DNA of 64,000 nt from an uncultured virus (IMG/VR IMGVR_UViG_3300028590_000007) (IMGVR_UViG_3300028590_000007), one strand, 5' to 3'; positions 1-64,000 are shown, counted from the stretch's first letter. Notes: generated from the sequence alone by a model not told the origin. A program made the numbers and translations.

Positions 1-283
1 GACTCTAATCGCCTTTAATACAGGATGGGTCCAGATGTAGGTGCATCCTCCGTGGGACAAGGCAATAGCAACAACCTTGTTATCCGCATTGGAGGCTCCG
101 ATAATGGATTTGACCCTGTCGACCACCTTGGTTTTTACAGGTGCCAAATGAGACCATTCGTATGCTTGTGCGATGACTTTGAATTTCTCGAAGACATCGG
201 CTCTTTGCATGAATCCGCTAATCATTTCGTCGGATAGAACGACGATAGCTCTGGCTCTCTCAAAGCCCTCAGGAGTCGCAGGA

Positions 284-754
284 TCACGGTGTAGGACTTG
301 TACCTTCATTGGGTGGGGTTGGTGGTTTCTGCAGGAGATGCAATGCCGTTGCTGCTGGACCTGGTACATCTGTAAGCAATGGGTCGATGTAGTGGATCTG
401 CAGGAGATCTGCGATGTCACTATGGCTCAACTGTAGCTTGTCATTGACTTGGATGAAATCGTAGGCTCCCTTGTTTCCCGGTGTACCGAAGTAAGGTTGA
501 TAATGCTTTCCTGAGGTAGCCCAACCAAAGTATGCCGATACGTGGGACACACGCCTCGTAGCATCTGGTTGCTCCTCTTTCATGACATCGAGCGCCACTT
601 CCATACAGCAGCGGGTGAAGTAACCCGGTTTACCCGGGGATTCGTCGCAATGCTTTTTCCAAGCTCCACGACACTCCTTGCCATTGTTATCCTTGAGTGC
701 TGTGTGGAGCTTTTGGTTGCGTTCCAGTTTCTGTTCCTTGGTGGGTTCTTCCAT
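284..754 (-). CDS. hypothetical protein, paralog of 2182-2670
   Basis: Shares ALxxNNGKExRxAW(K/R)K, SA(Y/W)FGW and Q(V/L)NDxLxLSHxDIA motifs with 2182-2670. Confidence 0.75.
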   Translation of the reverse strand: MEEPTKEQKLERNQKLHTALKDNNGKECRGAWKKHCDESPGKPGYFTRCCMEVALDVMKEEQPDATRRVSHVSAYFGWATSGKHYQPYFGTPGNKGAYDFIQVNDKLQLSHSDIADLLQIHYIDPLLTDVPGPAATALHLLQKPPTPPNEGTSPTP

Positions 755-1048
755 ACTGTTGGTTATTTGCGTGTGAATTTTCTGCGGTTCTTTTTGTATT
801 TGTATCTCGGAGGACGGCGGAGCAGGTCCATGAGAATTTTAACCAGCACACCTGTTGCTTCAGCAAGCTGGTCTATGAATTCTTTGGCTGCCTTGTTCCC
901 CTCCTGATACCCCATGTAAGGGAAGATCTCCACAGGTTCACCACATCGGGTAACCTCTGTGGTACCTTCCCATGAAGTGTAAGTAATCTCGTAACCTTTG
1001 TATTGTGATGTGGAAATCATTTGAGGAAGAGTTAGTGCTTCTCATTAA

Positions 1049-1058
1049 TATATAGCAC
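1049..1058 (-). promoter_or_regulatory. recurring promoter-like motif GTGCTATATA (representative copy)
   Basis: About 13 similar copies, each at the head of a minus-strand gene block; the 18-mer ctcattaatatatagcac is identical at 1041-1058 and 56841-56858. Confidence 0.7.
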
Positions 1059-1081
1059 ACAGGTACAATGAGTTGCGGCAA

Positions 1082-1564
1082 TCAGAGGGCTGCAAACTCC
1101 AGTTTCTTTTTATCTATCTGTTCTTGTAACTGCGACTCCATCAAACTAAATAGCGCAGGGTTAGGAGCGATACAGGGATCAAATGACGATGGAGCCGCGC
1201 TATTGCAAACAAACACAAACACTTGCTTTCCAGAATTAACAGAGGACTGTAGTCGAGTTATGGACTTTTCCAGATTGGCAATATCTATCTCCAAACCTAC
1301 TGCCTTCATGAAAGTTTCTTCAGATGCGTAAGAAGTAAACTCTTTCAGGAGTGTCGCCTTTCTATCCTCAAAGTAATTGCTCAGGCCCTCTACGTGGGTA
1401 CGTGTGAACTTGACCTTTTTGAAAGAGTATGAATTTCTATGGAAGTCTACTCCCAATACCTCTGACGGTCTAAGAGTGACACCTGCGAGGTTGGTGACAT
1501 TTGTTTCGACGATGTGAAGCTCGGATTTGATGTCCTTGAGCCTTTGAAGAGTTTCGTAGGTCAT
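1082..1564 (-). CDS. hypothetical protein
   Basis: 160 aa ORF in run of minus-strand genes. Confidence 0.65.
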   Translation of the reverse strand: MTYETLQRLKDIKSELHIVETNVTNLAGVTLRPSEVLGVDFHRNSYSFKKVKFTRTHVEGLSNYFEDRKATLLKEFTSYASEETFMKAVGLEIDIANLEKSITRLQSSVNSGKQVFVFVCNSAAPSSFDPCIAPNPALFSLMESQLQEQIDKKKLEFAAL

Positions 1565-2181
1565 GTGTGGTAAAAGTTAGTCATATGCCCTACTGGAGTG
1601 GGTAGTTCCAGTAGGGCTACTTGGTTAGTTGTTAATGTAGGGTGAAATAGTTGTTAATCCTGCGGCGTACTCACCTTCCGGCAGTGGTTGGAGGTACTGG
1701 TAAAACATACATTGAACGCGGGGATGCCAGATAGGTCTGCCCTGTCTGCGTGTTCACTATTTCGAACACTGCCTCAGCATCTCCCTCAGTGGTGGTTGCC
1801 TTCTTGGGAGTGACCGTATAGCTGGCAAGTGGCAGGACTGAAAGACGTGCTTGCGCTTGAGTCTTCCTGTCTATCTCCATGGCGTATGGATATGCCGCTA
1901 TGATGATGCCAATAATGCATATGATCCAAATGAGGGTGACGATTAACTTGGGGATTGCTCTCATGAGTCTGTTGGTTAGTTGGTTTCGGTGTGTCCGCAC
2001 TTGGGGCATCCTATCTTTGCATTGAGAAGGAGAATCCCCCTGCACAGCAAAGATGTATGCCCACAGCGTTCACAAGGTATATGAAGTACAGTTGCTCCCT
2101 GCCATGCGTCCAAAGAAAAGGAATCAGAAATCAGTTCCAGATCTTTCAACTCATCAGCAATGGATTGTATAAGACGTGACA

Positions 2182-2670
2182 TCAGGCTGCTTTCTGATCT
2201 GCGATGAATTGTCTCAACGCTTTGGTGGTCAGTGAGAACGCGCCGGGGGTGAAAATCGGGGCAGGTATGCCGTCTGTGAAAGGTTTAACAAAACAAGCTC
2301 TTACCATAATAGCGATGTCCTCATGGGACAGCTCCAGATTGTCATTGAGTTGAAGCGGTCCCATGATTGGACTACCAAAGTGAGGCCAAGAATCGACCGG
2401 GCGGTTACTTAACATACCCCAGCCGAACCACGCGGATGCGCGATATATGCATTGATCTGGAGCTGCTTGCACAAAGGCATGGTCTACCGTAGCACCTTTA
2501 TCTTCCCTCGCCCATACGTCGACCACCACCGTAAGGAAGCACCGACACTCATTATCACCGCTCTTCTTGCGCCAAGCGCATCTGGCTTCTTTTCCGTTAT
2601 TCTCTTCAAGTGCAACGGCGAGCAGCTCATTGCGACGGGCGTATTCAAGTATTTCTTCTTTGGGGTTCAT
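2182..2670 (-). CDS. hypothetical protein, paralog of 284-754 (start moved to MNPKEE)
   Basis: Shared motifs with 284-754; the longer predicted start lies inside the promoter motif at 2703-2712. Confidence 0.75.
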   Translation of the reverse strand: MNPKEEILEYARRNELLAVALEENNGKEARCAWRKKSGDNECRCFLTVVVDVWAREDKGATVDHAFVQAAPDQCIYRASAWFGWGMLSNRPVDSWPHFGSPIMGPLQLNDNLELSHEDIAIMVRACFVKPFTDGIPAPIFTPGAFSLTTKALRQFIADQKAA

Positions 2671-2769
2671 ACGTGTGTGGGAGGATTTGTTATCCTCACA
2701 AGTATATAGCACATAAAAAAGAAGAAGTGCCCGTCAGGGAGCACCTGACGGGGTTACTTCTTTTAAACC

Positions 2770-3555
2770 CTAAAACGCAACAACGCGGGCTTTGTCCAAC
2801 TGCTTGATGAAATAGTGCAGGTAACAAGGCATGATATGCGCTACCAATTCAGTGATAGGCATGGACAGCGATTGCACGAACACTTTGTCAATGGCAGCTT
2901 GGTCACCTTTGAACATAACCTTACCCACCATTTGCCGAAATCCAAGCATCTGGAACGGTGGTATTGTTTTCATCTTTTCTTCAACCTCCTTACGCAGTGT
3001 GGCAAGCTCCGTCATATCCTTCACTTTGACCACAGGACCATACAGACCACGCTGATTGGTTGTGGGTTCTTGTGCTAGGATATCGACAGGAGGTGCTTTG
3101 GATACTGTGATCTGCGGCTTGGAGGGTGCTGAGTGTTTCCATGTGTACAGCTCCTTTTTCTCAAGTGGACGAGCATATGCGCACTCAGACTTGATGTTGC
3201 TGCAGTATGGGCGACTAACGATGGTGATCTCGTCGCACTCAAGATTGCAGATCCATCGGCGCCGGTTGTATGTGAAGTGAATCCTGACCGTACCTTCATA
3301 GAAGAGAACGAACCCTCTCGACGTTACGATCTTTCCGTTATGTTCGTGCCTTACAGACACGACATCGCCTTCATAGATCATGCGGTCATTTTGGTCAATG
3401 ATTCCCGTGGAACGATACACCCGGTAGTCTTTTCTGGAAATAGCCTGTAAGCCTAAGGCATCCGGGATGTAGAGAACACCGTTGGAAGAAGCAAGGACAT
3501 TGGGTACAAACCGTCCTGTCTTCTTATTGATCACTCTGAATGGGTTGATGTTCAT
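2770..3555 (-). CDS. YopX-family phage protein
   Basis: N-terminal STGIIDQNDRMIYEGDVV matches the YopX TGxxDxNGxxIYEGDIV signature. Confidence 0.75.
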   Translation of the reverse strand: MNINPFRVINKKTGRFVPNVLASSNGVLYIPDALGLQAISRKDYRVYRSTGIIDQNDRMIYEGDVVSVRHEHNGKIVTSRGFVLFYEGTVRIHFTYNRRRWICNLECDEITIVSRPYCSNIKSECAYARPLEKKELYTWKHSAPSKPQITVSKAPPVDILAQEPTTNQRGLYGPVVKVKDMTELATLRKEVEEKMKTIPPFQMLGFRQMVGKVMFKGDQAAIDKVFVQSLSMPITELVAHIMPCYLHYFIKQLDKARVVAF

Positions 3556-4633
3556 AGGTCAGATGACTAGGTTCAATGCTTTCATCAACCCTAGGAAAAT
3601 AACCAGAGTTATGAAGAAACCGACAAACCGGAAAATCATACCGAGGGGCAGCCAATCCGGGGCTGCTTCCTCCCACTCATTGAGTTTGTTAAAAAAGTTT
3701 TTCATGTTATGAGCTAGTTCGTGTGTGTTGATTTTGTGCGTAGGGGAGTAGTCTCCTCCAAGTTTATATAGCACATAAAAAAGAAATACTGCCCTCCACC
3801 AGTCAAGGCAGAGGGCAGTAAGATCACGTGAGCTGATTGGACCAGCGGGAGCGGAGTTGTCGTCTGATTTTGTTGCGAGTCGAGTGGATTCGACGTAACA
3901 CTATGGGGTTATTGATGATGGGGCGAGGGCCTGTCGGCATCATTTCAACCTCAGCAAGCATGGCAGCCATGGATTCATAGCTGCGACCTACTTTGGTGAA
4001 CCGACACTGTCTTGTAATGGAGAATCTTGCCATGTGTATGATAAAAGAAAACCCACCCTGTTGCTAGCAGGGTGGGTAGGATTATTCGAAATAGTCGTAG
4101 GGCGGATGACCAGTAAACTGCTCAGTCGCACACCACGTTATCTCGACCGCGTAGCCGATACCGAAATTATTTATATGTCCGTAAAACAATCCGGCAGGTG
4201 TTTCCGCCAGCCAGTTGTATGCGTCTATACAAGCGAAATCAGTCATCTCGCTACCACCGGGTATGTATTCCTGTACTGCTTCGATATATGTTGTTGCCAT
4301 AGAGTAGGTTGATTTAGTTCTCTAGACACAACAACATGCTTTTACTCAGCAGACCAGCCGTACTGGATTTGTGTATTGGCGTATACGCCTCCGACGATGA
4401 TCTCCTCGTACCACCACTCGGGGTAACCCCCGTTGGCACGCTTGACCATATCACAGTGCTCGTTCCACATGTCCGACGAATTGGATGAGGACATGAGGTG
4501 CTTCACATCTTTGACGGTCGTAAGGTCGAGGGACTCGACTGACTTGGCTTCGTTTTGTTCTTGGTTTTGTTCCGGTTTGTCTTGCATGGTGAGAGAGGGG
4601 TGAGCGGGGTTACCTCGGTAACCCCGCTATAGA

Positions 4634-5386
4634 CTACGATGGGAGGATCAGGTCGTCCTGATGTCCTCCGGGACCGTGGATCTTTCCACAACCCGGACAT
4701 GGTTTTCCGGGAGCAAACAGATCCGCCAGTTCTTCAATACTGTCAACCGAGATGACCTTCACATCCGCAATGACGGCACCTTTCGATTGTGACATGGTGC
4801 GGGTGATCTGGTCATGCATGACGACCTTTGCCTGACGCAGACCGATCTCGACGATGTCATTCGAAATAGGTCTCGCCTTGGCCAAACGTTGGTGCAGCTC
4901 CAGCAAACGATGCATGGCGTTATCCATGACAACATCTTCCGGTGTACCCACTGACGCCTCGGCGGTTGCTGCGGCGGCGAGGGCTGGGAAGAGTTCCGCT
5001 GTTTCCGGGTACATTGCCGCCAGCATCTTGCGATACTTGGTGGACGTGTGGAGGATCTCCATGGAAGTGATTGCCTTGAAATCGTGCAGCCACTCTTCTG
5101 GAACCTCAAACTCCCAGTTCACGACTTCAGGGATATTCTTGTCAGTGGTACCTGACACGAGACCCTTCATCGCTGCGATCTTACCGTTTTCCGCTGCGAA
5201 CTGTTCGCTACCCATGGGACCGGTAACGGTGGAGATCCAGATGCGGTCTTTCGGCTTCTCGTCGAAATACATCAGTGGGCCGTGACCGTTCAGGAAGTTC
5301 GGGATGTCCTCCGCTTTTACTCCCAACATTGGGACAAGGAGGAAGGCCGCGGAACTGATTTTCTGAAGACTAGTGCTTGCGGACAT
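4634..5386 (-). CDS. hypothetical phage protein, C-terminal CxxC
   Basis: 250 aa ORF; CPGCGKIH near the C-terminus. Confidence 0.7.
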   Translation of the reverse strand: MSASTSLQKISSAAFLLVPMLGVKAEDIPNFLNGHGPLMYFDEKPKDRIWISTVTGPMGSEQFAAENGKIAAMKGLVSGTTDKNIPEVVNWEFEVPEEWLHDFKAITSMEILHTSTKYRKMLAAMYPETAELFPALAAAATAEASVGTPEDVVMDNAMHRLLELHQRLAKARPISNDIVEIGLRQAKVVMHDQITRTMSQSKGAVIADVKVISVDSIEELADLFAPGKPCPGCGKIHGPGGHQDDLILPS

Positions 5387-5671
5387 GATTTGTGCGGGGT
5401 TCGAGTTTGCTCAAAACAAAGGCATCGTACATATACAGGGACGCAGCTATAGCAAGCAGTATCCCAGCATAGGCAATGCATTTCGCGGATGTCAGGTCGG
5501 GTGCTCTCCAGCTGGAATCCAGCATGGAATACACTGCATAAGACAGTCCGAGTAGTAGGATGAGGAAGGACGCGATCATTGTCGACATGCGTACGACATA
5601 GATGCGTTTGTCTCCCATGTTATCAGTCGTTCTTTTCCGATTTGCCATGGCGTGTGTGCTTTGTGTGTTAT

Positions 5672-6331
5672 TTAGAAACCGCGGTCATTGTCTTTCTTGA
5701 TAATGCCGCTTTTTACCATGAGGTAGAACCTTTCGGTCATTACGCCCATGCATTTGTGGTTGGTGTCTGCCGTGTTTTCAAGGACGCCCTTTTTGCACCA
5801 AGTGACGATGGGCAGGTTTGTATTTCTCCTGATCCACATTGGGCCGTCACAATCAGGACACTCCACATCGCCATCCTTGACCTCTCCTTCCAGATCCGGT
5901 CGGCGTGACAGCGGTAGGTGCCATTTGCTGCATACAGGGCATTCCTTGTCTTTCCCCGAGCATGTCCCGCAGGTAGTCTTAGCCACCTCGTGGGACATAC
6001 CAGTCAACTTAGCTAGGAAGAACAGAGAATCAGAGGTCAGCTTGGAATGCTTGAATCTCTCATTTTCATACTCTTCCTCCATTATCGCAAGCCTTGCCAG
6101 CCTCTCTTCCCTTATTCGTCTGGCTTGCGCCCGGATGGACGCCATCATCAGCACAGCGCCGAGGATAGTACCCACCATGTAGGAAGACGATAGGACCGTG
6201 TAGACATTAACTTTGTCCTTGGGGATCTTGTGATCATACGATGCCTTGTATCGAATGGCTCCAATACAGCACATGGTTCCAAGGATAACAGACAGTATAC
6301 CGGAGAATAGGAGGCGTTGTTCTTTGCGCAT
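5672..6331 (-). CDS. membrane protein with C-terminal zinc-binding motifs
   Basis: Two hydrophobic segments, then CGTC, CPVC and CPDC. Confidence 0.6.
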   Translation of the reverse strand: MRKEQRLLFSGILSVILGTMCCIGAIRYKASYDHKIPKDKVNVYTVLSSSYMVGTILGAVLMMASIRAQARRIREERLARLAIMEEEYENERFKHSKLTSDSLFFLAKLTGMSHEVAKTTCGTCSGKDKECPVCSKWHLPLSRRPDLEGEVKDGDVECPDCDGPMWIRRNTNLPIVTWCKKGVLENTADTNHKCMGVMTERFYLMVKSGIIKKDNDRGF

Positions 6332-8674
6332 TTAAGTTAATTGGATTTCAGGGGGTTCTTCTGGTGGAGGTGCGTGAGCCTCAAACCATGCGTCGAACTC
6401 GTTTCGCGTTGTCCACGAGACGAGTTCGTTGTCTTTCAACATCTGAGCGTACCATTTTTCAAAGGACGCGCTGTTGACGACAGTAGCTGCGCCTCCAGCA
6501 TTGAAGGCGGCGAGTAATAATGCTTTCACTTCTTGGGAGGTCCGAGAGTCTTGTCCACGTAAGCCTTGAAGTCATCCGGGATAGGGACCTCCATGATCTT
6601 CGCCTGCTTGAGCAGATGAGGATTGTAGTCACGAGTTGTCACCGTCGTGGTGGTGATAATAACTTTGCAATCCCCTAGCCACGAGAAGATGGCGCTTTTA
6701 CCTGATTCGAAGATATCCAGTTCACCGAAGCCTCCACGACCTTTGGGGAGCTTCTTGAGGAAGTCCACAGCCTCTTGAGAGATCTGCAGCTTCTCCATCT
6801 CCGTCACGAAGCCGATGTTACCTTTATTGGCAGGGCTGGCCAAAACTCCATCAGCTTTGTAATCCGAAATGATGCCTACATGTCCCCGATAGTAGAAACA
6901 CTGAGTCACCTTTGGGGTAGCTTCAGCTGTGTCCTTCTTGTCTTCCTTCGGTGTGGTCGCCTTCATCTTTGCCCTCGGCTTGACTGGGGTTTCCTTCTTT
7001 TTCTGGCCGGTCTTCTGCGCCGCCTGCTTCGTTTGCTTTGGTTTCGTTTGAGACATGTACTGGTTTTCGTGCTGGAGGTGTGTACTCTGGTGTATGTCTT
7101 GCGAACGCGGCCTGCGCGTCTTGTTGCCATTCCGGCGAAAACAGCATGGCGCCTATAGCATCTCCGATGTGGTATGTGATCTGACGGTATTGCTCCCGGT
7201 CAACATAGAACGCAGGTCCTTTCTGCCCATTGGAGCGGCTTTTCTCCAAGGCGAACAGGAAGTCCGTGTAGCTCATGTTCCAATCATCATCAATGTCTGC
7301 CTGAGTCTTCATTATCAGAAGAGCAAGACTTTCCTTGGTCTCGTTCTTCAGTTTGCTGTTATGTGGGAACGACACAAAGTCGCTGGGTCGCAGTTCTTTT
7401 ACGGGCATGGTGGAACTTGTTCGGGTGGGATGTAGTAATAGTTATCCGTAACATGCCCCAGTTGGAGCCTGCTAGGAGTGGCGTACCTGTGGTACTTCTC
7501 AAAACGGAAGTCGTGGTTGTAATGAGCATCTTCAGGAGGAGTCTCCAGAAGCTTGATCATGTACTCGGGATTGAACTTGAAACGAAAGATGGCTCCTTCT
7601 TTCAGATGTTCAAACTGAACCAGTATTCCTATCCCATCCGAAACTTTGCCGAAGTTCCTACGCCTTCGTGCCCGTTTCAGCTTTTCCGGTGTATCAACAG
7701 TATCGAGGGACATGGTGTGCGTATTTCATGAGGACGTAATACCCTCAAGATTATATAACACATATCAGCCTCTCTTATCATCAGGGAACATAGCATGAAG
7801 GATCACATCGAGGATCCTTAGCTTGTTGTCCAGCTGGTAGTAATAGTACTCGGAGAACCTTCGTTTGATGATCTGCGGCAGTGTCAGCTTGAGAGAGGGC
7901 CACCGCCACCACATAGGAATCGCCGATACCTTAAATGGATCGTTGCATCCCTGCACATGGTAGGTGTCTTTCCCAAGAGCACAACAAATGGAAACCATCA
8001 GGCTGTGCGCACAGTCATAGTACTTCTGCTGAGTGAACGAAATGATCAGCAGATTATCATCCCGGTTGATGTTCAAGATGTCCTCAGGTAGCTCCCATTT
8101 GTTGGCACGCAAGCGCAGGCCAACAAATATGTGCCCGAAGAGTTCTTGGAAGTCCGGGGTAAACAGAGAGAACAGCTTGTTCTTCTGATCGAGTGTGACG
8201 TTAATTGCTAGGTGGTTGTATTTCGCTTTGGCCATAAAGATAAATAGTTTTGTGAGTTAATACCCACAAAACTATATAACTCCCACAGCTCGGCTATTGC
8301 TCGATTTTACTTCCTTGAGGCAGGAAGCTCCTGAGCCTTAAGCTCTTTCAAAACTCGCTTACTCTGTGCAACATTTAGGATCGCGCCCACCTTACGGTAT
8401 TTACAGGCTAGTGCAGTGGCTTGCCGAACGCTAACAGAAACGTTCTCAGGGATCATCGCGAGGACGATCTCTTCTTGTCCATCATACACTACGACAGCAC
8501 CATTGATCCCGTGTTCGAAGTTAACGCCGAGAGATGCCACCCGTTTGGCTTTGCGGTTCTTGGAGGTTGCCATTTCGGAGATAAGTGTAGCTGGTTCATT
8601 GCATAAAGGGAACTGGAATTAAATTGAAATTAGCACTTGCATACTGGTTGGTTAAAGGCCACCGTGAGCAGGTA

Positions 8675-9313
8675 ATGAATAACGAAGCACCTCGTCTGAT
8701 CGCCGTTTCCGCTTTTGCGCAATCGGGTAAAGATACCTTCTATGAGTTCCTGAAACACCACGCACATGATGCTTGGGGTATGAAGGTTCACAAATGGAAA
8801 TTCGCTGATGCACTCAGGCAATCAGTCAGAGAGGAATGTCTGGAACTTGGTATTGATCCTTGGACCGAGCACCCTGATGAGAAGGAGATCATCCGCCCCA
8901 TCCTTGTTCGTGTTGGTCAAGAAGCTCGTGCCAAGAACCCTGATCACTGGGTTGAGACCCTCCTTGCAAACAAGCTACCGTTGAATGGTATCGTCGTCAT
9001 CACTGACATGCGTTACGTCAATGAGCTACTCAAGGTGGAGGCTCAGAAAGATCCTGAGGACAAGTTCTATGTCTGGTTGGATCGCGAAGGGAAGGGTCCT
9101 GCCAACGATGAGGAGAAAGAGTATACTACTTTGCTGCGTGAAGAGCTGTTCAAATATGACAATGCTGTTCACTATGCATGGCTCAAGGACTTCGACAACC
9201 TCGCTTATGAGAACTGGGATTCCGGTTCCAAGGCTGAGATCTACAAGGATCTGACTGAACAAGTCTTCAACCCTATTCAAGAATACTGGGGTCTTAAAAT
9301 CGTTAAGCCATGA
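8675..9313 (+). CDS. deoxynucleoside monophosphate kinase
   Basis: P-loop SAFAQSGKDT, FADALR, RPILVRVGQEAR..PDHWV and VVITDMRYVNE are typical of phage dNMP kinases. Confidence 0.85.
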   Translation: MNNEAPRLIAVSAFAQSGKDTFYEFLKHHAHDAWGMKVHKWKFADALRQSVREECLELGIDPWTEHPDEKEIIRPILVRVGQEARAKNPDHWVETLLANKLPLNGIVVITDMRYVNELLKVEAQKDPEDKFYVWLDREGKGPANDEEKEYTTLLREELFKYDNAVHYAWLKDFDNLAYENWDSGSKAEIYKDLTEQVFNPIQEYWGLKIVKP

Positions 9314-9507
9314 AAAAGCGACCCACTCGTATTATAGAACACACTCGTCCTAGTGGTACACAGTACTACACGGTTCAATTCAAACGATTTGGCATCTGGT
9401 TTACTTATGACGACGAGTGGACTGGGTCGTACACAACATTGGAAGACGCTAGAAAAGCTATATGCTGGTGCGATGGAACTAAATTTACAAAGAGAATAAT
9501 AGAATGA
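9310..9507 (+). CDS. small hypothetical protein
   Basis: Translationally coupled (ATGA overlaps) in a plus-strand operon. Confidence 0.65.
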   Translation: MKKRPTRIIEHTRPSGTQYYTVQFKRFGIWFTYDDEWTGSYTTLEDARKAICWCDGTKFTKRIIE

Positions 9508-9752
9508 ACGACAACCCTGTCATACAGAACAAACAATGGCGCAAGCAACTCGACGACATCCTGCAGGAACTACAAACTCCTCTAGATGGACGTAAGAGTC
9601 GAAACCGTTCAATTGCTATCACTCGCCTTGAGGACGTCATCATGCGACTTGGTCTTGATCTCAAGGAATTGAATGAAACCAATCCTTATCCCAATAGTAA
9701 GGATCCTACCAATGCTAAGATCGAACCTACAGCAGATGGGCTAAAGTTTTAA
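9504..9752 (+). CDS. Acb2/Tad1-like helical-hairpin protein (possible signal sponge)
   Basis: SRNRSIAITRLEDVIMRL resembles the RExSxAITKLEEAxMWL hairpin motif of Tad1/Acb2-type proteins. Confidence 0.55.
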   Translation: MNDNPVIQNKQWRKQLDDILQELQTPLDGRKSRNRSIAITRLEDVIMRLGLDLKELNETNPYPNSKDPTNAKIEPTADGLKF

Positions 9753-9767
9753 CACATAAAAGAATCA

Positions 9768-9797
9768 AAGAAGGGGACCCCGAAAGGTCCCCTTCTT
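9768..9797. terminator. bidirectional intrinsic terminator
   Basis: aagaaggggacc/ggtccccttctt inverted repeat between convergent genes. Confidence 0.8.
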
Positions 9798-9827
9798 CTT
9801 ATCTATGCCAATGGACTAACCCGGAAA

Positions 9828-10451
9828 TCAGTGTAAGTAAACCATAGGATCCTTGTGCAGAACCGTTGTAGTACCACGGTGACCGAAGTCATAGGCATTG
9901 ACATTCTGCGACTCAGGCATTGGTGTGTGGGCTGACCACGAGGTGAAGTACCAGTCACAGATGCCATGATTCGGCTTGAGGAAAGAACTGATACGCATAT
10001 CAACGCGCAGCTTATATCCCTCCTTCAAGTGAATGTCCTGCTGTACCATCTCTTTCCAAATACGAGTATCTTCGAGCCATTTTCTGCGAACAACAATCTG
10101 TTGCGAAAATGACATTACTTTCCTGTAATTGGAAATAGTCACGACTATGGCGTCCCTCCCGGGTACGTCGACCAGATCGAAGCGAACGGTGTCGATATGC
10201 TTCATCCATTCGACCTCAATTTGCGTCTTGAGGATATTGGCGATGCCCGTGACTGACTCGTCCTTCGGGAGGTTGTCCTTGAAGCTGCTGAGGTATGCTC
10301 CAATGAATTCCCGCAAGTACTCTTCCTTCATGTTTTCAGGAAGAGTCTTGAAGTTCATCACTTCTGGAGTAGCCAGAGCAGCCACCACAGGAGGAGCGCA
10401 GGTAACAGCTGCGAGACCGATAATGCCTTTGAAGAAATGCCTGCGTTTCAT
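9828..10451 (-). CDS. protein with twin-arginine (Tat) signal peptide
   Basis: MKRRHFFKG followed by hydrophobic stretch and AALA. Confidence 0.7.
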   Translation of the reverse strand: MKRRHFFKGIIGLAAVTCAPPVVAALATPEVMNFKTLPENMKEEYLREFIGAYLSSFKDNLPKDESVTGIANILKTQIEVEWMKHIDTVRFDLVDVPGRDAIVVTISNYRKVMSFSQQIVVRRKWLEDTRIWKEMVQQDIHLKEGYKLRVDMRISSFLKPNHGICDWYFTSWSAHTPMPESQNVNAYDFGHRGTTTVLHKDPMVYLH

Positions 10452-11107
10452 GCCATGAGATGAGGCCAGAGTTTGTAACCGTAGAACTGCTGCGCAGCGT
10501 AATGGATTTTGTCTGGGTCAATGCTACCCATACTGCTCACCAGACCGCAGTTGCTACCTGTGTAAGAATTCTTACCAAAGTAGTATGCAGGTCTGAATGA
10601 GTAGGCGAGCGGACGGGTGTTGGGATTCTTTTCAGATTCGTAAACAGCTTTGACCAAACTCTTGTACACAACCGTATCTTTCAGCGCTTCAATGTTCGCA
10701 CCGAGGATGATTATGTTGAATTCAGGAGCAGCCGCGTTCTTGTGGTGCTCCATGGGTCGTGCCTGAATCCGGATAGAACTGAGGAGATCCGAAGTGGCCT
10801 CTTCCAGAACTATCGTCAACATGACATCCGACTCACCGTCCCACCAGTCCTTGCGGTACATAGGTGGTGCGGATTGTGGGTTGTCCAGCAACGAGAAATG
10901 TCTGGAAACAGGACCAGACTTGATACCCAGGACAGCATGATCCAAAGCCTGCACAAAGGCACGTAAAGCCTCCGCAGATTCTTCTCTGGTCATGTCCTCG
11001 AATTCCAGTACCTTTGTTTCCTCAGGTACCGTGATTACGGCAGCCGAAGCTGCCGTACAGAGGGTAGCAAATGCCGCTACTCCTCTGATGAAATCACGTC
11101 TTTTCAT
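10448..11107 (-). CDS. protein with twin-arginine (Tat) signal peptide
   Basis: MKRRDFIRG followed by hydrophobic stretch and ASA. Confidence 0.7.
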   Translation of the reverse strand: MKRRDFIRGVAAFATLCTAASAAVITVPEETKVLEFEDMTREESAEALRAFVQALDHAVLGIKSGPVSRHFSLLDNPQSAPPMYRKDWWDGESDVMLTIVLEEATSDLLSSIRIQARPMEHHKNAAAPEFNIIILGANIEALKDTVVYKSLVKAVYESEKNPNTRPLAYSFRPAYYFGKNSYTGSNCGLVSSMGSIDPDKIHYAAQQFYGYKLWPHLMA

Positions 11108-11109
11108 GG

Positions 11110-12159
11110 TTACTCGGCGTTGAGGGGTACGAGGGCGGAGAAGATGATGACCTTGGTGAGGTTCATCGTCTGCTGCTTGTTGAGCTTGGTTCCCTTGAGG
11201 TCGATGGTGATCGAGGACTCGGTAACCGTCTCACCTTGGAACTTGTCAACGTAGTTCATCGTGCCGCCAAGAACCGAGATGTCAGGTGCCGTCGTAAAGA
11301 AAGCACTCTCGTCGTCGGCTTTGGCAAACGCATCGCTTTCAGTGGCAACAGGCTCATTGACCCGGATGTCAAAGTCGTAGTGACCTTTGCCGGTGACGTC
11401 CTTGTCCTCTGCGTCGATCCAACGGAGTGACCCGGAGATCTTGTCGGTGACATTCCTGTTATCCTTCTCCGTGTAGGTGATGGACAGGTTGTGGAAGTAC
11501 CATGCCGAGCGGTCATAGTCGAACACCATCGCCCCGTTGACCGTGATCTCAGGGTAGATAGGCACAGGCCCCACAGGAATCACATGCTGGCGAAACTCCA
11601 TCAGGTCGTAGTCCTTGACCGTGATCTTGGACTTGCCGCCCTTGAGGGTCAGTGCGTTCTTGGCTGTACGGACGAACCCCTTCGGTTTGTGCAGGGGCTT
11701 GCCCATCGTAATACCGTCGAACTTCGCATCGATACCACGCGCATTACCCATCTGGTGGATGCCGATCTTCAGCTCGCCTGTGTTGTACCTGTAGGTACCA
11801 TCCTGCTGAACGGGAACCTTGCCGAAGATCTTCCCGACGTTACGACGCTGGGTAGGATTGGCAGGGTTCATGACGTCGCACTCCATGTCGTAGCTGACAA
11901 ACGCCGACTGCTTGACGGTGTTACCACCGATGCCTCCCATGATGAGAGGCATGAAGTAGACGTTGCCCTTGTAGCCGACGCTGTTGTTGACGTTCAGGTC
12001 CAGCATGTAGAAGTCACGGGTATTCTCCTTGTCCTTGTAGATGCGGCTGTTGTACTTGATGTCCAGCGTACCCTTGACGAATGTGGTTTCGACAGGGGTC
12101 TGAGAGTAGGCGGATGACGAGGCGAGCAGCATACAAGCTGCGAACAGTAGTTTCTTCAT
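11110..12159 (-). CDS. Sec-exported beta-rich protein (start at MKKLLF)
   Basis: Classical signal peptide MKKLLFAACMLLASSSAYS; strongly biased codon usage. Confidence 0.75.
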   Translation of the reverse strand: MKKLLFAACMLLASSSAYSQTPVETTFVKGTLDIKYNSRIYKDKENTRDFYMLDLNVNNSVGYKGNVYFMPLIMGGIGGNTVKQSAFVSYDMECDVMNPANPTQRRNVGKIFGKVPVQQDGTYRYNTGELKIGIHQMGNARGIDAKFDGITMGKPLHKPKGFVRTAKNALTLKGGKSKITVKDYDLMEFRQHVIPVGPVPIYPEITVNGAMVFDYDRSAWYFHNLSITYTEKDNRNVTDKISGSLRWIDAEDKDVTGKGHYDFDIRVNEPVATESDAFAKADDESAFFTTAPDISVLGGTMNYVDKFQGETVTESSITIDLKGTKLNKQQTMNLTKVIIFSALVPLNAE

Positions 12160-12303
12160 GGTGATGTGGTAGGTGGGGAATTGGTTATTGGTTGATGTAA
12201 GACGGCGTGTAGCTTTCTTCGACTTCTTCAGTAGGGGCACTGAACATGAGAAGATAGACAACAGCCAACAACAGGAGGATGATACCTCCAATAATGCGGA
12301 ATT

Positions 12304-13092
12304 TCATCGTGGGAGGGTTACTTTCTCTTTTTCAGTGTTGCGGACGTTCAGGGTGTCGATTTCGAAAGCCGGAGCTTCGATACCGAGGGGATCGGCTTTG
12401 TTTGATTTGGTGGACACCACCTCAGCTTCGACCTCGATGGACTCGTTGAGGATGGAGGTTTCCAGATCAGCGAACGCAGAGTTCATACTCGACTGGATAG
12501 CCGTCACAGCTGTGTCGGTCATCAGTTTGGTGATGAAGTCTTCTCCAGCGTTGGCTGCCGAACTCAGTTTGGCAGCAGCCTGAGCCACACGCCATTCAGC
12601 ACGCTTGTGATCGATCATCTCGCCAAACTTGACAAGGTCGGACTGCGCCTTCTTGTATTTGGCTTTGCGAAGTTCGAACAGCTGTACCAGTTTTTTGTAT
12701 GGTTCAGCGAACTTGTCCGGCTGATCGGGATACTTCTCTTTGAAGTCAGTATATTCCGATCTGAAGTTGAGCACTTCATTATGGAACGTTCTGATGGTCT
12801 CCAAGAAACGAGCCAGATCCTTTTCGCGTTGAACGAATTGGTTCTCCAAGGTTTCCACCGGATTGATGGTTGCCTCATACTTCATGGCCTTCAACCTCCA
12901 GTTGGCGAACTTCATGGAGATCGCCGGAAGGAATGTCAGGGTGAGCGCCGCAATGACACCTGCGACAATCAGCGCAAGCAGTCCTTGGATGGCGAGGAAG
13001 ACGAACGGATAGACGACAAAACCAATGATCAGGAGACCGATGATTTTGGCGACTTGTTCGAGTTGTTTTCTTTTTCTTTCGAGTTGGTTCAT
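12304..13092 (-). CDS. membrane-anchored coiled-coil protein, loosely PspA/IM30-like
   Basis: Two TM segments, then NPVETLENQ and long heptad-rich helices. Confidence 0.5.
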   Translation of the reverse strand: MNQLERKRKQLEQVAKIIGLLIIGFVVYPFVFLAIQGLLALIVAGVIAALTLTFLPAISMKFANWRLKAMKYEATINPVETLENQFVQREKDLARFLETIRTFHNEVLNFRSEYTDFKEKYPDQPDKFAEPYKKLVQLFELRKAKYKKAQSDLVKFGEMIDHKRAEWRVAQAAAKLSSAANAGEDFITKLMTDTAVTAIQSSMNSAFADLETSILNESIEVEAEVVSTKSNKADPLGIEAPAFEIDTLNVRNTEKEKVTLPR

Positions 13093-13152
13093 TGTGCTGT
13101 GTTTACAAGTATAAAGAGAGCACCGAGTTGTCCCGATGCTATCTGGTGGATG

Positions 13153-13785
13153 TCAGACGATTGCGTCGTAGGGTAAGTTGTGGGACACTTTGTAGGAGCC
13201 TTCCACGCCCTTGACCTTCTTAAAATATGCCTCGCGTCTTGCGACAACGTCAGCAGAAGGCAGGTATATCATATGACCAACACAGTTTGCACTGACCAGC
13301 TTACCGCTAGGATCATTCTCCACATAACCATAAGCCACCGTGAAGTCTGATTCCGCACAGCAGCTAATGTAGAAACTCTCCTTGTCTCCCACATTGGAAT
13401 AAAAGTCTTCCCACGCTACCGTACTTTTGAGATGAGGGATATCCTCGTAATCCTGTTGCCAAGAAAACTGACGACATGCGTAGGGGTCGTAGTAACGCAT
13501 AGTGACAGTGTACCCGCAAGTCCGGCATCCGTCATGGCCCTGTCTCCACCGCTTGATGTACAGCAGAACATCCAGACCTTCGTTGATAGCATGCTTGAGT
13601 TGGTATTGAGCCTCACAGCTCTCACGATAGAAAGGTGCGTCCATACCTGCAGCAGCTGCAAGCAAGAACTCCTTGAACCCACGAATACATGTCGCAGGTG
13701 CTTCCGCTGTCGCCACTTGTGGTACAGCGAGCAGGGTCGCGATGGCAACGCCAAGGACCCCCGATAGGAATGATCTTCTTTTCAT
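13153..13785 (-). CDS. protein with twin-arginine (Tat) signal peptide
   Basis: MKRRSFLSG followed by hydrophobic stretch and ATA. Confidence 0.7.
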   Translation of the reverse strand: MKRRSFLSGVLGVAIATLLAVPQVATAEAPATCIRGFKEFLLAAAAGMDAPFYRESCEAQYQLKHAINEGLDVLLYIKRWRQGHDGCRTCGYTVTMRYYDPYACRQFSWQQDYEDIPHLKSTVAWEDFYSNVGDKESFYISCCAESDFTVAYGYVENDPSGKLVSANCVGHMIYLPSADVVARREAYFKKVKGVEGSYKVSHNLPYDAIV

Positions 13786-13828
13786 GGTGTGAATGAGGGG
13801 CTGCCGAAACAGCCCCTCTGTTGATACG

Positions 13829-14719
13829 TTACATATTGTCTGCGGTCAGCAGGTTGGTGAACTCATCCGAAAGGGCCAAGATGCTCGACCATTTCTCGAA
13901 TTCATTACCGGCACCGGTTGCAAGTTCCTGCAGCTGTGACACTGGAATGAACTTGGGATCGTGCATGCTGTTTTCGAACTCAAGGTTGTCGATGTTCTTC
14001 AGATTGACCGTGAACACCAGTCCGAGATGGACTTTGGACACGGAGGACTCCGAATCGCACAACAACCCTTCGTACTCGATGAGATCGATGTCCTTGGGCA
14101 GGATACCAAGCTCTTCTTTCAGCTCACGCAGAAGCGCAATCATCTTCCAGTTGTCGGGCATGTTGTGTGCGCCGAACTGCTGAACACCGATACCGAAATC
14201 AGTGTCATTGATGTGCCCTCCGACGCCGACAGCATACTTTCCGACGAGCCTGCCTTCGCCGCTCTTCTTGGAACGCTGGTAAACGAGCACCCGATCTTGG
14301 AAGCGCACCACCGCGTAGTTGATGAGCTGCCTGTACATCGGGTCCAGTTCGGCTTGGAAACGCGGAATGAACGTCAGTTCGGACTCCGAGATGGAATCAG
14401 ATCCAACAGACATAAATCCATCTTGGCTAGGCTCCTGTTTGGTAACCAAGACCCGTTCACCGTTGTAGTGGTCATCCGGATCCGTTTTGACCTGTTCCAC
14501 GATAATGATGGTTTCCTTCAGAACCGTGTGCGGGATATGGATGGTGGCACCAGACTGGCTTTCCACTTCCACCAAGATACGCTTTGAGCTTGCGGACAAA
14601 GCCTCTTCGATGGCTGACTGTACAATAGCGATGCCTGCCTTGGTAAGCGCAGGAGTCACTACGATAGGACCCAGTGGTCCGGGGCGCTTGATGATGAGAG
14701 TATACAATACTTCAGTCAT
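13829..14719 (-). CDS. NUDIX-family phosphoesterase (YmaB-like) with N-terminal extension
   Basis: AELDPMYRQLINY, GEGRLVGKYAVGVGGHIN, RELKEELGI and VSKVHLG motifs. Confidence 0.8.
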   Translation of the reverse strand: MTEVLYTLIIKRPGPLGPIVVTPALTKAGIAIVQSAIEEALSASSKRILVEVESQSGATIHIPHTVLKETIIIVEQVKTDPDDHYNGERVLVTKQEPSQDGFMSVGSDSISESELTFIPRFQAELDPMYRQLINYAVVRFQDRVLVYQRSKKSGEGRLVGKYAVGVGGHINDTDFGIGVQQFGAHNMPDNWKMIALLRELKEELGILPKDIDLIEYEGLLCDSESSVSKVHLGLVFTVNLKNIDNLEFENSMHDPKFIPVSQLQELATGAGNEFEKWSSILALSDEFTNLLTADNM

Positions 14720-14736
14720 AGATAAAGCGGCTGAGG

Positions 14737-15297
14737 TTAGTTGCGCTCGTGATAAGGAGTATTGAATCCTCCCGGAGACTTCTTCTTGATCTCCTCCACT
14801 AGTTCTGGATTCCACACAGGAATGCCGTCACCAGCGACTTGGAGGATGTTAATCTCCATGCGATCAGGCACCTGTCCTGTCTTCGGAATGCGTCCTTCGG
14901 GCTGGAAACAAACGTGCTGACACCCCGACATCAAGAAGGCAGTGCGGATGGCAACGCCCTTGATACCGCTGTGAACATCGGTCACAACATTACCGAGGAA
15001 GTCACGTGGATCGACGCTACCTTCCGGCAGGTCAACAAATTCAGCTCCGTCGAGACGCTCAGGAACCACCCAGAATCCTTTGACCGGATGAAGGGTTTCC
15101 TTGTCGATTTCGCGTGGTTGGAAGTGGTACTCCACGTTCCCGCCTAGTGCGAAGATCATGAAGTCCAAATGCCCGTGCTGTCCGGTAACTTTGTCAAACA
15201 CTCTGGTGTTGAGTTTCAGCATCTTCAGCAGAGTACGCTCCGCTTTGTCAGGTGTTCCGGGAGCTGGTGCCGGTGTTTTGGCTGCTTTGTCTTTCAT
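14737..15297 (-). CDS. hypothetical protein with tandemly duplicated domain
   Basis: VFDKVTGQHG...HFQP repeated as VTDVHSGIKG...CFQP. Confidence 0.65.
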   Translation of the reverse strand: MKDKAAKTPAPAPGTPDKAERTLLKMLKLNTRVFDKVTGQHGHLDFMIFALGGNVEYHFQPREIDKETLHPVKGFWVVPERLDGAEFVDLPEGSVDPRDFLGNVVTDVHSGIKGVAIRTAFLMSGCQHVCFQPEGRIPKTGQVPDRMEINILQVAGDGIPVWNPELVEEIKKKSPGGFNTPYHERN

Positions 15298-15323
15298 GGT
15301 GGTTTGGTTTCTGTACGTGTTGG

Positions 15324-15950
15324 TTATTGGTTTTGGGGAGATTCTTCTTGGCGGTATTCGTGGGCTTCAAGATAGTCTTTGTACTTCTCTTTCCATCCGT
15401 TTACCGCGTGACCGAGTTTGCCGACGTCAATGTGTACTTCCTTGCCGGTTTCATTGCCATAGGGTAACTCAAAGTTGGTGATGTACTGGTTGGGGTTATT
15501 GAACTCCCTGATCAGTGTCTTACCTTGCCCATCCTGCATAGTTGGATAGCCTGCCTTGGTAAACTCCTCCAAGAGCTTGGTGGCATGATGTCGGGAGATC
15601 TGCGCAACAGTCACGTAAGCCAGACGGGTTGCCATGATACGGAAGCACTGGAAAGCTTCGTCCCATGTAGCGAACCTGTACTCACGATTATGAGTAACGC
15701 CGAAATCATCCACATGGCGGATGATCCAAGGAGAACCTCCGGGTTCTTCCAGACATCCTTCTACGAGCCATGGGCGAAACTCTACAAGCAGGTCGTAGGT
15801 CCTGAAATAAGCAGAACCTCCATAGACCGCGTGGGTATAGGTGCTGGATCCTCTGTCAGATTTGGTTCTGAAGAGTGCTTGGGCTTCTTGCGTTTGTTCA
15901 CGAAAGACATCGAGCTGTTCTTTCGTCCAGATTACTTTGGGTTCAGGCAT
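15324..15950 (-). CDS. hypothetical protein (start at MPEPKV)
   Basis: Start follows the promoter motif at 15992-16001. Confidence 0.65.
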   Translation of the reverse strand: MPEPKVIWTKEQLDVFREQTQEAQALFRTKSDRGSSTYTHAVYGGSAYFRTYDLLVEFRPWLVEGCLEEPGGSPWIIRHVDDFGVTHNREYRFATWDEAFQCFRIMATRLAYVTVAQISRHHATKLLEEFTKAGYPTMQDGQGKTLIREFNNPNQYITNFELPYGNETGKEVHIDVGKLGHAVNGWKEKYKDYLEAHEYRQEESPQNQ

Positions 15951-16496
15951 GGATATGTTGGTTAATGAATAAGGATGTAACTCCTCAAGAATATATAACG
16001 CAGGGTGGGGGTTATTTACCTGCAGGTAAAAAAGAGACTGCATACCCGGTGCCTGTCTAACACCGGGTATGCTCACAAATCATGAATAAAATACAAAAAG
16101 AAAAATCAGTGTGCGTTGGTTAAGTTACTTCATTGTTAGATGAGTTTTATCCCTTCTATTATATCCGGAGTTGGCTACAAATATTATCTATGGACGCCGG
16201 GGCGCCTCACGGAGTTTCACCGTCCGTTTAGTTGTCTTGGTTTTACATAGGCGTATTCTACAGGCTCTTTTGTGTGCGTTCCTTGTCTCCCTTACGGGAT
16301 TACGGAGAGGGGTCTCCCAGTTGCTGGCATGTTTCATCACGTAGTTCCCCCATTCTTCACGACCCCACTCAGGGTACACGAAGTCAGCAACCGGGAGCTT
16401 GGAAAAGGAATCCTCAACTGCAGCTATTAACCATCCAGACTATGTCAGCGCCAACCGAACATGCTAGAAACCAAATGGCGCTGCAGTTGAGAAAAG

Positions 16497-16571
16497 TGGT
16501 AGGCCCGGCTGGATTCGAACCAGCGACTCAAGGATTATGAGTCCTTTACTCTACCGCTGAGTTACAAGCCC
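16497..16571 (-). tRNA. tRNA with CAT anticodon, probably Ile2 (lysidine type)
   Basis: GGGCTTG..AAGGA-CTCATAA-TCCTT..GGTTCGAATCC..ACCA; normal 7-nt loop; Ile2-like context. Confidence 0.9.
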
Positions 16572-16613
16572 ATTTTTCTAGCTATGAACAACTTCATAAC
16601 GTAGAATGTTTAC

Positions 16614-16979
16614 ATGAAGAAATGCTTAGTATGTGGTACTTACGTACCTGAAACTTACAAAAAGTTCTGCTCTAAAAAATGCAAGGTACGTCATAACAGT
16701 TCTTATCCTGCGCAGCAGGCTAGAGGACTGGAACGAAAAACCACTTTAGTAAAACAGAAAGGTGGATGTTGCGAGCACTGCGGTTACCGTAAGAATTTAT
16801 CTGCGCTACAGTTCCATCACATAGATCCAACCGCTAAGCTAGGACAAGTCGACATGCGCAGCCTTAGCAACCATTCTTGGGAATGGTGTGTTAGGGAAGT
16901 TGCGAAATGCCAGCTACTATGCGCAAACTGCCATTCGGAACTGCATAATCCTCATCTAGACATCACATCTCTTAGTTGA
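16614..16979 (+). CDS. HNH endonuclease (free-standing homing type)
   Basis: CEHCGY...ALQFHHIDP...KCQLLCANCHSELH; on the opposite strand, next to a tRNA. Confidence 0.9.
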   Translation: MKKCLVCGTYVPETYKKFCSKKCKVRHNSSYPAQQARGLERKTTLVKQKGGCCEHCGYRKNLSALQFHHIDPTAKLGQVDMRSLSNHSWEWCVREVAKCQLLCANCHSELHNPHLDITSLS

Positions 16980-17724
16980 ACCTGTTTGCAAAAAGGTTCA
17001 CACGTTTCAGACTATCTTTGGGGATACTGTCCTTGTGTTCAGAGATTTCCTTCTTGCTTGCAGAGCGAATGTGCCTCGTGTCGATGTGGCAAATCACCGC
17101 CTTCGTACCAGACGGACTAGGGAGCGTGCGATACAGGAAAACAGCACCTGCAGTCCTGACGGCTGTGTAGCGCCCGACATTATGAGGAGTGAAGCCAAGC
17201 GATACGTTGACTTCGTCAAGTGGCGCCTTGAAGACGTGCCCCTTCTCGCGGAACCAAATGTGACCGTCCTTCTCATAATAGTTGGCCTTGAAACTATAAG
17301 GCGCGTGATGCCGTTTGTAGCATCGGAGGATACCTTCTGGATCGACGTACAAGGCTCCGTCGTAAAGACTTTCGACAGTGCGGGGTTGTCCTCCTCCGTC
17401 GATTACCAATACGCTCTTATGAGTGTCGTCTGCGTAGGCAGATGTTGTGTATACATGCCGAAAGAGCTGCTCCACCTCTTTCTTGCTGCAATGACTGTGA
17501 ATCCATGAACTGACTGTTGTCCATGATTTGCCGACCATCGAATTGAGCATACGATGCCCGGCACTGTTCAGATATTGCCGTGGTGTGAAATCACGGTTCC
17601 GAGGCTTGGTGGGAAGTCTGCTCGGTGTTTCGTCGTCTTCGGGATCAGAACCGGGACGAGCTTTAGGTGCCTTGAGTGGGGCGCCGTCGAACTCTTTCTC
17701 GGCTGTAAGGATGTTGCTTTTCAT
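16972..17724 (-). CDS. hypothetical protein
   Basis: Long ORF downstream of the promoter motif at 17836-17845. Confidence 0.65.
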   Translation of the reverse strand: MKSNILTAEKEFDGAPLKAPKARPGSDPEDDETPSRLPTKPRNRDFTPRQYLNSAGHRMLNSMVGKSWTTVSSWIHSHCSKKEVEQLFRHVYTTSAYADDTHKSVLVIDGGGQPRTVESLYDGALYVDPEGILRCYKRHHAPYSFKANYYEKDGHIWFREKGHVFKAPLDEVNVSLGFTPHNVGRYTAVRTAGAVFLYRTLPSPSGTKAVICHIDTRHIRSASKKEISEHKDSIPKDSLKRVNLFANRFN

Positions 17725-18144
17725 GATGAATGTGTAGGGGTTAAAAAGAATGAGTGCAGGGAGGACATGTCCCAAAAGCCTCCCTGCACCGGTTGTTGTC
17801 TTCCGTTATGGAAGCACAGATGTGCTACCCAAGAATATATAGCACGATGTTCTTGATTGTTGCGAGGTGTCGCAGAGCAAGCTGGATCAGTATAAACAGA
17901 AGTGCTGCTATCCAGATGGACTGTCTCATCCAAAAGAATCTACCAGCATTACCGAATGTGCGGTCCGGACAACGGGCGCAGCCTACTGCTGTAATCGCAA
18001 TAGCGTTAATAGCCAGCAAGAGCCAGTTGGTTTCGGGTTTACCGTTGATGGCAGCAACACTGGATATAGAGAAGCTGATCATGCATAGTACGTAGCAGAA
18101 CCTGCCTATGAAAACCCTCGTAGGTTTATTGTAGTCGCTCACTG

Positions 18145-18675
18145 TTAGTTGCGTCTTGGTAGTGGAGGAAGCTTGATCATATTGTCGAGTTCCTTTGAAA
18201 CCTTTGCCCACACATCACCGCGCAGAGCTTCCTTGAACCCACTAACTACCTCGACCATGCTGTCCTTCATGGCTTGCGTGAAGACTTCCAGCATGACGCT
18301 TCGCATGAGGTACTGTGCGCGGGTCTGGTTACCGTATGTGGTGGGTTTGCCGCCGCTGTCCACTTTTGCGTCCCAGTATTCTTTGGACTGTGCGTAAAGC
18401 ATATCCCGAATGGTGGTCTTCTTGCCTGTGGCTTGACCCCATTGATCGACTGGAGTGAACTCCATGAGGGCGGTTTGCTCGATATTCTCTCGTAGATAGT
18501 CCCCAACGAGAGTCTGAGCCTGCTGTTGCATTTCAGGCTTGATGACGTTTTTGACATGGTTCTCCAGCCCAGTCATTACTCCGTCTTTATTGAATGACTC
18601 GATCAACTGGTCGATGGCTCGTTGAGTGAGTTCCTCTTGAGTGAGGCCAAGTATGTTTAACAGATCTAGTCCCAT
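18145..18675 (-). CDS. hypothetical protein
   Basis: 176 aa helical ORF after a terminator. Confidence 0.7.
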   Translation of the reverse strand: MGLDLLNILGLTQEELTQRAIDQLIESFNKDGVMTGLENHVKNVIKPEMQQQAQTLVGDYLRENIEQTALMEFTPVDQWGQATGKKTTIRDMLYAQSKEYWDAKVDSGGKPTTYGNQTRAQYLMRSVMLEVFTQAMKDSMVEVVSGFKEALRGDVWAKVSKELDNMIKLPPLPRRN

Positions 18676-18750
18676 ATTGTAAAAGAATGAGGGTACCCCC
18701 TTTCGAGGGTACCCTGTTTATTTCCCGGTGGCGTGTGTGTAGGTGGGAAG

Positions 18751-20631
18751 TTAGTTGGCGTTGTACTGTCCGTCGACAGGTTCCAGCGGCCAGAGACCCT
18801 GCAGGGTAGGATGCTGGTTCCGAGCGTCGAGCGATGCCTTGACATAGTCAGTGTACGGTTGACCACGACGGGCAACGCGTTGTTCTTCGAGCCGCTTGCG
18901 GACATCGTCGAGCGTACACGTATTGTATTGCTTGCTGTCCTTGAAGATGAGCTGGTAAGCGCAGTTCTCCAATTCTTGCATCGTGGCCTTGTCCTTGAGG
19001 TAGGGGACGCCGTCCTTCGAGAAGAACACAGCGGGGATACCTTCAGCCGACTTCTTGGTACCGTCATCGGTAGCAGGGTTCTTCGACAGAGCGATGGGCT
19101 TGTCACCAAAGATACCGAACGTCGCTTTGACAGCCATGGCGTGTGTGTCACGGGTGACGAACTGATAGCTGTAGCTTCCGATACCGAAGACGATATTCGT
19201 CGAGCAGAAGCCGAGAGCCTTCATCTGCTCAAGGATCGACTGGCAACGCTGAAGCGTGATCGAGTCACCGTAGATCAGACCAACGAATGGATTGATCTCC
19301 CGGTAGCCCTTCGCATTGACCTTTCCGCCGAACTCATCCCAGAGACACTCCAGCGATCCGCGAAGGACCGGGGTGTCGACGACAGGAACCAGCTCGTAGT
19401 AGTCGTGCTGCGAGTTGGCCTTGATCTCGTAAGGCTGCCCCTTGTGCCGGACATGGAAGTAGCCGAGAACACGGATCTTCTCCAGAGCGAGTTTGAGGAT
19501 TTCGTCTTCGATGCGAGTACCGACGGCGATTTCCTCAACGTCATAGATCGCCTTGAGAGGATAGGCTTCGCCGCAGACGATCTTGATTGGATCTCCACTG
19601 TCAGGGCGGAACACCACCTTGGCAGGCTGTCCGTTTTGATTGGGCTTCCGGTCGAGGATGATGGGCTTGAGACGCTTGAGACCTTCCGTCATCACCTTCC
19701 AGTAGTTGTTGGTGTCCGAGACAGCCGACACGATACCGGTAGGGTACTTCTTCGAGAAGAGGTTCTCCATGAAGCGCATCTCACCTTCCCACTTGTCAGT
19801 ACCGCCGCCGTAGACAGCGATACCAGCTTGGGTAACCGAGTGTTCCGTGGCCCGCACCGAGGTACCAATAAGGCTTTCAGTCGGGTAGTAGTTCCGAGTG
19901 AATGGGACCGCAGGCATGGTGTCCGTACCGCAGAAGCTGGTAAGGTGCGACATGCCGGTAAGACACGAGGCTTCCAGACCCTGCATACCTCGCATCGAGA
20001 AGTCGTGACCTTGGAATGGAACAAAACCCATGTCGCCGCCGGTGTCCTCGCAGAAGCGATCCATCAGTGTACGATACAGATGCGCCGTGGTTGCAGCCGT
20101 GACACAGGGCCACATGTTCTGCGACAACGAGGTCTCCTGATGGTTGACAAGCCAGAAGAAGCGGCTGTCGGTGTTGTAGATCACCATCATCGGAACACGA
20201 AGCGGAGTGAGTGTACCTTCGGGAAGCGCCCAGATAGCCAGAGGCAGATAGCCGAGATCGTGCAGTTCACGTACGTGGTTGTCTCCGACAACACCGGGAC
20301 CATAGAAGGCGTCGATGTTCTTGCGGTACAACAGTACGGCGATCTCCTTGTCGCACGAGAAGAAGGCTTCATCCCAGACACCGAGTAGCTGGTACTGGAC
20401 CCAATACTGGCTACCGAAAGCAACCACCTCGGTAAGACCGGGATGGCGGGTTGCGCGAGCAGTCAGGTTGGCCATGATCAACTGCGTGTTGTCAGGGTGC
20501 TGTGGAAGGTGGTCACCTTTGTAGGCATCACATCCGGTCATGGGGTCTTGCCACGGGCGGTAGACCTTGTTGTTTGGAGTACGGCGAGCCTTCGGTTTGT
20601 CGGCTGCGATCTCTTTGGCGATGTTTGTCAT
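18751..20631 (-). CDS. nicotinamide phosphoribosyltransferase-like (NAMPT/Namat)
   Basis: DAYKGDH, HDFSMRG, HLTSFCGTDT, ATEHSV, SAVSDT, VFRPDSGDP, LIYGDSIT, FGIGSY, TRDT and KKSAEG motifs. Confidence 0.95.
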   Translation of the reverse strand: MTNIAKEIAADKPKARRTPNNKVYRPWQDPMTGCDAYKGDHLPQHPDNTQLIMANLTARATRHPGLTEVVAFGSQYWVQYQLLGVWDEAFFSCDKEIAVLLYRKNIDAFYGPGVVGDNHVRELHDLGYLPLAIWALPEGTLTPLRVPMMVIYNTDSRFFWLVNHQETSLSQNMWPCVTAATTAHLYRTLMDRFCEDTGGDMGFVPFQGHDFSMRGMQGLEASCLTGMSHLTSFCGTDTMPAVPFTRNYYPTESLIGTSVRATEHSVTQAGIAVYGGGTDKWEGEMRFMENLFSKKYPTGIVSAVSDTNNYWKVMTEGLKRLKPIILDRKPNQNGQPAKVVFRPDSGDPIKIVCGEAYPLKAIYDVEEIAVGTRIEDEILKLALEKIRVLGYFHVRHKGQPYEIKANSQHDYYELVPVVDTPVLRGSLECLWDEFGGKVNAKGYREINPFVGLIYGDSITLQRCQSILEQMKALGFCSTNIVFGIGSYSYQFVTRDTHAMAVKATFGIFGDKPIALSKNPATDDGTKKSAEGIPAVFFSKDGVPYLKDKATMQELENCAYQLIFKDSKQYNTCTLDDVRKRLEEQRVARRGQPYTDYVKASLDARNQHPTLQGLWPLEPVDGQYNAN

Positions 20632-20688
20632 ATGTTGGTTACGATGGGAATGGAGCAGGTTCTCAGCCTGCCATATTTGCTGTAAAAA

Positions 20689-21618
20689 TTATACCGGTGC
20701 AGGTGCTTCAATAGCCACTGTAGATGGTGTCGAGAACATGGCTGCGGTTGCCTTTTCGACGGCCTCCAGTACGTCAATCGCACCATTGGTCTGAAGCTGA
20801 CTGCTGAGGATACCAATCTCCAGAGAGCGGGTATTCTTATGGACGTTCTTCTGCATATTGCGAAGCTCACGTTGTTCCATTGCAACCTTTTCCAGCTCGA
20901 TGGACAGTTCCAGAACGCGAAGGACGGTTTCACCTAAGGCACCATCCAGAGAGAACTCCAGATCAACCGAGGTATAGTTGTATTCATCGTCGCGATAAAA
21001 TCCTGGAGAATCCCTATACTCTTTGCTGACACGGTGTGCCAGTGCGATATTTGTACCGATGGTTACCTTCAACACTCCCTCTTTGAGGATCTGTTCCCAC
21101 ACGGATGGTCGGGCAACGTAAGTGTTACCCGAAAGGTAATTGTGTGTCAGATTGGACACACCGCCACTGGTGCGTCCTGTTATCAGATCATCCAGAGGAT
21201 GTGAGGTCTCGGTGACCTTCGGAAAACGGAAAGACAGGTTCATACTGTCGATGAACTTGTCAGCTTCAGCTTTCTTCTGCTCAGGTGTGACTTTGTCGTC
21301 AGATTTGAAGACCAGAACCTGCATTGCCCAGAACACGAGGTTCTTCAGTCCGTCGTGACTTGCCACGATATGTTTCGGGTCCAACAATGGATGCTTGAGG
21401 AAGCCGTCGGTGTAAGCGATCTTGAGTGCTTCGGCAATCTCGTCATAACGCTTGAGCAAAGCGTTATTTCTATTATCTATTTCTTCTTCAGATTTCAGTT
21501 TGACGAGCTGAAGGGCAGCTTCAACGCGTGCTTGGTCGACTGCTACCGAGTCGCGGGTCTGGGTTGGCACTCCAACAACTTCTACTGTGGTTTCTGCTCG
21601 GTCGATATTATCGGACAT
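20689..21618 (-). CDS. hypothetical protein inside the NAD locus
   Basis: 309 aa ORF coupled between the phosphoesterase and NAMPT-like genes. Confidence 0.7.
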   Translation of the reverse strand: MSDNIDRAETTVEVVGVPTQTRDSVAVDQARVEAALQLVKLKSEEEIDNRNNALLKRYDEIAEALKIAYTDGFLKHPLLDPKHIVASHDGLKNLVFWAMQVLVFKSDDKVTPEQKKAEADKFIDSMNLSFRFPKVTETSHPLDDLITGRTSGGVSNLTHNYLSGNTYVARPSVWEQILKEGVLKVTIGTNIALAHRVSKEYRDSPGFYRDDEYNYTSVDLEFSLDGALGETVLRVLELSIELEKVAMEQRELRNMQKNVHKNTRSLEIGILSSQLQTNGAIDVLEAVEKATAAMFSTPSTVAIEAPAPV

Positions 21619-22427
21619 TTGGTTTCTTCTTTGGGGATGTATTGGGTCAGGTCAACCAGAAGTTCACGATTGAACTCTGGGTTGAGATGGTCAGGAACAT
21701 AACCGTGTGGGTTTGAGATCACACGGGTATTGTTTATTTTGTAATCATTGCTTGCATGAATATGCCCATGTATCCACAAGGGGATAGCATATTTTGCAGT
21801 AATAGCTGATAGGTCGGAGGCATACGCCGCACGAAGGGGGTCTTCCATTTCCGCAGGAGGTACTGAGAAAATGGATGGAGCATGATGCGTAACGACGATG
21901 GTTCTCTTTGGGTCGTGCTCTTCCAAGAACTGCTCCAGCAAGAACCGACTCCTTATGTGGGTGGAGCGCGTATCAGCAGCTGAAAGCTTACGGTATTTAT
22001 CTCCTCTGTTATAAGTGATCTTTACGTAGTCATTCATCTGATATGCTGCGATACCCATGTCCGCCCACCAGTCATTGTGGAGATTGAAGTCAGCCCACAG
22101 CGTGCAGCCGTAGAAATACCAACCGTCAATCTCCACAAAACTGTCTTCCAAGAAGTGTATGTTACTCTTGGGATTCTGATTCTTAAGCTCTGCAACGAGA
22201 TTAGGGAACTTCTCTCCATAGTACTCGTGGTTACCGCAGACATATATAACAGGGATACCTTCCGCAAACTCCCGCAGCCATTTGAAGCCAAGGGTGCCTT
22301 TGTCGATATCACCTGCTGCAATGAACACATCTGCGTATTCCGAATGTATGGGAGTAGTAGGTCCTTCACCGAATTCACGGTGCAGGTCGCTGAAGATCTG
22401 AAGTTTCATAAGGGGTGCTGTTTTCAC
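21582..22427 (-). CDS. calcineurin-like metallophosphoesterase
   Basis: SDLH, AGD, GNHE, THHAP and HGHIH motifs. Confidence 0.92.
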   Translation of the reverse strand: MKTAPLMKLQIFSDLHREFGEGPTTPIHSEYADVFIAAGDIDKGTLGFKWLREFAEGIPVIYVCGNHEYYGEKFPNLVAELKNQNPKSNIHFLEDSFVEIDGWYFYGCTLWADFNLHNDWWADMGIAAYQMNDYVKITYNRGDKYRKLSAADTRSTHIRSRFLLEQFLEEHDPKRTIVVTHHAPSIFSVPPAEMEDPLRAAYASDLSAITAKYAIPLWIHGHIHASNDYKINNTRVISNPHGYVPDHLNPEFNRELLVDLTQYIPKEETKCPIISTEQKPQ

Positions 22428-23395
22428 TTATAGTACCCGTACACTGGTATACGAGTAAGATAGGGGTATGACAGGTTTCCTTCTTGCAGGAAGTAAGGAG
22501 CTGCCATGCTATCAGTGGAAATACACCTGTCAATACCAGCTGCCAACATTTCAGCCTGATTCATCGTTCCTTCGTTGTGGGAAGTGACGAGGACGATCTC
22601 CCGAGCGCCGATGACTTTCAGGGCAGCTGCGATACCTTTGAAGGTTCCTCCCTTAGAGCAGATGTCGTCGATGATAAGGAACTTACCATCACTCAGCACC
22701 GAAGACACGGAAGCTTGCAGGGATGCCGTGTCGAGCTTGGTCTTGCTGTGGTCGATCACACCAGTAGACGGGTCGCGATCCTTGTACGCCGTAACAATAG
22801 GACCTTTGAATTCCAGATTTCTGGCCAGCGTGAAGATCTTCTTGGCAGCTCCTGCATCAGGCGCAACCCAGACATACTTGTGATATGCCAGCCCTCCATA
22901 GGGAGGAAGCGAAGCCATGGACAGTACGTTCTCCTGTGTGTATTCCTGCACTCCATTGATGAGGAGTTTCGACACATTGCTGTGCAGATCAAGAACCTCC
23001 ACTCTATCGAAATTGAGGGAGTTCAGTATTTTGGAATATGTCAGAATGCCGCAACCTTCTCCCGGCGTCATCTGTCTGTCCGAGCGGGTGCAGGGCACGT
23101 ACGGCAGACGCAGTGTGAGGTATTGTTCCGGTTCGCAGGTCCAGCGGATGGCATCTCTGAGAAGGGCCAGCTCGTACAACCGCGAGGCCGCATTGTCTTG
23201 GAAAAGAACAATGAGGTTCTTTACGATGGCACCGTTTGGCTTCAAGATACGGAGACCTGCTTCTCCTGTAGGATAGGTGATGAATTCCAAACCAAGCTTG
23301 TGTTGCAGCTCGTTCGGTTGACTGTCGATCCTCGTGCGTGCATCGAGGTACCATGTGTATGGATCGTTTTCTCTGAAATCAAACTGTTGAAACAT
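22424..23395 (-). CDS. ribose-phosphate pyrophosphokinase-like (PRPS/Adps)
   Basis: YPTGE, PYVPCTRSDR, LDLHS, APDAGAAKK, KDRD and IIDDICSKGGTF motifs. Confidence 0.92.
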   Translation of the reverse strand: MFQQFDFRENDPYTWYLDARTRIDSQPNELQHKLGLEFITYPTGEAGLRILKPNGAIVKNLIVLFQDNAASRLYELALLRDAIRWTCEPEQYLTLRLPYVPCTRSDRQMTPGEGCGILTYSKILNSLNFDRVEVLDLHSNVSKLLINGVQEYTQENVLSMASLPPYGGLAYHKYVWVAPDAGAAKKIFTLARNLEFKGPIVTAYKDRDPSTGVIDHSKTKLDTASLQASVSSVLSDGKFLIIDDICSKGGTFKGIAAALKVIGAREIVLVTSHNEGTMNQAEMLAAGIDRCISTDSMAAPYFLQEGNLSYPYLTRIPVYGYYK

Positions 23396-23674
23396 TTCGT
23401 GTAGGTCTGGGTGGGAGTGTGTTGATGAGTTCGTTGAAGGCAGCTTCTTGATCCGGGGTGCCTGCGCATTTACCCAGAGTGAATTCCTTGCCTGTCAAAG
23501 TGGTGACGATATTACCGTCTTTGAAAGCAATGCGAGCTGTCATGATAGCCTGCCCATCTTTGGACTGAGCAGAGCCGAAGATGCTGCCTCTAAGGGAAGC
23601 ATGATTGTTGCCATCTTTGCGGTACGCTGTGAACACAACGAGGGTCCAATCTTCCAGTGTAGGTATATTGACCT

Positions 23675-24526
23675 TTATTTCCATAAGACACCAAATACTA
23701 CACCGATGATACCGATAGCTGTTCCGATGGCGGCACAGATCCATGCTTTCTTGGAAGAAGGCGGCTGGTTCCATGTTACGGTGGTTGTATGCCTGACTCC
23801 CAAATGCGGAGCGCCATAGATCTTCTCCAGAAGCTCAGGGCGATCATCTTTGATTGTTCTTCTGACCTGAGAAGGGATGTTGTACCAATAGGCGGCCTTA
23901 TCCGTGGGTCCAGTTGGAACGTAGCTCTCGATGGTTTCGATCAGCAACTGAGCTGGGACGGCGTAAGATATCCAGTCATTGCGCAGCAGGTCGGGAGTGA
24001 TCTCCAGAGCCTTTCTGTACATGGACTCCGTAACCCTGTCTTTACCTGCATGCGTGAAGACAGCCTTGAAGTCACTACCATTACCATTGGTAATAATCTC
24101 CATCAGTTGCTCCTCAGTAAGAAGTTCGTGGTTGGCCAGCAGCGCATCCGATGGGTGCAATTTGATAAGCCTTTTGAGTTTGTCTGCATCTACCTTGTTG
24201 GTGAGGTATTCGAAGAAAGTACGTGGGTCATTGGCGACAACGAACTCCACCATCTCTTCGTCCAACTGGGCGTCCAAGTGCCCGATACCCTCTTCACCTA
24301 CACCGCCTGCGATGAAGTCTTGCAGGTATTTCCAGATGTGCTTCTTCTCGCCTGCGATGAACTTCCAAGGTTCCCCATCAGAGGCTTCCTTGATTTGTTC
24401 GTACGTCATATACCGTACACAGGCCATGAGGGTGTCCTCGCTCATAGCCCCGGCATCGACGACGTCTTTGATCAAGGCATGGAACAAGTCTTTCGAAACT
24501 AGAACAGTCTTGTTATTTTCAGACAT
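23675..24526 (-). CDS. helical protein with C-terminal membrane anchor
   Basis: C-terminal hydrophobic segment WICAAIGTAIGIIGVVFGVLWK. Confidence 0.65.
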   Translation of the reverse strand: MSENNKTVLVSKDLFHALIKDVVDAGAMSEDTLMACVRYMTYEQIKEASDGEPWKFIAGEKKHIWKYLQDFIAGGVGEEGIGHLDAQLDEEMVEFVVANDPRTFFEYLTNKVDADKLKRLIKLHPSDALLANHELLTEEQLMEIITNGNGSDFKAVFTHAGKDRVTESMYRKALEITPDLLRNDWISYAVPAQLLIETIESYVPTGPTDKAAYWYNIPSQVRRTIKDDRPELLEKIYGAPHLGVRHTTTVTWNQPPSSKKAWICAAIGTAIGIIGVVFGVLWK

Positions 24527-24609
24527 GAGGGTTGTTGTATGTAAAAGTAAGGAGAAAGCCCCGACAGGGTACGTGACCTTGTCGGGGCTGGGGCCTCTAG
24601 GAGGTGGCG

Positions 24610-26100
24610 TTACTTTCTCTTACTAGGAGAAGTGAACGTAGATGCCGATTTGACGATATGGTCAGCGAAATAGCGGGCAGAGGCTTTCTTAGTATTCTCT
24701 CTAAGATCGTCGAGTGCTTGCTTCAGTTTTTCACTGCCGGTTTTGGGTTCAAAATTGATCACTGCAAATCCCAAGCCAAGAGGATCTTCTTTCTTTTCTT
24801 TGACTGGAGTGGCAATAGGCGCTTCCATGACCACGCGACCAAAGATGGTCTCCTGTGCAAGGGCTTGGATGTGTGACTGGTTGCAGAGCTTGTTCTTGTC
24901 AGGGAATCTCGCTTCGTACAGACCAGAACGGTCATCTGTCCACTCAGCGGAATCGAGGAAGTTGTTGAACACCTGCTTTCCTTGCTCCCATGGTACGCCC
25001 GTCAGGGTAACCCTGTGATCAACACGACCCGGTCTAAGCAGGGCCTTATCGAACTTCTCGGGATGGTTGCTAGTTAAAATGAAGACACACTTTTCTGGAG
25101 TTGTCGCTCCATCGAAAAAGTTCAGTAGCTGTGACAACTGGATGGCGTCATTATTGGGATTGCCGCTGCGATCAGTAGAAGCACCTTGGACGTCGAAATC
25201 CTCGATCAGTACAACGGACCCACCACGAGTTGGGATCAGCGACAGATAGTCTCCGAAATCGGTTGCCTTGGCACCAGACAGGTCCAGCTGAACCAGACGT
25301 TTGCGGAACTCGGTGGCGATGGCCTTTGCAAGAGAGGTCTTGCCTGTGCCGGGTTCGCCGTCAAGAAGCAGGACGTACTTGAATGGTACGCCCAGCTTCT
25401 TGTAGGCATCTTCAGACTGTGAGAACTTACGGAGCGACTCCATGATCTCCTCAAGCTGTCCGCCCATGAGGACAATCGACGACAGAGGACGACCCGGTTT
25501 GAACTCGTAAGAAGAGGTAACGCCTTTGCTGCTATTGAAGATGCGGCGAATCTCAATATCCGGTACCGTCTGCGTTTTGCTGATTTCGTGTTTCTTTGGT
25601 TCCGCCAAGGTAACAGTGCGGTGGATCTCCGCCATCTGTTTTCTGGTTTTGAAGGGGAACCATATTTGCAGCTCTCTGTGAGGTAGACCAATCATACCCG
25701 GTACGATCCTGTAGCGAACCACGACACGGTGATTGCCTTTCAGCTTGCACAAATGGAAATGGTCCGTGGCAAGATCGTACACATGGTGTCCGGTGTGCTT
25801 GATTCCTTCGAACATCTCACTTCTGTCCTGACGAACGAGGAACCCTTTATTGTCTTTGTTGACTTCCTCCTTCCATGCTTTGAACGCCTCGGTATCGAGT
25901 CGGTTGTGTGAAAAGATATGCGTACGCAGGTGGGGCTTGGTGACACTGATGAGATCACGGAAGTAGTAGTCAGCTGGCGTCTTATCCGCCTCGTCGGTCG
26001 GATAAGAATCGTACATAATCATCGATGGTACGAACCAACGGACATACATAGCGGACAGGACGAGTAGACCTAACAGAGATAGCAGAATAGTGGAAATCAT
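24610..26100 (-). CDS. membrane-anchored BCS1-like AAA+ ATPase
   Basis: N-terminal TM; YKKLGVPFK..LLDGEPGTGKTS, VLIEDFD, LSQLLNFFDG and TSNHPEKFDKALLRPGRVD. Confidence 0.88.
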   Translation of the reverse strand: MISTILLSLLGLLVLSAMYVRWFVPSMIMYDSYPTDEADKTPADYYFRDLISVTKPHLRTHIFSHNRLDTEAFKAWKEEVNKDNKGFLVRQDRSEMFEGIKHTGHHVYDLATDHFHLCKLKGNHRVVVRYRIVPGMIGLPHRELQIWFPFKTRKQMAEIHRTVTLAEPKKHEISKTQTVPDIEIRRIFNSSKGVTSSYEFKPGRPLSSIVLMGGQLEEIMESLRKFSQSEDAYKKLGVPFKYVLLLDGEPGTGKTSLAKAIATEFRKRLVQLDLSGAKATDFGDYLSLIPTRGGSVVLIEDFDVQGASTDRSGNPNNDAIQLSQLLNFFDGATTPEKCVFILTSNHPEKFDKALLRPGRVDHRVTLTGVPWEQGKQVFNNFLDSAEWTDDRSGLYEARFPDKNKLCNQSHIQALAQETIFGRVVMEAPIATPVKEKKEDPLGLGFAVINFEPKTGSEKLKQALDDLRENTKKASARYFADHIVKSASTFTSPSKRK

Positions 26101-26104
26101 GTAA

Positions 26105-26653
26105 TTAACGGGAGTAGATGCACTGGATGATGGACTTGTCTTGGGAGACAGTACGAATGTTTCTGAACCTGTGTTCGAAGTTAGGGAAACGTTCGTCGTA
26201 GAAAGATGGATTGGAACCAACAGGTTCGCTGTCCAACAGGAAGGTAACATGCAGTTCGTCAATCTTGCGCTCCGTGATGAACGAAGCCCAATGTTTGGGA
26301 CCCACATGTAGATAGACATCCGTTTCCGTCGCGAAGCATTCCTCTACGGAGGACACCACGTGAGCGAAGGACATCGGACTTTCAGGAGGGAAGGACTCCT
26401 TAACATGCCGGGAGAGTACCCTGACGTTCCAACTTCCACTCTTGGCTGCCATTTCCTCAGCCGAGGTGAAGTTGAAACGTTTGACGATCTCCTCAAAAGT
26501 AAGGCGCCCCAGCAGGAGTGTTGATCCCTTTGGGGCGCCTTCTGGTAAGAAGAAGTGGTATTTCCCTGCAACGTCACGAGGTACCCTTTGTTGTCCGAGT
26601 GTCATACGGACACCCATGATAACTTTCGGTTTAGTCGGGGCTTTGGGAGGCAT
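26105..26653 (-). CDS. divergent dihydrofolate reductase-fold protein
   Basis: LLLGRLTFE, VRVLSR, VVSSVEE and IDELHVT match DHFR; the IG/LPW/D and GG motifs are not evident. Confidence 0.6.
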   Translation of the reverse strand: MPPKAPTKPKVIMGVRMTLGQQRVPRDVAGKYHFFLPEGAPKGSTLLLGRLTFEEIVKRFNFTSAEEMAAKSGSWNVRVLSRHVKESFPPESPMSFAHVVSSVEECFATETDVYLHVGPKHWASFITERKIDELHVTFLLDSEPVGSNPSFYDERFPNFEHRFRNIRTVSQDKSIIQCIYSR

Positions 26654-27335
26654 ACGCTTTGATGATTTGCGAAGACAGTAGTTGTTTGTTGAACTTTTGT
26701 TTCGATGTCGGATGGACTGTCTGTGCCCACGACACCATGTCGTTATTCATCCTGATTACCGTATCCATCGATGCACTGTTGTTACACAGGGCTTCAATGG
26801 TTTTCAGTTCATCCAGATCGAAGAGTACCTCATGGTTGAACTCGACTTTACCTGTTGTCAGCAGGCGCCCCAGCATACGAGTGTACGTATACCTGAACGC
26901 AAGTCGCAGTCCGTCGTACTGTTTGTTGGTACGTCCTTCGCCTACACAAATCTTGAAAGCTTCCGCTAAGTAACGTTCCATGGACAGCTTCAACTTGTCA
27001 GCTGCCAGAAACTCACCAGCGTTTGCTCTAAGGTTCTTGGCGATTTCCGTCATCTTCACAAACGTCCAAGAGGGGGCCAACAGGAAATTAATGGCGTACG
27101 GTGTGACGTACGCACAATCCTTGAACAGAGTAAACAGATCCATTGACTCCAGCACCTCTCCTTCGATCTGTGACTTCACAAGCGTCAGAGGAGTGCCAAG
27201 TTCATTACTGGCCTGTAACATCTCGAAACCATTGGGCGAGAGATGGAAACCTGAGTACCCTACCGGAACACCGACTGGGAACGAAGATTTCAATCCAAAC
27301 GAGCTAGGTTCAACTTTGAATGCGGCAACGATCAT
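26631..27335 (-). CDS. hypothetical protein, possibly a degenerate nucleotidyltransferase-like fold
   Basis: Weak resemblance only (RLLTTGK-type C-terminal helix). Confidence 0.3.
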   Translation of the reverse strand: MIVAAFKVEPSSFGLKSSFPVGVPVGYSGFHLSPNGFEMLQASNELGTPLTLVKSQIEGEVLESMDLFTLFKDCAYVTPYAINFLLAPSWTFVKMTEIAKNLRANAGEFLAADKLKLSMERYLAEAFKICVGEGRTNKQYDGLRLAFRYTYTRMLGRLLTTGKVEFNHEVLFDLDELKTIEALCNNSASMDTVIRMNNDMVSWAQTVHPTSKQKFNKQLLSSQIIKAYASQSPD

Positions 27336-28131
27336 GCTACTTTGGACACTTTGGCTATGAGGGTAACATTATCACGGACATCTGCAGGAAGATCCGGATG
27401 ATGTACGAATAGAAACAGACCAAAGGGTTGTTCGAAATTCGTCACTTTCTCTCCTTCTGCAAAATACTCAATTGGGCCGCGCTCGGGGTTATTCGCTGGA
27501 GGGCGACTGACTCCCATAGGTACCAGAGTCCGTAGCTTGTAAGCACCGTTGAATTCTGGGGCAGGAACCAGCTGGTTGGGGTGCAGCAACAAAGACTTGA
27601 TGATCTCTGAAGATGCCTCCTTGCTGAGATGCCCCATGGGTTCCGTTACCAGAACGTTGGCGTCAGATATTTTCATGTGATGAGGTCAATAGGTGGGGTC
27701 GAGGGATAGGCTGGTTCTGGACGGGGTTCTCTTTTCGAGGAACGTGTCGAGCTGCTGGCTTTCAAGAAACAAACCGTGCAGCTCAAACAACATCGAATCG
27801 AGAGTCGTCCTGATAGGCTTGTACATCACACGGGGAGGCTTGGGTTTGCTGTTGGTTCTCTCCGTGAACATGCTCTTTGGAAGTGAATCAGGATGCGGTC
27901 TGCCGAATTGGAGTCTGAAGATAGCACGTCGTGCCAATGCCAGTTCTTCCGGGGTCATGGGAAGAGGTTTGGTGTATCCCGGTCCCAGAGCGTGACAAGC
28001 CAGCTCGGCTACTTTTCTCAGGGTACGGGATTGTGTGTGACCAAGTGGAGACAGTTTTTTATGCATGGGGTATAAAAAGAAAAACCCCGACTCTTTGCAG
28101 AGACGGGGTTGGGTTGTTTATAACTTTGCTA

Positions 28132-28560
28132 TTACTTGACGTCGAAGCCAAGTACCTTTGGGGGTTCCGTAACAGGGGAGGTTGGAACTTCGCCTAGGAA
28201 CTGCAGTTCAGCAAACAGAGGGGCTACTTGCGTATCCACCTCGATATCACCAAAGTGCTCTTCCTTGACCTCTCTGATTCGTCGCACCACAGCGGATGCA
28301 AGACGCTCCAGCGCAAGGCCAATACTGTCGTCATAGATTGCAATCAGCGGACGAAGGATCTCGGTTTCACCAAGGTTCTCTTCGATATTGGTTGCAGGAA
28401 ATGCCTGTTCTACCTTTGATTCCTGTAGATCGTTAAGTGCGGTTTCCACTGCTTCCTGATACTCCTGAAGGAAGGAGAAGTCAGTGTCAGCTGCAATGGA
28501 CGCGGTTGGTTCACAATTACAGTTACCGCAGCAGGTGTTGGTGGTGTTGTCGGTGCTCAT
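28132..28560 (-). CDS. acidic hypothetical protein
   Basis: Preceded by TTGACC-16-TATGTT (28570-28597) and followed by a terminator. Confidence 0.65.
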   Translation of the reverse strand: MSTDNTTNTCCGNCNCEPTASIAADTDFSFLQEYQEAVETALNDLQESKVEQAFPATNIEENLGETEILRPLIAIYDDSIGLALERLASAVVRRIREVKEEHFGDIEVDTQVAPLFAELQFLGEVPTSPVTEPPKVLGFDVK

Positions 28561-28659
28561 GAGGACCGAAACATAAACAAAACAAAGGAGAGGTCAACCA
28601 TAAAAATGCTGTCCTCTCCAAGTTTATATAGCGCAAAAGCGCACTCTGTTGCAACTACC

Positions 28660-29346
28660 TTACAGAGAGATCCTTCGATCTTTGGTAATCTTGACGTGAC
28701 CTTTGTTCTCCAGAACTTTCATGATAGCAACCGTTCCCAGCTGCTTATCCATGACATTCCGATCAAACTTACCGTCTGCGACGTACTTGCCCTTTTGTTG
28801 CTCCGTAGTAGCGCCGAACAGGTAAGGACTTGCCAGACCCTTGTTACGATAACCAAGACCATTGTAACGTTCGTTTTTCTCCAGCAACACTCCCAGTGTC
28901 CAAGGGTTAACGCCAATGAACTTGTCGTAGGCCATAGCATCTACAGCAGACTCATACCAAGTGAAAGGAGGATTACCTTTCAATGGGCGTCCTTTGGGGA
29001 TCCACTTGGTTCTACCTGTAAGGGGTGAGCCTTCATGGAGATGCTTGGAGAAAGACAGAGAAGCTTCCCGGTAATGTAGTACGCCTACAAGGAACCACGG
29101 TACGCCTGTAGACTCCTGCACCTGCTCATAGCGAGACTTATGCTTAAGGATGCTGTTAGCCGCATTGGTAGCCTCATTGACGCGCTCAGGACGAACCTTG
29201 GCTCGATACCAGCGTTGTTCATTGGCAGAGGTAGTCTGAACCGCAGCAGTGATACGCTTTGGCTCTGTCTTACCTTCTTCCTTCAGAGGGATGGTCGAAG
29301 CTGCTACAGCTCCGACACCCAGCCATGTAAGTAGCTTAGTTACCAT
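28660..29346 (-). CDS. endolysin, lysozyme-like family
   Basis: TGVPWFLVGVLHYREA, ERYNGLGY, SPYL, GKYVADG and DKQLG motifs; hydrophobic Gly/Ala-rich N-terminus (SAR/signal-like). Confidence 0.85.
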   Translation of the reverse strand: MVTKLLTWLGVGAVAASTIPLKEEGKTEPKRITAAVQTTSANEQRWYRAKVRPERVNEATNAANSILKHKSRYEQVQESTGVPWFLVGVLHYREASLSFSKHLHEGSPLTGRTKWIPKGRPLKGNPPFTWYESAVDAMAYDKFIGVNPWTLGVLLEKNERYNGLGYRNKGLASPYLFGATTEQQKGKYVADGKFDRNVMDKQLGTVAIMKVLENKGHVKITKDRRISL

Positions 29347-29710
29347 TGATGACGAACAGGATGGGTTTGAATGCTATCACAGCGGTGACCAGCAAGACCC
29401 ACACAGTTGCAAACAGAAGCTTGAACTTCAGTTCGTCAGGCAGAGCCTTGAACCTTTCAGCAAAATCCTCCTGATCCGTCAGAGCATCCAGTGTACGGCG
29501 GAAGGTGATCTGAATGAACAGCCAGACAGTCAGAGCTGCAAGGGTGAGGATAACCGTACCAGTAGAGATGACACTCAGCACCGACAGGTCGAGGATAGCC
29601 GACGAGGGGTCAATCAGCTTGAACAGCTTAGGTAGACCAAGGAACACGACAGTACCCGCAGTTACAGCTGCGAGCGCGTGTTTGACATTAGATGACAGAT
29701 TCTTAAACAT
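29336..29710 (-). CDS. putative holin
   Basis: 124 aa with three TM segments, directly upstream of the endolysin. Confidence 0.65.
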   Translation of the reverse strand: MFKNLSSNVKHALAAVTAGTVVFLGLPKLFKLIDPSSAILDLSVLSVISTGTVILTLAALTVWLFIQITFRRTLDALTDQEDFAERFKALPDELKFKLLFATVWVLLVTAVIAFKPILFVINGN

Positions 29711-30240
29711 TACTTAATTAGTCCGAGGGTTTGTACACTTCTGACCTTTTTGTAGATCCTAAAGATACAGTAGAGAACGATAACGAGAATAATGGAGAAG
29801 TAAATCCAATTCCATTTGCGGGAGTTGGCTAACTTGGTTTCTCCTTTGGCGTTCTTCTCTTTCTCCTTTAGCTTGGCGTCATGTTCTCGCTGCCAAGCAT
29901 CCAGCGTTGCTTTGATTTCTTTGACAACTCCTTCTGCCAGAACTTCTGATTTGATGGTGGCTCCTTTGCCAGCATCAAGTTCTACAGCGGCATTGTCAAT
30001 ATGCTCGTTTAGTTCTTTGGTGTCTTTGGAGTTGGCCTCCAGACCTTGCTTGTCTGCTTTAACTGCGATGACTTTAGCTTTACCAATAGAACCTTGGGCA
30101 TTGACTATGTGTTTCCTCGTCTCCTTGATAGCAGGGACGGGTGACTCCACTACAGGTGCATTCCTAGGTGGAGGGGTATTACTGGTACAGCCTGTGAGTG
30201 CAATCAAACAGGCTGCCGCAATGTGTAGATATTTAGACAA
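29710..30240 (-). CDS. putative unimolecular spanin (TTG start)
   Basis: Lipobox LTGC after a short signal, coiled-coil middle, C-terminal TM helix; in the lysis cassette. Confidence 0.7.
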   Translation of the reverse strand: MSKYLHIAAACLIALTGCTSNTPPPRNAPVVESPVPAIKETRKHIVNAQGSIGKAKVIAVKADKQGLEANSKDTKELNEHIDNAAVELDAGKGATIKSEVLAEGVVKEIKATLDAWQREHDAKLKEKEKNAKGETKLANSRKWNWIYFSIILVIVLYCIFRIYKKVRSVQTLGLIK

Positions 30241-30550
30241 GTGAGATGTTTCCACTCCAGACATTGGGTTGTACCGCCAGTCTGACACTGTAGAACGCAT
30301 CACCGCCCGTAGCAGTGATTCTAAGCGTTTTGCTGGGCGCCCAGACTAGCTTACCGCCCGCAGCCGTGAAAGGATCATCAGTCACCGGAATGACGTAATC
30401 GTTACCTTCAAAGTTGATGACAGCTTCAACAGTCGCAGAAGTGAAGCCCTCGTCTCCAATGGATACGATGTAAGGGAACCCGGCAGTGACGGGGATGTCA
30501 ACGGAGTCACCTCCCGTAACGATACCAGCAGCGGCTGTATAAGCTTTCAT
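30233..30550 (-). CDS. small beta-rich hypothetical protein
   Basis: Preceded by TTGATT-17-TATCAT (30559-30587). Confidence 0.65.
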   Translation of the reverse strand: MKAYTAAAGIVTGGDSVDIPVTAGFPYIVSIGDEGFTSATVEAVINFEGNDYVIPVTDDPFTAAGGKLVWAPSKTLRITATGGDAFYSVRLAVQPNVWSGNISLV

Positions 30551-30583
30551 TAGTAGGAATGATAAATCAAAAGAAACCCGAAA

Positions 30584-32728
30584 TCAAGAGACGAATTGGT
30601 CGAAGCCGCCTGAGAACCCGATGTAGATCAGACGTGCCGAAGTCAGCGTAGAGATACTGACATTACTTCCATTGTTAACTCTGCAGGTGCCACTGCCTGT
30701 AACAGTCATCGTCTGAGTCGAGCTATTACGTACGATGAAATGTTGACCTACTTGCATGGTACCAAGGCTGTCTATAGTCAGAGTATGTCCGCCAGAGTTG
30801 TAGATACCGATGTATACCTTGCCTGCCGGATTGCCACCAGAGTAAGTGGAGATGTCGAGAGAAGCAGAGGAGGCCAGACCAACAATATCGTAAGGAAGAG
30901 TCTCCAAGTCCGTAATGTCAGCCATTACGTGAGTGTGCGTTCTGTCCGCTGCATCAAGGAAGATCCGAGCATCGTTGTCGTTCAACGCCACAAGGAAGTC
31001 CTCCATGAACGGCTCCACGTCGACAATATCCTCTACAGTAATAGTGTGGGTGTGCGATGTAGAGGGTACATCCAGAGCAGTACGCCATGCTGCTGCATTC
31101 GCCAACGAGGCAAGGGTACCAGAGAAATAGATGTCAACGCCAGTGATGGACGCTATAGCGTGAGTATGAGAAGTGGAAGCCGCGTCTAGGTAACTGCGTG
31201 CACTTGTTGCCGTAGTTGCAGTTGCCAAGTTAAGACCAAGAGTGGAGAAACCACTAGTGATATCACTGAGGCTATGCGTATGCGATGCTGCTGCAGCAGA
31301 GATCGTGGCGCGAGCTGAGGCTGCATCGACAGTTGCGAGTAGGGACGCACCAGTGACACCGGCATTGGAGATTTGACTGATCGTATGGGTGTGTACTGTA
31401 GAGGGTACACCAAGCGTGGTCCTGATTGCAGTAGCGTCTGCACCAGTGAGCACTGCTCTGCCAGTTGAACTGGAGTCACTGATATCAACAGCGGTAATGC
31501 CGAGAGCAGACTTGGCAGCAGACGCTGAAGTCGTGGCTAGCAGGGTACTACCAAAGGAGCCTTTATAGCTGGAGACGACCCATGTGGTGTCATACTGATC
31601 AATGTCATAAGTACCAGCAGGAAGGATCACCGATGCGCCCAGCGAGTTACCCGAGTCAGAGACTAGGGTCGCAGGCGATGTGACATTGACTGTGAAGGTG
31701 TAGCCAGTACCAACGAACACGCTGATCTTACTATGCGTGTTCGTATAATTGGCGGGGTTGATGTTAACCGCACTCGAAACAGAATTGACGATATACTTCT
31801 TAGTACCAGAGCTGTTGATCAGGTTGAAGGAACCGGTATTAACAACCACCAGATCCATGGACCCCTGACTGGAGAGCGCATCAATGGCTGTGCGAGCATC
31901 GGCTGCGGAAGCTACGGCCATCAGTGTTTTACCCAGCGCGGAAGTGTCGGTGATGTCGTTGATGACGTGCGTGTGGACTTCGTTGGCAGCATCAATCAGA
32001 TCCCGAACCACCGAAGCAGAAGCAGCCCCAGCAATGCTGCGACCAAGAGAAGTCGTATCAGTGATGTCTGTGAGAACATGGACATGAGAGGCTGCCGCCG
32101 CAGCGATTGCTGCACGTGCGTTAAGTTGCGAAGAAGCACCCAACACGGCTCTGCCAATCGCAGTGGAGTCACTGATCTCAGAAGCGGTGTGCGTATGCGA
32201 AGAAGGCGCTCCGCCGATGATGGTGAGCACTGAGCCTCCGGATGCTGCGGTCATGATCAGGCGACCAGTGGCGGTGGCATCGGACAGCTGGCTTACAGTA
32301 TGGTTATGGGCATTACCCATCAGGGACTGCAGCTTGTCCCAGCGAACCGTAAAGGTGCTCTCCCTAGCAGAAGGAATGACAATGGGAAGGCGAGAGTTAG
32401 CAGGGAGGCTATTACCCTTGAAAGGAGGAAGCGAGGAGAAGGGTATACCCCTGTCCGGACCTTCCGTTACGATCTCGGCGTCTTCACTACCAGCCAACCA
32501 CGACAACACGTAGTCATCGGTATCAGGAGGGGTAATCAGATCCACAGTGAAACCTGTTTCTGATCTAGAGGTAACAACAGCTTCAAGCCAAAGCTGCGAT
32601 TCAGCCTCCGCAGCATTGTAAACATCCGTATGGATCAGCTGTGGAGGAGCCGTGAATGCAGAAGGATAGGAGACCTCATAAGAGACCTCACCAGTTACCA
32701 AAGAAAGTAGACCTTGTTGAAGCGCCAT
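30584..32728 (-). CDS. tail fibre-like protein with HTH(x)ISD repeats
   Basis: About ten (S)HTHxxxDITD..G..LL.A..A..AR..I repeats (phage tail repeat-like). Confidence 0.8.
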   Translation of the reverse strand: MALQQGLLSLVTGEVSYEVSYPSAFTAPPQLIHTDVYNAAEAESQLWLEAVVTSRSETGFTVDLITPPDTDDYVLSWLAGSEDAEIVTEGPDRGIPFSSLPPFKGNSLPANSRLPIVIPSARESTFTVRWDKLQSLMGNAHNHTVSQLSDATATGRLIMTAASGGSVLTIIGGAPSSHTHTASEISDSTAIGRAVLGASSQLNARAAIAAAAASHVHVLTDITDTTSLGRSIAGAASASVVRDLIDAANEVHTHVINDITDTSALGKTLMAVASAADARTAIDALSSQGSMDLVVVNTGSFNLINSSGTKKYIVNSVSSAVNINPANYTNTHSKISVFVGTGYTFTVNVTSPATLVSDSGNSLGASVILPAGTYDIDQYDTTWVVSSYKGSFGSTLLATTSASAAKSALGITAVDISDSSSTGRAVLTGADATAIRTTLGVPSTVHTHTISQISNAGVTGASLLATVDAASARATISAAAASHTHSLSDITSGFSTLGLNLATATTATSARSYLDAASTSHTHAIASITGVDIYFSGTLASLANAAAWRTALDVPSTSHTHTITVEDIVDVEPFMEDFLVALNDNDARIFLDAADRTHTHVMADITDLETLPYDIVGLASSASLDISTYSGGNPAGKVYIGIYNSGGHTLTIDSLGTMQVGQHFIVRNSSTQTMTVTGSGTCRVNNGSNVSISTLTSARLIYIGFSGGFDQFVS

Positions 32729-32742
32729 AACTACACCCTGTA

Positions 32743-33087
32743 TTATAGATCCTTAGGCTTGTCTTGTCGCTTCTTTTTATTGTATCTCTGACAAGCTCTC
32801 TTGGCTACAGGTACAGCATTCCATAGTAATGCATCAGACATCCTGATGATGGCCTCGATCTGATCCTCTGTAAACAGGTAAGCCAAACCAGAGTAAGCGA
32901 ATAAGGCATGATGCAACTCATGCCTTACAGTCCCTTCAAACAGGGCGGTATCTTTGACTGTATTGGGATGCAGTATGATTGCGTCCCTTTCATAGTCGTA
33001 GTTACCGTGGTCCTCTAATGAAGGGTCTTCGATTACGGGGATCTTGCGACCTGCTATCTTCAAATTAAATAGCAACGTCTCTGCCAT
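32743..33087 (-). CDS. small zincin-like metallopeptidase
   Basis: HELHH (HExxH) motif with a downstream Glu. Confidence 0.65.
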   Translation of the reverse strand: MAETLLFNLKIAGRKIPVIEDPSLEDHGNYDYERDAIILHPNTVKDTALFEGTVRHELHHALFAYSGLAYLFTEDQIEAIIRMSDALLWNAVPVAKRACQRYNKKKRQDKPKDL

Positions 33088-33097
33088 ACAATCAGGA

Positions 33098-34468
33098 TTA
33101 TACCTGACCGGGTTCGGATCTCCAGCTCAAATTAGGAAGCAGGTGTTTCCACGTTTCGTAAATGGATTTATTCTTGTGGTAGGAGTTAGGAAGCAATATC
33201 GCCTTACGTCCTGCTACGAGGGCGGAGATAGCGAAGTGCAGACAGTCTGTTTCCACCTCCCTATACCTAGCTGCACTCCTGACGTAATCCATAGCAGTCT
33301 TCATTCCGAGCCGGGGATCATTCTTAGGGTGCGACGGAAAGAAGGATTCTATATCGTCACGTAAGAAGACGCCCTTTTCATTAGGAGGGTCAGGGAACTT
33401 CAGAAGTGGGATGGAGAACGCGAAGTCCGGGACAATACGTGTGTCTTTGTGTTTGGACATATCAAACGAGGTCTGCTCCCGTACAAACAGAATGTCCGCC
33501 AGATCCAGATGCGGGCGGTACTCTTCGATAGTCTGCGGAAACACGATCACCTTCTTGCCTAGCGGTTTGACAGCCTTAGCCAGTCCAACAAGGATATGAT
33601 CATGGTTCCAACTTCCTGAGACACCTCCACCTCCCCCGTATGCATAAATGTCAGCTTGAGGGAGGTTCGTAGATGTCTTGGAATCATAGATACCGTGTTC
33701 AATCCCATTACGTTTGAACAGGGAAACCATACCTTCAACTATAAGGTCATCCCCTACATTACCGGGAGGTTTGATTACTACGACCGACTTACCTCTGAGT
33801 TCTTTCAGTAGAGGTTCGAAGTTACTATCTGGGACCAGTACATCGTCAGCGTTCAAGGAACGGGGCGGCATGTACTCGCCGGTTCGGTCGGAGAAGCCCT
33901 CCACCGTTGAGAAGTACATCTTGGGTAGGCGCAGGATTCTTGTACCTACATCTTTGCACGCGAGAGCAATAAGCTGCTCGTAGCATACTGCTTTAGCTTT
34001 GAGGGGTTTGGTGGCTGCGTTCTCGTAGGCAGCTAACAGCCATCCATTACTCTTAAGTAGGGGAGCATCATACAACACCGCTTGAGTTCCATGATATGGA
34101 AGAAAGACTTCATAGAACCCGGTACCCGTGGAAACCGAGTACAGCACTTCAGCACCCAGCAAGAAGATACCTTCGCCTTCAGGAGCTTCAAAAGTCAGTG
34201 TCTTAAGTTCCTCCACGTTCTGCGGTAGAGCATCATCCTCCAAAACAAGGACCATTCCTTTGGCTTCTTTAACTGCCTTGAGGTGGCTTAGCGAACACCC
34301 ACGAATAGCACGAGCTGTCCTGTCCATTTCCCAGTCTGGGGTAATGGCATTCATAATCCGTGATTTGGGAAAGATCTTTCGAACCTCTGCAATAGCTGGC
34401 TCGCGGTCTACTCGTGTAGGAGAGTGGATGATTACGACTTCGCACTCCTGTAAAGAAATAAGGCTCAT
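33098..34468 (-). CDS. fusion of GT25-like glycosyltransferase and polysaccharide pyruvyl transferase-like domain
   Basis: GCSLSH..VLVLEDDA..GTQA (GT25); GNVGDDLI, GGGG, FPQTI, FVRE, PDFAF, TDCLH and NSYHK (pyruvyl transferase). Confidence 0.8.
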   Translation of the reverse strand: MSLISLQECEVVIIHSPTRVDREPAIAEVRKIFPKSRIMNAITPDWEMDRTARAIRGCSLSHLKAVKEAKGMVLVLEDDALPQNVEELKTLTFEAPEGEGIFLLGAEVLYSVSTGTGFYEVFLPYHGTQAVLYDAPLLKSNGWLLAAYENAATKPLKAKAVCYEQLIALACKDVGTRILRLPKMYFSTVEGFSDRTGEYMPPRSLNADDVLVPDSNFEPLLKELRGKSVVVIKPPGNVGDDLIVEGMVSLFKRNGIEHGIYDSKTSTNLPQADIYAYGGGGGVSGSWNHDHILVGLAKAVKPLGKKVIVFPQTIEEYRPHLDLADILFVREQTSFDMSKHKDTRIVPDFAFSIPLLKFPDPPNEKGVFLRDDIESFFPSHPKNDPRLGMKTAMDYVRSAARYREVETDCLHFAISALVAGRKAILLPNSYHKNKSIYETWKHLLPNLSWRSEPGQV

Positions 34469-34501
34469 TGCTGGAGCAACTAAACCCCAGCAATGAGCCT
34501 T
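34460..34501 (-). terminator. 15-bp perfect inverted repeat overlapping a promoter and a start codon
   Basis: AAGGCTCATTGCTGG/CCAGCAATGAGCCTT followed by ATTTCTTT. Confidence 0.7.
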
Positions 34502-34520
34502 GTGTCAACTTTATTTATGA

Positions 34521-37500
34521 TTAACCCCTCAGGTCATTCAAGTAGTCCATCAGATGTGCGTCAATGGTATCAAGAGATGCCGCTACTGCGTAAACATCTC
34601 CTTTGAAGAACCTGCTGGAGGTACCATCTATGTAACCGCCCACAGAGCTACCCATAGTCGGAGTGTTGAATGTACCGGCTCTGGAGTAGCGGGGAACCAG
34701 GTCGTTAACGTATACATAGGCTTGGCTACTACCATTCTTCATAGCAATAACCCCTCCGTCCTCTAGATTCACCGTAGTGGACATCCACTCCAGTGCATCA
34801 TGTATACAGACACCGTAGGAGCCGGGAACATCAAACGAACTTCCTGCAGCACCGGAGCCAATAGACCAGCCAGTACCCAGCCCTCCATTACTGAAGGCAG
34901 AGCCTCCGGAATCGCTGTCAGGTCTGCAGACCACATAGGTCGTCAAATCTGTAGAGTTATCAGCGAGCGTAGTATTGGAGATAAGGATCTTTCTGGTACC
35001 TCCGGGGAAATTAACCACAGGAACACCGTAACGGAACCTAAGTGTTGGGCGCTGAGATGAATCCGGAGCTGTATACACTAGGCCAGATGAGGTCAATACG
35101 TCTTTCCACACGTAGATAGGATCTCCATCTTCCATTGCTGGAATGGTCATAGCAGCGTCTTGATAGAGACCTAATGGGACATTGTCGCCATTGTGAGTCT
35201 GCAGACGAAGCTGATACGATGGAGGCGGTCTAAGGGAGTGGGAGTGCTGCGCTACTTTCTGCAGATCTGCGAATGATAGGTATGCAGTACCTGCGAAGTA
35301 CCCCGTTCCTTTATGCGTAGAAATGGAATATCCCGCTCCTCCGCTAATATCCGTACCATGCACAGCAAGTTCCAGATTACCAAGTGAAGCAGAGAAGGGA
35401 GAACTTAGTGTACCTGTGGTTTCGATATTGGACGTGGGGGTAATGGTGACCTGCCTAACGCTAGTTCCATTCCACGTCACGGCTACCGTATTCCATTTAT
35501 TAGCAGTTACAGCTTGCGCGTTAACCGGACCGGTCACACCGATGTGCCCAAGGCCATAGATATTAGTAGTATTATCGCGACATAGGGCGGCTCCCCCGCT
35601 GCTGACTCCAAGCAATGTACCATAGGGCGCGGTTTCTTCGGCAAGGAATGTGGCCACCAAGAAACCTGATGAGTTGATGCTGGTGGCTGGGAGGTCTGTA
35701 ACCATACGAACTGTACCCCCGGTCATTGCTAGCACCGGAGTACCGTTGATGTAGTCAACTGATGGGCGTTTACCTGCGTCGGTCTGCGTTCCAACACCAT
35801 CAATACCGCTCCAAGTATGTACAAGATCCCCATCAGCAACTGCAGGAGTCTCACCTGAGTCTTTCCTCATTTTATACGGGAAAGGCGTTCTATCTCCCAA
35901 ATGCGATTGAAGTCTGAGACTAAAATCAATATCTACGATAGGGTCCACCGGAATCTGCGATCCAAGGTAATTACGAATGACTGTACGGTCGCCGTCCAGA
36001 GTATCCGATGCGCGGCTGACGAAGATTACTTCTCGCACAGTACCGGACCATGTGGAGGGGCGGGAGTCTCCTATAACAGGATCCTCTCCTAAGGCAAACG
36101 TATTGTCACCAGTGGCGTGAAGTAACGTACTGTTCAACCAAGCTTTCCAATAACCATTCTTACTGGAGACTTCATATATGTACCAGTCCGACAGGACGGT
36201 GGAGGGGTTGCCAACAACCTTCCTTACATTACTGGCAAAATCATCATAGATTATCCCGTCCAGATATGGCATATGGCCACCATATTCCGCACCATTTCCT
36301 ACATCACCAATTAGACCTCCATCGCCGGTTCCGATCACTGGTGGATCAAGGTTGTTCTTTGCCAAGACAAATACGGACAGCTCTGAATATCCTTCTCCTT
36401 CAAAGGTTGGTAAATGGAGGCGGTCGCCAACTCCATCAAATCTTACACCAGTTTCATACAACGTCGGTGCAGAACCTACAGTATCAGATGTACCGGCACC
36501 GGCAAGTGTTCCACGGTTAGGCCACGACATGACAGACGCTCCGATACCGTCAAGGTCAGTATAGCGATATCGTGCGACAACGTCTGGCACGTTGACAATA
36601 GGATCCGTGTAGTTGTGGAACGATCTGAGGTCCACAACTTCAGGAAGATAGTACGTAGCAATACCTGCGGCTGCGTCTACAGCTGAGATGATAGCTTCCC
36701 AGTCACGATTGTAGTAGTAGGGACCTCTGTGAGGGTAGTACCAATGACTCAGCAATACCAGCTCTCCATTTACAGGGATTACAGAGGGACCTCCAGAATC
36801 TCCCGCAACAGGATAGCGGAAGAAGGGGGACAGATTGTCTCCGGACAAGGTTCCATATGTAGCACTGGTAATGGAATCATCTAGATACTCCAGAGTATAA
36901 ACAGCTGCCTCTCCAAATTGATTCCTACCAAACGTATGAACGCCCCACTCGGTCTTCCTGAGGTAGTCACCAAGGTTGTCAGGCGGAATCAGTAGAGGCT
37001 TGATGACAGATGGTAAATCCTCGTTGAGTGCGGCTATGGCAATGTCAGTTCCCGGAACGAAGTAGGTTGCCAAGACTGTTCTATCGTAGACATCATCATC
37101 AGCACTTACAAACCTTACAGTGCTGCCTGTAGGGAATGGATTGCCGTAGTGGACTGCTCCGACAATATGCCGAGGGGTAATGAGATTGGCAGCCGATGTT
37201 TGACCCCACACGGAGTTCCACACTGCCATACCTGACATACCGGCTGCAAAATCAGCACACCACACATCAGTATTACGGACATAGGACGCCTCCGTATGGG
37301 CAGCGGAAGAAAATATCTTCCACGTAGTCGGACTGACTGTTAGCCCTTCGGTTCTACCATCGATTTCGTCAAAGATATGCTTTGCGAGGGATCCGTCAGC
37401 CCACCTCGAAAAGGTATATGTTTCCGCAGGATCCAGTAGCTCTACATTGACCGTGAACTTCTGGGTCCTTGGTCCTGTGTAAGCCATAATCTCCGCTGCA

Positions 37501-37775
37501 CCATCAGATACATACGTGATATTTCCTTCCGCGTCCACTGTGGCAATGGAAGGATCCAGACTGGCGAAGGTACCGTTGTTACCGAACCCCCTAGGTACGA
37601 GAACGCCTTCCTTATAGTAGGAAGCACCTTCATGCGCCCAGAGAACAGCGTCCTCTTGTACCTCTTCAGTAGTACTACCGGGGTCTGCAATGCGTTGGGT
37701 GTACTGCAAAGCGTACCCATCATTGGGCAGCTTGCCTACAAGATAATGCGAACTAGAGCTGTCACCGACAATCAT
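34521..37775 (-). CDS. virion/tail protein: Ig-like + trypsin-like serine protease + LamG-like domains
   Basis: PSIATVDAEG (Big_2-like); LITPRHIVGAVH, DIAIAAL and GDSGGP catalytic-triad motifs; repeated ConA/LamG-like beta domains. Confidence 0.78.
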   Translation of the reverse strand: MIVGDSSSSHYLVGKLPNDGYALQYTQRIADPGSTTEEVQEDAVLWAHEGASYYKEGVLVPRGFGNNGTFASLDPSIATVDAEGNITYVSDGAAEIMAYTGPRTQKFTVNVELLDPAETYTFSRWADGSLAKHIFDEIDGRTEGLTVSPTTWKIFSSAAHTEASYVRNTDVWCADFAAGMSGMAVWNSVWGQTSAANLITPRHIVGAVHYGNPFPTGSTVRFVSADDDVYDRTVLATYFVPGTDIAIAALNEDLPSVIKPLLIPPDNLGDYLRKTEWGVHTFGRNQFGEAAVYTLEYLDDSITSATYGTLSGDNLSPFFRYPVAGDSGGPSVIPVNGELVLLSHWYYPHRGPYYYNRDWEAIISAVDAAAGIATYYLPEVVDLRSFHNYTDPIVNVPDVVARYRYTDLDGIGASVMSWPNRGTLAGAGTSDTVGSAPTLYETGVRFDGVGDRLHLPTFEGEGYSELSVFVLAKNNLDPPVIGTGDGGLIGDVGNGAEYGGHMPYLDGIIYDDFASNVRKVVGNPSTVLSDWYIYEVSSKNGYWKAWLNSTLLHATGDNTFALGEDPVIGDSRPSTWSGTVREVIFVSRASDTLDGDRTVIRNYLGSQIPVDPIVDIDFSLRLQSHLGDRTPFPYKMRKDSGETPAVADGDLVHTWSGIDGVGTQTDAGKRPSVDYINGTPVLAMTGGTVRMVTDLPATSINSSGFLVATFLAEETAPYGTLLGVSSGGAALCRDNTTNIYGLGHIGVTGPVNAQAVTANKWNTVAVTWNGTSVRQVTITPTSNIETTGTLSSPFSASLGNLELAVHGTDISGGAGYSISTHKGTGYFAGTAYLSFADLQKVAQHSHSLRPPPSYQLRLQTHNGDNVPLGLYQDAAMTIPAMEDGDPIYVWKDVLTSSGLVYTAPDSSQRPTLRFRYGVPVVNFPGGTRKILISNTTLADNSTDLTTYVVCRPDSDSGGSAFSNGGLGTGWSIGSGAAGSSFDVPGSYGVCIHDALEWMSTTVNLEDGGVIAMKNGSSQAYVYVNDLVPRYSRAGTFNTPTMGSSVGGYIDGTSSRFFKGDVYAVAASLDTIDAHLMDYLNDLRG

Positions 37776-39583
37776 TACGAAGAAGCATACATTAGGGTAG
37801 CACCGTTACAAGCAAGAAGCAGAGCCGAGGCGGACCCCAGAGCAACGGAATCATTTATTTTGAAAACAACAGAACGGGGATCGTTCACTGTAGATTCGGT
37901 GTAGAATCCGGTGTATACCACATTGTGAGGAAATATCTCCCGCATATAATGGTTTACCTGCCCATAGTAACCCGGACCGGACGCATTGAATACAACCTCC
38001 GTGTTGTAATTGTATGTATCGAATTCTATAACACCGGTTCCACCTGCCGATACCGGCGAGTACGATTGGTTGATCGTAACTTTATCTGCATTCAGCGGCA
38101 GCGTAACTATCCCGTCGATGAGGTTCAGGTAATCTACGTAGTCAGGGTGACTTGAAAGCGTATAGATCTGATGACCGCGCCAAGGAAGCTCACCAGCCAC
38201 CGTGACCCCATCTCCCATACCAGTACAGTAGTTGAAATAAGGCACAGTGAACAGCTCACCTGCAGCAGGTACGTCCGTGCTAAGATCACCGTACGGGATC
38301 TCGCGGGGCTTCAGCCCAGCAACAGGCCACTCCCCATCAAAGTTAAGACGGGGAACTTTGGCAATGGAAGCAACATCCTTGATACCGATAACGTCAGGCT
38401 GATCAACCAAGAACAACACTTGTCCATTGTTGAGCTTGTTGAAGTATAGGCGAGGATTAGTGAAATTAGCGGGGGCGGGAGCCGTACCCCCCGAAATCCA
38501 CGTCCAGTTGCCTCCGGGGCTGTCCACGTTAGGACCTCCACCGACACGTCTCCACAAACGGTGATCAGGGAACCCGAGGGTTCCCAATGGGTTTTCATAT
38601 AGAAGTTCCCATGCACTATTGACGCTGGACCAAGTCATACTGACGCCGCCGAAAAATTCGTGAACAGGGGTGCCGTTTTTATAATAGGCCAGCTTGCCGT
38701 TAACGATGTCACCGTTAGTGTACCACTCTCCCCAGAAGTAATAATCTTCCGGCAACATGTTACGAGAAGGGTACACCCAAAACGAGTCCCAGTAAGCTGT
38801 GGGATCTTCAGGCTCTTCCTCTAATTGAATAGCCGTTCTGGAACGTGTTTCGACCATCCTGAGTACAGTAGTCGAAGTTGTAGCAGTGCTGTTTTCTGCA
38901 AAGGGCTGTGGTTGATAACCGGAGAACCACCCGATGTCGCCTTCCATGATCATGGCGGCGGAACCTCCGTGAAGAGTGTTACTGATCTTCACCACAGGAT
39001 ATGTGTTGTTAGCAGTAGAGCCGGTGAAGGTCGTAACCTGTCCAGTCGTAGTGGTATGCTGCGCGTTAGCCAGTGGTGCCTTCAGAGCAAGGTCCGAGAC
39101 AAGGTTAACTACGGTCGACTGATCTTGAGTACCGGTGTGATTGGAACGGGCAAGCAGGGAAGCGTTGTCAAGGTTAGCGGTAGCACCCGGAGAAATGTTG
39201 GAAAGCTTGATATGCTCCGCGGAAGTCATGAAGCCCGATTGAAGACTGTCCACGTAAGCATGGGCAGATCCTCCAGCTCCTATATGACTGCTCAATGAAG
39301 ACGACACGAAAGACAGTTCGTCTGTAAGAACGGACACATCAGTAGAAAGATCTGAGACTTCTGTCGTAAGATCATCCACGGCATCTTCAAACCCGACTAT
39401 GTCTGATGATTTGGCAAGTTCAGCCCATCCACCATCCGTCGGAAACTTATAGTAAATACGATTACCGTCCGATGCAGTCTGTCCAAAGTCTCCCGGAGTT
39501 TCAGGATCAACATTAGACGGAATACCAAAGTAAGGGTCTGGAATACCATTCCCGAAAGGGTTAGTTACAACGAAATCCGACAT
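37775..39583 (-). CDS. tail/structural protein
   Basis: N-terminal coiled coil, GFMT..EHIKL..I and RSNHTGTQ fibre-type motifs. Confidence 0.65.
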   Translation of the reverse strand: MSDFVVTNPFGNGIPDPYFGIPSNVDPETPGDFGQTASDGNRIYYKFPTDGGWAELAKSSDIVGFEDAVDDLTTEVSDLSTDVSVLTDELSFVSSSLSSHIGAGGSAHAYVDSLQSGFMTSAEHIKLSNISPGATANLDNASLLARSNHTGTQDQSTVVNLVSDLALKAPLANAQHTTTTGQVTTFTGSTANNTYPVVKISNTLHGGSAAMIMEGDIGWFSGYQPQPFAENSTATTSTTVLRMVETRSRTAIQLEEEPEDPTAYWDSFWVYPSRNMLPEDYYFWGEWYTNGDIVNGKLAYYKNGTPVHEFFGGVSMTWSSVNSAWELLYENPLGTLGFPDHRLWRRVGGGPNVDSPGGNWTWISGGTAPAPANFTNPRLYFNKLNNGQVLFLVDQPDVIGIKDVASIAKVPRLNFDGEWPVAGLKPREIPYGDLSTDVPAAGELFTVPYFNYCTGMGDGVTVAGELPWRGHQIYTLSSHPDYVDYLNLIDGIVTLPLNADKVTINQSYSPVSAGGTGVIEFDTYNYNTEVVFNASGPGYYGQVNHYMREIFPHNVVYTGFYTESTVNDPRSVVFKINDSVALGSASALLLACNGATLMYASS

Positions 39584-40077
39584 ATCAGTACGGTAATTAT
39601 AGTCTATGTAACTACTTACGGAAAGTAGAAATCTACCACGTAGATTTCTACTAGCAAATTATTTTTAGGCAGACCTGTCCTTAAACCCTTTGGCTATTTT
39701 TGTTTTAGCAGTCGCTTTGTCCTTGGTCTTCGTTTCGCCATCCTCTGTCCTGTTACTTTATCACCTTCACTTTCATCTAGCCTCTGCGCGAGTAGCGAGC
39801 GAGAGAGAGCGGAAGCGGCGTTAGGCCGCGATGCGCAGGGCGTTATCCGTCGCAGACTTCGTCTGGCGACACGTTGTCGACTCTAAATCGACTTTTGGGG
39901 GCCCCGAGGCGATGCCTCACCCCTCAAAAGCTCGATTTTTAAAAGGGTTATTTTTAATTGTGTCCCCTTTGTAGACAGTATAGAGAACACTTACATTGTT
40001 TGAACTTAATTACATTTTGTTTGTAACCTCTTTACTGGAGCAGAAACATTGTAAGCATTTTCTCTTGGAATACAGAT

Positions 40078-40105
40078 ATTATACCATAACTTATTTCCAT
40101 GTCAA
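40078..40105 (-). promoter_or_regulatory. consensus sigma70-type promoter
   Basis: TTGACA-16-TATAAT with TGn extension. Confidence 0.75.
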
Positions 40106-40196
40106 GGAAAAAAGTGAGTACAAGGAGATAAAAAAAAGATGTATCTCTGTAAGATACTCTGGGTGAATATCTTACAGAGATGAAAAAAGTATGAAA

Positions 40197-41180
40197 TTAG
40201 ATCAGAAGATTCTCCTGAGTGATAGCTTTGATCAGTTTTTCAACTGTAGGATTATCCTCCTTATATTTCTGAATGATCTGTTCATCCATGTAGTCAGGAT
40301 TTTTTCTTCCTGTATAACAGTGGAATTTGTTATGTAGAAATGCTTTGTTATCCTTATACCTTCCATGGTCTGGTAAACATGAAGCCAAGGAAATAGCCAC
40401 GTGTGGATGCTTCTTAATCAGCTTCAAACTGGCAGCCATATACTTTGCGTATCTCTTGCTCATGTATACTGGTCTGTCCTTGTTCTCCATGTATACCAGA
40501 GCCAAAGCATGTCTGTTCTCCAGATTCAGGAAACCAATGGAGAAAGTCTTCCACCATTGTTTAAGGTAAACATAAGTAGAGAGACCAAGAGCCATTCCCA
40601 TAATGCTGCCCACATCCTTTGGAGAAGTGTGCGCTAGAGCGCCGGTTTGATTCGCAAGTGCCGCGACCCCCAGTACGAATACAGGATATGGGATGGCGAT
40701 ATTGGTGAGATTTTTCTTAACCCATTTCTCCAGTATCGTCAGAGGTTGAAGGACATGCTTATCTAAGTAGGTTGTAATATATTTAGCGGTAAGATCGTTC
40801 ATCCGCTCTTCGTCAATAGCTTGTCCGGGTGCCTCTTCCTTGCATTCTTCTTCCGCTTGTTTCAATGCTGATCTAACACAGAACCAGATCCTATCCTTCC
40901 CCGCTCTCGCACCGTGATTAGCTATACCTGTGCGAAGCAACCAGCCGGGAGGTCTTACAGTAAGTATACGTCCCAGTACGTTGAGGCTGATCACCGACAG
41001 GATCGGGATAGCCATCAGTTTCGGGTTAGCCATCTTGTCCTCCTGTCCAAACCACAGAACAAGCATCAGGATCAACCCAAGCATACTGCCTAGCATGATC
41101 GTAAGGCGTGAAACGTATTCTGGTGGAGCGCAGACCGAGTCTTTCAGGTCTGCTTGGTAGACTTTTGTATGTGGTTGCAT
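40197..41180 (-). CDS. multi-pass membrane hypothetical protein
   Basis: About four hydrophobic segments. Confidence 0.65.
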   Translation of the reverse strand: MQPHTKVYQADLKDSVCAPPEYVSRLTIMLGSMLGLILMLVLWFGQEDKMANPKLMAIPILSVISLNVLGRILTVRPPGWLLRTGIANHGARAGKDRIWFCVRSALKQAEEECKEEAPGQAIDEERMNDLTAKYITTYLDKHVLQPLTILEKWVKKNLTNIAIPYPVFVLGVAALANQTGALAHTSPKDVGSIMGMALGLSTYVYLKQWWKTFSIGFLNLENRHALALVYMENKDRPVYMSKRYAKYMAASLKLIKKHPHVAISLASCLPDHGRYKDNKAFLHNKFHCYTGRKNPDYMDEQIIQKYKEDNPTVEKLIKAITQENLLI

Positions 41181-52016: not shown

Positions 52017-52095
52017 TGGCGCCCGCGCTCGGATTCGAACCGAGAACCTTCTAGCCTAGGAACCAGACGCCTCTAACCGTTGAGGCTACGCGAGC
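52017..52095 (-). tRNA. atypical tRNA, 8-nt anticodon loop UUCCUAGG and 5-bp D-stem (Arg-CCU-like or CCUA/CUA)
   Basis: GCTCGCG TA GCCTC AACGGTTA GAGGC G TCTGG TTCCTAGG CTAGA AGGTT CTCGG TTCGAAT CCGAG CGCGGGC G CCA. Confidence 0.85.
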
Positions 52096-52133
52096 GATGA
52101 AGGTGGGTAGATTCTCACCTACCCACCTAGAAG

Positions 52134-53126
52134 TCAAATACCAAGATCGCGGCAAATTTCATTCAGGTGTGCCGCTTCATCACCCCAAGAGGCAACAACA
52201 AGCGCACCACCCTGAACAAACTTGACGACCAAGGGATCATGGGGTACTGGAAGAATCTGTGTAGCGGATGTACCATCTTTCTTGCACCGCTCAATGAAGT
52301 CATCCTTCACGTCGAACGCGGCATTGGGAGCAAGGATGAACATCTGGTTCTGCATTGTCGTGCAGTTGGATTCCAGACGCTTGGAGTGCGATTCGAACAT
52401 AGTCTCCTCGTACTCTGCACGTCGGCGTTTGTAATCTTCGCGTTCACGTGCTGCCTCGGCACCATTGTACATGAACGAGAAATCACTGATAACGACGCTA
52501 GCGTTCTGTTTCGCTACTCCCCGTATGCGTGCCCGGTAGGTACTCATTTCCGCAGCAGCATCTGAGATACGAGGTGCGGCGCCCTTGCCCGTACTATCGC
52601 AATCCATCAGACACAGGATCTCCGCCTTGTTCACATTGTGCACAGGCTGAAGCTCGAATGCCTCCATATAGCCCAACTGACTTGGCGGGACGGCGCCCCG
52701 GTAATGGTTGAGCGTATCTGTGTGAAGGTTCAAGGCTTTGCGAACAGCGTGGAATCCAGCCCAAGGGAGGAACCGGCTATTCGGGTAGTCCTTTTCATAC
52801 TTCTCACGGAGATGAGGATACTCAAGGAAGGACGAACGGTAGGCAGCGAGACGGTTGTCCGAGGTCTTGGTGAACCCAAGTTTCTCAGCACGTTTCGCAT
52901 TCTCCTGATCGACGAGAAAGGAAGGCGAAGTGGCTTCCTTGACATTGCGCTCAACGAAAGCGGCAATGGTTTCAGTGCTCTTGCGATCAAGAACAGCAGT
53001 ATTGGATGGTTCCATTTGTGGATGAAGTGGTTCGATGTGTTCGAAAGTGTCAAACAAAAGGTCGTAGGGATCTGCACTCAGATCTGCCCATGCCTCCATG
53101 ATGGCGTCAAGAGAATCAGAGTCCAA
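52134..53126 (-). CDS. hypothetical protein, paralog of 53116-54003
   Basis: Shared LRE.Y...YP.SRF.P, Y.G.VP.SQ and DPLV..FV.GGAL.VASWGDEA. Confidence 0.8.
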   Translation of the reverse strand: MDSDSLDAIMEAWADLSADPYDLLFDTFEHIEPLHPQMEPSNTAVLDRKSTETIAAFVERNVKEATSPSFLVDQENAKRAEKLGFTKTSDNRLAAYRSSFLEYPHLREKYEKDYPNSRFLPWAGFHAVRKALNLHTDTLNHYRGAVPPSQLGYMEAFELQPVHNVNKAEILCLMDCDSTGKGAAPRISDAAAEMSTYRARIRGVAKQNASVVISDFSFMYNGAEAAREREDYKRRRAEYEETMFESHSKRLESNCTTMQNQMFILAPNAAFDVKDDFIERCKKDGTSATQILPVPHDPLVVKFVQGGALVVASWGDEAAHLNEICRDLGI

Positions 53127-54003
53127 GTTCGTTGACTACGCCGTTAATGAATTCCGCCTCATCACCCCAAGAGGCGACGATAAGGGCACCGCCGGGAACA
53201 AAACGGAGGACGAGTGGATCCTTTGGGATCGGGAGCTTCTGGGTGGAAGCATCAACCTGTTCACGGAAACGCTTGACGAAGTCCTTGTCCTTGGTGAAGG
53301 CTGTTGGAGGAGCCACCACAAAGAACTCAGACCGGAACTGTTCGAAGAACTTGTTGAATGGCTTCAGATGGACTTTCATCCAACCCTCCTTGTTGACGGA
53401 GTTCGTAAGTTTGCGGCAATCCAGCTCGCCGTTGAAGCAATCACGATTCTCGCTCATGATCCGGTTGAACGCCGTAACCGAAATACGACCGAAGTTGACA
53501 TCGACGGTATTCTTGATGTCCTCGATCATCTTCTTGTGTGCCTTTTCGCACGCTTCTTGGTCCATCTCGAACTGTATGGGTGCGAGACCTGCCAGATGGT
53601 AGAGACCCTTCGTGTCAGGGAAGTCGCGCTCCTTGAGTTCGAAGTCGGTGATCAGTTTTGCCTGACTATCAGGAACACCACCTGCGTAGTATTCCGCCAA
53701 GTCGATGCTGAGCTTCATCGTGCTGATGGTAGCCAAAAGACCAGCCATAGGGATGAAACGGGAAGTAGGATACTTCGCGAGGTAGTGCTCGCGAAGTTCC
53801 GGATTGGCGACAAACTTACGATGGAAATCGTTGAGTTTGATGGAAGCCGAGGATTTGAATCCGACGGCTGCGAGACGGTTGCACATCAGGGTTTCTTGGT
53901 GGAACCCCTCCGAGCGACCGTACACTTCGTAGTGGTTGATGAAACTGTCGATACGATCTGCTGAAGTGCCGACGGTTTTTGGATCAAGTGTTGGAGTTTG
54001 CAT
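53116..54003 (-). CDS. hypothetical protein, paralog of 52134-53126
   Basis: Same shared motifs. Confidence 0.8.
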   Translation of the reverse strand: MQTPTLDPKTVGTSADRIDSFINHYEVYGRSEGFHQETLMCNRLAAVGFKSSASIKLNDFHRKFVANPELREHYLAKYPTSRFIPMAGLLATISTMKLSIDLAEYYAGGVPDSQAKLITDFELKERDFPDTKGLYHLAGLAPIQFEMDQEACEKAHKKMIEDIKNTVDVNFGRISVTAFNRIMSENRDCFNGELDCRKLTNSVNKEGWMKVHLKPFNKFFEQFRSEFFVVAPPTAFTKDKDFVKRFREQVDASTQKLPIPKDPLVLRFVPGGALIVASWGDEAEFINGVVNELGL

Positions 54004-54553
54004 CTGGTAGTGTGGATCTAATTAAATCCCGCACTTCCATCAGAATAAACCCGAGGTCATTTTCCCCGGGCCATTTCTCTGGTGAACGTGCATCGGGATG
54101 ATCTGCAAGAAGACCCGTCCCATACCGTGTGTCGGTAGGATGAGCCTCGACGATAATGCTATCTCCCGTGTCCAGTAGATAGGACTGCAGGAGAGGATGC
54201 TGGGTGAACTTTTGCAAGTTCGCATGTGCGATGAATCCCCTATAAACGATATCCCATGCATTCTGTTCAAAGCCTTTGACCTCACGACCAATGGCTTTGA
54301 TTTTCTGGGAATCGGGTTCCGCGAGAATACGATCCGCAGCTTCGTTGTCTCCGAAAAACCTCGCTTTCATCCACAGCATCAAATGCTTGGCTGATGCGAA
54401 GGTGATACCGGCATGTGTAACATCGCATTGGAATCCCTGTGCGAGACAGGCATTGTCCAATTCGACGGGACTGGCAAGCTTGCTGCCGTAAAAGAAGGTG
54501 AAACTTGGTGTCTCACCTTCTTGCATTCTTCTAATCAATTTAGCCTTGTTCAT
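53984..54553 (-). CDS. NADAR (YbiA-like) protein
   Basis: KARFFGD, KAIGREVKGF, KFTQHP.L..YLLDTG, IVEAHPTDTRYG and WPGENDLGFILMEVR. Confidence 0.9.
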   Translation of the reverse strand: MNKAKLIRRMQEGETPSFTFFYGSKLASPVELDNACLAQGFQCDVTHAGITFASAKHLMLWMKARFFGDNEAADRILAEPDSQKIKAIGREVKGFEQNAWDIVYRGFIAHANLQKFTQHPLLQSYLLDTGDSIIVEAHPTDTRYGTGLLADHPDARSPEKWPGENDLGFILMEVRDLIRSTLPDANSNT

Positions 54554-54593
54554 GGTGGTTTCTGTTGGTAACGTTGGTTACGTTGGTTGGAAA

Positions 54594-54869
54594 TTAATCG
54601 TCGTCCATATGTTTGGTGGACTCTATATGCCTGATCTCCTGCATTGTTTTTGCGTGGAGACTGTTGGGGTTACCTGCTTGCCTTGGATTACGACACATGG
54701 AGCAGGAGCAGGGTTTCCTGTTCTTGTGAAGGATAACAGCTCTCCGATGGATCTGTTCTGGAGTAAGCGATTTGAAGTAACGGTTGTTGATCTTCTCAAA
54801 CTCCTCCATCCGGGCTACCATCCGTTTTCGCTGATGGCGACGAAACGCTCTTCCGTATTCCGAGGACAT
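54594..54869 (-). CDS. small basic zinc-binding protein
   Basis: RRH..R and CSCSMCRNPR motif. Confidence 0.7.
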   Translation of the reverse strand: MSSEYGRAFRRHQRKRMVARMEEFEKINNRYFKSLTPEQIHRRAVILHKNRKPCSCSMCRNPRQAGNPNSLHAKTMQEIRHIESTKHMDDD

Positions 54870-54871
54870 AT

Positions 54872-55258
54872 TTAGTCGAAGCTACCACCGCCTCCACCAC
54901 CAGAGTCACCCCCGCTGAAACTAGACCCGCCGCTATCGTAACTAGAACCGCCACTGCTATAGCCGCCGCTATCGTAACTAGAACCGCCGCTGTAATCGCT
55001 AGGCACAAAAGAAGTGCCAGAGCTATCACTATCATGCAGGGAAGAGCCAGAATGATGACCAGAATCTGAAGGGGCTTCGGGAGATCCTTCAGTTTTGTCT
55101 GATTCTTTGTGGTGGTGTCCTGACTCTGTGTGGATGAAGACAGGTACGTAGGGAGGGTGATACGATTCGGGTGACGGGGAACTGAATCCATGGTTACGAC
55201 GGGGTGGTTGGTTCTGTTTCTTTTTGGAACCGAACAAGCGGTTGAAGGGCCAGATCAT
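54872..55258 (-). CDS. protein with Gly/Ser-rich repetitive C-terminus
   Basis: SGGSSYDSGG repeated; ends FSGGDSGGGGGGSFD. Confidence 0.65.
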   Translation of the reverse strand: MIWPFNRLFGSKKKQNQPPRRNHGFSSPSPESYHPPYVPVFIHTESGHHHKESDKTEGSPEAPSDSGHHSGSSLHDSDSSGTSFVPSDYSGGSSYDSGGYSSGGSSYDSGGSSFSGGDSGGGGGGSFD

Positions 55259-55432
55259 GTGTTTTGTTAATGGGTATGTATTGTGAACGCCAAGTGCACT
55301 TCAGATTGAAGCACAAGTAGTAACTGCCTGTTTTCATTTTCTCCATGAAGAATGCTTTCTCTTTGCATTCCGGACAATCGATCATGAAACAGGAGGGACA
55401 GACGTGCCACTTCTGCTTGGCGCATCCGGGTT

Positions 55433-55996
55433 TTAGTCCTCGCTCTCTATCGCAGAAGATACAGGTGGTGGGTTCTCCTTCCATGCGACAATAGGGCAAT
55501 GTTTCTTGTACCAAGCCTTTATACCGGCAACGAAGAAGTTATCTTCTGGTGGGCTGGCAAAGGAGTAACCTTGCTGCAGGCGGCGTTTCCGTTTCTCTCT
55601 CCATGTGGACACTTTGGTGACAGCAAGGGAGATGGATATGATTGCCCCGCAGAACAAGGCCAGCGCGACTACAAAGGCCACCACACCTATGCCGAACTGC
55701 CACCAGTTAAGACCTTTTCCAAAAAAGAGCACGCCCATACAACTGCCGCCCATAGCTGCAACGAAGAGCAATACGAACAGGATGAAGTGGGCGGCGAGAC
55801 TGGTACCGAAGTGTGTCCAGAATCCTCTCTTATACGGGGTACCGGAGTTCAGCCAAAGACCAAGCCATAGTACCGGGAAGGTGACTACATATAGGAGGGT
55901 TTTCCAGAAGTAAGGGCAGAAGTTTGTGGGTAGGGTATTATTTGGATTGACCCGTCGGTATAACCGGGCATGCCAAGCGTTGGAAGACAGATTCAT
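55433..55996 (-). CDS. membrane protein
   Basis: NFCPYFW plus three TM segments. Confidence 0.7.
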   Translation of the reverse strand: MNLSSNAWHARLYRRVNPNNTLPTNFCPYFWKTLLYVVTFPVLWLGLWLNSGTPYKRGFWTHFGTSLAAHFILFVLLFVAAMGGSCMGVLFFGKGLNWWQFGIGVVAFVVALALFCGAIISISLAVTKVSTWREKRKRRLQQGYSFASPPEDNFFVAGIKAWYKKHCPIVAWKENPPPVSSAIESED

Positions 55997-56379
55997 TTTT
56001 CGGATAGAGTGAGGATGAGTGCTATGGTGATTTGACGTGGAGATGCAGAAAACGGATACAGGTCAGCTTGCATGGCTCCGGATTCTCGCTGCACCTTTTC
56101 AAGGTTTTCAGCGAATAGCTTTACCTTGTTCGGAAAGACCGATTTGTATGCCTCCATAGCGGGGTCATAGAAATCACTCGCACAAGGTGGGTGAGACGGA
56201 TATCTCTCCACCGGCAGATGCTTGAACCGATCATGCTTCCATGCCTTTTCCTTCATGTCGCCTATGGGACCGAGATCATCGCACAGAGATCGCTCCACTT
56301 GAGTCCACCCGGTTTTCAATGCGAGGATTGAATTGAGGTTGTGGTTTGGTTGCTTGTTCAGGTATTCAATGGTGTACAT
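55993..56379 (-). CDS. hypothetical protein (start at MYTIEY)
   Basis: The longer predicted start crosses a terminator; ends with ASPRQ..IAL. Confidence 0.65.
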   Translation of the reverse strand: MYTIEYLNKQPNHNLNSILALKTGWTQVERSLCDDLGPIGDMKEKAWKHDRFKHLPVERYPSHPPCASDFYDPAMEAYKSVFPNKVKLFAENLEKVQRESGAMQADLYPFSASPRQITIALILTLSEK

Positions 56380-56400
56380 AAAAAGATAAAAATGAGGTAA

Positions 56401-56428
56401 GTTCGGGGGTAGACAGCTACCCCCGAAC
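56401..56428 (-). terminator. intrinsic terminator hairpin
   Basis: gttcgggggtag/ctacccccgaac 12-bp stem. Confidence 0.75.
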
Positions 56429-56429
56429 T

Positions 56430-56845
56430 TTTTCACACACGCACAGTGGGAGTTAACCCGAAGATGCAGTTGCGCAGGTTCTAGCAGGCGACGACGTAAC
56501 ATTGACGGCCCCGACCTAAGAACTTGTCCTATCAATTTTTTCGACACAAGTTCAGCGACATCGCCCTCCCCTCACGGAACGACAATAGCGCCTACCTGCT
56601 GGCCGGATAGTTAGCGATCCATTTTAACCTGTGGATACAGGAAGGCTGTACTTGGAACCCATTTGCGCAAAGGTTCCAAGTAGTCGTCAGCGCATACGTA
56701 GTAATGCCGTCTGTTCGTACACCACTGCAGTGTCGGAACTATACACGATATTAGAGCCATTGACCCGGGTTCATCGGTATTGGGCGGAGGTGCCGAGCGG
56801 GATGCTGGGCGGAAAGGAAAGTGACGACACACCTTCCTGGCTCAT
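56430..56845 (-). ncRNA. candidate large structured ncRNA
   Basis: Between a promoter motif (56849-56858) and a terminator; multiple nested helices; no credible ORF. Confidence 0.55.
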
Positions 56846-56965
56846 TAATATATAGCACCGCAGTGCTTATATTTGCTTGGTGTGTATTAGGTAAAAAGAA
56901 GTACCCACGTCCCCTTGCGGGGACGAAGGTACTTCTCTCCATGGATGTTGACTGATACCCGGAAA

Positions 56966-57175
56966 TTAACGGCGGTCGTAGTTGCGAGGAGGCAGTTCAG
57001 CCTCGTGGCGGACGGCGTCGACGAATTCGCGTTCTTTCTTCTCGCGATATTCCTCACGGCGTTCACGTTCGCGGTCGACGACTTTCTCTTCCTCCGTACG
57101 TGGGTCGCACGAGCTGAGGGCGAGGGCAGTGGAAGCAGCTGCAACGAGCAGCATGATATGTTTGTTCAGTTTCAT
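56966..57175 (-). CDS. small lipoprotein
   Basis: Signal peptide with lipobox LSSC. Confidence 0.65.
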   Translation of the reverse strand: MKLNKHIMLLVAAASTALALSSCDPRTEEEKVVDRERERREEYREKKEREFVDAVRHEAELPPRNYDRR

Positions 57176-57443
57176 CTGGTTTGGTGGGGTTGTTGGTTAA
57201 CTATAGCACGGAAAGCTTGGGTGGAGTTTCACCACCCTCTTGGTCAGGGGAAATCACCGTCGCCTCCACAGGAGGGACATTTGAAGTTACCCTTCCATCC
57301 GGTCCCGTTACAGGACTGGCATTTGAACGCCGTATCGTGGCGGTGAGACGGATCCTGTTTTGGCTCAGGACTTACCGTTAGGGCGGCGGCTACCGACAGT
57401 GCGGCAACCGCGAACAATGCGATGTATCGTTTCATAGGAAAGA

Positions 57444-57519
57444 TGGCGCGGAGAGATGGAATCGAACCACCGACTGGCGCAGTTTTCACCACGCAGCTCT
57501 ACCACTGAGCTACCTCCGC
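57444..57519 (-). tRNA. atypical tRNA, 8-nt anticodon loop GUGAAAAC (Phe-GAA-like or GAAA)
   Basis: GCGGAGG TA GCTC AGTGGTA GAGC T GCGTG GTGAAAAC TGCGC CAGTC GGTGG TTCGATT CCATC TCTCCGC G CCA. Confidence 0.85.
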
Positions 57520-57533
57520 GTTCTCTGGGAAAA

Positions 57534-57611
57534 TGGTACGAGGAGATGGATTTGAACCACCGACCCCCAGCGCCAAAATGCTGGTGCTCTACCGGACTGA
57601 GCTATCCTCGA
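57534..57611 (-). tRNA. atypical tRNA, 8-nt anticodon loop AUUUUGGC (identity unclear)
   Basis: TCGAGGA TA GCTC AGTCCGGTA GAGC A CCAGC ATTTTGGC GCTGG GGGTC GGTGG TTCAAAT CCATC TCCTCGT A CCA. Confidence 0.85.
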
Positions 57612-57715
57612 ATTTTGGTACCCGCTGTTCCAGCAACGGGTACCATGGTTGGTTTACCGTAAACAAATAGGTCACGAATGACCAGCAGACAATCCCTTGC
57701 GGGAAAGTGGGAGAA

Positions 57716-58176
57716 TGGTGTAGGCGAGGGGAGTCGAACCCCTGTCCGCCACCAGTTCAGACAAACAGTTTACAAGCTTAGGGATTGCTCCCGGTTTCGT
57801 CCTTTCCCTTACGGGCAATCTGCGGTGCGTTACAGTTGGACACACGTATTGCTACGCTGCTGCCTCCACACCAATCCTTACCCTACCGCTCATCACTAAG
57901 AGTAGGCCCCGATTAGGTCTGGGGATCTATCCACTAATGTAGCCACGGATCGTGGACATGTCAGGCGTTACCGCACTGACTTCCGGGCCGTTGTTCCGTT
58001 TACTGCGGATTAGGCAGCGAGGGCGACGACTTCTTTCGAAGCGTTGCGACCACGGAAGGAAACGATGTTGTCGTTGCCAGTTGTTGTTTTTTGAAAGGCT
58101 TTTATGGAGGCCAACCTTATCATTCCTCCGCCTGTGTGTTTATCATCATCGATGACGTCGAAACCAGAACGCCCAC
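57716..58176 (-). ncRNA. ssrA: tmRNA, tag (A)GNDNIVSFRGRNASKEVVALAA* at 58078-58010
   Basis: 5' GTGGGCG TTCTGGTTTCGAC; 3' GGAC AGGGG TTCGACT CCCCT CGCCTAC ACCA; G3:U70; tag ends ALAA-stop. Confidence 0.95.
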
Positions 58177-58211
58177 TGGAAAATGGTGGGGGCATTGCAC
58201 CCCCGAAGTTT

Positions 58212-58562
58212 TTACGCAGGCTGAGGCTCCGGTCCCGAAGGAGTCGGTTGCTCAGCCGCTGCTGCCGCTTGCTTTTTCTGCAAGTCGGCGATCTCACGCT
58301 GTTTGGCACGTTCGGCCTTCTTGAGGGAACGCTCGGTGCGCCATGCGTCGTGACGTTCCCGAAGGAATGCCTCGGCGCTTGCGGCCTTCACTTGTGCTTT
58401 CTCCTCCAGAACTTCAGCGCCCTCAAGCGCGGAAGAAACGGCGGCGTCGATAAACGTAGTTGCGGCCTTGCTGAGCGCCAGAGGCGCGATGCAGAGCATG
58501 GCAACGCTTTGGCCCACGCGGAATGCGGAAGCCGAAACAACAGAGGTTGCATAGTTTTTCAT
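58212..58562 (-). CDS. Ala-rich hypothetical protein
   Basis: Start after the promoter motif at 58614-58623. Confidence 0.65.
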   Translation of the reverse strand: MKNYATSVVSASAFRVGQSVAMLCIAPLALSKAATTFIDAAVSSALEGAEVLEEKAQVKAASAEAFLRERHDAWRTERSLKKAERAKQREIADLQKKQAAAAAEQPTPSGPEPQPA

Positions 58563-58646
58563 ACGAGTTGGTGGTGCGAGTTGGTTATAAGGGTTAATAC
58601 TTACCCTCAAAACTACATAACACCTGTGGGGGTAAAATTGCCACTT

Positions 58647-59336
58647 TTATCCGTAGTTTACCTTTTCCCATTCTAGCCGTGCTTTCAGAGCCGGATCTTC
58701 GTCCGGGAAAGGTGCTGTCGGGAAACAATCCATCATTATCTTCAGTGTGTCCGTATACTCAACAAGCTTCTTGGAGGAAGGAAAGCCTGAGAGGTTGTTG
58801 ATTAGATCACCAATTTTCCCGAATACCGCGAAACCGTTTTCCATAATCCTGCGCCGGTAATCATCCAGCGTAGCACTATGATCCAGTTTCGACAAACGGA
58901 TGATAGCAGCAACAGCAGCAGGCGGGAAGCCAACGTCCAACAGGTCGGTGGCTCTTACCTTTCTGCTCTTATACATTCCATCCTCCATTGTATCATGGCC
59001 TACAGCAGTCGCCATTGAGATGACACGATAATTGTAAGGCATTGCCGAGACTTGGTCGTGTGTCCAACGCAGTATCCCTAAGGGATGCGCGATAAACGGT
59101 GTGACCTTGTCTTTCCGGACCTGCCCGTCGTGCACCTTGATGGCGAAGTCGATCAGGGGGATCATATCTGGATGGGCCTTGATGATGGCGCGGATATGTC
59201 GGAAATGCTGGGGAAGCATAACGTTGGTAAGGGGTGTTATGACTCCCTCACCAACGACACGCGCAGGCCCTGCATCACGCACTATCTCGAACCATTCATT
59301 CAAACCCATAGGCTCACTGTCGATTTCACTAGGCAT
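58647..59336 (-). CDS. HD-domain small alarmone hydrolase-like protein (SpoT/Mesh1 type)
   Basis: FAIKVHDGQVRK..PFIAHP, GHDTMED and KIGDLINN. Confidence 0.8.
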   Translation of the reverse strand: MPSEIDSEPMGLNEWFEIVRDAGPARVVGEGVITPLTNVMLPQHFRHIRAIIKAHPDMIPLIDFAIKVHDGQVRKDKVTPFIAHPLGILRWTHDQVSAMPYNYRVISMATAVGHDTMEDGMYKSRKVRATDLLDVGFPPAAVAAIIRLSKLDHSATLDDYRRRIMENGFAVFGKIGDLINNLSGFPSSKKLVEYTDTLKIMMDCFPTAPFPDEDPALKARLEWEKVNYG

Positions 59337-59814
59337 AAATATGTCGTAATATTGGTCGTAATTCCTGCAGGATTTTTCCGTTCAGGTTCTCCCCAACGAA
59401 AGTGTTGTCCTTTAGCTGGACGCCCCATACCTGCCCTCCTGCGAGACTGTATATGGGACCTGTTGGTAGTTTCTGCAACACTTCAGCAACCGCTGGTTTC
59501 TGAGTAAGCTTCAACAAGGTCGCGTGCAAAAGCAACCGATACCGTAAAACTTCCCAATGCTTTGGATTGGGTATCTTTCTCTCCAGAACTAGTAAGTCCT
59601 TACCGCTTGTTGTTTGGGTTATTTTATGCAGATCAACTCCCAAGTCAATCTGTCGGGTATTCCCGAGTTCCTGTAAGTATTTTTCGAGCTTTTGATATGT
59701 CACCAGATGCAGTGGACATGCCCATCTCCTGTCGGCGTAGTGAAACACTGAGCCTAAAGGACCGGTGGATACGTTATGCGGCAAAAGGCAACCTCTGTGA
59801 ATGAGGTTATTCAT
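59329..59814 (-). CDS. divergent NADAR-like protein
   Basis: W..LR..LL..ATLLKLTQ.P and WG......GENLNGKILQELR; the E/D of the IVEA.P.D motif are absent. Confidence 0.6.
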   Translation of the reverse strand: MNNLIHRGCLLPHNVSTGPLGSVFHYADRRWACPLHLVTYQKLEKYLQELGNTRQIDLGVDLHKITQTTSGKDLLVLERKIPNPKHWEVLRYRLLLHATLLKLTQKPAVAEVLQKLPTGPIYSLAGGQVWGVQLKDNTFVGENLNGKILQELRPILRHIYA

Positions 59815-60232
59815 TGAAAATTTTTGATGCGACTTTCACGCTGCACACTCCTGTTTGGGTGTAGCGTATCCTCACCACCAATCGCCGGTGGTTACCATTA
59901 CCATCTTGGATGCGTCTAAGAAACGGACGCCCAATCAACTCCACTTGCCTTCTTTTGTTTTTTTTATTTAGAACGTACAACATAGACGTTGTGGGGTTGA
60001 GCCTACTTAGCTTCGCAGTGTAGACTCAACCCTTTGGTTTGTTCTTATCGGGGACTTCAACAGCGGACTTCCACGGAGAGAATCCTACTATTGCGGCTCC
60101 AAGCACACACAGTCCTGCGATGGGCAGGGCTGCGGCCAAGATCAGCAATAGGAATCCTATTACGTGGTAGGCGAAGAAGCCGAGTATAACAAGGCCAATC
60201 AACGTCACTATCCAAGTGACGGCAGTCTTCAT

Positions 60233-60970
60233 TTATTTGCTGGACGACAGGTGTCTGACCAAAGCTTCATTGATTGCTCCGATAAAGCTAGGAGCACCGT
60301 GTCCACCTACGTGCTTCCAGTGCACGTTACGGGAGTTCATAGACTCCGTATCACCGCGTTTCACTTGGTTGCCGACGAGCACCAGCGTGTTAGGGCTGTT
60401 GCTGATCTGCTTGATGCGCTGCGGGGCATTCTCCATTTCGCTGACAACCACTGTACGGTCGGCACTGAAGTGACGTCGGACAGTGTCGTACACGTTATGG
60501 TTCGAGCCGATGATGATCACCTTCAGCTTTTTCGCTTCCTGTTGCCGTTGGAGTTCCGCAGGCGTCGGAGGCATCAGCTGAAGACTAGGACGTGGAATGT
60601 CCGAGATGTCGATACCACACTGATCGGCAACCTCACGGAGCCGCTCGCTGTGATTGCGACACAGGGCAAAACGAACCACTTCCTTCAGGTTCTCTTTGGT
60701 GCGGTGAAGCTCCTCACGAATGTCGTGCTCGGGCATCGCGAAGTCACCGGGAACAGAAGCCAGAACCTTGGCTCCTTTGAATTCAGAAGAATCCACCCAC
60801 ACAAAGCGATCAGCTCCGGGAATGGCTCTTTCGAATTCCTTGATTTCGTGTGGCCAATAGGGCACACCTGTTTTTGGGAAGGTCTCTTCTTCCGTTGGTG
60901 CAGTGGTTACATTCATGGCGTGGATATGTATGTTCGAGAGAGGTTTAAAACTCTCAAACATATATAACAC
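60233..60970 (-). CDS. hypothetical protein (true start probably MNVTTAP)
   Basis: The predicted start lies in the promoter motif at 60961-60970. Confidence 0.65.
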   Translation of the reverse strand: MLYMFESFKPLSNIHIHAMNVTTAPTEEETFPKTGVPYWPHEIKEFERAIPGADRFVWVDSSEFKGAKVLASVPGDFAMPEHDIREELHRTKENLKEVVRFALCRNHSERLREVADQCGIDISDIPRPSLQLMPPTPAELQRQQEAKKLKVIIIGSNHNVYDTVRRHFSADRTVVVSEMENAPQRIKQISNSPNTLVLVGNQVKRGDTESMNSRNVHWKHVGGHGAPSFIGAINEALVRHLSSSK

Positions 60971-60981
60971 TTGCCATAGTC

Positions 60982-61680
60982 TTATTGCTCCTCTTCTGGA
61001 AGGAAATCGAGGAACCCCCGGTACTTCAGAAAGTCACCGGTCTGCTTGAACATAGGCAGGGCTTTTACCACCATTTTACCAATGATGTTACCATTGGAAT
61101 CCACGAAAGTAGCCTTGTAATGGAACGTGGAAAGAGTTTCGCAGCTCAGTTTCCACGCAGCGACATAAGATGTACGGTCTGTTTCGTGGATGAACTGCGT
61201 CCAGTTGAAACGAGATGCCTCGTTGGGGTCAGAAAGTGAAAAGAGTTCACAATAAGCTTTGTTCACTCTAAGGTTGTTACCAATCCGGTCACACTCGAAC
61301 AAGGGGCTTGGATTGATTTGGAACTCAAGCAAACGCTCGGCAGCAAAGAACTGGATCTCATCACGCAAAGAAGACCCGCCATTAGGGAAGATCTCCTTTG
61401 TGACGCGACTCAACTCATGGGCCAGATGTTCGGAGTTAGCCTTAAGATTGTTGATGTTCTCCTCAAGAGTATTAATCTTCTTGAGGTTCACGGACAGACT
61501 CTTGATGAAGGAAAAGAATGGTTCTCCAACCTTCTTCTTAAAGTGCACGAGGAACCCTATGACAGCGGCAGCAAAGGTAGGAGCCGTGACAGACCAGAAG
61601 ATCAAAGTATCCCTGATAGCATGCCCTTGTTCAGGAGTGCCCCCGGGAATAGCCGTGAGTAAAAAATGGACAAGAGCCAT
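60982..61680 (-). CDS. membrane-anchored PAS-domain protein
   Basis: TM, coiled coil, PNGGSSLRD, then PLFECD..G....VNKAYCEL and W..FIHETDR PAS signature. Confidence 0.78.
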   Translation of the reverse strand: MALVHFLLTAIPGGTPEQGHAIRDTLIFWSVTAPTFAAAVIGFLVHFKKKVGEPFFSFIKSLSVNLKKINTLEENINNLKANSEHLAHELSRVTKEIFPNGGSSLRDEIQFFAAERLLEFQINPSPLFECDRIGNNLRVNKAYCELFSLSDPNEASRFNWTQFIHETDRTSYVAAWKLSCETLSTFHYKATFVDSNGNIIGKMVVKALPMFKQTGDFLKYRGFLDFLPEEEQ

Positions 61681-61769
61681 GTCGAAAGTATATTGTATTT
61701 TACACTTGTCTGATATAAAAAAATGGACCCACTGTATTAAAGCAGGTCCATTTGGTTAAAGCCTAGAAA

Positions 61770-62540
61770 TCAAACAAACTCCCAGTCCGTGACATCCTCT
61801 TCCCTTACAGGCGCTGCAGGTTTAGCGGATGATTTCCTTTCTTCCTTCACGCGGTCTTGCGGAGGAATGTACGGTTCAGGCATCCTGATTGTACGCTTGT
61901 TTGCCGCAGCATTGTAAGGCGTGTAACCAACGTCGGTCCAGTCGATCAAAGACTGCACAAAGCCTGTGACCCTGCGGGAGATGACACGCCACTTGAAAAC
62001 AGGAACAGCACTTCTGCAATATCCAGCTAGTTCGGCGGAAGCTCTCGTGAAGATAGCTTCGGCGTGTCGTAGGGCACCGGCATCGTCATCAGCGTTGAAC
62101 CATACTTGTTGTTCCCTTAGGTCACAAGTCCATCGACCTCCCTTACCTGCGAAACCGGTGTCATCATGGAAGATATCCTTGGCATAGATAGTAAGCAGAT
62201 CATAGCGACCCAGTCCGAACGAGTAACTTCCGAACTGAATGTGGTCCATATAAGAGGATCTCACATGAGTGCGCGTGAAACTCGCATTATTGACGGCCAT
62301 CCCTCTCCATAATCTCGGGAATGGATAAGTAAGTGAGGTTGGTAGCGGATACTGCTTGTCCTCCTCACTTACGCGTAGAAAGTCCAAGATATCGAAGTTG
62401 TTGGTTGTCGCTGCACCTCCGATAACGTAATTATATTTGATACTGTAATTCCCGCCGGTAGCGTACAGAAACGTAGCTCGCAGGGATATGGTGAAGCCAC
62501 AAGAAGCAACAACTGTGGTGACAAAGTTTATTGGTTGCAT
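61770..62540 (-). CDS. hypothetical protein
   Basis: 256 aa ORF coupled to the upstream gene. Confidence 0.65.
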   Translation of the reverse strand: MQPINFVTTVVASCGFTISLRATFLYATGGNYSIKYNYVIGGAATTNNFDILDFLRVSEEDKQYPLPTSLTYPFPRLWRGMAVNNASFTRTHVRSSYMDHIQFGSYSFGLGRYDLLTIYAKDIFHDDTGFAGKGGRWTCDLREQQVWFNADDDAGALRHAEAIFTRASAELAGYCRSAVPVFKWRVISRRVTGFVQSLIDWTDVGYTPYNAAANKRTIRMPEPYIPPQDRVKEERKSSAKPAAPVREEDVTDWEFV

Positions 62541-63175
62541 TATATGAAAATGTATTCCTCGGTTACTGGTTCCATTACGGCTGCGGTATAAGGTGCGCTT
62601 GCGGCGAGCACTCCATTGGCTATGTGCCCCTCGACAAGGTCATCTCCGAGAGATGACTCGAAGGTCCAGGTCGAGTCAGGAAATGCTCTTCCTAATAGAC
62701 GGAACATAAGTGTGGCTGATAGAGCCAAGCGAAACGCCTGTTCAGCATGTTCGGTCGAGTACATCTCCCTTGTCGTACCGCCCCAATCACTGTCGCCGGG
62801 TAGCCATATGTCTCCATAGTGCCAGCTATTGAAGTGCAGTGTGGACTGTATTCTTGCGTAGTAAGTCCGCTCCCTCGTCTGTTCGTACTTAGGAGACAGA
62901 TCTTTATGCCTGAGAGCGATCATCTCTTCGCCGAACAGATTAAACTTATTCATACCCCAGCGACCGGAGTCGTCGCCGCCATCGTTTGTTATACCGTCGG
63001 GTAGACTGCAGCTCTTGATGGAGGTAAGTACCGCACGCCATGCTGCGTAACGACCTTCATTAGAGGGTGGAAGACCTTTCACCTCCAGCGAACAGCTGGG
63101 CGAATTCACTGATCCTCGGGTGTACCGTAGGATGAGTGGATGCTTGTCGGAGAATATTTCGATTTCCTGATACAT
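62540..63175 (-). CDS. hypothetical protein
   Basis: 211 aa ORF. Confidence 0.65.
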   Translation of the reverse strand: MYQEIEIFSDKHPLILRYTRGSVNSPSCSLEVKGLPPSNEGRYAAWRAVLTSIKSCSLPDGITNDGGDDSGRWGMNKFNLFGEEMIALRHKDLSPKYEQTRERTYYARIQSTLHFNSWHYGDIWLPGDSDWGGTTREMYSTEHAEQAFRLALSATLMFRLLGRAFPDSTWTFESSLGDDLVEGHIANGVLAASAPYTAAVMEPVTEEYIFI

Positions 63176-63412
63176 GTGTATTACAGATGGAACTTGTCGC
63201 GGAACTGCCTCATGTAGATAGCGTTCTTATTGGCAGGCTTGGCTCCGCGCTTCTTGGTTTTGTGTATAGTTGCGTCAGCTTCCTCAATGGGTGGCTCGTT
63301 GAATGGAGGCTTCAGACCAATGTGGTAACTTGCGCAGGGGATGAAAAAGCTCATGATAGCTAAAAAGAAAAGGCACGCACAAAAGGAAGACCTAATGTGC
63401 GTGCCGGGATTA

Positions 63413-63802
63413 TCAAACGGTCATAGGCTCCATCGGGCGGGAGGACGTGATAAGGGTACTCCCGTGTTCCGATAATTCCAGTGGGAAGGTAAGCGAACGC
63501 GTTGACATGAGATGCTTGCCTCGGATGGTGATATGGTCCAGCTCTTCGTAAGCCGCCAGTTTACAGTCCGATTCAAATATCATATAACGGTCCTTCTTCC
63601 ACTTACGTAGCTTGTCATGGATCTGGTCCACACAAGAGTACTTCAGTTTCCCACAGTCGTTGACCACGTCGCGAAACCTGATTCTTTCCGTCCTCAGATC
63701 GTTCAGAGTCAGGACAAGAAATGCGGTACGGCGACGATGTCGTTTCTTTCTAGAGTTCCTGCGGAGTTTTCCTTTTATCTTTGCGATCAGGGCGGCAATC
63801 AT
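63413..63802 (-). CDS. basic hypothetical protein
   Basis: 129 aa ORF followed by a hairpin. Confidence 0.55.
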   Translation of the reverse strand: MIAALIAKIKGKLRRNSRKKRHRRRTAFLVLTLNDLRTERIRFRDVVNDCGKLKYSCVDQIHDKLRKWKKDRYMIFESDCKLAAYEELDHITIRGKHLMSTRSLTFPLELSEHGSTLITSSRPMEPMTV

Positions 63803-64000
63803 AAGTTAGTGGGCGATAGGGTTGAGAGCGCGTGAGGTAACTGAAAAGACGGTTCTTTCCAGAGCGTTAACCACGATGTTGAAGTTTGCGGTCAACACCT
63901 TGACACATCCATTGGGACCAGTACGGAACTCAGTGCCAAGGTAACGGCATTCCAAGAGTTCGTTCTTGATGGCTCGCAAACAGCTGCAACGCTGCTTTGC

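Follow-up and report, generated by a model that had tools for sequence, protein, structure and literature searches.

The DNA considered here, called the window, is a stretch of 64,000 nucleotides. It corresponds to bases 13681-77680 of the 212,352-base record of an uncultured soil jumbo phage (212 kb), which CheckV rates as complete and whose DNA is present in soil metagenome runs. Standard-code open reading frames of at least 100 aa occupy 89% of the window and nearly all of its genes lie on the minus strand. The gene content includes a split RNA polymerase beta' fragment, two NADAR proteins, a NAPRTase and tail-like proteins. The top cultured match of the beta' fragment is in Salmonella phage Arash with 32.6% identity. 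In metagenomes the fragment has 324 relatives at E <= 0.001, the top four of which are 71, 69, 65 and 65% identical while those below them are near 50-57% identity. The phage belongs to a lineage without a cultured member. Using the alignment of the beta' relatives, 21 related IMG/VR records were chosen, which are 45-54% identical in beta'. Across the whole genome a Shine-Dalgarno-like motif was found in only 11 of 115 phage genes, and the 25 nt 5' of the start codons are G-poor and often CA-rich (CACACAC).

Between 56876 and 56380 the minus strand, on which the neighbouring genes also lie, carries the signals of a self-contained transcription unit (Table 1). About 415 nt separate the promoter from the terminator hairpin, and the G+C content of the region (0.53) is near that of the flanking genes. 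An earlier note on this DNA had described a transcript ending at a 12-bp terminator. The terminator hairpin exists (pair probability 0.98) but has 14 pairs, 56430-56399, and not 12. On the upstream side, a second intrinsic terminator ends a 69-aa gene (56966-57175), and a hairpin scan also listed its inner part (56921-56904) as terminator-like. As read from its sequence, this predicted terminator shields the RNA unit from upstream transcription. The unit thus has the promoter and the intrinsic terminator of its own that are expected of an independent ncRNA gene. The start of transcription was estimated from the distance to the -10-like box and from the conserved tGAG/tGGAG of the promoter family described below, and the 5' stem-loop is the equivalent of the stem-loops that follow the other promoters of this family. 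The first AUG opens a mini-ORF that lies in a C/A-rich context resembling that of real early genes and forms the tail of a 63-aa and a 35-aa frame. The two hairpins of the three-way element include a helix named in the earlier note (56546-56553/56520-56527). Three RNA genes lie nearby, two tRNAs (57447-57519 and 57537-57611) at 600 nt and a tmRNA (57716-58176) at 870 nt from the unit, as had been claimed for the tRNAs. All 8 sequencing runs listed for the stretch consist of assembled contigs, and none of them is on record as RNA. The four that were compared gave zero cover and zero variants over 56273-56757 and are silent on expression and microdiversity. The window differs from the genome record at 8 positions (2, 4, 18, 20, 25321, 52580, 52840 and 52855), none of them near the RNA unit.

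Table 1. Features of the candidate transcription unit, its flanks and its promoter family (window coordinates)
Feature	Position	Strand	Description
In-window promoters of the family	1057, 2711, 3773, 7760, 16000, 17844, 28633, 56857, 60969	minus	box match
Upstream intrinsic terminator	56893-56936	minus	outer 9-bp stem, inner 7-bp stem with GCAA loop, then TTTTT
Early-family promoter	56849-56876	minus	GCAA at 56876-56873, 15 nt, TGCTATATA at 56857-56849
TTAATGAG box and estimated transcription start	56836-56848	minus	start estimated at ~56843-56836
5' stem-loop	56815-56838	minus	AGGAAGGUG / CACUUUCCU, 9 bp, mean pair probability 0.94
Seven-codon mini-ORF	56751-56774	minus	MNPGQWL and stop; first AUG, ~70 nt from the estimated start
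Perfect 11-bp hairpin (12 bp counting a G-U pair)	56649-56682	minus	pair probability 0.98, z -4.73
Three-way element, 96 nt	56511-56606	minus	closing helix CCGGCC/GGUCGG and two hairpins; z -4.19, MFE frequency 0.33
GU-rich run	56434-56444	minus	GUGCGUGUGUG, just 5' of the terminator; complementary to CA-rich phage gene leaders
Terminator	56380-56430	minus	14-bp hairpin 56430-56399, then ACCTCATTTTTATCTTTTT into the ATG of the next gene
Predicted non-coding transcript	56392-56843	minus	~445-455 nt including the terminator hairpin
128-aa gene, without known family	55993-56379	minus	first gene of the downstream operon 56379-52134

The promoter is one of a family, and the earlier note's claim of a promoter motif at this place held. 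In the genome the box TGCTATATA has 9 copies, all of them on the minus strand. With the relaxed box YGYTATATA, 15 minus-strand sites have T-G(A/G)G 4-5 bases downstream and a stem-loop that starts there. The consensus of these 15 members is GCAA-N15-TGCTATATA-N4-TGAG followed by the 5' stem-loop, and in many of the sites GCAA stands exactly 15 nt upstream of the box, a spacing that was judged by eye. A further box match at 22251 was left out of the family as intragenic and without the other shared features. Behind fourteen of the 15 promoters lies an ORF of 48-313 aa that starts with ATG and has a codon score of +0.08 to +0.43, and the leaders of these coding members are 22-221 nt long. The site at 56857 is the sole member without a positive-scoring ORF behind it. 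The site at 1057 has exactly the same box and the same eight bases after it. In a related phage, G007, the box recurs behind another upstream element (GTGAAA), and two of the promoter copies there lie ~30 nt 5' of tRNA genes. Because these two copies sit just before tRNA genes, the promoter type appears to drive RNA genes in the lineage. The box holds the core TAnn(T/C)TTG, which we take to resemble the Bacteroidota -7 element. Along with the scarcity of Shine-Dalgarno motifs, this core hints that the host may be Bacteroidota-like. Taken with the hairpin terminators, the 15-member family provides a first transcription map for this lineage.

The longest frames in the unit are one of 73 aa on the minus strand (56611-56832, GTG start) and one of 74 aa on the plus strand. 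Codon usage was scored as log-odds after training on 111 ORFs of at least 250 aa, stops excluded. The score is -0.19 for the 73-aa ORF, -0.195 for the 49 aa of it that start at an ATG and -0.14 for the plus-strand ORF. All three fall in the middle of the range of 294 spurious ORFs that lie inside long genes (mean -0.23, sd 0.16) and below 98-99% of true 50-codon coding chunks. Unlike the three neighbouring genes, the unit does not keep a coding score in any frame along its length. Alternative decoding (TAG=Q; TGA=W; the quadruplets TAGG/TTTC/CAAA) opened no ORF in the unit; quadruplet reading was included in view of the 8-nt anticodon loops of three tRNAs in the window. The ORFs of the unit found no family in PHROG. 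Six-frame tblastn searches gave a best E of 0.05 against the relatives and self-matches only against the phage's own genome. HMMER found four matches to the 73-aa ORF among 1.84 billion representatives, with E values of 4e-5 to 1e-4. They were rejected as homologues; they are weak and cover different parts of the query, and the two that were examined are inflated by tandem repeats in the targets. The unit thus lacks coding capacity, as would an independent ncRNA gene, and the earlier note was right that it contains no credible ORF. Coding conservation of the 73-aa ORF, which that note had named as evidence that would speak against a non-coding RNA, was not found, and the non-coding reading therefore stays alive.

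The note had also described extensive nested pairing. All five helices that it named are complementary, with 8 of 8, 7 of 7, 11 of 11, 8 of 8 (two of them G-U) and 8 of 8 pairs, but most of this pairing is what chance gives in shuffled sequences and in windows of the genome. The region 56400-56860 folds with z = -4.53, a value carried by the terminator that it includes. With the terminator excluded (56431-56845), z is -1.69 and 6 of 100 shuffles fold equally well. When 511 same-strand genome windows of 415 nt are ranked with a correction for GC, the unit is 95th, 0.9 sd better than the mean, and the window that holds the tmRNA is among the top 15 in the same ranking. Five perfect helices of at least 7 bp were seen against 3.4 expected (matched by 57 of 200 dinucleotide shuffles), three of at least 8 bp against 0.8 (10 of 200) and one of at least 11 bp against 0.01 (1 of 200). 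The hairpin at 56649-56682 is the only internal helix that is clearly beyond chance. Perfect hairpins of at least 10 bp number 33 in the 212-kb genome, many of them with a T-rich tail on the minus strand, and two of the 33 are in the unit, namely the terminator and the 11-bp hairpin.

Parts of the predicted fold do better than the whole. A 187-nt core (56689-56503) has z = -3.42 and the 5' domain has z = -2.36. The flanks of 64 nt and 75 nt, which are partners in a rod in the global fold, have z = +0.72 and +1.28 when folded alone, worse than shuffles. Since these sub-domains were picked post hoc from the fold itself, the same picking was carried out on 29 random windows of the genome as a control. 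Their best z had a mean of -2.4 and an sd of 1.4, and 3 of the 29 reached the -4.05 of the target. Two elements of the earlier structure did not hold up. The helix proposed to close its first domain uses the same bases as the 5' stem-loop of the promoter family (pair probability 0.94), so the two compete. The T-loop signature is the TTCRA motif, and the supposed T-loop, GGG-TTAACT-CCC, has a loop of 6 nt without it and lies within the 75-nt stretch that folds with z = +1.28. The modelled RNA would then consist of a few stable local elements without a globally ornate fold.

A cmscan of the whole window against Rfam at gathering thresholds, the check that the earlier note had suggested, gave no match to any family in the unit. 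At E <= 10, ten weak matches were found in 56000-57300 (best E 0.38), all far under the gathering scores. They belong to miRNA, CRISPR-repeat, sRNA, lncRNA and snoRNA models and are mostly microRNA precursors. The models for RNase P, SRP and 6S, which the note had been unable to match, were unmatched in the unit, as were those for riboswitches and group I/II introns, and the tmRNA model matches just 57716-58176, outside the unit. The GOLLD and ROOL models gave no match in 56000-57300 even at E <= 10.

The RNA is single-copy in its genome, and sequence searches found it in no other phage among those compared. A blastn search in distant mode with 56380-56960 against 50,697 phage records was empty, and so was a search of IMG/VR with an exact 24-mer. 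In the 21 related records BLAST gave a best E of 0.23 and matches of 15-19 nt only. An nhmmer search over 389,665 bases of the relatives' loci found no homologue. With the --max option, a search that took in the complete G007 and G003 and the regions flanking the tmRNA in G002 and G008 gave a best E of 50. A covariance model of the 187-nt core matched none of the 21 relatives at E <= 10; as a positive control it recovered the phage's own genome with E 1.2e-62. The one metagenome copy comes from the same phage; there are 3 differences over 20,164 bases, and the RNA region is identical. A scan of genome contigs found a single locus, 46% identical, on a 9.9-kb contig. In G002 and G008 full-length tmRNAs are followed directly by protein genes without a comparable gap. 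The neighbouring 295-aa and 229-aa genes are orphans as well and match only themselves among 5.8 billion clusters, and a search of IMG/VR with the neighbour proteins found no homologue, the 187-aa protein giving a match of only 34 residues. At about 224-243 kb in its genome, phage RaK2 has clustered ORF-free gaps of 0.4-2 kb that have repeated sequence blocks in common, on both strands. The covariance model of the core did not match RaK2, and an nhmmer profile of the repeated gaps of RaK2 did not match the unit, a comparison at the sequence level only.

Judged from its sequence signals, the stretch is quite probably a real non-coding transcription unit that makes an RNA of ~450 nt. Of the earlier note's claims, that of non-coding promoter-to-terminator signals has stood, and that of an ornate fold is not supported. 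The unit is an orphan. The best explanation overall, which we hold tentatively, is a self-contained early unit whose predicted non-coding RNA of ~450 nt is of the leader or attenuator type. As a lineage-specific early leader or attenuator-type RNA it is a possibility to be given somewhat less than an even chance. Polymerase would start near 56843-56836 from the early-family promoter and most or many of the transcripts would end at the hairpin at 56430-56399, which would give the RNA of ~450 nt. In read-through transcripts these 450 nt would form the leader of the downstream operon. The ratio of terminated to read-through transcripts would set the level or the timing of the downstream genes, and the terminated RNA may also act in trans.

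Such a use of the 450 nt by read-through transcripts is suggested because the U-tract behind the terminator hairpin is interrupted (UUACCUCAUUUUU), the ATG of the 128-aa gene (56379) lies only 20 nt behind the hairpin, and the downstream operon, which is tightly packed and 4.3 kb long, lacks a promoter of the family. Within 51800-57300 the site at 56857 is the only family promoter on the minus strand. The arrangement expected of a leader is therefore found here, with promoter, leader and terminator directly 5' of a gene that lacks its own family promoter. A hairpin, a T-rich tract and an ATG also follow one another at 28067-28131, 49377-49529 and 51862-52133, where a promoter is not recognisable. 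This recurrent arrangement suggests leaky terminators inside operons, or an unrecognised class of promoters for a phage RNA polymerase.

Several observations stand against a leader. The phage encodes an RNA polymerase subunit of its own, and if promoters for that enzyme drive the downstream operon, read-through would not be needed. The leader would be 450 nt long, far above the range of 22-221 nt seen in the rest of the family, and the unit is an orphan that neither BLAST nor the covariance model found in the 21 related phages. An antiterminator structure was sought by eye and nothing convincing was found. By eye, AAGUUC...GGGG shows a weak similarity to the terminator's 5' arm, and the ensemble holds no alternative to the terminator (P 0.98). 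The mini-ORF has no evident regulatory codons and lies ~340 nt 5' of the hairpin, unlike the situation in classical attenuators. In lambda (pL/pR, tL1/tR1, N/nut) and in T4, with its immediate-early and delayed-early genes, an early promoter and a leaky terminator precede the delayed-early genes. Like these systems, the unit combines a strong early promoter with a terminator that precedes the following genes, and those genes lack a promoter of that class. It differs from lambda in that N and cro precede the terminator there, whereas a non-coding stretch does so here. Neither an element resembling nut or put nor an antiterminator protein was recognised.

After the leader or attenuator, the reading that survives best is that of a decayed early gene, which we regard as rather unlikely. 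Under it the promoter, 5' stem-loop, C/A-rich leader, start codon and terminator of a former small protein gene would survive, and the frame would have been destroyed to leave a functionless transcript. The first 70 nt do resemble the leaders of the coding family members, the first AUG is in the usual C/A-rich context with its frame closed after 7 codons, and the orphan unit lies amid orphan genes such as those of 295 aa and 229 aa. Ordinary folding and a G+C content of 0.53, near that of the flanking genes, also fit a former gene. Against this, no frame retains a codon signal, translated searches found no similarity to the relatives or to the phage's own genes, and the HMMER matches of the 73-aa ORF are repeat artefacts. 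The promoter and terminator are close to the family consensus, and a perfect 11-bp hairpin is unexpected in decaying coding sequence.

It is a little less likely again, and on the whole unlikely, that the unit encodes a stand-alone, trans-acting and elaborately folded large ncRNA of a new class, made early beside the tRNA and tmRNA genes, in line with the earlier note's proposal of an undescribed large phage ncRNA conceptually like GOLLD and ROOL. The promoter and terminator of its own, the missing ORF, the nearby RNA genes and the same promoter type before RNA genes in G007 speak for such an RNA, and the z values of the 187-nt core (-3.42) and of the 96-nt element (-4.19) and the non-random 11-bp hairpin are also in its favour. 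The fold of the whole RNA is nevertheless ordinary (z = -1.69; 95/511), domains chosen post hoc were equalled by 3 of 29 random windows, and the 64-nt and 75-nt flanks of the rod fold worse than shuffles when alone. Known ornate RNAs are defined by conservation, and this single-copy RNA is unmatched in Rfam at E <= 10 and has no homologue in the 21 relatives by BLAST and covariance model, nor by nhmmer in two whole relatives and other loci. A likeness to GOLLD and ROOL is not supported by the fold, whose energy is within the background of the genome, by the models or by the homology searches.

What the unit shares with GOLLD and ROOL is mainly its setting. These are described as large ornate RNAs of phages and prophages whose nanocages were seen by cryo-EM, often close to tRNA islands, with GOLLD having "many members exceeding 800 nucleotides" (bioRxiv 10.1101/2024.12.08.627333). 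The unit is in a phage and near tRNAs, as GOLLD and ROOL often are, and it is likewise non-coding, several hundred nt long and without a known function. The differences are its predicted size of ~450 nt, about half that quoted there for GOLLD, the lack of any match to the models, the lack of conservation in the relatives searched, which leaves no fold backed by covariation, and its ordinary thermodynamics. Phage RNAs near tRNA genes also include T4 species 1 and 2 (RNAs C and D), which are ~120-140 nt long and processed from a tRNA precursor. These and the four ncRNAs reported in the jumbo phage PA5oct (PMC7318152) are, like the RNA of the unit, phage-encoded, of unknown role and next to or near tRNA genes. 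The unit differs from the T4 RNAs in its threefold greater length and in the promoter and terminator that it carries.

It is quite improbable that the RNA is a lineage-restricted regulator that represses translation globally. Its structured parts, the 11-bp hairpin and the 96-nt three-way element, would bind a host or phage factor, and its exposed GU-rich 3' tail would pair with the CA-rich leaders, lacking Shine-Dalgarno sites, of early phage genes, shutting these genes off as infection proceeds. In target prediction no part of the RNA other than the GUGCGUGUGUG tail pairs equally well with start regions and gene interiors, the difference between the two being 0.0-0.05 kcal/mol for the tail and +0.3 to +3.4 elsewhere. 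The effect is small and expected from composition, and a role of the tail as a seed is speculative. Least probable is a small-protein gene for one or more very small peptides. The candidates are the 7-codon ORF at 56774-56751, which has the first AUG in an unstructured C/A-rich leader and could be usable in a phage that does without Shine-Dalgarno motifs (11/115), and the 49 aa that start at an ATG within the 73-aa ORF. Against this, the 49-aa and 73-aa ORFs score like spurious ORFs (-0.195 and -0.19) and have no family or homologue, and a 7-aa peptide would leave 340 nt unexplained.

If the unit is transcribed as predicted, it adds one more family-less ncRNA to those of phages, from a jumbo-phage lineage without a cultured member. 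On present evidence the unit does not open a new class of RNA. Its practical value is modest, and it could serve as a compact test case for the way in which early units supply operons that lack promoters. Its status could change quickly once closer relatives (65-71% identical in beta') are read, and such fragments exist on metagenome contigs of up to 197 kb.

Other features of the window were observed alongside the unit. Three minus-strand tRNAs, at 57447-57519, 57537-57611 and 52020-52095, have 8-nt anticodon loops (GUGAAAAC, AUUUUGGC and UUCCUAGG). ARAGORN gives them the four-base anticodons GAAA, UUUG and CCUA, and their Rfam tRNA scores are 47, 53 and 45 bits. Their sequences suggest natural tRNAs that shift the frame by +1 or read quadruplets, UAGG being the apparent target in one case. 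Among the papers that a literature search listed on such tRNAs, the cases are engineered or classical bacterial ones. A 613-nt gap without ORFs at 39584-40196, upstream of a 602-aa gene, contains two perfect hairpins of 13 bp (39624-39652) and 14 bp (40143-40181). A second non-coding unit, or else a regulatory region, may lie in this gap.

The minus-strand tmRNA of the phage at 57716-58176 is full-length (Rfam RF00023, 103 bits) and was not called by ARAGORN. The full-length tmRNAs of the relatives G002 and G008 lie at other positions in their genomes. A 236-nt wastewater contig, from a run that is labelled RNA-Seq and is possibly DNA, matches 57969-58203 with one difference, and its match extends from the 5' part of the tmRNA gene 27 nt into the upstream sequence. 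Because this contig matches the tmRNA region, the phage or a close relative may also occur outside soil.
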